A DNA stretch of 61,995 nt, filler included, from Gonapodya sp. JEL0774 (taxonomy: Eukaryota): NCBI GenBank assembly GCA_027604505.1. It is 12 parts of 12 records of this genome, joined end to end, with 100 filler letters (N's around TTAATTAATTAA, not from the genome) between each part and the next. Parts side by side here need not be neighbours in the genome. Positions count along the whole stretch, not along the records: positions 41,481 to 46,544 come from JADIIX010000795.1; 11 more parts are not named here. The stretch is one strand, 5' to 3'. This document shows positions 1-61,995 of this stretch, in pieces. The position numbers and the translations under genes are program-made. Under the pieces are notes generated by a model, which made no database searches, was not told the origin of the DNA, and saw only the letters and a program-made list of their open reading frames with translations. How positions within the stretch are numbered: the stretch's first letter is position 1; the number at the start of each line of letters is the position of its first letter.

Positions 1-1124
1 CGCGAATACCGCCTGCATCGGGAGCAGTAGGGTGTGGGCGAGTTGGAACTTGCTGCGACGACGAACATTTGTTGGTCGTGCATAGTTCATGGATCGCCGA
101 AAAGGGAAGCAGCACGTACCGTCTTCGCGAAGTTGAATTCAGCCCCGAGTCTCTTTTTCGTAGCATCATCCATTTCTTCGCGAACCTTGACCAGGTCGGA
201 CTTTTCCTCAGTGTGCATGTGATCTGCCGCGTGTGAACGACTGAATTTAGCACCTCAGATACCTCAGGAACAGATCATTTTCGAGCGACTACCATTCAGC
301 TCCTAGAGATTGCCGGTAAACATGGAAAATCTGTTGGATTGGGGCGATGATCTTTGATTGTACGCGCAAGCGTTTTCACATACCTTCATCACCGCAGTTA
401 ATACCACCAGTACCGGAGATCTCTTGACACCCTTGTTCTCCTGACTCGTCATTTCCTCCACACGGTGTAGACCTTCTTTGATCTTCTGGTGGCCCTGGCG
501 GAGGTGATTTATGTCAACAGCTCGACCGCTCCCCGCCATGGATTCCAGATTGGGGTAGAGAACCAATTCTTCCGCAGTGGAGTGAACAGTAACTTCACGG
601 ATGTCTAGACGCAGTGAAATTAAATAACTTTAATCTGTCAGAAACATTGATCGAGCCGAAGTTCTATGGATTCCGTGGACCAACATTCGTTCAATATCGC
701 TTGCTTCTTGGATTCCTCTCGCTCCTTTTGGAAGCGCTGACAGAGCTCCCGGATGGAGCTAGGCAGTAAAACGTTTTAGAGGACTAGCGCTGTATGTAAT
801 CAGAGATAGTAACGCACTTGTGGTCTTGAACGACGAGCTCATCGATGGAATGATACGCTCCCACCGAATCGATCGCACTGTTTCGTTGTGAGCAAGAACT
901 CAATTGCGGCCTGCCGATATTCAAGTACACGACCATGGTACGTACTCTGATACCACTCCGCGGCCGATCGCGTGGGCGGTGTTGCTAATGTCCTCCGTGT
1001 CGGTCCCCGATGATTGCCAACGGGAGGATCTCCGAATCGTTTTCGCGCAATTGGCAACAAGTTGTCGAGGAGACAACAAACGGTAGCAAGGACGTAGACC
1101 AGCCGACAGGAGTGTCGTAGTCAT
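1..1124 (-). CDS. Hemerythrin-like (HHE cation-binding) protein, copy B, multi-exon, 3'-truncated by the window start
   Basis: ATG at 1124. Spliced segments read IDELVVQDH / SIRELCQRFQKEREESKKQAILNE / IREVTVHSTAEELVLYPNLE...LRQGHQKIKEGL / HMHTEEKSDL...LGAEFNFAKT / QVPTRPHPTAP. These carry HxxxEE, H and HxxxEE motifs plus the PTRPHP signature. The N-terminus is Arg/Ser-rich and presequence-like. Confidence 0.8.
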
Positions 1125-1277
1125 GGTTAAAAGTACAGCAATGGAAAATTATCGATTGTGTATCAGATCACCAGATCAGCGTTGAAATGTGTAAGCGTGT
1201 ATTTTGTTCAAACTAACTATGTATTTCTGCATCGTCGTGCATGGACGATCTGAGCTTCCAACCACCCGTCATCCCAG

Positions 1278-2728
1278 CTACTTCACCCGCCTCTCTGCGA
1301 AATCTTTCCCCATATCCTTGATCCTGTCGAGCATGGCCGCCGGGAGACCAGCTGATCGCATACAAGAAAAGAAAATAAGTTCCGCTTCTTTAGTCTTAGC
1401 AAATCTATGACACTTGGGGATCAGCTCACCCATCATCTCTTTGAGCCCTCCCGTATCTGGAGCAGACGGGTGGGGCCTGGTTGGGACGTGCTGAGAAATG
1501 CACAGACCACGATACAATATTCTTTGGGTCGTGAAGCAACGCAAAAGCAGTGTTGTCAGTCCTCACCGTCTTCGCAAAGCTGAACTCGGCCCCCAGACGC
1601 AGCCGAGTGCCGTGGTCTATTTCCCGGCGGACACGGACCAGATCAGACTCTTCTTCGGTTTTCATGTGTGCTTTGAAGAGAGAGGGAGTGTTCAATGAAT
1701 GTGATTCACCTGAAGCGGTGAATTTTTCGGGATCTGAATATGATCATTCTCACCTTCGAGATCCTAATTAATCAATGCGGAGAGGAGAATCCCAATGCAG
1801 GAACGGAAGTGAGGGAATCCTTGTTAGATCAACGACTCACAAGCACCTTGTTGCGAGCCACCCCCGCTGCCCCCCTGATCAACCCACCTCCACCACCGTC
1901 GCCACCGTCTGCTCCACCGCCACACTTCTGGACCCTTTCCCTTGCGTCGTCAGCATCTCGTCGACCCTCCACAACCCCTCCTTTACGCTTTGATGCCCCT
2001 TGCGGAGTTTGGCGACATTTGTGGTCGAGTCCGTGGCAGTCATGGACTCGAGTTTGGGGTACAGGATCATCTCCTCGGCGGCGGAATGGAGGGCGACTTC
2101 GCGAATGACTGGTGGGAGCGATCGATAGGAACCCACGGTGAATGACCGTGAGTGAGATCCTTGCGGAGCTGAAGATCGGTCAAGAACAGTGACAAGCTCA
2201 CACTCGTTCAAGATCGCCTGTTTCGCCATCTCGTCAGCTTCCTTCTGGTACCTATCGTACAGCTCCCGAATGGATCTAAGTTGTCGAATCAAACGGGTTA
2301 TAATGACGTCAGCAATTTCCGTTGATCTCGTTCGCGCGCACCACATCGACCACAACCCACGCGTGATCAACCACGACAAGCTGGTCGATTGGCCTTGAAG
2401 CCGCTACGAGGACAGTCTCCTGCGCTTTCTGATGAACTGCCGCGGCCGCGTCCTGTGCTTTCTCGCGAACTGACGCGGCGGTTTCCTCCGCCATTTTATG
2501 TACAGATGCGGCAGTCTCTTGCGTTTTCTTTTGAACCGACCCGGCTGTCTCCTGCGCGGTCTGTCGAACGGACTCGGCGGCCTCCTTAGCGCGGTCTGTG
2601 ATCGAGGTGGATTGGAAACGGAACGTGGGAACAACAAGGACGGGCGGCGGGCTAGAACGCATATACCAGGCGCAAGCCAGTCGGGTTTGCAGGGGAAGGA
2701 GTCTGGCGGGTCGGAAACGTTGAAGCAT
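1278..2728 (-). CDS. Hemerythrin-like (HHE) protein, copy A, with putative mitochondrial presequence and 11-mer repeats
   Basis: ATG at 2728. Exons read IDQLVVVDH / SIRELYDRYQKEADEMAKQAILNE / IREVALHSAAEEMILYPKLE...LRKGHQSVKEGL / HMKTEEESDL...LGAEFSFAKT / HVPTRPHPSAPDTGG / AGLPAAMLDRIKDMGKDFAERRVK*. The exon layout is the same as in copy B. Confidence 0.85.
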
Positions 2729-3459
2729 TGCGATGAGGTTGACTCTGGGTTTATTGCGGTTTGTTTTGAATCAATCAGTGTGCTTTCACATCTGGATTGA
2801 TTGAACGGTGACGTCAGCGCACAATGTTTACCGTTGTCGCCAATCACAATTTCAAAGCATATGAGCAAGTAAATAGTGCGTCTTCCAATGGTTACTTTAT
2901 GAATAATAAATTGATTTAATCCGAGTCTCTCATGTGATCAAACACTATCTCGCCACCACCATCACCGCGACGGTGCGAAAGCACCGTTCCTTCCCGCATC
3001 TGAGTCTCAACAAACCTCCGATTTAGTCTAGCTATCCCCAACCAAATATGTGTATGGTCTGTGGATTGATGTTGCACTGAGGGCACCAGTGGGTGCGTCT
3101 TGCACCACGTTATCCGAGAAACATCACGTCCGTCTCCGATCACATCTCAAACTTCACTAACAAACGAGCCACCAGATGCGATACCATTCAGCAAGAACTT
3201 CACAGTCCTGTGGAGCCGTGATCATGAGCTGCCACAGCAAGCAACTGGTGGCAATTCAAGGTCAGGCGCCGTCAAGACAGAGAGAGCTGTATTCCAGGCT
3301 GTGATACCAAATTCATGCTCCGTGGGTTCTAGTGCTAACGAGCTGGGAGTGGGGAGGTGACCGCGAGTCACGTTTCATGACCTCAAAAACCCCTCAGTGA
3401 CTCGGCTGCGCCGGGCCAAAGGAGCTGCGAGAGACCGAGATTCGAGAATTCACCCGATC

Positions 3460-3650
3460 ACAAGCCGGTTCAGTCCTTTGGCAATGGTAGGTCGCAAAAC
3501 CACTCGACTTCAGGCCATGGCTCTCGGAACTTTCCTCCGCAAGCAATGGTCCACCCAGAGTGGGTATTATTACAAACAGAATTTCCGAGAGCACAGAATT
3601 TCACTGGCGCGTTCTGGCGCGAGGGAGATTGGAGTGGGTAGTGTCATGGA
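3460..3650. repeat. Diverged duplicated segment (partner at about 4800-4970)
   Basis: Collinear shared blocks GTTCAGTCCTT, CCATGG.TCT, AATGGTCCA, AATTTCACTGGCG and GCGAGGGAGAT..GAGTGGG occur in both places. Confidence 0.6.
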
Positions 3651-5105
3651 GAGCAGGCGTGGGACAACCTGCAGGCTCCCGGTCTTCGTATTCCAGCTCA
3701 CGCCGGACCCATATTCCATGACAAAACGTCACTTGTACTGCAAATGGAAAAGACAATAGAAAAGCTCACTGAAACTGATACTCAAGGAAAGCTCTTCAAG
3801 GCGTTTCCCAAGTGGTGTCTCCGCCTCAGACGGACTGTTTCTCCTTGGACGTCCATCGAAACACGCACATGGATCACGACGTGACGTGGCCTACCACAAA
3901 AAAAAAACCAACACAAGAAGCGAGGAATCTTGTGTGTGAACGGTGAGGCTCGGGTGTGCCAGTTGAAGTGTAAGTACGTACAAAATGAGTAGAAGAGAAA
4001 ATCGGCACCCTCACTGCTGACGAGCGGCGATGACCTTCTGCCATCGCAACCCGGCACCTTGTAGTGATCGTGGTATGCACATGTGAACACCGCTGGTTGA
4101 AACCAGGGCGCCCCGTGATCACACACGCAAAACCTTCGATCCACCGTCGACATTGACCGTACTGACGCAGCCACGGGTGATAAATGTGTCTGTCAGTTGT
4201 AAATGTCCACGCTCGTGCTCCACCCAGCCCGAGGAATCACAATGATATGCACCTTCGCACGTCGGAGTACAGTCACCCCGGCTTCAAGCAAGGAGACCAA
4301 TAGCACCATACCGTACGCAAAAGTCGGATCGAGACCGCCGCGACGTTTTTGGCCCCATCCGTGTCCGGTGCTCCGTGACGTGTCCTGTGTCGCTTGTCCG
4401 CCAGTCGGTGAGCAAGCCGCGTCGTATGTGCAAAGACTGGACCTACTTTATGATTGCGAACTAGAGAAGATGTGTGTCCTTATCCGGCCCGGCCCCCCGA
4501 CACAAAGGGTTCGAAAAGAAAGACCAAAAAATTTACATAACGAGATGGTGTCAGAGCACAAGTAGGGGTGCATCTTGCACCACGTACGAGAACCAGCGTC
4601 ATATGTCTCGATCCAAAGCACGTTTTGCCCGACGTGAAAGAAGCTGGTTGCAACTCAAAATCAGCCCTCTTCAGTCTGTGGTCCCGGTTTCATTGGCAGG
4701 TTTCCACGGTTTTCATGAGGTCAAGCCCAATCACTGCACTCTGCTGCTCAAGGTTTTGGAGCGACGAGTGGCTGAGCTTCAGAAATCGCCGTTCCACAAG
4801 CCCGTTCAGTCCTTCGTCACTTGCCGGTCCAAACACTCTTGTACCATGGTTCTGGGATCGCTCTTCCGGAAAAAATGGTCCAAAAGAGGTTGCACATGTA
4901 TAAATAGAATGTTGTGAGCTCAAATTTCACTGGCGGGGTTCTCGTGCGAGGGAGATCAGAGTGGGCATGTTGCTGCGAGTCAGTTTTCATTACTTCTAAA
5001 CCCGCTCACTGAGCTCCACAGAACATGCCAAAGGAGCGTCGAAAGACTAAACTTCAAATTCACACGTCCACAAGCTTGTCGAGACCTTGAGCAATGGCCA
5101 ATGAC

Positions 5106-5205
5106 NNNNNNNNNNNNNNNNNNNNNNNNNNNNNNNNNNNNNNNNNNNNTTAATTAATTAANNNNNNNNNNNNNNNNNNNNNNNNNNNNNNNNNNNNNNN
5201 NNNNN
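5106..5205. other. Artificial contig spacer N44-TTAATTAATTAA-N44 (first of 11)
   Basis: The same 100-nt spacer occurs at 5106, 10302, 15493, 20677, 25856, 31034, 36210, 41381, 46545, 51703 and 56854. Contig lengths fall steadily from about 5.1 to about 5.04 kb. Confidence 0.99.
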
Positions 5206-7309
5206 ATTGGTCAGCAAAGCTTGGTGGACCGGAATGGGGACCGTTCTTTGCCTGGTACACAGCATGGATGAATCTTCTCGGTACGCTTATTCGATCCACG
5301 TATTTGTTCGGGGATGTGATCCTCACCGATCGAAATGCAATATCTAGGGGGCATCGGGGGCCTTACGTCTGGTGTCTTTTCCGTGTCCAATCTGCTTTGG
5401 AGTATTATTCTGAGTGGGTTTTTGTCCTGCACTGATACTGCACTGATGACGAACTCAATGTGAAATCTCCATCAGTCTGGCGACCCGATACTGAGATAAC
5501 ACTGGCGAAGATCGCCCTCGTTGCAGAGGCGTTGATTTTCATGGGCGGTGTTCTCAACTCCATCCACCCTTCGATCCTTAACCGGATTTTGGAGTTTTCC
5601 GTTGTTTTGCATGTCGTTGGCACGGTATGCTCTGCTGTTCCTCCACCTCGCCCCAAAAGCTCATTATTGCACGACATCCATCGTTCTCAGTTTTTCATGG
5701 CCATCCTCCTCTTCACTCGGCCACCTGCTCTTGCACCGGCTTCGTTTGTATTCCAGGACTTTGTGAATTTGACGGGTCAAGACTCCATGCCATACGCATT
5801 CCTTGTTGGTCTGCTGTTCCCCGCTTGGACTGTGAGTATTGGTGAAGGATTTTCGCTTGACCAAATATTCTCCGAGCATTTTCTTATATTTTACCTTACG
5901 TCGTAGTTCCTAGGGTACGATGCTTCGGCGCACATCTCCGAAGAGTGAGTTCCCACCACATCTTCGAAGAGTGGTTCCAGTCTCTCTGCTTTCGCAGGGT
6001 GCTCATGTGGCCAGTTGGCGTTGGCTTTCAGGACGATCGATTCGCACATTCACGCCGCTAGGGGTATCACTATGGCTGTCGTAACCTCGGTAAGTTAAAC
6101 TCGCGACATCCATTAATACTGCCGTGACTTGAATTTACCGTTGATTTGCGGTGGTATGAAGGCCATCGTCGGCTTCTTCCTGCTTCTCGCCACTCTCTTC
6201 GCAATCCAAGATTTCAACGCGGTATTGGGCTCGACCTTCCCTGCACCTGTCACGCAAATCTACATGGACTCCGTCGGCCGTGAATGGTCGACCGTCATTA
6301 TGGTCATCGTTTTTACTTGCGGGCTTACAAATGTTGTCGGCTCGGTGATCGCCAACAGTCGTGTGACTTACAGTAAGTGATCGCAGAGATGTGTTCAGCT
6401 GTGATCATAGATTCACGGACATTGCCAAATTCAGCTTGGGCTCGTGACGGCGGCTTTGGTGTTCGGTTGTCAAAGTTCCTCTACTGGGGACACCCAACGA
6501 CGAAGCTCCCTCTTCGTGGGGTTTGGCTCATGTGTATCAGTGAGTATGACAACAATGTTTTGGGATTTGCTTGCTCATTTATTATCTTCGATTGCTATAG
6601 TTGGTATGCTTCTGTCCATCATCGGGTTCGGAAGCGCCGCTGCTCTTCCGGCGTTCTCGTCGCTCGGAGTCAGTGAGTATGACGAATGTCAGCGGTTGTG
6701 CCATGTTAATCTAACGTGAAAATTTGCTGTGCAGTCGGTCTTATGGTCTCTTATGCGCTCCCGATCTCTGGAAAACTTCTCATCACCGGAGACAGTTTCA
6801 AGCCCGGCGGTGAGTGACGCGCGCTCCCCTGAATATGCCTTGCCAAATGCTAATCTTCTTTTCGGATACTATCTCCTAGTATACAACAATGGTCGTTACT
6901 CTAAGATTCTCAACGTCATTTCCGTTGCATGGGTTGCCTTCCTCACCGTTCTCTTCTCCCTACCGAGCACATTCCCCGTGACTGCACAGAATCTCAACTG
7001 TGAGTGGAGTATTGCAATCTGAACTCTTCGGCGCGCTCAGAGGTACCCTGTCTTCGACGTAGATGCCCCCATTTTGCTCGTCGTATGGTCTGGAATGGTG
7101 ACGACGGCGTGGTTCTTGGTAGGTGGCATGTTTCAATCTTCGATGTGTGTCAATGGATGCCAAACTTCGTCTCCATTCGACCAACTGTGTAGTCTGCCAA
7201 AAAATGGTTCAAGGGACCAGTCGTGCATGTCACCGAAGAAGAAATCGACACTATGGAGTCCAAAGCCAACGAGGAGAAGATGCAGCTTGGAGCGACCACA
7301 CAGGTTTAG
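5206..7309 (+). CDS. APC-superfamily amino-acid/GABA/choline permease (UGA4/HNM1-like), 5'-truncated, many introns
   Basis: Spliced motifs GLLFPAWT/FLGYDASAHISEE, ANSRVTY/AWARDGG, HPTTKLPLRGVW, LPSTFPVTAQNLN and SAKKWFKGP. Stop TAG ends at 7309. Confidence 0.9.
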
Positions 7310-8112
7310 AGGTTTAGCATGATTGTTAATATCTAACTATGGATCTTGTACATGATTTTTTGAGAGGATTTTCTCTGGTATTAATGTCATTCGGCGTCTC
7401 AATCCCATCAGTATGTTCCTTGTGTGTGAACTGGACCGCCTAGGGCTGCAGGTCTGAGACGTGGGGGTCCAGGAGGAGAGGTCGATCGTTGCCAGAGCCT
7501 GGGACTGGCCGTCCAGCCGTCATGTGCTTAATTCTCACATAATCTAAACGGACATACAAATAATTCAACGTCAACAACAAAGAGTCCATTGGCCGAAGCT
7601 AAAGGAACCGCGCAAAACATTATTATTACGAATGTCCCAATGCACCAACCGTCAAAGCCATGTAATCGACCAGAAGTTCGAACAAAAGTAACGTTCGTTC
7701 CGGCACCTCGAACAAGAACAAAATTCGCTCGGGCCCTCCAACTCGTCCGAAAAGGGCAAATGTGTCAGTGTGCCCTCAAATCCAGACTTACCCTAGCAAT
7801 CAGCACCAAAGACGACATGGGCGAGAGAATGGGAAAGAGTCGGGGCTTGCGAGAGGAGACCTCTCCCATGGTGCACGGAATGAGGCACCTCGCCAAACCC
7901 TTCATAACGCCTGGGTCGAACACAAAGTTTGCTGATGTTTCGCCATAAATGTGCATGAAAATATGATTCGGGTGACATGCATGGACTTGGAATTGGAAGT
8001 ACCAGATTCATTGTTTCAAATGCATCTGGATGAACCAGAAAAAGATCCGTCCTCTGAGCCGGCTAAATTTCCTGAGACGATCATCAGCACATCCCAATGG
8101 AAGTTTGACAAG

Positions 8113-10301
8113 ATGTCTGCCCAGCACCATTCCCCGATTCCACCACTCATCGCGACGTTTTTTGTGTCATTTGCTGCACTTCCATGTCTTCACTTTGCCC
8201 CGATGCTGTTTCCGGACAGCGATGCAAAGGGTTTGAGTTCAGGGGGTACAGTTCTGCCATTCGTGGCATTTGCCATCATCGCAACGGCGATGGTGGGCTT
8301 GGTCGTGTTTGCTGTCAAGCCGTTCAAGCACCCTACCGATGACGGGTTTCAAATTTACATGTTCAGCTTCTTTGGGTTTACTTCAATAGTGTGAGTTTGG
8401 AGTTGTTTTCGCGCCATCAAACGTCGATTCGATGCCTTATCGAATCAAACAATGTGAATCCTACCGCCAGAGATCTTGTTTTATCACTGGGTGCACTCGG
8501 ATTTGTGGACATAGGCACCTTCTACTTGAGAAGTGAAGAGAAGCACCATTCTAGGTAACAGTTCGAGTTCTTCCGCGTCTGCGGCCCAGCAACTAGGCTG
8601 GAATGCTTACATTTCTTCGCCACGTAGTTCTCATGGAGCCATGCTTTGCCTCTGGGACGGTTTCGCTCAGATTTCCTGTCACTTCGCGTTCGTGTTCGCG
8701 CTTGTGATTCACGGAAAGGAGTTTTGGAAACACAAAACCTGGAGAGCACTCACGTGGTGGTGGGTCGCGTCTATTTTTAACTCGTGAGCTTCCTAAGTCT
8801 TTGAAGTGCCCAGTCTGTCATGCCTCTGACCCCGAGTCAAACTTCTCAACGTGCCTTTCCGTTCCTTAGAATGGGGTTCATGCCCTCGGCGGCCGTAGGC
8901 ATATTTGGTGAACACCTCGCCCCTTCATTCGCACTTAACATCCCGTGGGTCCTCTGGCCAATCTCCATCGTGTTCAAACTTATCGACGAAAGACCTAAGG
9001 AGCCTGTTACGACCACCCTCCTCAAACCCAACACCAAACCAACTTTCTTCATGATTGTGTTCCTGGGTGTTCTTCTCCCCTTTACCTTCATTGCTCGCTG
9101 GATCGTTTCCGCCGGGTCCACCCTCTCCTGGGCAACTTGGTACATCGACCATGTCGAGCCCGAACTCATCACGCCTGCGAAATTCCCATTCATTCAACTC
9201 ACAGTGTACGCTCTGTGGCTCGCACCCGCCTCCATCGGTGTCGCTCGAGCCCTGTGGGTCTACAGATCGCGCCACCTGTACAGTTCACAGCCGTTTCCCG
9301 TATGGATCCGCGACGTGCTCTTCGCCATGTTTGGGTGTCTCGCACAGGGTCAGTGGTGCTACGTGGGATCGGCGTATTTCCAGACCGACTTTGTCCAGGT
9401 GGAGGGGTTCAGGCCCGTCCCCAAAGAACACGAGACCTTCTTCTGGCTTTTGAATGTCGGATTCCTCGTCGCAGTGCCGGCTGCATGTTGTTCGTGGGCG
9501 TGGAGAGAGGAGTTTGTGGGTGACCATCCTTTGATGCCAACGACAACTACCACCGAAAAAGGTGCCACCGCGATTCCTCCTGCTTCCTCGGTGAGCCGTC
9601 CAACTGCCACTGGTAAAGCTGCCAACGGCCACTCTGCTCCCATTGGAGAACTCGACCTCAAGTTTGTCGACGCTTACATTAAGCCATCCAAAGGGTTCTT
9701 GGGCCACTTCCCCGGCCTTCAGGCACTCCTCAATGCGGCCCCTTCCGGTCCCCATCCCAACCCCATTTACGAGAAAGCACTAAAAGGAAAGCGAGTTGTG
9801 GTCACGGGTGCGTCTAACGTACGTGTGATGTAAATCTTCCGAGCTTTAGAAACTTCCGCTTGAGATTGACTTTACTCTTGTCCTTTAGGGTATCGGTCGC
9901 GACCTCGCCCTCCTCTACGCCCTTCATGGCAGCCACGTGTGCGTTGCCTCTCGTGACTTGGCCGGCCTCCAGAAAGTCCGCTCCGAGTGCCTCGCAGTCC
10001 GCGCTGCAGCACGAGACGCAAGGCGAAAAGCCGGTGGGGAGGACGTGTGGACGGGCAGCGACGACGACGCAGTGTTGGTGGTGAGATATGATGCACTGGC
10101 AGAGGGTGCGAATGAGAGGTTGGTTGGGGAGGTAGTGGGGAAGTGGGGTGGATTGGATGTCCTGGTGTTGAGTGAGTTCACGATCATTTGCTTGCCCGGT
10201 TCTGAGAAATTCTCACGCGCTGCTTCCTCCCACTCACACCAAGACCACACAATGGCTCCATTCTATCGCCTTCTCTCCGCACCGCTCGACAAAGTTCTCT
10301 C
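8113..10301 (+). CDS. TM6SF1/2-like tandem EXPERA membrane protein fused to a C-terminal SDR (11-beta-HSD1-like), 3'-truncated
   Basis: EXPERA1: FGFTSIV/DLVLSL...SHGAMLCLWDG...WWVASIFNS...LNIPWVLWP. EXPERA2: WYIDHVEPELITPAKFPFIQL...GCLAQGQWCYVG...FFWLLN. The same ORF (8820-9833) continues into LKGKRVVVTGASN; after intron 9819-9888 it reads GIGRDLA...ASRDLAGLQKVRSECL...WGGLDVLVL(N)H. Confidence 0.85.
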
Positions 10302-10401
10302 NNNNNNNNNNNNNNNNNNNNNNNNNNNNNNNNNNNNNNNNNNNNTTAATTAATTAANNNNNNNNNNNNNNNNNNNNNNNNNNNNNNNNNNNNNNNNNNN
10401 N

Positions 10402-12436
10402 GGATTGTGTGGGAGCGGGTGTGGAGGGGATGGTGGAGGTGGAGGGGGGAGGGGGGATGATGAGCGGGCGGGAGGACGAGGAAAGGGGGGTGGGATCGCT
10501 GCGGCCGCCGCCCAGGGTTCTCGACCGCCATCGGGACACAGACACTGCGGTGGTGGATGTGGGTTGAGGTGTGGGGTTCGTGTTCGTGTTCGTGTTCGTT
10601 GTGTGAGCTGGCCGTGCACGTGGTGGCGGTGGCGGTGGTGGTGCGGGCTGGTGGACGGCGGTGGTCGTCGCTGCGGGGTGCGCCGGTTGCCCGATCGACC
10701 CAGCTCGTGAGGACGACGCCTAAAAATGGGGCCCAACACCAGGGATGTTCTGGATTAGTACACGTTACGTTACGGGAGGCCGGGCCCCGTGCGCCCGTCG
10801 AAGAAACCAAATTCGGGCCCCACACCGGGACGCGCCACGCCTCACACCTCACCTCGTCCCCGCCGCGGTCCTCCTTGTCCTTGTCCTTGTCCTTCTCGTT
10901 CTCAGACTCGGACTCGGAATCCTCTGGATACAGTGCGTCGTCCACACCTCGGGTCGTTTCTCGGGGTCTTGGTCGTGCGTTCTCGTCCGGCGGGACACCG
11001 CCGGCGCCGCGGGGTGCAGGAACTCCTCCTCCTCCTCCACCACCACCACCACCTCCTCCACCTCCTCCACCACCGCCACCGGCCCGCCCTTTCCCGCGTC
11101 CCCGCTTGCCGCGTTTTTTCTTCTTGGGGGCGGTCGTGGTCGGGCTCGTGGTCGTGGTCGTGGTGGATGCCGGAGCGGGCGATGCGGCGGTGGGTCGGAC
11201 CGGTCGGACTTGTTGGTCGTGCTCGTCCGGGATACGCGGGGTGCGGTCCAGGTCCGGGTCCAGGTGCAGGTGCCCCGTGTCTGTGTGATTGTGGACGTCC
11301 ACCTCCACCTCCACCTGTACAACGCGATCCGCACCTGCAGGTCCAGCTCCGAGCGGCACCACATGCACCTTGTCGCCCGTGCTCGCCGAGGAGAGAAAGG
11401 GTAAGGACCGTATACCGGGCAAGTGGAGGATGTTGGCCGCCAAGCCGCGCGGGAACGGGAGGGAGAAGGAGGAGGCCAGGGTTGGGGGTTTGGGGGGTAC
11501 TGGGGGGCGGGTGGGGAGGGTTGGCACTGCGGTAGGACGTGGAGGTAAAGGAGGTATGGAGGGCGGGGGCAGCATGTGCATGTGCGGGACGAGGTGGAGG
11601 TCGGATGCGGTGTCGAGGGGGTCGATGGGGTCGTAGTAGGAGGACGACGGGGAGCCGGCCGCGGAGGAGGGGGAGTGGGAATGGGAGGAGGCGACGCTGC
11701 GGGGAGATGAGGAGGTGTACTGTGCCGAGGACGGGGCACGTCCATGTCGTGCATCACCACCACCACCACCACCACCACCGCCACCACTACGCGACCCAGT
11801 CTCCGCCTCCGCCTCGGCAGCCGCAGCCGCAGCCGTCCCACCGGATGTGGGCGGCAAACCCGGCGACTGGGACCCCGCTACTGACCCAGCCACGGTATAC
11901 GTGTCGTAGTACACCGAGAAGCCGGATCGGGCCGACTTGCACGACCTGGCTGAGCGGCCTGAGCGGGCTGTGTCGACGGAGGAGCGGCGGGTTGGGGGTG
12001 AGAGGAGGTGGGTGGGTGGTGGGGGAGAGCGGGGGGGCAGCGGTGGCGGGACGGAGGGTGGTGGATGTGGATGTGGATGTGGATGGGGTGCCGGTGCGGG
12101 GGAAAAGGGGGAAAAGGGGTTGCGGCGGGGGAGGGGCGGGTATGGAGAGGGGTGGAGTGCAGGTGTCACGGCGGAGGAGTGCACCACGGTGTTGTTGGAG
12201 TCCGAGTCCGATTCGGATTCTTCGTCCGATGCATCCCCTGCCCTCCCCGAACCTCGCAACAACACATCGAACAGAGCAGCGTCATTCCTGTGCATTGAGA
12301 GTAGGTGTAGTTGGTGTTTTGGTGTTGACGGTGCATCGGGTGAAGCGGTATAGGCGGGTGAGTTTGAGTGATCCTTTGGGAGAGGAATCAAGGGAGCCTG
12401 CAAGGCAACTCGCGATGCTCTGCCCACTCCCCCCAT
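10402..12436 (-). CDS. Long low-complexity Pro/Ser/Gly/His-rich ORF, function unknown, truncated
   Basis: About 680 open codons with poly-G/P/T tracts, a basic KKKKRGKRGRGKGR stretch and a short Trp/Cys-containing segment. No domain recognised. Confidence 0.45.
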
Positions 12437-14697
12437 CTGTGATGTGACTTTGGTCGGTTGAGCGTTGAGTGGGGATCAAAGTGGGATGTGTCGCTTTGTC
12501 CTCCTCACACACCCCCGCCACACCTGCACACCACTCTCAGTCTTCCACCACGCGATCGCACCAACTCAATCCACTACTTTCACCAAGTTTTCGCTTGCCC
12601 TTCTTCCCGGCCACCACTCGCCCTCTCTGTCAACAAGTCTCTTGCTTTCCCCGCGCGTGCTGTTCCCGCACCCCCGCGGGCGGTGTCCCCGCTCTTCTTT
12701 CTGCCCGGGAAACAACGCGATCGCCGGCGACCTCTGCTGTATTTTCCCCGCGATGTCTCCGCCAGAACGGGCGGGACTTGGGGGGACTTGTGGTTTGAGT
12801 CTTTGACGTGTCGTGCCGTGTGGGTTCAAGTTCACGCGATAAAAGAGTCTCCCACCCCGCTGCCAGGGATTGTGGCGCAATCACTGCACCACCTGACATT
12901 TCTCTTCATTCTGCCAGCAGCCCGTGATTGATCATCAACTCATAATGTGGAACTCGCACAAGAAACGCACAAGAATCAATCGACTTCAATTCCGTCAGAC
13001 TCGGCCCCGTCTTGTCCTTCCCTCCTCAAACGCCGATTCTTGTTCTCCCCCCCGCACTCCACTCCCTTCCCCTCACTCCCCTCACTTTCCAGTGTCTTGG
13101 CCCACCCGCTCCACTCTCCCCTCCGGTTATCATTCCTCACTTTTACTCATGTGTTTACTAATTCCTATTTCCATTTCATTTCATTATTCGACGCAGCCCT
13201 CCCGCCAAACCCCCGCCCAGCCCCCAGCACCCCTCCAGAGGTTTCACCAAAATTTTACCCGGTGTGTGACAATAATACATATCATTCCCACCATTCCGTT
13301 TCAGTCAGAACCCCATCGCTGCTCCTGCAAGAGCAAATTAAACCGCCCTTAACTTCCACCTTCCCGTGCTCCCTCATCCCTGACCCGCCGTCCGTCTCCC
13401 CCTCAAAGATTACCCGGCTGAGCCCCTCTCAACGTGGCAGTGATCCTGAGGGATCGTGGCCGGGCGCTCTGCGGTTGACCCAGCTGTGAGTGGTCGGGCG
13501 GGCATGCAGCTGGGCATGCTCCCGCCAAAAGCGACAAGCGACAAGCGCTTCTGACCTAATAGTCACCCGGGCCGCTCAATCTTGTGCTTTCCATCTTCTG
13601 TTCATATACTCGAGTACGAAACTAAACTGAAGCCACCGAATTACAGAAATTTGTATTCCGCACACCACACCAAAATTATGAGCATGGAACACAGCGCTTA
13701 TGAGCATGGAACACAACGCAAGCTCATCGAAGCACCGATCTCCCTTTGTCCTCACGTACGTCCGTACGCACGGAAATGGACTCGGGTGAACGCAATATCC
13801 AATGCCTGTGTGCCAGTAGTGCCCATGAAGAGACCCCGTCGGAAGGACCGTCCACCTCTCTCACAATGACGAACGCCACGCCCGGTACTGGCCAAACCTG
13901 CAGACACATGGTGCGACTGATCACCTGATAGGCTATCCCCACAACTTTCGCCGCCGCCCGCCACCTCCACACAACCAACGCACCTCTCACCCGCTCTTCT
14001 CTCCAGTGTCTCGACCCTGCATCTTGTCAGATGCACTTGGATTTTCTCGCGACGGTGCCCTAGACGGCAGGAACGTCAAAATAGACATGATGGTAGTGAA
14101 GAATACCCGTGTGATTGCGTACGTATGTATGAGCGGGTCGACGACGGGGCAGGTCCCTCGCGCTCTAGTCTCCACCGTGCTCCATGTGCTTTCCGGAAGA
14201 CTGAAGCCGCGGATTGAAAGCAGAAAATGCCAATGGCAAATACGACGTACGTAACATGAACCGGCGTCCGGCGACTTTACTTTTTTTGGCGTGATTTTGT
14301 TGCCTGATAAGGGACCCGCACTCACCAGGACCCTCCCTGCCAAGTGTCTCCCTGCCTTCTTCCTACCACCATCACGGGAGACATCAGGTCACGAGAACAG
14401 CAGATTTTCGTCGCGCTGATATTGGTGTAAAGAGTGACTTCCATTGATGTGGAATGTACTCGCACTTGTCGCTTGAAACCTCGTGGTCTGACTCGGGGCC
14501 GAGTCGGTGAGACTACACCACGACAGGGTTCCGTACAAAATTACCTGAGGGTGTCACTCCGTCCTCCTTACCTTACTGTATTGCCCGTAAAACCTGCCGC
14601 AAGCACTCCATCGAATAATATGTAAAGCCCGTCATTCCAACCACCTTTCGCCGTTTTCACCCTTCCACAATCCACATCCGTCCCCCCTCCGAAATCA

Positions 14698-15492
14698 ATG
14701 CGCATCAGTTCCATCGCCACAACGCTCGCCACAGCCTTGGCAGTGCTCGGTACTTCGGTACGTGCCGCCGCGCCCGCGTTTTATGGGACCGCACCGGCCG
14801 GATGGGGTGCGGGGGTCACGGGGGGCACCGGAGCTCCTACGGCGAATATATACGTGGTGAGCACGCTCGGTGAGTTGTTGTTACGGTACTTCCACGTCCG
14901 TCCGCACACGGCGTGCGCGTGGGCATGCGGTTGACACGACGATTTTACATACCTCGATCGATGTGTTGGATGAAATTAATTTTAATTCGCAGCTGACTTG
15001 ATCAAGGCGGCCAAGAAGAAAGTGAGCCCCAAGATTATTTTCGTGAGCGGGACCATTGTGAGTTGTGCATTTGGTGAAGTGGTGAAGTCGGGTGATGGGG
15101 ATCACCCGAACCCGAACCCACGACCTTTTGACACCATCCACACTGAATCTGTTGCTTGTTTCCGTCCAATTGACTCCCCCGACCATCATGCATGACAGGA
15201 TGCCACCGTCGATCCCTCTGGCAACGCGCTCACCGCGAGTTATTTCGCGTCTGGATGTGAGTAAAACCCGTCTGCTGTTGTTCAAGTCATATTGTTGTCC
15301 GCCACTGATATCAATGACGCTGAACTAATTTATTTCCCCAACAGACAACATCAACACCTACGCCAGCTCTTGCTTCACCTCCGACGGTCTCCACGCCGTC
15401 TCTTCCTCCACGTGCACCACGCAAAAGGATCTCGCCAACACCGGTCAGAGCGCGCAGAGCAGCTACATCAAGGTCGCACTCACGGACAACAC
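14698..15492 (+). CDS. Secreted pectate lyase, family PL1, 3'-truncated, intron-containing
   Basis: Signal peptide, then GWGAGVTGG...NIYVVST/..PKIIFVSGTI/DATVDPSGNALTASYF.../...SYIKVALTDN, matching the N-terminal half of a PL1 beta-helix. Confidence 0.8.
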
Positions 15493-15592
15493 NNNNNNNN
15501 NNNNNNNNNNNNNNNNNNNNNNNNNNNNNNNNNNNNTTAATTAATTAANNNNNNNNNNNNNNNNNNNNNNNNNNNNNNNNNNNNNNNNNNNN

Positions 15593-16090
15593 TTGCCGGC
15601 AGACCATTGCTGGGGTGTCACAGCAACTCTACCTGGTGACTGTCGTGGGAGTGCTTGCAAAAAGGATCCTGCAAATCCATTTTGCTGTCTGCGGTGGTTA
15701 CTGGGGAGTCAACCTGACTTTATGAGTCGTAAGTCCTGGATTGAGGAGGTGGTTGAAGCAGCTGGCCATTGCTGCATTTTCAGTCCAAAGTTCCATCCCG
15801 AACTGAATGGCCCAGTGGAAATGTGTTGGGGATGGCTAAAGCGGCAGGTCCGGGACTTCAATGATGGAACGTACAAGACATTGGTGAGATTGGTGAATGA
15901 GGCTGAAGATGAATTGCTAGGAAAAATTTCTATGGTGCGCAGATATTTTGCGCACATGGACCGATACCGCGTGGCTTATGAGGTGGGTTTGGATGGACGG
16001 CGAGCAGACATTGCACTAAAGAAGTACAAGACACACCGAGGAGTAGACTTTAATGCATATTTAGAAAACACAGATCTTTCTGATTTGTAA
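15593..16090 (+). CDS. IS630/Tc1/mariner-type DDE transposase, C-terminal part
   Basis: CCLRWLLGSQPDF...GHCCIFSPKFHPELNGPVEMCWGWLK matches the LPKFHxELNPIExxW catalytic-Glu motif. Confidence 0.85.
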   Translation: MPADHCWGVTATLPGDCRGSACKKDPANPFCCLRWLLGSQPDFMSRKSWIEEVVEAAGHCCIFSPKFHPELNGPVEMCWGWLKRQVRDFNDGTYKTLVRLVNEAEDELLGKISMVRRYFAHMDRYRVAYEVGLDGRRADIALKKYKTHRGVDFNAYLENTDLSDL

Positions 16091-16125
16091 GATTTATTAC
16101 ACCTCTATTAATTACTTATGTAGAA

Positions 16126-16687
16126 TTACGAAGAGAGGTGAACAATCGCTGAGCTGTTCAACAAATACTTAGGAATGGGGTTGCTAGTCATATCAATTTG
16201 AATGTAGCTTGAAGAAAGCATAAATGGACATTGACTTACTCCACGTCGACGTGTGTCTTTGTGTTCAGACTCCTTGTCGATACTCTCGATAATCCCCATC
16301 TGTCCCGCAGCAGCAGCCATGTCCTTTCCCGCAACTAACCCCACGCAACACAAACTCTAATTGAGCGATATCATTGAGATAAGCCCACGTTTCAGCCGTC
16401 TAGTGAGCATCGTACTCACTGATCCCACCGGTGCCCCAGTGGAGCGATACACCTTTACAGCCAAATATCGCTTTGAAGGGTCTGTAACACATGTCATGAA
16501 AATTTGATGCCATGCAGTAAACATAGCTTCACATCGACTCACCGTTGACATTAACAGTCTCTGTCATCCGACTGAAGGTGACCGAATCTCCCACTTGGAG
16601 GAACTCTCCACAGCCATTTGGATGCTCAGGCCCACAACGGCGCCCGTTATCTGTCTTGTTTAGTCCAGCAATTGTGATGGCGGTCAT
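16126..16687 (-). CDS. Small spliced gene with Cys/His motif and HIRAN-like segment, convergent with the transposase
   Basis: ITIAGLNKTDNGRRCGPEHPNGCGEFLQVGDSVTF.../..LAVKVYRSTG../..CCVGLV...GIIESIDKESEHKDTRRRG, with GTGAGT/GTAAGT donors between segments. Confidence 0.5.
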
Positions 16688-17543
16688 ATTTCCAGGGTTC
16701 TGGCGTTCAAGTTGTTGAAATTGCAATGGTGTGGTGCAGGGTGGGTGGTGCGAGTGCGGCTGCACCAGCACCTTTAAGAAGCAGAAATAACGCAGAAACC
16801 AAGCCAGTGACGTTGAATGAACAGTAGCCGGTGAAGGAAACACCATGGAACCCATCCCAATCACACCGGCTAAACTCATCCGAATCCCAATGAGTTTTTA
16901 CAATTTAGCCGGAATCTCGGGAATTAATTCTTTTTTATGGTTAATTATGTTAGTATTGAATTAATAGATGTTTTGCTATTTTTCGTGGAGAAAAGTTGCG
17001 CTGGGTGGGGTGATTGGCTTAGGTGACCGATCGCTGTCGCGGACTGTATACGGGACGGAATAGAAGGAGGCTGGAGAATAAAGGCCACAGGGCTCCTTAC
17101 TGACCAAAGCTCGAAATGGTTTGAATAACCGTACCTTCAGATTAGCTTAGATTTCTACAAGTGTCAGTTCAAAGTTAAAAGGCATTGTCTTGCGGTCACC
17201 CTTGCTGTACAGCACAATCTTGGTAGTGGCTGCCGTCGTCTCTCTCTACACCACACCAGTGATAAGGATCCCATGCTCGGAAAGTCAACAAGCTGCTTGG
17301 CGCCGCTCCTCTTCTGGGAGGCACGACACTAATGCCAAGCGTTCAAACAACGCTTATGAGCTCTGGATACCATACGATCACAATACTCGGGGACAGTCAG
17401 TGCCACGGAGATTATCTTGAAAAGGGTGAAGTGCTATTCAAATGTTTTGTGGGTGATAACACATTGAAAAAGTGGGATGTGCCCCCACCAGTTCCACGTG
17501 GCGCCTCAAGCCAGCGACCCGAAACCGCCCTTAACAACAACCG

Positions 17544-20500
17544 ATGGCAGCTGGAGATGCTAGAGGTGAATCACGTCGTTGATTTTTCAAATTTAATTCA
17601 CCGATCGCTGTTGTTTCCAGGCTCTGTGCCACGCGACGAGAGCGACTACACTGTCGGATGGATATGCGCACTCGACAAGGAACTGACCGCCGCCCAAGTA
17701 TTGCTCGACGAAGAGCACGAGCCATTGCCGTACGAGGACGATGGCGACGATAACGTGTACACTTTCGGGAGGATGGGGGAGCACAACGTCGTGATTGCGT
17801 GCCTCCCCGCGGGCATGATGGGAACCAACTCTGCAGCCGGAGTCGCCACAAAAATGAAGATGAAATTCAGATCGCTTCGTTTTGGACTCATGGTTGGCAT
17901 TGGAGGCGGAGTGCCGAGCGAAGAGGCAGATATTCGGTTGGGAGATATTGTCGTCAGTCAGCCAGACCACGGACATGGCGGCGTTGTTCAGTACGACTTT
18001 GGCAAGGCAACGCCAAGCGGGTTTGAGCGAACGGGGTTCCTCAATGCACCACCGCAAATCCTGCTCAACGCCCTGAGCAAACTCAAGGCCAATCTGCTGC
18101 GGAAAAAGAGTCATTTGGCCGACCATATTTTGAAGTTCAACGAGCTTGAAGAATTTACACGTGCCACTGCGGGACCCGATGTCCTGTTCGAAGCCACGTA
18201 CAACCACGCCGGTGGACCCACCTGCAAGTCTTGTAGTGTGGACAAACAGGTGGACCGCGATGCTCGGTCTGGAAATGCACCGGTCGTTCACTATGGTACC
18301 ATTGCGTCTGGCAATCAAGTTTTGAGGAACGGTGCGGAAAGGGATGCCATCAGCAAAGAGTTCGGAGGCGTGATGTGCTTTGAGATGGAAGCGGCTGGCC
18401 TGATGAACAACTTCCCATGTCTCGTGATTCGAGGCATTTGCGACTATTCCGACTCTCACAAAAACAAAAAGTGGCAGAATTACGCTGCAGCGGTGGCTGC
18501 GGCGTACGCGAAAGAGTTGTTGTCGGTGATTCCACCGACGGATGTGGCGAAGGAGCGCACACTGCATGAAGCGACACGTGGGTAGTTCTATGACTTCATT
18601 GTACAATCAGGCATGCCGAAATTGATGACAAATTATCGGTGAATATGCAGCATCGAAACCCCTCAAACCAGTGTCAAAGTTCTACATTCCATTTTTGAGG
18701 AACTCACATTTCGTCGGTCGTGCAAAATTGCTGAAGGATTTGGAGGACGCACTGTTCGTCGGGAACAAATGCAACAAACTCGCTGTTGTTGGCCTCGGCG
18801 GTATAGGGAAGACGCAAATCGCGCTGGAGCTTGCATATCGAGTGAAGGACACGCATCGCGAATACTCCATCTTCTGGCTACCCGCAATCAGCAAAGCAGT
18901 GTTTGAACAAGCGTGCGGAAAGGTCGCAGAAGAATTGGGGATTGCACCAGCAGACGGACAAAAAGAAGATGTCAAAACCATCGTCCAGCAACATTTGAGC
19001 GGCGGAAAGAGTGGCGCTTGGTTTCTGATCGTGGATAACGCCGATGATATGGACTGTATGACCGATATCACACCTTTTCTTCCGCAGAGTGAAAATGGTC
19101 GGACGTTGTTTACAACACGCTTTCAACAGGTGGCGGTGGAGCTCGCGGAAAACGATGTCTTTGATCTTCAAGAGATGGACATACAGGACGCAGTAGATTT
19201 ATTCCAAAGTTCTTTGATCCGCAAAGAACTTTCGAGCACAGATCCTTCTGTAACGCAGGATCTCCTGAAAGAACTCGCGTATCTCCCGTTGGCAATCAAA
19301 CAAGCGGCGGCATATCTTAATATTAACAAAACAATAACTGTCGCAAAGTATCTGAAAATGCTCAGCAGCACAGAAAAGAGCATGACGAAGCTCCTCAGTG
19401 AGGGCTTCCGCGACGAGACACGGTACGGAGGATCGAAACACGCAGTGGCGACAACTTGGATGGTCTCCTTTGAGCAGATCCAGAAGAACCAATCTCATGC
19501 GGCCGACCTTCTTTCATTCATTGCGTGCATCGAATCAAAGTCCATTCCTCGAAGCATCTTGCCCGTATGCGGGGACGAACTTGACATGGAATCCGCTATC
19601 AGCGCGCTTGTTGGTTACTCGTTCTTGTCAGCTCGTGGATCCGTTCCATCTCAAGGCCCTTTCGACATGCATCGTCTTGTGCACTTAGCTGCCGGAACAT
19701 GGCTTCGCACACATGAAGATCTTTGGGCAAAAGAGACCGCAGAAGTTATCATGCATTTCTCCCAGATTTTTCCGACTGATGAGTGGGACAATCGTTTTCT
19801 GTGGAGGGATTATCTTCCTCACGTCTTGAAAGTACTGGAATACGAGGGTAGCGAAGCTACTACGGAAAAGCTTGTTGAGAGGTACAACCTATGCCTTAGG
19901 GTTGGGTGTTGCTTGATAAAAGATGGGAGGGGAACAGAGGCAATTCCCGTCCTCGAGGAGTGTGTTAAGGGATTGGCTCCAGGAGCAACTAGTGGCACGA
20001 CGCCAGACAAAGATGCTTCATTTTTGAACGCCCGCTACGCCCTCGCACTTGCATGTCTTTCTGGAGGCCAGGCGTCCCGAGCAGTACAGGAGCTCGAACA
20101 GATCGTTGATCTTGGGACCAAAATCTCAGCGAAAAGTGATCCAAAAGAGGTGTTGGAGTGGCAGCTTCAGCTAGCCAGAGCTTATCTCGCCTGCGGCCGG
20201 AAGGATGACGGTATAAAGATGCTTCTCCGCGTCCGGGATTCAGCACCAGACAATAACCCGTTGAAGCTCTTGGCTGCGGACGAGGCTATTAGCATTGGAT
20301 CGTACGGCAGTAGGTTGTGTATATCTACAGCGATGCGATTTTGAACATCTTGCATCATCTCGTGACTACTGCCCTGCATTATAGGGGATTGGGTGGATTC
20401 TGCGAGTATCGTCGGGATAGTGAATTCCACCGATGGTGATCTCAATTTCCAAGGTGAGTTAAATTGTTCCTGAATGTTGATATGGCAGTCAGACCTCAGT

Positions 20501-20624
20501 TCGTTTACCCCTTTTCTTTTATGTTGTGGTACAGGTAAGATGATAGGCACGGTGGGCGCTCGTGTGCTCGCCGATTTACTCCAGCAGAATGCCGCAGGCA
20601 AAGTGGTCAAGTTGAACTTGTTCG
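17544..20624 (+). CDS. NLR-like protein: PNP_UDP nucleoside-phosphorylase domain + NB-ARC + TPR-like helices + start of LRR, truncated
   Basis: Inferred ATG at 17544 with introns 17566-17620 and 18578-18650. PNP motifs DYTVGWICAL, GLMVGIGGG, CFEMEAAGL, VIRGICDYSDSHKNK. NB-ARC motifs FVGR, GLGGIGKT, LIVDNAD, LFTTR, YLPLAI, MHRLVH. Terminal exon 20535-20624 reads KMIGTVGARVLADLLQQN...VVKLNLF. Confidence 0.9.
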
Positions 20625-20641
20625 GTGAGAGCTTGTCCGGC

Positions 20642-20676
20642 TTAGGGTTAGGGTTAGGGTTAGGGTTAGGGTTAGG
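20642..20676 (+). repeat. Telomere-type repeat (TTAGGG)5 plus TTAGG at the contig end
   Basis: Perfect TTAGGG run to the contig edge, G-strand oriented outward. Confidence 0.9.
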
Positions 20677-20776
20677 NNNNNNNNNNNNNNNNNNNNNNNN
20701 NNNNNNNNNNNNNNNNNNNNTTAATTAATTAANNNNNNNNNNNNNNNNNNNNNNNNNNNNNNNNNNNNNNNNNNNN

Positions 20777-21248
20777 GAAGGTAAAAGCTGCCCTGTCCGC
20801 CTTCCCGGGGTGGTGCGTTCACCTTGAACAGGTGCTCATATCGTTGGAGGACCTCCTCTGGTGACGGATTCTCCTTGTCCACATTAAGAATCATCGCAGC
20901 CTCCTCAAATGTCATTCCCGTTTGTCGGGTATGTGTGGAGGTCCTAGATCCACCCGCGGCAGCTCCTCGTGCAGCGTCATTCGCGGCGGCTTTCATGATC
21001 ATGAGCAAATGCTAAAACCTTTAGACAACGGAGAAGCAAGAACTCCGGATTGACAGATTGCCACTTACAAGCTGCAACTTCTCTCCATGCCTCCACAAAA
21101 GCTTTTCCAACGATTGTAGATCCCTGAAGGATTATCTGTGTGAGTACGCGAGGAAGTGACTGTGGGGACCAGGGAACGGGTTCAGTGATGATCGCTCAGA
21201 GAGGTCTCAAGTAGCAAGATCGTTTTCTGCCAACTGGTGGCGCACCAT
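20777..21248 (-). CDS. PAM16: Mitochondrial import motor subunit Pam16/Tim16, 3'-truncated
   Basis: M/SLPRVLTQIILQGSTIVGKAFVEAWRE.../GMTFEEAAMILNV...QRYEHLFKVN...GSFYL. Confidence 0.93.
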
Positions 21249-21374
21249 TTTCAAAGCTGATGGGTGGTGAACGAACACGTTGTGTGCTGTATGCAGCCGA
21301 AAGAGAAGGTGCTGAATCATGCTGTGCCCTAGTTCTTGTGTGACACCCGTCCTCCTCAGCAGACATCTTTCGCC

Positions 21375-23171
21375 ATGCCGTTCGCACAGGTCGTCGTGGG
21401 ACCGCCCGGAAGCGGAAAGACTACATATTGCAAGGCGATGGCGCACTTTCTTGGACTGGCAGGCAGGTGAGTTCCTATCAGAACGAGAAAAATTCCCTAT
21501 CCCCAACCAGATGGCATCTCCCGCAATGATAAACAGGGACGTGGCTATCGTAAACCTGGATCCAGCGAATGAAAACATTCCGTGAGGATAAATGAACTGC
21601 ACAATGCTTCAGAGATAGGAGCAATGAACCTATCGACTTCTCAGATATTCGCCAGCTCTTTCTATTTTTGATCTGATTGCACTCGACGACGCGATGGAGT
21701 CTCTGCAGCTGGGCCCAAATGGTGGAATGCTGTGTATGTCCAGTTCTCTCTTTCACGTCGAACGCTGTGTGTCAAGACAGAGCTGTTCGCACTCGTTCTC
21801 CATATCACCGAAGACTGCTTGGATTATCTTGAAAAGAATCTCGATTGGTTCGTCGATGAGCTCAGTAAGGCATCTCTTAAAGGTATGCACTTCGCCTCGT
21901 AAAAGTGGAATGTTCTGCAGACTTGTGCTGACTAACTTGCAAAACGATACCGGCAACCCAGACAAGTATCTTTTGTTGGATCTCCCTGGGCAAGTTGAGC
22001 TTGTTACCAATCATTCGGCTGTTCCAAAAGTCCTTGACGTTTTGGAGAAGCGACTTGGTTACAGGGTGAATACCAGGATTGCTGCACCGCTGGCCGTGAA
22101 CTGACAAATGTTACCCCGTCGACTTATTTGTTCAAGCTCACGGTCGTCAACTTGGTCCCTTCGCATCTCATTCTTCACCCTCACCTGTACCTGTCGGCTC
22201 TCCTCCTGTCCTTACAAACTATGCTCCACCTTCCTTACCCGTTTATTTCCATCCTCTCCAAACTTGATACTCTCTCTCCTTCTGCCTCCATGCAAAGTGG
22301 GACTGGTGAGGATTCTCAAAAGTCGAGAATCATGCCAGCCAACCCACTCCCAGCGCGGCTCTCCACGTACCTCTCTGCGAATTCCCTAGACACCTTACTG
22401 ACGTCCTCCATTTCTGATGATCCAGTCATGTCCCGCTACCATTCTCTCACGGAATCACTGGTGTCATTGGTAGAAGATTTCGGCCTTGTCGGTTTTCTTC
22501 CTTTGGCTGTAGAGGATCTGAGACTCATCATGCGGGTGGCCAAAGACGTAGACCATGCCGCGGGGTATTACCCCGCAAATGATAAAGAAGTCGATTTCGC
22601 TGAAGTTCGAGTGCCGAGAAAATGGGCTGGCGGCACTGGACTCTCTGCAGGACTGGACAACCCAGAACGGTTCAATTTAGATGACTTAACAGATGCAGAT
22701 TACTTTGACGATTTGAACATGGAGGAGTTTTTTGATACGATTGAGGAAGAATATCTTGGAGAGCGTGAAGAGGTGGAGTTTGAATCAGGAGATGATGAAG
22801 ACAGGCACAGAGCAGATGAGGCGGACGAGGAAATGTTCCAGCCAAAAGAAAGGTTTGATGGTCGTGAGTCGAGGCGATTGCAAACCACTGCAGCTGCAGA
22901 TTTGCCGCCGGTTGATCATGCAGAAGTCATTCCACCTGTAACTCTCGATATCGAGGAACACTCGCACGTGGGTACTTTTGGTTCCCCTTTTGCGAAAAAT
23001 GGAGCTTCTCAAGAGAGAAAGGAAGGATTTCGTTCCTCCACCCGTCTGGATTCGGGATCCGCAATCAAACCCAGTATGGGAACGCCTCTTGGAGTCAGCG
23101 ATGTAGATTTAGATGCCATCTATGGGGAAGATTACTTGAATGATCCGAGACTTCGGAGAGCTATACCTTAG
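21375..23171 (+). CDS. GPN2: GPN-loop GTPase 2
   Basis: [55 protein letters not shown] and a long acidic C-terminal tail. Confidence 0.9.
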
Positions 23172-23216
23172 GAATCATAGGCTATAATTAAACCTCAAAT
23201 GTATTTGTTCTCTTGC

Positions 23217-23308
23217 CTCTAATCCCTTCTCAACCACCACAGAGCACCTCTAATTCCATATCAATCACCTCGGAGCACCTCTAATCCCATCTCAATCACC
23301 TCAGAGCC
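23217..23308. repeat. 31-bp minisatellite, about 3 copies
   Basis: CTCTAAT(C/T)CC..(C/A)TCAA(C/T)CAC C.C.GAGCAC unit repeated three times between two convergent stop codons. Confidence 0.8.
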
Positions 23309-23331
23309 ACGTATGTGTACTCTTGTCAATT

Positions 23332-24258
23332 TTATTGCTCAATGCTGTTTGCGTCGTGCTTCATGGCTGGCGTGGGTTGAGAAGTGTCTCTCTGTACTGC
23401 TTCAAGTGGCGGCAGCATAAATTTGGTGTGGCGACCGACTGCAACAAGCTGATCTCCAATCTTGATTTGAGTGGTAGTAAATGCTAGAGTGCGACCCAGT
23501 CTATCACACGTTCCTTCGATGATGACCTTGGAGGCCATCGGCGCAGCTCTGAACGCCGAGCGAATTGGAATTTCGAGAAGAGAGAGGGCAAGGACAAACG
23601 CACAACAGATCTCACTTCAAATAGCTCACGTTAAGATCTACACTAACATGCCGTTGGTAGCTAGCGCCGTGCGATGCGATGGCGGTGGAACCGATTATAT
23701 CTTTAACGCGGGCAGCTGCACTTGAATTCATTCAGAGCAGAACCATGGAATAACACCACGTCTTACCGACAAGACTAGCGATTGCTCCACCTAGCACCGA
23801 GGAAGCAATGAAGCTCAATGATGTTATTGCATCCATCCTCAACTAACTTGTTTCGCCAAAGGGTTCACCATGAAGGGATCCATGTCGATTCTGTCGTATT
23901 CAAAGCAATGCTGTCAGAACTGTCCTCGTGCAGGAAACAGTGTACTCGATTCTATCGAAACGTACGGCGACCTCCTTGGTGACGGCCAGCTCGCATAGGA
24001 TTCGGCCTTTCCAAGCATCAGTCACCACAAGCTGTCCATCACATGATCATTCCGATGCCGATAAGAAGAAAGAATTGCGATCGCAAAACAACGGTAATGT
24101 GTCCATTGAGTTCAGACAATTTCATTGTGTGAAACTGGATGGTGTGAGTAACAGGAGCGTACATGAGGAAAAACCAGTGAATCCATGCCCCCACAGCCAA
24201 CAAGCTTCTGCAAGTAGGATTTGGCAATTTCCAAAGTCGATGTCGGAATTTGGGGCAT
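23332..24258 (-). CDS. Hotdog-fold acyl-CoA thioesterase (PaaI/ACOT13-like)
   Basis: Spliced VVTDAWKGRILCELAVTKEVA/NRHGSLHG/GAIASLV/...DLNVSY/...EGTCDRLGRTLAFTTTQI...VAVGRHTKF. Confidence 0.85.
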
Positions 24259-24542
24259 CGGGACTGGAATGCGTGGGAGGATGTGGGAGCCTCCACTCTA
24301 CAGAAGGAAGTGCGCGTCTGTGATCACCCCACCCATCTCACAAACTAAACCCAGTGAAAAAGTGTAATGTATTACAATTCTTCACCCAGCGATATTGCTT
24401 GCAAGGTTATATATCTGCTGAACGGAGGGTACGCCTATTGTACCAATGTAGTACTTAGTACCGCGCCAATTTTGCTGCTCATGTCAGCCAATTCGGTCAG
24501 CAGCTCAGTGGAAAGTCATTGACCGTTGCGTTCCTTCGGAAG

Positions 24543-25260
24543 TCAGAGTGGCAACCAGCTTGCTCCACGATTAAATCCACTGCACGGTATGCACATCCGT
24601 AGCATGCCAAACATAGCACTGCTACCTCCCGGAAAGTATGACACGAGGTACCACAAGAGCGAGACCGTTTGCAAGGCTCCGAACACAAGTCCAAATACAT
24701 AGCTGGGCGCAACTAAGGTGAAATACATGACTCCAGTCCAACTCCCAAAAAGTGCAATAGTAAAAGGCAATCGGTCTTGTGATACCATGTGCTGGAAATG
24801 AGTCTTGGGTCCTCGAAGGATGGCTAGAGATCCCAAAAGTAGAACCGAACCGATTGAGAATGAGAAGGCAAACTTCCCCGGGGAAATAAGCACCATGGGG
24901 AGTGTTAGAAAAGCCTAGCACTCATAACTTATTAATGCTTTGCGAGGAATGACAGAAGGATGGTGGGAGATCACTCACCACGAACAGAAAGAAGACTCCA
25001 CTGACAACCATAAGTCCAAACACCAAGAGTCTTTGAAAGCGAGACCACCCAAATAGCTCTTCGGCTGGTTGCGTGGAAAATCCCAAGCTGGTGAGCCCCT
25101 GTTCGCTCGTTCCTTGGATACTAGAACGCAAACTGCCGGTTATATGTTGGATTCGATCGATCGGCACCACTGAGGCAAGAGTGGGGAAGGAGAAAGAGCT
25201 CGAGGACGTGGAAGAGGACTTGTACGCATTGAGCGAATCTCTGAAATGTGATTCGGACAT
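24543..25260 (-). CDS. SFT2: Got1/Sft2-family vesicle transport protein
   Basis: WSRFQRLLVFG, PGKFAFSFSIGS, LRGPKTHFQHM, RLPFT and LWYLVSYFPGG. One intron. Confidence 0.9.
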
Positions 25261-26050
25261 TGATGCATCACGACAGGAGAATCCGTTGGCGTGTGGGCAT
25301 AAATGAATTCGCATCAGGGAATCATCACATAGCCGGATTTTGTGAATAACGGACCGATCGTCGCAAAATGCCTCTTTGGCAAAAATACATGGCGCCAATA
25401 GTTCGTATTGAATGCACGGAATGTGTAATGATGTTTTTGAAGCCGGGGGACACCATCCGAGGGGCACTATAGGTGGGTAGTACATATGTTATCTCATCCA
25501 GTCTGATGAACTTAGTTGGATGTATAATCTCATCCATCACCAGACAATGACTGTGACTGTGCATGAAAGAGCGCCGCAGTCGTGCTTGAATGTTGATTTG
25601 ATCGTTTGACAGGTCTCAACCTCCTTGAAATGCACCTCAAAACCGACATGGAAAAAAGAGATCCCTCTTCATTCATTTGTGAACACGCCGTCCTGCCCAC
25701 GCCAATCCAATTCCCACGATCGCAACGGCCAGGCCGAGGACGATTCTCCTCCTGCCCTCTTCAATCCGCCTCATCCGATCAATTTTCGAGGCTCGCTCGT
25801 CATTTGAAGATTCTTCCGTGGCGATGGGGGAAGCGGGAGTCATCGACCGGGGGTTNNNNNNNNNNNNNNNNNNNNNNNNNNNNNNNNNNNNNNNNNNNNT
25901 TAATTAATTAANNNNNNNNNNNNNNNNNNNNNNNNNNNNNNNNNNNNNNNNNNNNAAAACCATTATCGACTTCCCGCCACTGGATCAAAGTTTAAGTATT
26001 CTCGGCGCTCAGAGTACATGATACAAAATAAAACCGGCAAATAGGGACTA

Positions 26051-26701
26051 TCACATTCGCGCTTGCACCACGGGCTTCTGCAAATAAAAGCAATACGGGG
26101 CATTGGAATTATCACCCTTCATATCCATCACACCCAGCACCGTTTGATCGTCAACTTTTCGGAAGACGTCGTTGATGGGCTTGGCGTCGTATACCTTTGC
26201 CATCATGAAAGGTGATCACCGATCGAGTTACATCACAGAGGATCATGAACGATCGTGAACTCCATAATTACTCACCATCGTCGCAGTCACGACGCCTCTA
26301 TACTCTGTCATTCTCAATCTTGCGGCTGATCGCGCGCCGGTAGACAGAAGGGGGCTTGCCATTCGCAAAAGTGTTGCGTTGACCAACATCCGAGAGAGGC
26401 CAGATGGTGGCTCCGTGGATGTACTCATATTTGATGGATCCAGATTCCACCTCCCTCCGGCGCCATCATCCATCTGAAGCGGATGTACAGTTTCTGCATC
26501 GAGAAACTGCTTGCCGACCCATCCGGATTGGACAAGCAACCCGTCCATTTTATGTCCAGTGGTGATTTCCCCACCGTTCCATGTTCCAATCATCTCATCG
26601 ACCGTCACAGCAGGAAGAGAGTCGAAGAAACTGAGGACCTCGGCAGGCGTCCCACCGCACTCGCGTAACTTGGCAAAGGTTTCCGCTACTGAGTTGGTCA
26701 T
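26051..26701 (-). CDS. GXWXG / DUF4334 protein
   Basis: FDSLPAVTVDEMIGTWNGG..TGHKMDGLL...GWVGKQF...VHPL...ARLRMTEYRGVVTATM/VYDAKPINDVFRKVDDQTVLGVMD. One intron. Confidence 0.88.
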
Positions 26702-27324
26702 TTGCAAAGCTAGATCACAGGTATTATTGCTTCTGTTCTAGAGTAGTTTCAATGTCGGTTTTGCGAGCCGGCTGCAAGCGAAAGGGTTTTGCGGTTGTAC
26801 TTGTTGTACCGTTCGCTGAGGGTGCCCCGCCCAACAATGATCCTCTCCCACGATGAATTACACTGATAGTACAGTGGGAAGAGCACGCGACCTGAGGGGT
26901 TGGTGGTTTGCGCACAGACGCGCTTGTGCATAGAAGTGTGTACTGATATGGACGATATGAAGACCTGTACAGTGTAGTGACGTGCTTAACCGGCACGCAT
27001 GTCGTGCCTGGAAACAGGCGTTGCGCATACCTGCTAGCTCGCTGGAAGGAGGGGACGTTAATGGTATGCAGTAGAGTGTCCTGTGCAGGGTGATAGAGAC
27101 GCGCGTGTCGACGAACGTGACACATGCGTCAATGCAAAATTCTACTGCTCGGCACGTCAAGAACTTGAATGATTATGAGTGTATATTTACACTGTTGATT
27201 GAATGCAACTAATTTGCTGCTATAAACGAATCGGCATTGTAACTCCTCCTGGGTATTGGTACAAAGCCCTCGACATGGGACGCCGAAACCTTTCGTTGCA
27301 CCTGCATTACTTCTCCAAAACGAG

Positions 27325-29600
27325 TTACTTCACGAACTGCTGCATAGAAAGCACCAACTCGCTTGCTACAGTGGGAGTCGAGGTCTAAATTGATATGCAG
27401 ATCCGCAGATGATTCCGTATCTTCACTTCACGCACCACAAAACAACCTACCTTGACCATGAAAAATGTTGGCGCCTTTCGTTTGCCCTGGTCAGCCTCCT
27501 GAGCTGCACTCCCGGTGCTTCCTGTCCCCGTACTCCCGGCTTCTGGTGCAGCGAACCTTATGAAGTTGGTGCCATCCGACTGAATAGGCATGTCCTTGAA
27601 CAGTGGAACGTTGAGGAGTACCCTGAGAACGGCGTCCTGGCGCATAACTGTTTTTAAAGAAAAGCGGTTGCTGTTCATTCCAATGCTACCCGTGTTCACG
27701 TGTCCTAGACGATAACAGTTCAACTCACGTATTCTCCCCCGACCGTCGGTGCTGCTTTTGTTAACCTTGAGTGTACCCGTGCCTCTCTCTTTCCATTCCT
27801 TTGCCTTTTCGTCCATCGCATACAGTTTACATCGCACAGCCATCAGAGTTTGATCTTCTTCTTCCCCAGTAGCGACTTGATTACCATATCGACGGCAGAC
27901 AAAAAGGAGGTCAACGTAAATGACGGTGACTTCAACCGGTGTAACCGAGCCCTCTTGGACAAGCAGCTAACTCACCTGCCACCTCCTCCAATTTCGGCCG
28001 ATCAACCCCACTTCCGTTCCACTCTGCCTCCCACTCGGCAGGTCCTGCCTCCCCTCCGTCCTCCCCACCATCACCATCTTCGCCATCATCTTGTTGAGTC
28101 GCGCTAAGGCTAGACTTTTGTGTGAACGAGGAGGCACCGCCGAACCGAGAAAAGGCGGACTGGCTTCCGCCACCAGAAGAGAACGCCGAGAAAGAAGAAG
28201 TTGTACCACTACCGCTTCCAAATACAGATCCACCAGCTCCCACACTGGCAAAGGGCGACAAAGGTTGCGATGAGGCAGAGGAGAACGACGCAAACGAGGG
28301 TTTTCCCGAGCCAAGCGACGAGGAGGCTCCGAATGGAGACGCAGAAGCTCCGAACGATGCGAAAGAGGTTGCTCCAGTACCGGAGACGGGGGATGCGAGG
28401 GCGCCAAACGTGGTAGCACCAGTTGCGAGACGAGAGCCAAATGTGACAGAGGGCGTGGACGGTGCAGTGATTGTGGTAGCAGCGGGGGTAGAAGTTGTGA
28501 TAGTGGAGGGCTTTGGTGGTGATTTAGGTTCCGGTTCGCCAATGACATGGGTGGAGCCGATATCCGTTCCCACGAGGTCCAGCTTCCTTGCAGCACTGCC
28601 CGCCGATACAGATATTTCTGGAGCACCAGCTGTCTCTTCCCCGAATCCGGGTTTCTTTGCGGGTGTCGCTGGTGAAGTTTGGATGGACCAATGCTATGTA
28701 CCAGCAGTGTGACAGTGTTTGCGAGGATTGGTCGACCGACGACACATTTAGGGAATTTATTTGATGACCAAGCTCACCTTGGTTGCTGGTGTTATTCCAG
28801 AGTCCAATGGTGCTCTGTCCGGAGTGACAGGAGTAGGAGCGGGCGCAGCAGTCTTAGCCCTGGCTTTTGAGCTCCTGCTCGGCACTGCGAGGCCACGCGC
28901 CGCGTCAACTCGTGATTGAGTCGTACTTGATGATCCTGAGGGTGGTTTTGGTGCAGTCTTTGCAGCTCCTGATGCTTGACCTACTTCTGGGCCGCCGTCC
29001 TCGTCCGCGTCGGAGGGAGCGTCTAAATCGTCTTGGGAGTTGCGAGGCTCGGAAAAGCGGTTCTTTGAGTGGGGAGTAGTTGGTAACATGGGATTTGAGG
29101 CATGACGAGACGGGGAGTGTGCAGAGCCCAACAGCTTCGCCACGGCAGAAGTGGTTGAAGGTCGTGACGGTGACATTTCGATGGGGTCACCGCCATCATC
29201 CTCTGGATCAAAATCTTCCGCGTCCTGAACTTCTTCGTCCTCATCCTCGTGCGGCGGAGGAGTGGTCGGGAGGCGGGAACGGACGGAAGGGGACTCTCCT
29301 TCCGGACGTTGCTTCTTGGTCTTGTTTGGAGCAGTAGATGGTGTAGCTGGAGCATCGACGCCTGATTTTTCTTCCTAATTTCATGTAATTGGATGTATGG
29401 CGACGATTGCCCAGTGCAGAGAGAGTATCAGTGTTCTTTGGTACAGATGGCCACCGGTTTCAGCCCGTCAGATTACGTACCCCGTCCGAGCCCGTGGGCA
29501 CGTCTCCAGCACGTTTTCGCTTGCTCTGCTGAGCTCTTGTGCTGGGTGTTGCTGATGACAGAAAGGAAGATTCCAGCCGCCATATGTCCAAACAAGCAGA
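27325..29600 (-). CDS. RanBD1-domain protein with FG-like low-complexity region (Yrb2/RanBP3/Nup50-like); 5' end uncertain
   Basis: RCKLYAM...EWKERGTGTLKVN...RI/VMRQDAVLRVLLN, preceded by a SFASFG/FGSG-rich tract and a KRKR motif. Confidence 0.8.
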
Positions 29601-30134
29601 GGCAGGAATTACAAAGTTTTCCACGGCAGAAACGGGCGTCTCGGATCACATGAGAAGTTCTGAAGTGTGCATACCTGGTTTACTAGGCATTCTAGTTGAT
29701 CGATGCTTCGCAGAAACGAGCTCAAATGTTGGGAATCAGGCTTCGGTGTTGGGCAAATGTAAACACGGATGAACTGTGCACACTCGAACATGAACTCATT
29801 TCCGAAGAAGGAAGAACAACGGAGGAAATATCACGCAACGCTTCCACCTGTCGTTTGGGACACTGAGCCGAGCAAGTTGTTCTCACGAGTCCCCGGGGAG
29901 TTATTATTCAAACCACAGAGACGACTTGTGTGACCGTCACACGGTGGGAGCAAGATTTTCTACACACCCCCCCCTAAGTGCATTGAAGCTCAGTGGGATC
30001 CAGGCTCTTTTCCTTTTTCAAATTTGGAAGTCGTTGGTGCACCGCCGTGTTTGAAGTGGCGCACTGCCCTGAGCAAAGGTTGGACACACCGACAATCACC
30101 CCATCGATCCGTTTTCCAGTATAGTTCCATTGCG

Positions 30135-31033
30135 ATGGTGAAGATTCTCGGCTCTCTCGTTGCAGCTCTTGCTGTTGCCCAAATGGCATTCGCCCAATTC
30201 AGCCAGGGTGAGCTGTTGACCCCTCCTTGTGAAGTGGAGCATAATTTAGACCTCTTGCCTTTTCTCGGAACCCAGACAACCCGACGTACTTTCCCAACAG
30301 CTGCAAGACGTGAGTCTTGTGTGCAGTGATGGCACCATTTTTGGCTTCATTCTGCTGTGGGCAAGGATTGACATGGTGGTTTGCTCTTTTATCATCTCCC
30401 TTCATGATGATCCAGTCCCGGCCAAGTTGCGCTGATTTTCACCGACGGACCATCGTAAGTGTTCTTTCCATCTATTGTAAATCCTCGAAGCATGGCATTG
30501 AGTACTTTTCGTTGTCCAGAGTCTACACGGGCCAAATGATTGCAAACCTGAACGGGGCGACGGCTGTCAAAAACATCAACCTGTTCCCCGTCACGAGATT
30601 CTTGAACGATGTTACAGCCAGTGCCCCTCTCAAGAATGCCGCAACTGCTGGGGCGTTCATTGGAATGCGTGAGTTTTTAAGTAGTCCCCAACAGCACCAA
30701 CTCATCATCTGAATCACAGGGTGGACAACCACCGTGAACCTCACCACGCTTACGGAGGCTCAAATCGCAACGCAGCTGCAGACTGACTGCGCTGCTATTG
30801 GAACTGTCACTGGGAAGAACCCCAAATACATTTACCTTTCTCGTGGGGATGTTTCTCAACAGACATGGCAGTACGTGAAGAACCAAGGATATACTGTGAG
30901 CTTGCAGTTGTGAAAACTTTTTTCGTGAAACCATCTTGATCCTTTTGCTCCATTGTCATCTCGACTTACAACAGCCCATCTCCTACAACATCGACTCCCA
31001 AGACTACGCCTTGAACAACACCGATGATGCCAC
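30135..31033 (+). CDS. Secreted NodB/CE4 polysaccharide-deacetylase-like protein with degenerate active site, truncated
   Basis: Signal peptide, PGQVALIFTDGPS, AGAFIGM/RWTTTVNLTTLTEAQIATQL...IGTVTGKNPKY and YNIDSQDY. Confidence 0.75.
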
Positions 31034-31133
31034 NNNNNNNNNNNNNNNNNNNNNNNNNNNNNNNNNNNNNNNNNNNNTTAATTAATTAANNNNNNNNNNN
31101 NNNNNNNNNNNNNNNNNNNNNNNNNNNNNNNNN

Positions 31134-31811
31134 GTTTGGGTCTGGGGATGGGGAGAAGAGGAGGAGCTGGTGGGAGAGGTGGCTTGGTGGTGGAGTGGAT
31201 CGGAGAGTGAGTGTTGTGATATGGGGGTCGGAAATTCATAGCAGAGAAAATGCAGCGGTATCGACACGATAAGAGAGGGCTGTCGACACCGCAGATCACC
31301 GATCACGTACAGCACCCAAGTCACATCACCATCACCACGCACTCTTTCCGCCAATTTTTACCAACTCACTTAAATGCCAGATGCACCATCACAAGCACTG
31401 TGACGAGTACAGGTGCCCATCGATGCTGTCCCCAGTACGTTGTGATTACGAACGTGTACAATGCGGCACCGAGAAGATGCAGAAACCCGAGAGCGGGGAA
31501 GAAGGAAACGAACAGAAACGCAGACGTCGCAAGTGCTGTTGTCCCGGTTGGGTTTTGGTGTTTGCATACATGGGGAAGGGGGAGTGGTGAGAGGATGACA
31601 TCTACACCTAATCCCTCCTCACAAACACCCATCGCCGCATCAGAGATAAGCGACAACACCCACAGTACAAATGTCTGACTACAGTCCATTTCTTTGGAAT
31701 CAGTGGGAACACCGCTGCGATCGGGTACCCGGCAACAAGAGCAATCATCCCCAGGACGTTGTCCACCGGCAGGTTCAGCGACGCCGCGAGGGCGTGGACC
31801 GGTGACGTCAT
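31134..31811 (-). CDS. MBOAT-family lysophospholipid acyltransferase (ALE1-like), N-terminal part
   Basis: LAASLNLPVDNV...LVAGYPIA...VRHLY/...HLLGAALYTF...VLVMVHLAF resembles MBOAT N-termini. The catalytic part is not in the contig. Confidence 0.65.
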
Positions 31812-32434
31812 CGGATGAAACGGTGTGATGGCGTGTGCGATTTGCGAGTGTACTATCGGTTGTTGTACTTGCACGTGCGTGTAAAAGCCGGTGAATATAT
31901 CCGGATGTATGGACTCGATTCCCCGGTCTCAATCCCCGAATCCGAGTTGCCGAGAATCGGATTTGCTCTCGAGACACTGAGAGGTCTCGATTCCTCGTTT
32001 ACGTGATCGTTGGATTCTCAGTGTCCAAGAAAAATGCGTTGGTGCGTGAAACTTTGGGGCCACGTTCGCCTGCCAGGGTTTGACAGGTTTTGGGGGGAGC
32101 ACAACTCCAAAAAGCCACATGCTTGTATTGCAGAATCACTCATTCTTAGCTTTCAAGAGAACCAAACTTGTCCGTTTCAGACTGGGAGGTTCTGTTTGGG
32201 CTGCGTGGGGGGAGGCAGGTGGATGCATCACACCAATACATACACCTTTTTGAGGTTGTAGGCTGTACAATAACTAAATTACCTTCGAGTTCGTTGGTCC
32301 TGCGCTTATGTACATAAATAGTGTGAAATTCCTTGTGCTTGTGTCGTCAACTCTCTGTCTTGGAACTTTCCGCAGCAAGCTGAATCAAATTACTTGTGAT
32401 TCACATCCTCTCTGAAATATTCTCAATACCGGTC

Positions 32435-33826
32435 ATGCGCTCTTCTGACTCCCCGCTTACGCTCTCCCTTTTCGAATCCCTTCCGCTCGAGACTCTCCAC
32501 ACAATCTTCCGTCTTCTTCCCTCGCGCACGTTCTACGGGAGGATCCCTCGCCTTTCTCATCGTTTTCGCGAAGCATCGCTCGGCGCCATACCGGGATGTA
32601 ATGAAGGCGAGGTTGCGATACTCCTCCATTGGTCTTTGCGACGGGTTCATACCCCTCCTATCAGATCCTTCTTCGAATGTCCACTCCATTTCAATCTCGT
32701 ACAGTCACCAAAGGGACCCGTGTGGGCGACAATATCCGCCACACTGGTGTGCACGGTTGAGGACATTGCGGAGAAGCTCCGTTGGAACTTGCAACGGCTG
32801 CGTGACGAGGTCCTTCAGACACCTGCGGCGCCAAGTAGACACATGAGGATAGATAATCATAGCCGACATCGCTTTAAAGTGATCGTGGGGGAATTTTATT
32901 GGTTTGAACATCTCCCACAACATCGTAAGCTCTTCTCAGTTATGGAGGATATCATCGAGCACCACCGCATCACTAGAGTCAGCCTGGCTTTCCAAGGAAG
33001 GGAAGCATTACTTGACAGGCTGCCAAAGCGTCCTGTAATGGACTCGGTGACAACGATCGGCACATCGAAAGGTGGTTCTTTCGAAGTTGTAGACGAGACG
33101 ACCGTGCTCAGCTGGGTCGCTCATCTCATGGAAAGATTTCCATCTGCAGTGGAATTGCGCGGGCTCATGTTTGTTCCCACAACCGATGTTGCACGGGACT
33201 CGCTCAGGATGTTGGTTCCTCTTCGGCGTCGGAATCTGATCCAGCGACTCTTGAATGGCACAGTGGGCTCAAGTGATCTTGATTTTGTGAGCAACAATTG
33301 GCTCAATCTACTGCTGCTGCCTACAGTATACCCGAATCTCGCGGAACTGGGCCCTTTACGGATCCCCGTCGTGGTGGAAGGTGCTCGTAAGAACACGGTT
33401 CCCCCCTTTATTCCGCCCGAACGCAATTTACAGGATCTGAAATCGCTACCTCGAATCGTGAAAGTGCAACTTGAACTACTTCGAGGATTTCTTGATGATG
33501 GAGAGGACGACGGCGTGCGCAGTGATTGGTTGACCGATGGCGAAGACATCGCCCCCGCCCTAAATCACCTCTTCCCCAACCTCAAGCAGTTAGAGATTTG
33601 TGTATCGGTGAATCCAGAAGACTTGTCATGTGTGGGAGCTCTTGTCACATCACTGGTCTCAGAATTGACGAAGGGCTGTGTTCTCATCATTCGGAACTCA
33701 CTGTGGTGCAGTGCGTCCTATTGGCTTCAATACAGCTCACTTGTGGAAACATGGCCGCCTGTTTTGAAAGGGTGGAATGGACAGAAAGAAGCTTGGATTG
33801 TGAACGGAAAGCGTGTACTGCGGTGA
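32435..33826 (+). CDS. F-box-like protein with degenerate LRR-like C-terminus, intronless
   Basis: LFESLPLETLHTIFRLLP...IPRLSHRFR F-box-like start; later YPNLAELG and FPNLKQLEI motifs. Confidence 0.7.
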   Translation: MRSSDSPLTLSLFESLPLETLHTIFRLLPSRTFYGRIPRLSHRFREASLGAIPGCNEGEVAILLHWSLRRVHTPPIRSFFECPLHFNLVQSPKGPVWATISATLVCTVEDIAEKLRWNLQRLRDEVLQTPAAPSRHMRIDNHSRHRFKVIVGEFYWFEHLPQHRKLFSVMEDIIEHHRITRVSLAFQGREALLDRLPKRPVMDSVTTIGTSKGGSFEVVDETTVLSWVAHLMERFPSAVELRGLMFVPTTDVARDSLRMLVPLRRRNLIQRLLNGTVGSSDLDFVSNNWLNLLLLPTVYPNLAELGPLRIPVVVEGARKNTVPPFIPPERNLQDLKSLPRIVKVQLELLRGFLDDGEDDGVRSDWLTDGEDIAPALNHLFPNLKQLEICVSVNPEDLSCVGALVTSLVSELTKGCVLIIRNSLWCSASYWLQYSSLVETWPPVLKGWNGQKEAWIVNGKRVLR

Positions 33827-34638
33827 CATCGTATTGACGAGGTAGCGTGCATTTGCCGTATGCACGTATTCATTTCAATAGGCTCAATAATTTCTTGCAT
33901 TGTGCTGATTATGTGGCGATTTAACCGAACTGGATTCGAACTGTTTCAATGCTCTACGAGGCGTGGGATCCCCACGAAATAGCAACCATTGGAACAACGG
34001 ACAAGACACAAAGAGCTAAAAGCGATGGACAAAGCGCAAAACGTGAACAAGTGAACCATTGAACAAGTAGGGATATGCAAACCTCAACATTTATCCACGG
34101 CTTTCGATATTCTTAATTGCAAAATGGTCTCTCGCACAACCTTTCCCGGCGACCCATCACAAACGAAGGCCAACAAGAAATACTTATTCGTAAACTGAAG
34201 TTGGATGTTCATCTGTGTGTAGTTTATGGAGTTTTGAAGTCTTAGTTCCCAAAATTTGAGGACATATCAATGGCGCAGAGGCAACCACCGTGAGTGCAGC
34301 TGGGGTGGCAGCAATTGGGGAGGTTGAGGAACGGAAAATGCGGAGGGAAGATGTATAGATCCGTTGTGGGACGCGGGGGGAATGTAAAACTTTGGCCGGA
34401 TTCACTAGAAGGCGGCACGCGGTACTCGATTCCTTCGCCTTACGAGGTTGTCTTTGGAATGAAACCTTCGTTCTAAGCATTAACATAAAAGACTGTACTA
34501 TTCCAACTGAGCAGTGGATGATTTTGACGGCCGCCCAGTGCATACTCCGTCAAAATATGACTTGGCGGTTGGGTAAAGAGAACAGGCATCAAAATCCGCT
34601 GCTGCTCTCACAGCGCCCATTGCCCTTTCGATAACCCA

Positions 34639-36022
34639 ATGGCTTCTCCTGATATCCCGCCTTTTCCATCAAGTTCTCACTGCCTTCTCGAATCCTTACC
34701 CGGAGAGACTCTGCAGGCCTTCTTCCTGCTTCTGTCCCCACGAACGTTCTACGGATCCATCCCCCGCCTCTCCCGCCGTTTGAGCGCAGCATCTCTCGGT
34801 GCGATACCGAGATGTGCCGGGGACGAGGTCGCGATCCTGTTGGGCTGGTCGGTTTCCAAACGGGATCGACGGCCGGACCACCCTCTCCTGTTTCTCGATC
34901 TCGACTATTTCGCTCCAGTGCACATGCCAACGGGACCTGTGTGGACAGCAATGTCTGTGATGCTTACATGCACGTTGGAGGACTTTGAGGAGAAGTTGGG
35001 TTGGAGTGGAGAACGCGTCCCGAATGATGTACTGGTTGCCGCTACCGCGCAAGGTGGTCAGAGTCCCATTAGGATCAACGAAGAGAGCAGACATCGGTTT
35101 AAAGTGATTATGGCAGAAATTTTGTGGTGGGAGTCTCTCCCAAGACCGGAACTGGTACTCCAGCATGTTGCTGATGTCGTTCGGCGAAACCACATTTCCA
35201 AAGTCCACATCGCCTCCAGGGAGTTCAGAATGTGTTTGAGTACTTGCCAGAGGATTATGTGATGGACTCAGTGACATCCCTCCGCGCATACGTGAACGAT
35301 ATTCCTGAAAATGGTGGGGGCCCGTTCTTTGTATTGCTCAGCTCCTGGAGCCATTTCCATGTGCGCGGAGGCTGAGTGGAATTGTCCCCACAAAAGAACC
35401 TGAATGGAGCTCGCTCATGCAGTTGGTACCCGAACATCGTCGAACCATCGTGCAGTACCTCGACATCCAGCGTTGGATGGGTCGCAGCCATTTATTCGGT
35501 GAACACCGACTCAATGCACTCTTTATGACGAGTCTACTCGCCAATCTCGAGGACCTCGGACCTTTTCTCATACCCATCATGCCTGATCCCGGACGTCCTC
35601 AGCACCTCTTTCCCCCGTTCATTCCGTTTCAACTCAAGGCGCAGGACCTAATCCCTTCAACTCGTATTGTGAGCACTTCTCTCGATATTAGAGTATTCTG
35701 GGGTGTATGCCGGTCGGTCTGAGTGAACGCTTTGCTGACGGCACTGACATTGTGCAAGCATTAGTCCACCTCTAACTTCCCGAACCTCGAAGTCCTAGAG
35801 CTCCGCTTGCCAGTGCGAGCACATTCTTTGTGGTATTTGGGAGTTTTCATCAGCGCTCTGGTGTCAGAACTGAGGAACGGTCGTACTCTTGTCATTCGAC
35901 ACCAAGGAAAGCTCGCAAGTGACTCAGAAGAGAGCATGAACCTTGACACGTGGCCGTCGATTTTGAGAGGATGGACCGGACAAAGAGATGCTCGGATCGT
36001 GAATGGAAACCGGGTGCGGTGA
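34639..36022 (+). pseudogene. Frameshifted tandem paralog of the 32435-33826 F-box-like gene
   Basis: Collinear homology (RTFYGSIPRLS, SRHRFKVI, PPFIP, FPNLEVLEL, LVSEL, TWP..L.GW.GQ..A.IVNG.RV) is split over ORFs 34639-35262, 35417-35722 and 35807-36022. No convincing introns restore the frame. Confidence 0.75.
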
Positions 36023-36309
36023 CGGGAGGTTGTACCCTATGTAATTTGTCGAAGCGAGAGAGTTTGCGAGACAGTGAAAACGAACACGAAAGCTATAAAC
36101 AATGGCACTCTATAGTATAAGTGAAATTTATGTTTTTCTTGCATCTTTCCATTCGGTTTTCGATTCACCTCTGCCGCTGAGTCATTCCTGATCTCTGACC
36201 CAAAAACATNNNNNNNNNNNNNNNNNNNNNNNNNNNNNNNNNNNNNNNNNNNNTTAATTAATTAANNNNNNNNNNNNNNNNNNNNNNNNNNNNNNNNNNN
36301 NNNNNNNNN

Positions 36310-37649
36310 GATGGCGAGCCGTCGCGGAGTGTTGGGTAGGAACTCAAAGGTGTCCTTGTCGAGAGCTCGGGGCGGAGTGCCGAGCAGACGGGTGACGAGT
36401 GTTTCGATGTGGAGCGAGAGAAGAGGGTCGCCCAAGAGAGGGGGAGCTGGGCCACGGAAAATTTTGAATTAATGTGAAGGCGGGGAGGAGCACCCCGTGT
36501 GCGTGGGTCAGTCCATCGACTCACTCCATCCAAGGCAGGATACCCGCTGAGCCGCGATATAGTGTTGGCTGTTGTACAGCTGACCTGGGTGACGGCCGTA
36601 CATGTCGAGGCGGAGGTAGCTTCCCACGGCGATTGTGGAGAGTGTGAAGGTCGTTTTTGCTGAAGATAGATCAAAGAGCAGAAGCGCGGCGGCGTGGGTC
36701 GGACGTGTGAAGCATGTTGAGACGTATTCGCGAGAAGAGAAATGGGAAAACCGAACAATGGCGGCTTATCAGCTTACTTTCTGACTCTCCAACTGGAATG
36801 AATGGAGATATGTAGTGCGGAGACAGCATGCTCAAGCCCTTGAACGTTGATCGCACTCCACCAAGTTCAGGGGGAATCGCACTCTCCCTTGCCGGCGCGG
36901 TGTCACCGACGTTTTGCACTTCCACTGGTGAGCACACCCCGACGGCCACGGTCAGCCATTTCGGAGTGAAACAGTTTTCATCGCCTTCTTCCGCCCAATG
37001 TATAATGACCTCAGAGACCACGCATGCAGGGTTGCACATGAGAAACACAAGGCTTTCAACCGGAGCGTTCTCTAGATCCGCGTGCGGGGTTCCTGACGAC
37101 CACCAGTATGTGCCTGGGTCGCCGTCTTGGGTGCAGTCGATGGTTTGCATCGGGCTGTTGGCGGACGAGTTGTGGATACCGTCCAGAATCAGGGGATACG
37201 GGGGCACAAAGGGTCGGATCGCGAGGTTGTCTGGTGTGGATTCAAGGTAACAAGCGTTAATGGAGGGGAATCCATGGCCTCAATTTCGCCGTCTTTTTGC
37301 ACTCACACAGAGACTTGAGAGTATCCTTCTCTGTTCCTGGCGTCACCCAATCTCCGAGCTCGACCGCGATCGCCGGCTTGCATGCTGAACCGCGTTCTCG
37401 CCGTGATTCCCCGGGAGGAGCATCCCACGCCTTGGGAGACGGGACAGTGACAACACGCGGAACTGTCAGCCAAGCCGGCGCCACGCCCGCGGGATTCGGA
37501 CCCCGCAGCAGCGCAGTCTTCCACAGCGCGGGGAGGAACGTGACGTCTGCCAGCAGACGGCTGCATCGAGCGATGCGGCACAGGTCACGTGGAGAGAGAA
37601 AACAGAAGATACGGACGAGAATCTCGTGAGGCAGAGCGAGTGCGCCCAT
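36310..37649 (-). CDS. F-box protein with a putative beta-sandwich (galactose-binding-like) domain, truncated
   Basis: LALPHEILVRIFCFLSPRDLCRIARCSRLL...LWK is a canonical F-box; downstream TYWWSSG...ESLVF.MCNPACVVSEV. Confidence 0.75.
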
Positions 37650-39733
37650 CGACAGTTGGGTTCAACGGAGGTGACATTTTGCAGCGACCAAGAGGACGTT
37701 GGTTTAGCCGATAGCCGATATCCAAAAACTCCGTGCTTCCGAGACGAGCAGGGCTGCAATTGAACACAACATCTGGTGCGAGCGGTCAAAGTATATAAAG
37801 ACTTCGACGTAACCCGTTGTCAACAAGATTTTGAAGGTTCCTCTATAATCTATTCCGGTCTTATTCTGGATTGAAATCAATGCGAGAGTTCCATCTGGAC
37901 TGCTCAGATCATGTACACGCAAAGCCAAGTGTTGGCAATCACATGAAAGAATTATCAACGCATACACTCTTCTCAGTATGTATTATGATGTCATCTTCCT
38001 TTCTGTGGCGTCATGCACCAAAAGTAACCAACCGCTTGGCTCAGATCATCACCAGGAGCACTCCAGCAGTCGCGGCAACATTGCGATCTCAACATCGCTC
38101 AGATCAATAATTTGCCTCTTCCTTTGCTTGCATCAGAGTTGGGAACCGACGGTGGATGCCCGGATCGTTCCTGATCTCTGTTTGAAGCCGTTCACATGTG
38201 GCCCAACGCAGATATTTATAGCCCTCCCATAACACGAGCAAGATTGAAAAGTACTCACTGTAAAGTACTCACTGTAAACTGCATATCCCGCAACACCTTG
38301 GGTGAGCAATGTGTGATGGGGAGACCAAGTCAGTGCACGTATATATGTAGGACGACAGCTCCACAAACACTCACCCACAACTGAGCGTCATTATGAGATC
38401 CATCACAGCAAAAGCGAGAAATGCCCACGCCAGAAGTGTGATCAGTCACGAGCACCAAGGTCCGTTACATCCAAACTTTGAACGCACCACCACCACCCAA
38501 CAGACCCCACAGCACACCAAGCTCCGGTGACTTTTTCAGTTGACTGAGACGGAAGAGAGGCATATTTGTCTGGAAACAAGTAATCAACCAGCGAGGTCCA
38601 AGAGGAGAAGCGGGGATACAAGGTCAGGAAAGACCGGAAGTTTGTGAATATCACGTGGTGATTTTTCCCCACCCCTAATAACTTTGAGCTCCTCGAGCTT
38701 GTTCACTGCTCTGAAAGGAGAGCAGACACTGTACTGGCCATCTCCTATTGACCGCACTTCTTCTCCTCGCATCGTGACGTCAACCATGAGTGAGTGTGGA
38801 CGCTGAGTTCCGAACAGACAATATTATACAAGAGTCAGAAAGCCTACGAAAATAAAAAGGGGATCTTTCGTGTCTGGCAGAAATTAATTTCATATTATTG
38901 TTTGCATGCCCAGACCACGGCCAAGATTGAAAAAAAATTACTGTGTGCAAAAAAAAGCACACGCCAACAGCGAGCGATTCCCTTTCAGTCTCTGACCGCG
39001 CGGAGTGAGCAATCAGCAGTCATAAGAAACACAGAGAGCATTTAATCTGTGGAGACAACCAAGGCGGCACGAGAGGTGTGTTGATGATGGAAGAGGTTGA
39101 AGCCGCGACATTAAGGGGAAGCGCGAAAGAAAAGAGCACGTTCTTCGTGCGGAGAGGAGAAGAGATGGAAGGGAAAGCAAAACACGAAGCGACAGGCAAA
39201 GTAGACTGAGTTGACCGCTCCGAACGCTCGGATGTTCGTGTTTGCTTCACGTTGCTCGTCGCTGTATTCCCTGCAGAGGAGTTGGTGTCCGTCAGCACTT
39301 TGAAATCTGTCAGCGTTTCTCGACAATTCGTGCACGGAACTCACGCGTCCTGTTCTCTTCGTCTCCCATTGCTTCCCCTACCGGAACTCCATTGCGCAAC
39401 TGTCCCTCGTCTCGCTCGCCGGACTCTCCTCGATTCGCGTCCACCTGCGCCTACACACGCACATACATACTTCGCACCCTGTACCAAAGTCCTAAACGGC
39501 ATGCCATACCGCACATCTACGCGTCTTGAATTTCCTCATTGTTTCTCTCGAGCTTGAACCTTGGCCCCATCCCCCACCGTCCTGGTCCCGTCCCAATTGT
39601 GGTACAACCCTGCGTTGTGGACAACTTTCACGTCCACATTATTGACTTTCTCAACGATCGTACAATTTGTTCATAGACACTCTAGCTCTGCAAGCTACCG
39701 CCACGAATCCTCCAAACGCCGGATCTCGTGCAC

Positions 39734-41380
39734 ATGTACAGCTTGCTGTCGACTCTCCAACGCGCCGTGACACCCAATAACAGTACCACAACTTCAGTGG
39801 CTACAACAACTCCTCACTCAATACCCCATTCCCGAGATTGTTCGGCATTAGGGAGAAATGAATTCGATACGGAAACGGCAACAGACCGCAACTCTGGACC
39901 TACCGCCGTTCCCCTCCTCGACGAAAGCAAAAACCAAGGTTCCGTTGATGCTGAGCGCAAAAAAAGGAACAGACGAGTGCTCGCAAAACGCGCGATGCCC
40001 GTTCCAAACTCGTCCCGACGACAATGGCTCTTGGTCTCGTCACACTCGAACGATGTCCCCCAACTCTCCTCGACGGAATCACCCCACGCACCTCCATTCC
40101 CCCCATCCTCTGACCATCCCACGAAACGCCCCCGCCTCATCACCGCACCGACGACCTCCACACGCACCACCGTGCCACCCATCCCACCGTCCTTCCCTCC
40201 TTCGAACCCACCTCCGTCGTACTGGGAAGAGCGGGCCGCCCAGCTCGCCATCAAGCGTGACCGGGAGCGCAGACGGCGAGCCGAGATGAAGAGGGCCGTG
40301 GAGGAGAGGAAGTGGAAGAAGAGTAAGGTGGGTTTGGCTGGGGTGGGCTGGGGTGGGGGTCGAAAAACAGTTGTTCCGGCTGCGTTGTGTGTTGCGTGGG
40401 TCTTCGAGCCAGTACGTGGGCTGGGTCGGTAACCGGCGCGTCTCCGTCCCCACTCCTGCTCAGCGGAAACCCGCACCTCACAATATGGACTTTGAAGACT
40501 TTGATCAACCCTTGCAAATATGCGATCCTCCTCCTCCCGTTTCAGCAGATGCGGAAACTTCCCCACCGACAGACACGAAGCCGCCATCGACCGAGCCTGC
40601 CGAGCCAGCGCCGTGGGGATCGAACGGTGTCGGCGTGGGCGTCGCTGCACAGGTCTCCGCGATCAGCGAGGTGGGGGTGGAGGTGGAGGTGGAGGTGGAC
40701 GGTGCCGCGTGGAGAGGCGGGGACACGCACATGATGGATGGACGTAGTAGCGCGAGTGAAGGTGCACCGCGGGCCAAACTCGAACCCCGTGCGAAACTCG
40801 AACCACTCACCGACGGGTACTCGGACCCGGTGCCGGCGGCCGCGGCCCCGTATGCATTCTCTGCTCCACCACCACCACCCGCGCCTCCCACACCCCCACC
40901 GAGAAAACTTCCCACACCTCCTACTTCGCCCTCTGCGAGCGGGACGGCACATGTACCTCCACATCCACCCCCCGATCTACCATCGCCACACTCGGCTGAC
41001 CCCCCTCCCGTACACCGCGCACTGTCTGAACCCGGACCCGCACCCCCACCCCGGCGCATCCGCTCCCGCACCGTCCCCATCTCCACCCCTACACCCACCT
41101 CGCGCACCACACTCGTGTCGGGCACGGGAACGGGCACGGCGACGGGGATGGTGGTGGTGCAAGACCCGCACGGCGGATCGATCGGGCCTGGCCGGATGGG
41201 TCACGATCACGATTCCGCCCCCTCCCCTGCAGTACGGGAGCCATCACACGCACCCGCGATGACGCCGCCCCCGCCGACGTACTCTTACCGAGTGAAGACC
41301 TTCTACTGCGAGGTGGAAGGCTGTGAGCGGGGGTACTCTACCGTGAACGGGCTCAAGTACCACCAGCAGGTACGTACGTC
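39734..41380 (+). CDS. Pro-rich protein with an Sfp1/JAZF1-type C2H2 zinc finger, truncated
   Basis: KTFYCEVEGCERGYSTVNGLKYH at the contig end. A phase-0 intron 40328-40463 joins the two ORFs. The start is uncertain. Confidence 0.65.
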
Positions 41381-41480
41381 NNNNNNNNNNNNNNNNNNNN
41401 NNNNNNNNNNNNNNNNNNNNNNNNTTAATTAATTAANNNNNNNNNNNNNNNNNNNNNNNNNNNNNNNNNNNNNNNNNNNN

Positions 41481-41617
41481 TAATATACTTTCTCTAATTC
41501 TGAGAGTTGAGATACAGTGAACTCTGCCAGTGTTGGTTCTGATGCTACCATCGAGTATGGACGAGGTGGAATCCTTGGGACGACGACGTCTTTTGGAGAA
41601 ATCATTGTCGAATCCAT
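41481..41617 (-). CDS. N-terminus of a further copy of the 42155-43606 gene (truncated by the contig edge)
   Basis: MDSTMISPKDVVVPRIPPRPYSMVASEPTLAEFTVSQLSELEKVY is near-identical to the start of 42155-43606. Confidence 0.85.
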
Positions 41618-41869
41618 TATTCCACATCTTCGAACACAAAAAAAAAAATGAAAACAAGAGTTCGCTACTCGCGTCGGTTGGAAGTGGTCAGTGTGGATTA
41701 TTGCATCACACTTTTTGGTACTTTTTGTCCAAAAATCTGAGCGGCTTACCTCTTCTCAGAAGGTCGCCCTCTTTCAGAGTTTTTGCTCTGATCTGAGCAA
41801 AAGGTATTACCAGGGTCGTCTTCCTCGGACTTGTTCATTCTGTCCCGTTGCCACACTTTGCGTAACAAA

Positions 41870-42114
41870 TGCCTCGTTTTTGTTCCCACTATGCCGCGCA
41901 TTTACCCCTGTTGCCGCGCAATTAAGCACGTTGCCGCGCGTGCCGCGGAATTTTCCAACTTGTTTCTATATGCACATATATATTCTCTTGCTTTCTCACT
42001 TTTCAATTGGGTACATATAATCATGTGAAGAAATGGCGCGGCATCCGTGGCAGACTAGCAAAACGTGCGGCCGAAAGGGTAAAAACGCGGCATTATCTGG
42101 CTTATAGTGTGGCT
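41870..42114. promoter_or_regulatory. Putative replication origin, copy 2: inverted TGCCGCG-type iteron arrays flanking an AT-rich core
   Basis: Left heptamers start at 41870, 41892, 41912, 41932, 41941. Inverted heptamers end at 42043, 42052, 42072, 42092, 42114. The AT-rich core is 41948-42036. The structure is seen directly; origin function is inferred. Confidence 0.65.
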
Positions 42115-42154
42115 AAAACCCCTGAAAAGTGTGTATATGTGCGGCACGTCACAT

Positions 42155-43606
42155 CTACTCTTCATCGTCATCCATTTCGTCTTGAGTCTTCAATAAGATT
42201 CGCACCCCGCGAACCTTTTTGACATCCTTAGACCCATCCACTGCAAATCTGAGGGTCTCACTCGTGTATTGTTCTGGCATGCTCTGTGTGAATTTTGTTT
42301 GCGTCCAAGACTGCACCATGGGAACTACGTCGGGTGCGTTTACCCTGAGCCAGGTTTTGTATGCTTCAAACAAAACCGCCGTCGGCGTCCCGGCAGGGTC
42401 GTGTGCACGTCTGGGGCGAGTTGCACTGCCGAAAAAGAGGGTCACGGATTCGTTTTGCGAAGAGTGTTTTTGTGCACGCGTCGGACTTTCAAAACTTTTT
42501 TCGACAATGACGTGATCCTTCTGTGCGTCATAAGATGCGACTTGACATCGTGGATTGGTCTCCGGCACCCTCCCAAGATGTGCCACTTCAAGTTGTAGAC
42601 GCAGCTGTTCCACTTTACAACGCTCCTGTTCTACCTTACAACGCTCCTGCTCTGTCCGCTCCCGTTCGATCTCCAACAAGCATGCATCGACAACTGTCGC
42701 GCTCAGCTCTTTTGTTTTACGAACGAGTAACTCGACAGCGTCGTCCCTCGTAAAATCCTTATTGAGACATAAGATTTCGGTCTGGTTCTTTCCAAACTTA
42801 TCTACGATCGTCATGTGATGGTTGCGGACAGTGGGGTGTGTTTTGAACGCTCGCTCAACGTCTGCTGGCTGCAGAGTGCGTTGGAAGTGAACCAACCTGA
42901 AAAGTGGGAACGCTCCGACATGGGCACGAACCCGTTCTTTAAGTTTGCTTGCAAACCCATATTTGTAGAGCTCACCGGGTTTCTCAGTGGTACTCTGAAA
43001 TCCGATCGATCCGAGATACACACCCTGACCATCACCATGTGCAGCTAGGATTTCTTCGTGGCGAGCATCGGCGACAGCACGGGTAATGTGGTGCTGCGCC
43101 TGGATCTTGACGTAGTCCTGGTGCAATTCCAGAATGTGGACGAAGAAGCGACGGACTTCGTCACCCACTGCAGTGGGAGCCTGTATCACAAAGATCTGGG
43201 CAGCTTGCCATGTGAGGAATATTTTCTCAGATGGTCGCCCTCCAAGAGGTTTTCTCCCAATTGGGAGAAAACCTTCCGCTTCGTTGTTCTCAGAAGGGGA
43301 AGATCTAATTATGAAATCTATGCTTTCGACGAGGCGCGAGCGCTCGATAAGTGCCCGTTTTGCGTGGACTTTCTGCCCGTACCCCACGATTGGGTACAGG
43401 CCTTCAAAATCGACGGGATACACTTTCCCACTTGCCTCGCACTCTTCCCGACCTCTGTACAGCTTATCATAATATACTTTCTCTAATTCTGAGAGTTGAG
43501 ATACAGTGAACTCTGCCAGTGTTGGTTCAGATGCTACCAATGAGTATGGAGGAGGTGGAAGACTTGGGACGACGACATCGTTTGGAGAAATCATTGTCGA
43601 ATCCAT
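42155..43606 (-). CDS. Virus-like protein: AntA/MSV199-like DNA-binding domain + T5orf172/GIY-YIG-like domain + coiled coil + copy of the helicase C-terminal domain
   Basis: Intronless, 483 aa. YPVDFEGLYPIVGYGQKVHAKRAL...DF...GGRPSEKIFLT...GDEVRRFF; GVYLG...YKYGFASKLKERVRAH...VERAFK...QTE; ERTEQERCKVEQERCKVEQ; last ~75 aa shared with the helicase. Confidence 0.8.
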   Translation of the reverse strand: MDSTMISPNDVVVPSLPPPPYSLVASEPTLAEFTVSQLSELEKVYYDKLYRGREECEASGKVYPVDFEGLYPIVGYGQKVHAKRALIERSRLVESIDFIIRSSPSENNEAEGFLPIGRKPLGGRPSEKIFLTWQAAQIFVIQAPTAVGDEVRRFFVHILELHQDYVKIQAQHHITRAVADARHEEILAAHGDGQGVYLGSIGFQSTTEKPGELYKYGFASKLKERVRAHVGAFPLFRLVHFQRTLQPADVERAFKTHPTVRNHHMTIVDKFGKNQTEILCLNKDFTRDDAVELLVRKTKELSATVVDACLLEIERERTEQERCKVEQERCKVEQLRLQLEVAHLGRVPETNPRCQVASYDAQKDHVIVEKSFESPTRAQKHSSQNESVTLFFGSATRPRRAHDPAGTPTAVLFEAYKTWLRVNAPDVVPMVQSWTQTKFTQSMPEQYTSETLRFAVDGSKDVKKVRGVRILLKTQDEMDDDEE

Positions 43607-43858
43607 TATTCCACATCTTCGAACACAAAAAAAAAAATGAAAACAAGAGTACGCTACTCGCGTCGGTTGGAAGTGGTCAGTGTGGATTATTGCATCACAC
43701 TTTTTGGTACTTTTTGTCCAAAAATCTGAGCGGCTTACCTCTTCTCAGAAGGTCGCCCTCTTTCAGAGGTTTTGCTCTGATCTGAGCAAAAGGTTTTCCC
43801 AGGGTCGTCTTCCTCGGACTTGTTCATTCTGTCCCGTTGCCACACTTTGTGTAACAAA

Positions 43859-44103
43859 TGCCTCGTTTTTGTTCCCATTATGCCGCGCATTTACCCCTGT
43901 TGCCGCGCAATTAAGCACGTTGCCGCGCGTGCCGCGGAATTTTCCAACTTGTTTCTATATGCACTCACATATTCTCTTGCTTTCTCACTTTTCAATTAAG
44001 TACATATAATCATGTGAAGAAATGGCGCGGCATCCGTGGCAGACTAGCAAAACGTGCGGCCGAAAGGGTAAAACCGCGGCATTATCTGGCTTATAGTGTG
44101 GCT
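43859..44103. promoter_or_regulatory. Putative replication origin, copy 1, about 40 bp downstream of the helicase stop codon
   Basis: Same architecture as 41870-42114 with all heptamers identical. Differences are confined to spacers and the AT core. Confidence 0.65.
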
Positions 44104-44143
44104 AAAACCCCTGTAAAGTGTGTATATGTGCGGCATGTCACAT

Positions 44144-46544
44144 CTACGCTTCATCGTCATCCATTTCGTCTTGAGTCTTCAATAAGATTCGCACCCCGCG
44201 AACCTTTTTGACATCCTTAGACCCATCCACTGCAAATCTGAGGGTCTCACTCGTGTATTGTTCTGGCATGCTCTGTGTGAATTTTGTTTGCGTCCAAGAC
44301 TGCACCATGGGAATAACGTCAGGTGCGTTGACCCTGAGCCAAGTCTTGTATGCTTCAAACAAGACCACCGTCGGCGTCCCTGCGGCCTCGGAAGGTCGAG
44401 GCGCACGCGTGGCCTTTGTAAAAAAGACAGCCAGTGTGTCGTTCTGGGACACATACTCGTTAGTTGCAGACAGCACTGCAAGTGGTACACGGAGACCATC
44501 CCTTGCATAGATATCATAGCGATCTAGGAGAAGACCGAGCAGCGGAAGGCTGAATTCAGGTGTTTTCACTCTGGCTCCAAGCTTGTTGTCAGCCAGATAG
44601 ATGCCCTTTGACTCGTTGACGCGCTCTTCGCTCTCTACAAATTGACTGCTGAAGGCAACGTAGAGCAACCTACGTGGCATTGCTGTGTTCCTTGACGACC
44701 CCTGTGAGAACTTTGGTGCCGTGTTCACGGGAAAACACAACTTAAATTGAGGTCGGTACTGAACTGGTGCCTTGTGTAACGCTCGCGCACTAATGTCATC
44801 GTCACCAGTGAGCGACTTGACGATCTCCTCATCCAGGTGTGAATTCTCGCCGACCTCTGTGACAAACACTGCACGGGCTGTTCGCAATTGCGCCAGTACC
44901 GGGCTCGCAGCCTCTACGTCGCGCTTTGCTCCTCCAGATATCAGCAACGCACTTTTGACGGTCTGCGCATATCCTCCTAGAACACTCTTCAGCGCATTCA
45001 CAACGAGCGATTTCCCGTTTGCACCGTTACCCACGAGAAAGACCAGCTTCTGCTCTCTCGTAGTGCCACTGAGCATTGTTGCGGCGTATGTCAGCATGAA
45101 ATTGCGTACCGCTGCGTCTGGAAGAATCTTGGCCAAGACATCCTCCACTTTAGCTCGCAAGGCCCTATCATGAACACGCTCATAATCAAAGTCGTATCCA
45201 GTAGTGATCGTGACGTAATCGTCGGGGCGCCCAGGTCGGAAACAATATGTGCATCCATCACTTTGTGAATCGAGATCAATAACACCGTTGTCAAAGGCCA
45301 GTATGTGTTCGAGGCGATCTCGTAGTTTGACGAACGACAAGCCCTGCATCTCGTAGTGGGACTTCATACGCTCAATGACTGCATTGCGGAAAGACGTCTT
45401 GTCCAGTTGGTTGAACATCTCTCTCACCCACTTTGCCCTTTGTGTAGCTTCGGCATCGCCGCGCAAGCGAACAGCTTCACGTTGGTAGTAGGAGCACGCT
45501 GCCTCATACAGGTCGTATACTCTCTTTGATCCGATAGTTTTGTCGATGATGGCATTCTCGCTGCGCTGTATCCATCGATGCATCGAAGGTTCGAACGACC
45601 ACCACTCGTTCTCGACAAGAGCAGCTTCATCCGCACACACCGCCGTGATAAGTGCCGCCACACGTGCATTGTTGCCGCTCAGGGAGTGTACGAACAGCCG
45701 ATTTAGATCGGGGTTCCCAGGAATGAAAACATGTTCTTCGCCCTGAAACGCGGTCCAAGAGGCAGTAGGCTCTGCGGCTAATGTCAAGTTGAACTGCTGA
45801 TTGACGACCATGAAGAAGTTCCCCAACCGTGGGTACTTCTCTGCAGAGATGGGCATCGAACCCAAAGCTGGTGATCGATATTTACAGCCTTGACCATCAC
45901 ACTGGATGGAGAGTCCATCTTTGCTCGTTGTGGCTACTAGACGACCGTTTCCACAGAATGTACACAGTTTGCGTCCGAAGTACGTATCCAGGGCACCTTT
46001 GAATGCAGACATGTCTGGCTGGTGTACCATTTCCATGTTCTCGTTACCAGGGTGAGCTTCATTGATGAGCGACACTGCGTCCAGACAAGCTTTGCCCACA
46101 AGCTCAGGGTCCACAACTGGCTTTGATGGAAACATCTCCCCGAAAGCCTTCCTGATATCGGATGTCACCTGGCGTGCACCCCACGTTTTTTCGCGACATT
46201 CGCCATCGTGGCAGCGCCGAGTCACGTCCCCACTCGAGCTCACGAAAATATACTGTTTGTTTCCTTTATGTGGAGCTTTTTTGAAGCAACAGTCCAACAG
46301 GCTTGTGGAAACGGCATACCCCATACCATCACCAAGCCATTTGGTACTACCAACGTACGTTGGCAAGATCCCAAAGCTTTCCATGATAAAATCTTTCACC
46401 ATATCAGGTGTTGTGGCAGTGTCAGGTCCATCGAGTTGAACTCGCCCCTGTCGCTTGACAGTACTCCCGGCGCCACTTCCACTCTCACGCAAAGCTTCCA
46501 CAAGCCAGACAGGCATTTCAGCAAGCTCACGTTCCCACGGTGAC
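44144..46544 (-). CDS. D5/P4-alpha-type primase-helicase (SF3), intronless, 5'-truncated
   Basis: Open to the contig edge. PWERELAEMPVWL resembles the end of a Prim-Pol domain. UL52/PrimPol-type Zn finger C.F...H..N..Y...CHDGEC, second Cys cluster CTFC...C....C, D5_N LAFDNGVIDL...FRPGRPDDYVT, Walker A GNGANGKS, Walker B VFVTE, motif C FPVN, Arg finger MPRRL and a C-terminal helical domain LFEAYKTW. Confidence 0.93.
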
Positions 46545-46644
46545 NNNNNNNNNNNNNNNNNNNNNNNNNNNNNNNNNNNNNNNNNNNNTTAATTAATTAA
46601 NNNNNNNNNNNNNNNNNNNNNNNNNNNNNNNNNNNNNNNNNNNN

Positions 46645-47854
46645 ATACGGTTGCTGTCCAAGCGGCGTTCCATGTGAGTCATGGTTATTATATCATTAAC
46701 GTTGCCTCTGCATGCTGAGTAGTCGGGAAATCATCCGCCACAGACGTTCTTCTGGCCCACCTACACATTCTTCCGATATGTGGACAGGAATGACCTATTC
46801 GCAAAGTACAAGATTCATCCCCAAAAATGGGCTCCCAAAGAGTTGAACGAACGCGTCTGGGAGTCTTTGTTGAACCCGAACACCCGAGTCCTTGGTATCG
46901 GACGCATGGTCGGCGCATTTTTCGTTTTCTTCTACAAGAGGCAAAGGTATTTTCGTTCGATTCGATTTCTGCGCCGTCATAGCCTCTAAAACGACATCGA
47001 TCGGACAGCATCACCGAGTTCCCATCCTTCACCACCTTGGTTCGGAACCAAGTACTGGCATATCTTCTCAACGACTTTTTCTTCTACGTCCAGCACCGTG
47101 CAATGTGAGTCGGCTGATGTTACACCAGGGGGCCACGACGGACTTGTCCTCTCGCAAACTTCGATCTGTTTATAAAATTTCAGGCACGAGGTTCCGTCCT
47201 GGTACAAAAAGTACCACAAGCAACACCACGAATTTAAAGTTACCAACGTTGGTGCGACGTCGTGGAACAACTGGGAAGAGTCGTTCGGAATCATGTTGTG
47301 CGCCAACGTGGGTGGCACATCTACACTGCATGACTTTCTAATTTCGAAGTGCACCATATACTCAATGCAACCACCATACAGACCGCCGCCATGCTCACTG
47401 GCATGAATCTTTTCGAGTACACCGTGTGGATCATTCAAAACATCTTTATGGATCTCGTGAGTTCTTTCGGTATGATTGATTCGAAATCATCCTTCACTAG
47501 ACTCTTCAATCGTGCCTCAGCAAATTCACTCTGGCTATGTTATTCCATACAACCCTTATAACCTTTGGAACCCGCCCGAGTTCCACGACTTCCACCACGT
47601 AAGTTTGACCGATTCGATTATTCCATGATGAGTGCGTACTATCCAAAATTACCCGCTTATTCGGCTTCGCTTCTCCTCAAAAACAGTACAAAAACGTCGG
47701 AAACTACGCTGCGTACACTCCGTTCTGGGACTGGCTCTTCGGCACTGACAAGAAGTACCGCGCCTACCTGGCGAGCGAGAAGGCCGGAACTGCGAAAGAT
47801 GACGGACCGACGTTGGAGGACCCGGATGAGGCTGACTTTGGGAAGGCGAAGTGA
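46645..47854 (+). CDS. Sterol desaturase / C-4 methylsterol oxidase-like (fatty-acid hydroxylase family), 5'-truncated
   Basis: His boxes DFFFYVQHR, YKKYHKQHHEF, HSGY and FHDFHH, then GNYA...FWDWLFGTD. Confidence 0.88.
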
Positions 47855-48096
47855 GACCTGACGTGTGATGCCGACCAGATATAATTCAGGAGAATTGTCG
47901 TTTAGTCGCCAATAAGTACATTGCGCTGACTCGCATAATGGACCCAGTTTTGATTGATGACCTGAGTGGGCCAAGGCCTGATCAGTGGTTCGGTCGGGAG
48001 TGTTGTACCGGAACTAATAGTAGGCCTTCATATGTAAATGCAAACATTACTACTGAAATGCACATTTAGTACTGAATATCTGCCTTTTGCTCCGCT

Positions 48097-49161
48097 TCAG
48101 AGATTGTGTTTCCCTCCTCGCGCTTTGCGCTCACGCTCTAGCATCTCAGCCTTTTCTTTGGCATAAACGTCCTTGTCCTTGTCGAGGATCTCTCCTGTCA
48201 CCTTGTCGTATGTCACCTTGAGAAATTTTAAATGAGTGTGATTGGTGCTCCACAATTTCATCAAACGCACCTTGACATGCTCGCTCATCCAGGCGAGAGG
48301 AACTCTCACCCCTGCCTTCTTCTGATCCAAGGAGAATATCAATCTTCCAGGCTGCATTGCAGGATGTACATCCTTGGCGAGCTCTACCGCCCGGTGCGAA
48401 GCGTGAATGTCAGGCACGGTGAAGGCGAGACCACCCATGGCAGCAGGAAGGGCGGTGTCTTCAGGGGATGGGATGGAAGGGCCCGTTACTTCTATGATGA
48501 CGTTCGAGAGACGGAAGAAACCAAATATCCTGGTGTGCAAAAGAGCGTTTTGGATGGGCATGAGACACACGGTGTAGTTTACGTGGCCTGCACTGCTGTA
48601 CTCACCTCCCGTCCCGACCCTTGACAGGTCCAAGTCTCCGAGGCTTAATGGCGAGCTTTGCCTCAATGGACGCAACTGTGCGACGAACGTCATTCGCGTA
48701 GACAACGACGTGGTCCAGTCTGTTCACACCGTTTGGGTGGGGAGGTTGTGATGTGGATCGGGGTGGCTCCTTGTTCACGACTGGCGGTAGGAAAGCGCAC
48801 GAAGAGCAAGAAAAGGGTTAAGCGATGATAGACGTTATGGTGAGACCTCGAGCTGTGGCATTGGTGCCTGCAAACCTTTCGTAGTCACAAACCCATCCAG
48901 TGACAACTCCAGAGGAGAATCTACGCTTTCGTCCAAGAAATTCCACTCAAGGATTCCCGCTCCTTTGAATCCTCCCTTTCCACCGTCGGATTCCTCGCGA
49001 TCGCCGACAACGGTGTCTCGGAATCGGAGATCCACTGTGCCGATGCGAACATAACTCGAGCCGTCCGAGTGAGCGTCCGCGGGTGAGATGTGGAAGCCGG
49101 ATCGTCTCCAGCCGGAGAGAGAGTCAGCGATCGTTAAGGAAAGAAGCTTTTGAACGCCCAT
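48097..49161 (-). CDS. Glyoxalase-like (VOC) protein of bacterial type, with introns
   Basis: LTIADSLSGWRRSGF...GILEW...LDGF; HPNGVNRLDHVVV; GFFRLSNVIIEVTGP; GLAFTVPDI; PAMQPGRLIFSL; AGVRVPLAWMS. Confidence 0.75.
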
Positions 49162-50023
49162 GATATTTATTGGTAAGGTATCAGCTGGTACCACCACGCA
49201 ACCGAGATAAACACGATGACTCTTGTACACAGTTCCCGTCTGATGCCACCGCCGTCCAGACTTCGCCTTGATCCAAGTTCTATCCTCTCGCGCTCTGCTC
49301 TGCTTCTCAAAGGCCCCCCCTTAGCACTTGCCTCAAAATCGCCAAACAGCTTTCACCAGCAACGCCCGGCCTCAAGGCTCTCTTGGACGGTCTCGACACG
49401 AATTTTGCCAAATCTGCTGCCAACGACACTGTCTTCAATCAACAGTTCGACGCGGCCAGGACACGTGCACAAACTTCGCCAGCAGAACCGTTGCAACGTT
49501 GTTCAGTACCATTGCATCTGCGTGCAACGCTTACAATGCGAACAATGCACCCAAGGCTGTAAGAGCTTCGTCTATCTATGGTCAAACCTGGGGTGGAGCT
49601 CTTGCACATCTGATGGCAGGTCCGTTCTTCCTGAGCTGCACCTTTATTGTCCAGTGAGAAGCTGGATGTCCACACACTCGTCCATCATCATCATTATCAT
49701 GCAGGACTGTTTGCTGCTTTTATATAAAGGCGGATGGTGATCTCGAGATATTCCAAGCAGACGGTCGGCAGGACAGCGCCCAGGGGACGGTGGTCCTTTT
49801 AAACGTATATATTTACATCAGCTTTGGTATTTAATTCAGGACCTATTATTGGGCCCGAACACGCTTCATGAGTAAATTATAGGTTCATTGTAGAAACTCC
49901 CACGGCAATCACATCAATTGCATGCATGTCGCATCTCGTCTAAATGAACACAATAACTTGAATTGAACATTTTTTCTATTCTTCTACAATCAGTGACATA
50001 TTCTCAACTATAAAGCCGCGCTC

Positions 50024-51507
50024 CTATGACTTTGAACGGCCCATCACCTTCTCAAGCACCTTTCCCGCCGCAAACTTGATAAAAAACCCCCATGACATGT
50101 ACTCCTTCATCTGCTTCACGAGCCCCATGGGTGTATCCTCAGTGAGCAAGAACAGCGCCAGATTGTCCTTGCTCTCCTTAGCCAGGGGTTCCACCCGGGC
50201 GAACATGGCCCGTTCATACTCCGTCACCGCGAGTTCGAGGCTACTTGAGTGCCTGAGCGACGCGAGAACCTCCGCAAGGCTCGCTGAATCTGCAAGTGCT
50301 TGGTTAACGCCTTCACCGGCAAAGGGGGACATGAGGTGAGCCGCGTCGCCCACGAGAGTGATCATGGCGGCGCGAGGTGGAGACCCAGGTGTCGGCGTCG
50401 GGCGAGACCAAGAGTGGCCGACTGGGAGGGCGAAGATCTTGCGGGGAGTGACGGGGTTGGTGTTGGCTGTGATGAGTGAGAGAAGGACCGGACTCCAGTT
50501 GGGAAACAGCGACGCGATGTGCGCGTTGACGGCCTTGATGTCCGATGCGCCCGCAAGGGAGTTTTCCGGAGCGTCCAGGAAGTCCTCGGGCACCGCGAGA
50601 GACGCGTAGATCCTGACAGACCCGCCAGAGTTGCGCTGGATGAAGAATCCCCGGTGCTGTTCAAGGGCAATGACCATACCCCGACCTGCAAGCGCGCCCG
50701 CGGTTGGGAAGTCCGGGGAGCCGGGGAGTGGAATGGAGTCGGCGTTGTCGATGGTGATGTCGTAGAAGGAGATGCCCGAGTACTCGGGCTTGACTTGCGT
50801 GAGGTGGGATCGGGTGCGAGACCAGGCGCCATCAGCGCCGACAATGAGATCGGCCTGGAGAAGTTGAGAATCGTGGACATTGGATTCCATGTTGGGTCCA
50901 TCGCGAGCCTTGGCGACTCCGTCGGTGACAGTTTTGAGGCGAACAGCGTATGGCCCACCAACGGGATCCTCCGTTATCTCTGCCACCTCAGTACCCCATC
51001 GAATAGTTCCTGGAGCAAGAGAGTCGATGAGAAGGTCCCTCAGCTGGGTGCGGTCGATCTCTGGGCGGAGGAACATGGTGCCAAAGATGGGGCTGGGACC
51101 GCCCGAGCCGACGTCTGAGTACACGACATTGAGGTGTTTGTCAGTAACTTTGAGGTCTGAGGTATATGAGGAGCACAAGAAGGTCAGTTCATGATAACTT
51201 GGCTAAAATCAACTCCACCAAGGACTTCCGCCTTAACAGGGCAAAGCTCACCTTCGCCTTCGGGCCTGGCCAGTTTCATGAATTCGGCGTGTAGGCCAGC
51301 CATCCTGAGCGCCCACTGGCCCGACTCATTGTGCAGATCCAACGATCCACCCTGCGGTCTGTGGTGGCGATGGGGATCACGTTCGATGACGACGACATTT
51401 GTTGCACCCTTCAGTTGCAATATGCGGGCAAGAGCGAGACCAGCGGGGCCGGCGCCGATGATGAGGATGCGGAGGGAGAGAAGGGGCGATGGAGAAGTCG
51501 CGAACAT
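50024..51507 (-). CDS. FAD-dependent monooxygenase, TetX-like family, one intron
   Basis: IIGAGPAGL, RPQGGSLDLH, RPEIDRTQLRDLL, DLIVGADGAWS and TLVGDAAHLMSPFAGEGVNQALAD. Confidence 0.92.
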
Positions 51508-53173
51508 ATTGAGTACGTTGGTTGACAGTGGGTCGAAGAAAGGTCAGATCTGGCGGTGAAACTCGGCACGCTTGATGATTCGGGAACTGGGAGCTCACCA
51601 AGGAGACGACTATTTATAGATGGGGGGGACGCAATCAGTTCTGATGGGCAAATCATGGCTGTCGGATAATCGACTATTTCCCTCTGATGGACACAGGCGA
51701 CGNNNNNNNNNNNNNNNNNNNNNNNNNNNNNNNNNNNNNNNNNNNNTTAATTAATTAANNNNNNNNNNNNNNNNNNNNNNNNNNNNNNNNNNNNNNNNNN
51801 NNAGGCCGGAAGAAGAGTAGACACACAGAATAATGTGTACAGACAATGCGTGGGTGTGCGCCGAGTACTACTTGTCACAGTGTCGCTTTGCTTAGCGGAG
51901 AAAGCCCAATATATTGCCACAATGAGGACCCGCCGTTGTGCACCACACGGGGATCCTGGAGTCAGAAAAGCGAAGAGCACACACAGACGTTTCGTTTTAG
52001 TCACAACTCGGAGAGATGCCACTCTCGCTTCTCCCTGGCGTTTTTGTTTGCTGTGAGTTTGAAGTCACCTTTCCAGCGATCTAGGTCCCCTGAACTCGAC
52101 CAGAAACGTCGCTCCGTTTCCCAAATTCACCAAGCTCGCTGATCCAGCACCGAAAGGGGCCGATTCGTTCAGTTCGCTTCAGAAGGGCTTTCAAGCCAAG
52201 TCCACCACTCACCAGAAGTTTCCCTGTGCTTATTTCCCAGTCCTCTGAATGCCAGATATCCAGAGTTTATCCGAATTTGCCGAGATTTGTGGTGTTTCCT
52301 GACCCGATTGAAGGAGTTTTCGTGGGGGCTTCTTCGATTTGGGGTTGTGACAGGCTGAGTGTCCAGTATTACCACCATCACGCGAGTGCGTCCCTCACAA
52401 ACCTGCAACCACACAAATGTGCCAAATTCTAACCCGCTGCATTCAATCTAAGACAGAAAGGTATTTATCTATTTCTGATTTTGAGTTTGTTGCTCTGAAC
52501 AAGTCTTTGCTTCTTTTCCCCAAAACGTCCCAAAAAGGATATATGTATACCGGGAGGATTTAGCCGCGTTAAACGCAAAGCACCAGCCAACGCTTGCTTT
52601 ACTCTAGTATCATCCATGTGTGGCTGCGCAGTTGATTTTCGTTCCAATTGCCCGTTCTGAGGAGTTGCCGTACGAAACTCATTTCCGATGTCATATCTCC
52701 GATTTCCCAGTTCGCAACCCTGCCCGGCTTCAAATGGACAGCATTGAGTATTATCACTTGTATTTGAAACGTGAGAAACGACCCCAGCTGGGCTGGCGAC
52801 CCTCAGTGATGTGCTGGGCCGCCGAGCAGACACCGGCAAAGTCCCGATAGAGGTGTGACCTGGTGTGCCGGTGACCCAGCCGGAGAAACTTAAAATTAAT
52901 ATTATATTGGGAATAATGATATTTCATTCAGATGTGAACGAACAAAACTCAAGGTCTACTATAACGCAGGTGCACGGTTTCACTCCAACGGAAAGTGAGC
53001 TACGATCCTTCGCGGGAGCAAAATGTGAACGACAGAGGGCAAATATATCATCATTTACGTACATATTCTCCATCCCGAGATCCGCACACATTCGATCTCA
53101 TGCTTACATTTGTTGGTCTGTACCTGCTGCATCTCTCGCGTCGCGCTGGCTGTGGGTCTAGCTAGTAGCTAGT

Positions 53174-55439
53174 TTATGCGCGTTCAGCCATATGGGGATC
53201 AACCCATCCCTGGTACCCTTTTCCTGCTTCCCAGCCTACTCGCCGTGGAAACCGAGATCGTGATGTTTGCCTCAGAGAGCGGTGGAAGCCGGCGATGATA
53301 TCTGAATTAGCACATGTGTGAGACAGCGTCCATTAGATCACTTCGGACAACTCTCGGAGACTGAATCTCACCAGGATAGTTTGTGAGCTCAAAGCGTACG
53401 CCAAATTCGTCGCATGTTCGGCGCAAGTCATTGTATAGATAGACGTGGTATGCGTGGCTGTGATCACGAGAATGGTGCGGACACATCAATGAGATAAAAT
53501 GCGCCTCAACTACTCTCCAGGCACAGCCGCGGATTGATCTCACTGACTCTATGGTGGGAAATAAGTGATGTAGTGTATGATCTCCAAATGTGGTGATAAC
53601 GGGCAGGAGACCCGTATTGTAAGCTTCGCGCCGATCGGCGGTGGCTTCGAGTTGGAGATAGCCGAAGTCGCGTGGTATTTGAAAGTCACCTTGTCTGAAA
53701 ACGTAATCGGTGTGATGACCGGCGTAGAGACCTTTTTCGCAATCGAGGAATAAATCAAGGAATTCAGATGTCATGCACGCCGCGTCAAACGCACCAATGT
53801 TCGCCGAATAGAAAGCGGTGACTGCGTATACAAAGGTGTTCATAGTAATGACTTGTGCGGCAGCAATCAAGGCATAGTAGACAGCACTTCGTGGTGATGC
53901 TATCAGCTGACCCGGTTGGAGCATTCTTCCTATCGTGAGAAGGCGGATTCCTATGCCAGCCAAAGTATTGAGCCATGACAGATATTCTAGATGGAAAAAA
54001 TTGTCTGAATAATGTGATCAAAGGAGGATCAGGACCCCAGCCTCTCACCATCAGCGGGAAAGACTTGTAATCGTGTCAACAGCAGGAGGGGTTTCAAGAG
54101 GTACAGTACAGATGGACCGCCCAGCAAAAGCGATTCAAACACTACGCGGCATCCGTAGAATCGCATTATTGGGCGCGGGAGATAGCTTGGAGATATTCCC
54201 GCTTACCGAGCAGTGGCTTGAAGCTCTCTTTCCGATTCAGGCCGTAGAGTTCTGGGTAGAAATTTAAGCTTAATAGAGATGTGAATTCCACATCGAGAGA
54301 TGTATTTGGATACATGTGGTGAGAAAGTGCTGGGGGTCATCACGTGCGTTAGAAGATACGAAACCAACAATCGCCTATCAATTAACGTCTCGTTTATCCT
54401 CACCGTGATGAATGCGCATCGAACGCGCAGATCCATTCGCTAAATTCACATACAGCATCCTCTTGTTGTCCTTCATGTGAGCGTAGTTGTGCCCAATAAC
54501 CACAAGCGCGCCTCCGACCAGTCCAGCCCCAAGCGTGACGGCCCCCGCCCAACCTGCGCCTAACCCCAAGGGGTTCCCCGGCCCCACAACAACCGGTCCG
54601 AGGAACGCCAGAGCTCCCATCGCACCTTCATAAAGGAGTGCACAAGTGTCCGCGTAGAAGTTGGTCCACCAGCGTGGTTCGGGACCGATTTTCCGTATGG
54701 TTTCCCGAACGCGAGACCGTAGGGTGTCATAAAAATCCCCTGGAGTGAACGTGAGAGGGCTTTCGCGGGACCAGTCTGCTTGGCGAACATAGTACTTGGG
54801 GAGTATGTTGGCGCGAATGAAGTCTATGTTCGGGTGATGTGATTCGAAGGCTTCGGTACTACGAGCGAAAACCATTTGCCGCGAATTCTCAGATTCCAAT
54901 ATCTCTGGTGTGGATCTGACTCAAAGGTACACCAGACTCACATGTCCGCGCCTTTCGTCATGGTTAACCATTCGGATCCACCAGGATGCCTTTGAATGAA
55001 GTCCGAGAGGTCACTGCATTTGATGTTCCCGCATTTTGGTAGGTCGTGTTTGTCGGCATAATACGAGAGGTAAGTCCGATCAAGATCGTCGACCCAGACA
55101 CAAGTCTCACTAAAGATTATCATGTATTCTCCACAAGCCATCTGCCTTGACGTTGTAGTCTCGCCGACTTTGCAGCCATTTCCAAATGTCAGGGTTACGA
55201 TTCCCGATAACGCTGGAGGGGATTCGTACATAAATTGTGAGGAAATCAGGGTTGCACACTCGTAGCTATGGACATGATCGGGAAGTTTTCTCACGAATCG
55301 AATGGTGGGAAATCTTTTGTCTCCATGTGCCGTTGGACCTTCGTTGAGGGAGACAAATATTGGGAGAAACACGTCTGGGTGAAGGAAGCTCCTCCTGGGG
55401 ACGCGCCGTCGGCACTACATCGCGTACGACAACCGTCAT
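53174..55439 (-). CDS. Cytochrome b5-fused desaturase-like protein (Cyt-b5-r type), copy 1; start approximate
   Basis: DLSDFIQRHPGGSEWL..TKGAD/STEAFESHH, FYDTLRSRV, GHNYAH, RIHH/ALSHHMYPNT, GHH...GD...DFG.LQ and TFGDHTLHHLFPT. Confidence 0.85.
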
Positions 55440-55543
55440 CGGGATCGCCAGCCGACAAATGCAAATGAGCGAAACTTATTCAAAGTATGCTAAGCATGTA
55501 CATCTCTAGATATTGTCGTTATGCATGTCTATTTAGTTCACAC

Positions 55544-56853
55544 TCACTCCTCCTTACTGCCGGCCTGCAGTTCTCCCTTGGCCGCACTGATACCTCCCAT
55601 ATTTGGATCTACCCATCCTTTATACCCTTTGCCGTCCCATCCGACTCTGCGGGGGTGCTCGGTACGGTACGTTCGCCAGAGGGAACGGTAAAATCCGGTG
55701 ATCATATCTTTAACACGAAAGAATGACTTGATGAGGAAAATGGTCGATCACTATATGTCTACTGAGCTGCAAGTACTAACCACGGTAGTTTGTGAATTCA
55801 AACCGAACCCCGAACTCGCGGCAGGTTTCTGCAAGTTCCTTGTAGAGGTAAGCGTGGTAAGCGTGGCTGACGACACAATCGTAGAACTAAGTTATATAAT
55901 CGTGAAAACTGCATGAGGGACTTGTGTATATACTCACTCAACTGTGGGGAAGAGATGATGCAGCGTGTGATCCCCAAACGTAGTAATCACAGGAATGAGA
56001 CCGTTGTTGTACACGTCTGCGCGATCCGCCGTGGCCTCCAGTTGGAACAAGCCAAAGTCGGTCGGGGGATCGAAATCACCCTGGCGCCAGATGTAGTCGG
56101 AGTGGTGACCGGCATACAGCCCTGTAAGAGAGTGGGCACATCAGTTGTGATCTCCGCCCGTGTGAAATGCAAACAGGAAACCGACCAATATTGCCACCGT
56201 ACATTGCACTGATACCGAAAACTACAGCATTGGTCGCGATGACCTGTGCAGCTGCGATTCCGGCATAGTATGCGAAACTCGTGGGGGTTGCAGTAACTTG
56301 TCCGGGAATCAGCTTGTCGATCGCATAGAGTCGGACACCGATACCGGCCAGCGTGTTCATCCATGACATATACTCTGTGGCAGATAGAACACACGACATT
56401 AAAGAGGAAATTCAGATAGGAAGACCACACGGAGTTCTCACCGTCAGGGGCGAGGACGAGACTTCGTGTGGCCAGGAGGACTGGTTTCAGGAGATAAAAC
56501 ATCGAGGTGCGACTGAACAACATCCACTGGAAGTCTAAAACACCATCGCATTATATGAGCCATAGGCATATTACGTAAAGGTGTTTCAATAAAACCAAGC
56601 ATCTCTGCCGACGAAAACTCACCAATCACGTTTTTCAGGGTCTCATTTGATTTTCTTCGCGGCAGCTCTGGCCAAAAGTGAATGGTTGGCTCGAAAAGGG
56701 GATACTCCACATCGAGCGAAGTATTCGGATAGAGGTGGTGGGATAGGGCTGAGGAAGTCACGCCACAAAATATAACAATGACAAAGATAAGACGGAATAT
56801 GCGATTCTTCAACTCACCGTGATGAATACGGAACATGCGATACGATCCATTGG
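55544..56853 (-). CDS. Cytochrome b5-fused desaturase-like protein (Cyt-b5-r type), copy 2, 5'-truncated
   Basis: FRIHH/ALSHHLYPNTSLDVE, SWMNTLAGIGVR and a C-terminus PRRVGWDGKGYKGWVDP matching copy 1. Confidence 0.85.
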
Positions 56854-59335
56854 NNNNNNNNNNNNNNNNNNNNNNNNNNNNNNNNNNNNNNNNNNNNTTA
56901 ATTAATTAANNNNNNNNNNNNNNNNNNNNNNNNNNNNNNNNNNNNNNNNNNNNAAAACTCCGGGTCAGTTTTGGTGTCTGGGAATATTCGGGTGTGGCGT
57001 CCTCGTCCTCGCTCCCAACAAGCCAAGAACGAAGACATCCGTCATCCATCTCAATCCCATCTGGAGTTTTCCACTTTCCGTCCCGCGCTCTTCTTCTCTT
57101 CTCTTTCGCCCTTTCCCCGCCGTCGTTTCTTCCAGCTTTGCCCTCCCGCTCCCCAAACCCAGTTATCCCGCGATTTTCCGTCCCGTTCCCTTCGTCCATC
57201 GATCCGCTCCAATCTCACCTCCTTTCTCTTCTTTTTCTCCTCGCTTGTCGTCTTCCGTTCTCCTTCCTGTCCCCTTCCGCGCGCAGCTCTGTTTCTCCAA
57301 CGTTGTGGGTTCAAATCACCTGATTCGGTCCCTGACAATGGATTCCCTCCACCCCCCCACTCGCAGTCATACAGACCAAAATAAACCTCGTCCTTCAGCC
57401 CAAACAGCCCAACCTGCAGTCCTCAAACAATTCAACCCTTTGACCAAAAAAGAACTCAGCGCCCAGATCGACGCCTTCGCGAACAATCCAAACTGGCTGC
57501 ATCAACTCCCCGAAACGAAAACCGAAGAATCCCATTCGTTGGTTTTATTCTTGCACCATTTATTTCTTGTATTTGCCACAACGCTACGTACAGAGAAATT
57601 ACTTCTCTTCTCGATCCAGAGCATGATTCACATGTTTCTGGTCCCGAGGCCTTCCCATATATCATGCACAGCCGACACCGACCTCGGGCAGTCCCTCTCT
57701 CACATGCTCGCTCAGGCCTTACCACCGCCCGCTGTCACACGATTTATTATTGTGTGCCGACAGGAACCTTCGACATGCGACTGACGGACCGAACCAAATG
57801 AAACATCATACTTCACAGATTAAACTCAACCGGCACCAACCAACAATCCGATATCATATGAAGCAAATACTGTATTGAAATACTTCCTGTTTTTTATTAT
57901 CGGCCCCCAGAAAAGTCCGAGTACAACTTACCTCTTACGTGTCCGTGACGCAATAACGTCCAGTGCCCCGTCAGGGCATCCCATCCCACCCCCGCCCATT
58001 CACGCCCCTCAACCCTCCTTCCCACAATCCGCCCACGATCCGACCGTGTGTGCGGGTCTGGTTCAGCCTTGATGGGTCGCGCATCCATTCGTTGCGTTCG
58101 TCCAGTGAATGAGAATATCCCACGCGGTGGGATTGTAAGTTCGAGTCGACGTTGACGGCGCGGAGGACCAAGTTAAATAAGAAGAATTGTTAGAAATCCC
58201 GGTGTGTAGGCGTCACAGCTCAAGCGCGTCCCTGTGATACATATGACTGGGTAAGCAAAATTGGATTAATCCAAAAGTCATTTTCCAATGTTGAACCACC
58301 AGGATTGCTCCAAATGAATGATAATTGAGATCACACTTCATAACGTCATCAGTGCAGATCACAGCTCAAATTCAGCTTCATTGTTGCACTACACCCTTGA
58401 CTTTTTTGTGGTTGATCAGTGCAATGCACCCAATGGTCACTCAATGAATTTACTGTTCGAACATAAAGCAAGATCATGAAGTCAGTGTTGATAATCCATG
58501 CTCAACACTGATTGATTGTATACCAAGTAGAGTTTTAATGCAATTGGTCAACTTTCTGTCTGCTCCAATGTCCTCAACTCGCTTCATGACGCAGGAAATG
58601 CCGGCGCTTCCGAAACGTCAGCGTTTTCTGGCAAAAAGTTGCACCTGAACTTGTGCCGTTCGGTGGTTGGCGGAACCCAGGATGGGTGAGTCAACTTGAG
58701 TTCATGTTGGTGACAGCAAAATCAACGTTCCAAGTCTTCACAAAACGGAACTCGGAAAACCTATTGCAAATATAGATTCTAGACAACCTCGACAGCATAT
58801 ACCTAGATTCTGGACATCTTCATAGATGAGTCCCTAGGTTATCTAAAGCTACCTAGAATTATGTCTAGATATAGAATCTAGACGGCTAGCGCGCTCTCTA
58901 GCAGATCTACATACTAGATAAAGATAGATTCTAGCGTTCTATCCAGAAAATCCCCGGCCGTGTAGCGGTGGTAAAGTAATCGCTCTAGCAGTGCTAGAAC
59001 CCGAAATGTGAAACCCAGTGGTGCACACAAAAGGTTGCCATGACCATGAGGTTCCCATGCAAGGTTCCGCTGGCAGATGAAATGCCAAATCCGTAGAGGG
59101 GCATGTTCTGAGTTCGAAAATGAAAGCCAAGCACGGTCATCGCAGCCATCCAGTTCGAAAATCTGATCGGTTTCGATGTGGCCGTCTCGGCAGCGGGAAT
59201 GCGCGGATTGTGTCGACCATCGACAACGAGGTCCATCTTCCACCCACGTTGGCGGAAACACTCAGGTCCCTAGATGGTAAGCTAATGAGATTCAATATGA
59301 AGACAAATGCGTTGCAAAGAAACGCGGTCTAACTG

Positions 59336-60970
59336 ATGGAACTGGATAATCACAATGGACAATGCACAGCTCTTGCGATCGCCGTGGATAACCCTTGGGT
59401 CCTCACTCTTCCGCCAAAAGTAGTGGCTCGAATTCTATTCTATCTGGATCCTCCCACCGTTTACTCTGTGCTACCTCACGTCAGCCGAGGCTTCCACTCG
59501 CTTGTCGCACCTCACTTGGACCGTCTCCCAGTTCTTGTGACTTTCACGTATGGTGAATCGTGTGGTCTTTCCACCGGAAATTCTCAGCAATCCAGCAGTA
59601 TGGAGGATGCCACGAATTTGTTTCGGCTGGGCTTCAGCCTCGCCAAAAAGCCTCGGTTGGAGTGCCTGCCTATTTTCAGCACCGTGCGGGTGGAACAACG
59701 TGAACTTTCCCGCAGAGGGTCAGCGACACCGATTCAACTACGTGACCGTACTTTTGTCAGGTATCTTCCGTGGTCGGCACGCCAAGATTCTCAGTCATCT
59801 GCAGGAACTTCGAACCTTGATTCCTACACAAACATCCTTGTTGGGGCACATCTCACGCTCACCCTCAATTGGAATCGCGCTCGCAGGTCATCTCACATCA
59901 TTCCTGCCTACCGCAACATCGACAATCTCCTCAGTCTTGCCACAGACGCCGCCGAATCGGCTCTTCAACGACGGCTCACTGTGATTCCGCACACACTTGT
60001 CACTACTCCCTCTGGAACATGCACCCACTCCGTAGAATCTCTGGCACGTGCTCTGAAAATTCAAAGACTCTATGTGCAACGTGGTAGCTCACCGCTAAGA
60101 TGGAATGGGTCAGTGGTTCCAGATGTGAAGGCAGCAGCGCTGTCGGTTTGCTGCCACCATGAACTGAGAGGCATGGAACTAGGCGGGTGGACCGGGCTAG
60201 AGCGACTCAAAGTGGAAGCAAGCAATGGTGAAGCGAGTATGGCAAGTCTTCTCTCAGGGCAAGCGATGCAGCCAGGTGGCAGTCATCTTGCGGATCTAGA
60301 TCTGAAAACCAGGAGGGGAAAATTTCAAGATCCGTGAGTGGAGTGCATAAAGCGTCAATCGGGAACATAGTAAATGCATGGTGCATGTCGACATTTCTCT
60401 AGGCTCGGACTTTGTCTCCTGATTCCGTCTCTTATTAATCTTACACACCTCCAAGTCACGAACTGGCACTTCCCTAGCAATTCCGTACCAGACTCTGAAT
60501 TCTCTCTTCTTTACGACACATTCGTATCCTTACCGTCCAAGCTCCCTAATCTGGTTTCATTCGGCGACGTGCTTTACTGGCAAGATCGTCTGTCCACTCA
60601 ATCTGCAAAAGGAGGTTATGACAAGCTCGAACAAGTAGGACTTCGTTTGTACGGTCCCACAAGCGGTAACATGAACATGGCCTCACAGTGGAAAGGCGCG
60701 GGCTTGGATATTGCGAATGCATGCCCGAACATTCGAAGTTTGCGTGCGGTCGGCGATTTCGGTGCAGACACCGCAGAGTGCATGCGGACCCTGGCGCAGT
60801 CTATGGCATCAGGCGAGCTTCGGTGCAAGAAGTTGACGAAAATTATTTTCAGTGTCCACCCGGACGATATTGAGGTGGTGCGAGACTCCGTGGTACCAGG
60901 CGTTAGCGGAATCGAAATCACAGCGGAGGTGGCACCGCAGCTGTGGGAGCACGAAGACGAAAGCCCGTAG
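59336..60970 (+). CDS. F-box-like protein, two exons
   Basis: VLTLPPKVVARILFYLDP...LPHVSRGF, and later LPNLVSFG and CPNIRSL LRR-like motifs. A GTGAGT donor lies near 60334. Confidence 0.65.
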
Positions 60971-61166
60971 ATTAGGGGGTTATCATCGGGCGTATACGCT
61001 TCATATCGTATGCGTAGAAAATATATCAATATTTCATTTGAAGATCCACACAAAACTCGCAACTTGAATATGTCCAAATACTACGTACTGTCAATACAAG
61101 TACAAGAAAAGCTCCAAGAGTAATTTTATCATCTCTCCAGAGTCGGTTCATCTGAGTAATGTCCCC

Positions 61167-61995
61167 TCAAAACTTCTGGTCGCCCATTCCCTCGAGCACG
61201 AAGGCGTTCCCCATGCTCATGTCACCCAGTCTTGACGGCGGGGCGAGCGACGAGCTACCACCGCCACCACTTGTGACGCCGCCAGCGGCAGCGGGCATGA
61301 AGATCACCTGTGGCGAAACGGATTAGTGAATCGTGCCAATACTGGGGCACCACAATTGGTCCGAAATGGGCTTACCTTTGTTCCAGCCTTGGACGCCATA
61401 CTGGTGAGAGTCTCGAGGTACCGGATTTGCATGGCGGCAGGCTAAAACGGACGACTATCAGTTAGACATTGGACGTATGACGAACCACGCCATTGGCTTG
61501 TGACTTACGGTGTTCAAAATATCCGAGGCCTCCCTCATGAGCTTCGCAGCGTTGACTAGAAATTACAGCGTTAGCATCTGTTTCCAACAAAGGAACTCCC
61601 TGAATCCGCGATGTTCACCTTCCGCTTGCGCTGCGATGACTTTACTTTCACCGATCCGCTTCTGCTTGGCGGCGGAAGAGAGGGTCTCCACAAGCTCATT
61701 GGAGAACTGCAGATCCTTGATGAGCATGCTCTCGACGCGGACCTGGTGTAGGAAGTGTCATTGAGAAGCGCCCTAGTCTTGAAGGAAGACTGGTACTCAC
61801 ACCCCATTCCTCCGCTGGCTTCTCGATAATTTCCTGTACCTCGTGGGCGATGGTTTCACGGTTTTCTATGTAACGCGAAGAGCGATTAGGATCACTGACG
61901 TGAAATCGCAGAGTGAGACCACCACGATCGCCCTCACCGATGCAGTCTTGGAGAACTCTCTGACCAAGAATTTGTCTCAACGTCGTCTGAGTACG
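61167..61995 (-). CDS. Stomatin / band-7 (SPFH) protein, C-terminal part
   Basis: QTTLRQILG, RETIAHEV..IIEKPAEEWG, VESMLIKDL, AAKQKRIGESKVIAAQAE, AAKLMREASDIL and AAMQIRYLETL. Confidence 0.93.

What the first reader, a model, noticed from the sequence alone, without database searches (positions are those of the whole stretch)
41481..46544. Candidate undescribed replicon in a fungal assembly: primase-helicase, cognate iteron origin and a nuclease-like partner with the same C-terminal domain
Seen: on the minus strand the order is helicase > ori-like element > AntA/GIY-YIG-like gene > second ori-like element > start of another copy of that gene. All are intronless in an intron-rich genome. Known: in phage P4 and staphylococcal SaPI/PICI elements a primase-helicase recognises iterons through its C-terminal domain, and in SaPIs the origin lies just 3' of rep as inverted iterons around an AT-rich stretch. 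D5 helicases and AntA/T5orf172 proteins are also common in NCLDVs and Polinton-like viruses. Inference: a eukaryote-associated pri-rep-ori module belonging to an endogenous virus, satellite or plasmid, with origin amplification in tandem.
Basis: partly seen in the sequence, partly recalled or inferred. Interest (0 to 1): 0.9.

Follow-up and report, generated by a model that had tools for sequence, protein, structure and literature searches.

The report
Virus-type replication origin module in fungus
A short orphan piece of DNA in a fungal assembly carries a viral-type helicase gene, a mirror-image repeat array that is likely its start site for DNA copying, and a predicted nuclease that ends in a copy of the helicase's own tail, the same layout found in uncultured lake giant viruses.

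Summary
The finding is one whole 5,064-bp contig with no host flank. It carries a 5'-cut D5/SF3 helicase, two mirrored GCCRC arrays around an 89-bp AT-rich core, and an MSV199/T5orf172-like ORF ending in the helicase's tail, arranged as a 1,989-bp tandem unit.

The primase lies off the contig; paralogues carry Prim-Pol. Eight paralogous helicases and three partner paralogues are named as Gonapodya proteins. Three partners end in three different helicase tails.

Giant-virus relatives (Imitervirales IM_18 where classified) have the same module. Arrays follow 38 of 47 helicases, against 5 of 67 other D5 genes. They keep the same 9-then-20-bp spacing, and the repeat word changes with the helicase tail, not its core. 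Eleven distinct loci also carry a tail-bearing partner.

Best reading: a SaPI-style self-loading helicase and origin of viral ancestry, plus an Odn-like nuclease that likely trades tail-and-origin cassettes. Binding, cutting, integration and the carrier (giant virus, Polinton-like virus or capsid-less replicon) are untested. I found no printed description, but earlier scan notes report the giant-virus form.

The parts
41481..46544 (.). Whole contig between two N spacers; 49.7% GC, CpG observed/expected 1.02; both ends fall in sequence that has close paralogues
   Evidence: paralogues
44144..46543 (-). D5-type SF3 helicase, open at the contig edge (799 aa): Cys/His zinc region (res. 85-116, Herpes_UL52-type in relatives), Cys4 region (194-220), D5_N, Walker A (505), Walker B (559), motif C (604), C-terminal tail. 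Prim-Pol domain is off the contig
44144..44446 (-). Helicase tail, ~100 aa, predicted winged helix and likely origin-binding domain
   Evidence: Pox_D5 E 0.03, below cut-off; helix-strand-three helices-strand in a model of mean pLDDT 89
43839..44134 (.). Array 1, likely origin: six GCCRC sites (steps 32, 22, 20, 20, 9), an 89-bp 70% AT core at 43937-44025, five opposed sites (steps 9, 20, 20, 43)
43720..43810 (-). Relic of an MSV199/antirepressor-like coding stretch (RGRPSEK) in the spacer; repeated at 41731-41821
   Evidence: (family D9)
42155..43606 (-). ORF2, 483 aa: MSV199-like N-terminus (~60-157), T5orf172/GIY-YIG-like domain (~193-290), coiled coil, copy of the helicase tail (85% identical over 98 aa)
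41850..42145 (.). Array 2, copy of array 1 with identical site spacing
41481..41617 (-). 5' end of a second ORF2 copy, cut by the contig end; 5 amino-acid differences in 45 codons
42386..44374 (-). One 1,989-bp repeat unit: distal helicase tail, array, spacer, ORF2 up to its tail

Best explanation
The contig holds a D5-type helicase gene, mirrored repeat arrays and a tail-sharing partner gene, which together likely form a virus-derived replication module: the helicase's predicted winged-helix tail would bind the GCCRC repeats and load hexamers on both sides of the AT-rich core, and a Prim-Pol domain, seen only in paralogues, would prime synthesis. The 1,989-bp unit of tail, origin and partner gene is duplicated in tandem (shown) and is likely a movable cassette that enters or leaves by recombination through the tail sequence. 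The partner is predicted to be an origin-directed T5orf172 nuclease: the borrowed tail would take it to repeat arrays, and cutting of rival arrays followed by repair would spread the nuclease and swap tail-plus-origin pairs among related elements. The family is multi-copy and partly decayed in Gonapodya. Whether the carrier is an endogenous giant virus, a Polinton-like virus or a capsid-less replicon is open. Odds by step: array is the helicase's origin 0.85; viral (Nucleocytoviricota/Polinton-like) ancestry 0.85; partner is an active origin-directed homing nuclease 0.5; resident in the fungal genome or cell 0.75.
For: Helicase motifs are intact and the fold matches ASFV PrimPol, poxvirus E5 and giant-virus D5. 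The arrays exceed chance and are unique in the window. In relatives, 38 of 47 distinct loci have a 7-mer at least 4 times in both orientations behind the helicase or its partner, against 3 of 47 intragenic controls and 5 of 67 other D5 loci. 23 of 34 two-armed arrays share the window's 9-then-20-bp step. The word follows the tail: partial correlation 0.23 (1 of 2000 permutations) against 0.06 for the core (362 of 2000); five disjoint pairs with 95-100% identical cores but 21-56% identical tails have different words. Three partner paralogues end in three different helicase tails: P0002 like P0001, P0010 like P0013/P0011 (E 3e-15, 5e-13), P0003 like P0020 (E 1e-12). 19 of 75 giant-virus loci (11 distinct) have a partner ending in a helicase tail, 7 of 10 scanned with T5orf172 above cut-off. 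L128 is a cassette-free allele of L093/L123 and the cassette lies between ~240-bp tail repeats. Precedents: SaPI Rep and ori (PMC9371898) and Odn (PMC8263062).
Against: Tail and array are neighbours, so joint inheritance alone can give co-variation; the pairs are not phylogenetically independent. Here, and in five giant-virus cases (75-85% tail identity), the partner carries its own helicase's tail, so a nuclease would be aimed at its own origin. ORF2's nuclease label is weak: no Pfam hit for ORF2, E 0.14 for P0003, a weak profile score, no useful profile-profile match to the giant-virus partners. The giant-virus relatives are distant (23-26% identity to P0034), and the helicase tree groups the window's protein with its neighbours at only 0.66 support. 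9 of 47 family loci lack an array. The contig shows no host junction, integrase or capsid gene.
Confidence: 0.6

Rival explanations
1. Same origin, passive partner: MSV199/Bro-N/T5orf172 genes are multi-copy shufflers that land behind the helicase by recombination, and the tail is a by-product kept alike by gene conversion. The protein does nothing specific at the origin.
For: The identity gradient (proximal part diverged, distal part near-identical) is the same in the window and in L092, L093, L097, L101, L123. Cassette-free alleles exist. Partner relics and truncated copies are common.
Against: In-frame tail fusion recurs with three different tails among Gonapodya-named proteins and with Bro-N, MSV199 and unrelated N-termini in viruses. 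In the distal tail, 6 of 9 codon differences between the window's two copies are silent.
Confidence: 0.2
2. The partner regulates or assists its own origin: it competes with the helicase for the repeats (copy control) or nicks beside them to start recombination-dependent or rolling-circle copying, which would also generate the tandem units.
For: Its distal tail is nearly identical to the helicase's here. A nicking role for T5orf172 beside accessory helicases was suggested in PMC11296320.
Against: 56 of 75 loci have no tail-bearing partner, including near-identical alleles, so it is dispensable. In L104 and L143 the partner's tail does not match the array behind it; the helicase's tail does.
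Confidence: 0.15
3. Carrier rival A: a fragment of an endogenous or co-cultured giant virus, in which this is an accessory helicase locus as in Imitervirales IM_18.
For: All context-bearing relatives lie among giant-virus genes; three records hold 2-4 D5_N genes each. NCLDV genes are reported in Gonapodya prolifera (PMC5294986). ORF2's best Atlas cluster is Nucleocytoviricota (0.91).
Against: Eight divergent helicases on separate 3-11-kb contigs are more than any searched bin holds. Their helicase cores are only ~30% alike while the zinc regions are 44-59% alike for all but one near-identical copy. None of the sampled L001-L079 giant-virus D5s falls in their group.
Confidence: 0.35
4. Carrier rival B: the replication end module of a family of endogenous Polinton-like viruses.
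For: Primase-helicase plus GIY-YIG end modules with repeats are described for Polinton-like viruses, with distant helicase hits in chytrid fungi (PMC11296320). Multi-copy, divergent, host-like GC and contigs of 3-16 kb fit.
Against: No capsid, packaging ATPase, integrase or terminal repeat on the contig. No Gonapodya entry in the searchable supplements of PMC10120064. No Polinton-like relative turned up in the IMG/VR scans.
Confidence: 0.33
5. Carrier rival C: a capsid-less plasmid-like or satellite replicon of about 6-7 kb.
For: Eight of ten near relatives outside Gonapodya lie on contigs of 5.9-7.3 kb (the other two 3.9 and 4.9 kb). Unchecked scan notes describe one-gene iteron cassettes in giant viruses.
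Against: Contig lengths may reflect assembly limits: a 7,016-bp relative that could be read proved to be a giant-virus fragment. Partner paralogues lie on 13.7- and 16.3-kb contigs.
Confidence: 0.25
6. Bacterial, phage or plasmid contaminant.
For: Orphan, intronless contig; the Prim-Pol domain and iteron layout are familiar from prokaryotic elements.
Against: Best phage and plasmid matches are 23-30% identical and none covers 80%. No relative in GTDB genomes. Fragments lie on 357-kb and 183-kb Gonapodya prolifera contigs.
Confidence: 0.05

Closest known systems
SaPI/PICI Rep or PriRep5 with its ori (PMC9371898, passages read)
   Same: Primase-helicase with a C-terminal winged helix; 6-12 short iterons right behind the gene, opposed across an AT-rich core (11 here).
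   Different: Eukaryote-associated; D5/SF3 lineage with UL52-type and Cys4 zinc regions; no integrase or helper-phage genes; a tail-bearing nuclease partner; binding untested.
Odn (ICP1 Gp88), origin-directed T5orf172 nuclease (PMC8263062, passages read)
   Same: T5orf172-like domain joined to an origin-binding domain that mimics a replication initiator.
   Different: Odn mimics a rival satellite's RepA and is shown to cut. Here the tail is that of the adjacent helicase, the unit is tandemly repeated, and cutting is untested.
Accessory D5-like helicases with T5orf172 genes in entomopoxvirus terminal repeats, and Polinton-like virus end modules (PMC11296320, passages and section 9 part 1 read)
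   Same: Non-core D5-like helicase beside T5orf172/GIY-YIG genes and repeats; homing and origin roles proposed.
   Different: The text I read describes no shared tail, mirrored iteron array or tail-word co-variation; other hosts.
Mycodnaviridae and NCLDV genes in zoosporic fungi (PMC13533422 passages; PMC5294986 passages)
   Same: Giant-virus DNA, including D5-like helicases, in early-diverging fungi.
   Different: No marker gene on this contig links it to that family; Gonapodya is not named in the main text or readable supplements of PMC13533422.

Membership tests
SaPI/PICI pri-rep-ori | AAA+ helicase with C-terminal winged helix, primase fused or adjacent | tested here: met
   Helicase and tail: (winged helix predicted only). 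Primase in paralogues only:
SaPI/PICI pri-rep-ori | 6-12 iterons directly downstream, opposed across an AT-rich core | tested here: met
   6 + 5 GCCRC sites around 89 bp of 70% AT
SaPI/PICI pri-rep-ori | Rep binds and melts the cognate ori | not testable with these tools
   Needs binding and unwinding assays
SaPI/PICI pri-rep-ori | Bacterial chromosomal island with integrase and helper phage | tested here: not met
   No close phage, plasmid or GTDB relative; works like it, not a member
Odn-like origin-directed nucleases | T5orf172 domain with GIY-YIG motif | tested here: inconclusive
   Motif pattern present (GVYL 195, YKYG 214, Arg 226, Glu 251); Atlas 0.91; Pfam E 0.14 in P0003 only
Odn-like origin-directed nucleases | Fused domain resembling an initiator's origin-binding domain | tested here: met
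Odn-like origin-directed nucleases | Iteron-dependent cleavage of a rival element | not testable with these tools
   Tail is the element's own here; foreign in L104, L118, L131, L132, L143
Accessory primase-helicase locus of Imitervirales IM_18 | Primase + UL52-type zinc + D5_N + SF3 + variable tail followed by a 9/20-phased array | tested here: met
Accessory primase-helicase locus of Imitervirales IM_18 | Located among Nucleocytoviricota core genes | not testable with these tools
   Contig ends inside the module; no genome or reads held
Polinton-like viruses | Major capsid protein, A32 ATPase, integrase, terminal repeats | tested here: inconclusive
   None on the 5-kb contig, which is too short to exclude them
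Mycodnaviridae | Placement by capsid, PolB and other core markers | not testable with these tools
   No marker on the contig

The most novel reading that the evidence does not exclude
An early-diverging fungus harbours a family of capsid-less, SaPI-style replicons that compete through re-codable origins: each carries a helicase whose swappable tail reads its own repeat word, and nucleases that capture those tails act as origin-directed homing weapons. This would be a new kind of eukaryotic mobile element, and the same module would supply the first defined iteron origins for giant viruses.
Probability: 0.2. Interest if true: 0.9.

Novelty: new variant of a known kind. Interest (0 to 1): 0.66.

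Why it matters
My literature searches found no paper joining iterons with giant viruses or Nucleocytoviricota (open-access library only). This module gives a defined candidate origin, a candidate binding domain and a natural series of tail-word pairs, so origin recognition can be tested with a ~100-residue domain and a 300-bp DNA. The fungal-associated copy shows that the 9/20-bp geometry survives a complete change of word, GC content and primase type. The three partners with three tails make a compact test of whether Odn-style origin mimicry exists among eukaryotic viruses and mobile elements.

Tried and rejected
No whole genome is held and no sequencing run was listed, so depth, junctions and expression were not examined. 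Scans for close relatives of the helicase or ORF2 found nothing in IMG/VR, JGI metagenomes or GTDB. Searches returned only distant phage-type genes (7 of 7 and 3 of 3 loci; I read 4 of the 7 and all 3). DNA for the Gonapodya-named paralogues and for the 4-7-kb-contig relatives could not be fetched. The ORF2 model was unusable (mean pLDDT 37) and the profile comparison with giant-virus partners gave nothing. No Rfam match. Assembly artefact rejected: the two copies differ at 31 of 905 positions. A pure displacement model (old tail pushed onto the partner) fits L118 (partner tail 75% like L120's helicase, 16% like its own) but not L104 and L143, where the array matches the helicase's tail. Gonapodya was not found in the searchable supplements of PMC13533422 (6 of the files could not be read), PMC11296320 or PMC10120064; unread files may bear on prior description. 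PMC13524828 supplements had none of 6 bin names. PMC12747079 passages were not relevant. No complex prediction was run because the open question is protein-DNA binding.
Full report
WHAT IS THERE. The window is 12 unrelated contigs of about 5 kb joined by N spacers, and the finding is one whole contig, 41481-46544. Other contigs carry eukaryotic, fungal-type genes (PNP_UDP and NB-ARC-TPR, RanBP1, Got1/Sft2, F-box) and a telomere-like repeat. They say what the assembly is, but they are not linked to this contig. On the minus strand the contig has a 799-residue frame open at its edge with D5_N, SF3 and P4-primase matches. A model of mean pLDDT 89 matches ASFV PrimPol, poxvirus E5 and giant-virus D5 proteins. 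There is no primase domain on the contig; paralogues carry Prim-Pol just ahead of the point where it is cut.

THE ARRAYS. Behind the stop codon lie six GCCRC sites with steps 32, 22, 20, 20, 9, then 89 bp of 70% AT (contig 50%), then five opposed sites with steps 9, 20, 20, 43. The count exceeds all 2000 shuffles for that word, and all but 1 of 500 shuffles when any 7-mer may be chosen. This mirrored layout occurs twice on the contig and nowhere in the other 11.

THE PARTNER AND THE DUPLICATION. ORF2 (483 aa) has no Pfam match itself. Its best Atlas cluster is MSV199/T5orf172 of Nucleocytoviricota (0.91). A profile of its family finds an MSV199 protein over residues 60-157 and a GIY-YIG-patterned ORF over the nuclease region among fetched viral loci. 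I treat the nuclease label as likely, not shown. The tail, the second array and the second ORF2 start form one duplication with a 1,989-bp period: 905 bp with 31 differences, preceded by about 70 bp of older, diverged homology. The copies differ, so this is not a collapsed assembly.

THE FAMILY IN FUNGI. Searches returned eight helicase-family proteins named by their source as Gonapodya sp. JEL0774, on contigs of 3.1-11.3 kb, and three ORF2 paralogues on 5.1, 13.7 and 16.3 kb. Two fragments lie on 357-kb and 183-kb Gonapodya prolifera contigs. Some copies are truncated. The paralogues share the zinc region at 44-59% (one copy at 94%) but the helicase core at about 30%, which points to module exchange. 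P0010 is nearly identical to ORF2 for about 410 residues and then ends in a tail like that of helicases P0013 and P0011; P0003 ends in a tail like P0020's. So tail capture happened at least three times. I could not read the DNA of these contigs, and I do not assign the window to a named record.

RELATIVES WITH CONTEXT. A full-library search with P0007 and a helicase-core tree of 119 sequences (proteins up to P0100 and the odd-numbered loci L001-L079) placed the window's protein with the Gonapodya-named proteins and with proteins on 3.9-7.3-kb contigs, at weak support (0.66). A more distant branch with the same zinc regions yielded 86 loci. They lie among giant-virus genes such as PolB and topoisomerase II. 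Four bins found in the PMC8575486 table are all Imitervirales IM_18; 8 of the 11 names I looked up were absent. Three of five records searched hold 2-4 D5_N genes, so this is an extra helicase. Phage and plasmid matches are weak and GTDB has no relative.

THE SAME MODULE IN GIANT VIRUSES. Of 86 loci, 75 had a closed helicase frame and 20 of these had a second frame with a helicase tail; one is a second full helicase (L162), leaving 19 loci, 11 distinct. Of 10 partners scanned, 7 have T5orf172 with Bro-N or MSV199, one has weak matches and two have none. The cassette lies between repeats of the tail-coding sequence, and L128 is a cassette-free allele of L093 and L123. Partner tails are 75-85% like the local helicase tail in L092, L093, L097, L100 and L123, and 16-53% in L104, L118, L131, L132 and L143. 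Of 49 distinct helicases, 47 had enough downstream DNA; 38 of these have a 7-mer at least four times in both orientations, against 3 of 47 intragenic controls and 5 of 67 other D5 loci. Thirty-four arrays are two-armed, with cores of 35-97 bp, and 23 show the 9-then-20 step seen in the window. The word follows the tail: of 28 pairs with tails at least 75% alike, 23 share 6-7 of 7 letters, 4 are the same word in a shifted register and 1 differs; five disjoint pairs with 95-100% identical cores but 21-56% identical tails have different words. In L104 and L143 a partner with another tail lies between helicase and array, and the array matches the helicase. Caveat: tail and array are linked, so joint inheritance explains part of this, and the permutation test ignores kinship.

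HOW IT LIKELY WORKS. Shown: gene order, arrays, duplication, tail sharing, co-variation. From established knowledge: SaPI Rep proteins bind 6-12 iterons right behind their gene through a winged helix and are thought to load on both sides of an AT-rich core (PMC9371898, passages); Odn is a T5orf172 nuclease that mimics an initiator and needs iterons to cut (PMC8263062, passages). Inferred: the array is this helicase's origin (0.85), and the partner is an origin-directed nuclease whose cassette moves by recombination through the tail (0.5). The main difficulty is self-targeting. Odn's cutting appears sensitive to site spacing, so the element's own array could be bound but not cut; that is a guess.

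WHAT IS KNOWN. Accessory D5-like helicases beside T5orf172 genes and repeats are described for entomopoxviruses and Polinton-like viruses, with homing and origin roles proposed (PMC11296320, passages and section 9 part 1). NCLDV genes are reported in G. prolifera (PMC5294986, passages), and giant viruses in zoosporic fungi (PMC13533422, passages). Searches for iterons with giant viruses or Nucleocytoviricota returned no paper; related searches returned nothing on the shared tail, judged from listings. Earlier AI notes of this scan describe the giant-virus origin and the tail-bearing nucleases several times; I saw them after my own tests, and they are not independent support. They held nothing on a fungal copy.

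VERDICT. Real, non-random and of likely viral ancestry; a new variant of the SaPI-type helicase-origin design with an Odn-like partner. New here are the fungal association, the multi-copy family with three captured tails, and the shared 9/20 geometry. The carrier is unresolved: giant-virus fragment 0.35, Polinton-like virus 0.33, capsid-less replicon 0.25, contaminant 0.05. Interest 0.66.

Noticed in passing
window 43247-43274: Perfect 28-bp palindrome inside ORF2, within a 10-residue stretch missing from paralogues P0003 and P0159; a near-palindrome also lies in the spacer relic.
   Followed up: no
window 43720-43810 and 41731-41821: Decayed piece of an MSV199/antirepressor-like frame in the spacer, suggesting an older partner gene.
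   Followed up: partly
window 17266-20341 and 20642-20671: PNP_UDP and NB-ARC-TPR frames (fungal NLR-type, label recalled) ending next to a telomere-like hexamer repeat.
   Followed up: no
window 50024-51559: Intron-containing FAD-binding monooxygenase gene (Pfam FAD_binding_3); by recall it resembles bacterial flavin monooxygenases, a possible horizontal transfer.
   Followed up: no
proteins P0011 and P0013: Helicases with a C-terminal extension behind the tail that looks by eye like a PD-(D/E)xK nuclease; not tested.
   Followed up: no
L131:12524-13180 and L132:12495-13262: Tail-bearing partners without T5orf172, placed after the array; by eye a different nuclease-like family.
   Followed up: partly
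L118:2780-6806 and L120:2357-2430: Giant-virus locus with Prim-Pol-type N-terminus, 42-bp inverted repeat and a partner whose tail matches sibling L120's helicase; L120 keeps a short remnant of that partner.
   Followed up: yes
L021:5334-5519: A canonical-type D5 locus also has a second tail-like copy about 1 kb downstream.
   Followed up: no
proteins P0014-P0018, P0021, P0022, P0133: Near relatives on contigs of 5.9-7.3 kb, two of exactly 7,291 bp from different sources; worth checking for complete small elements.
   Followed up: partly
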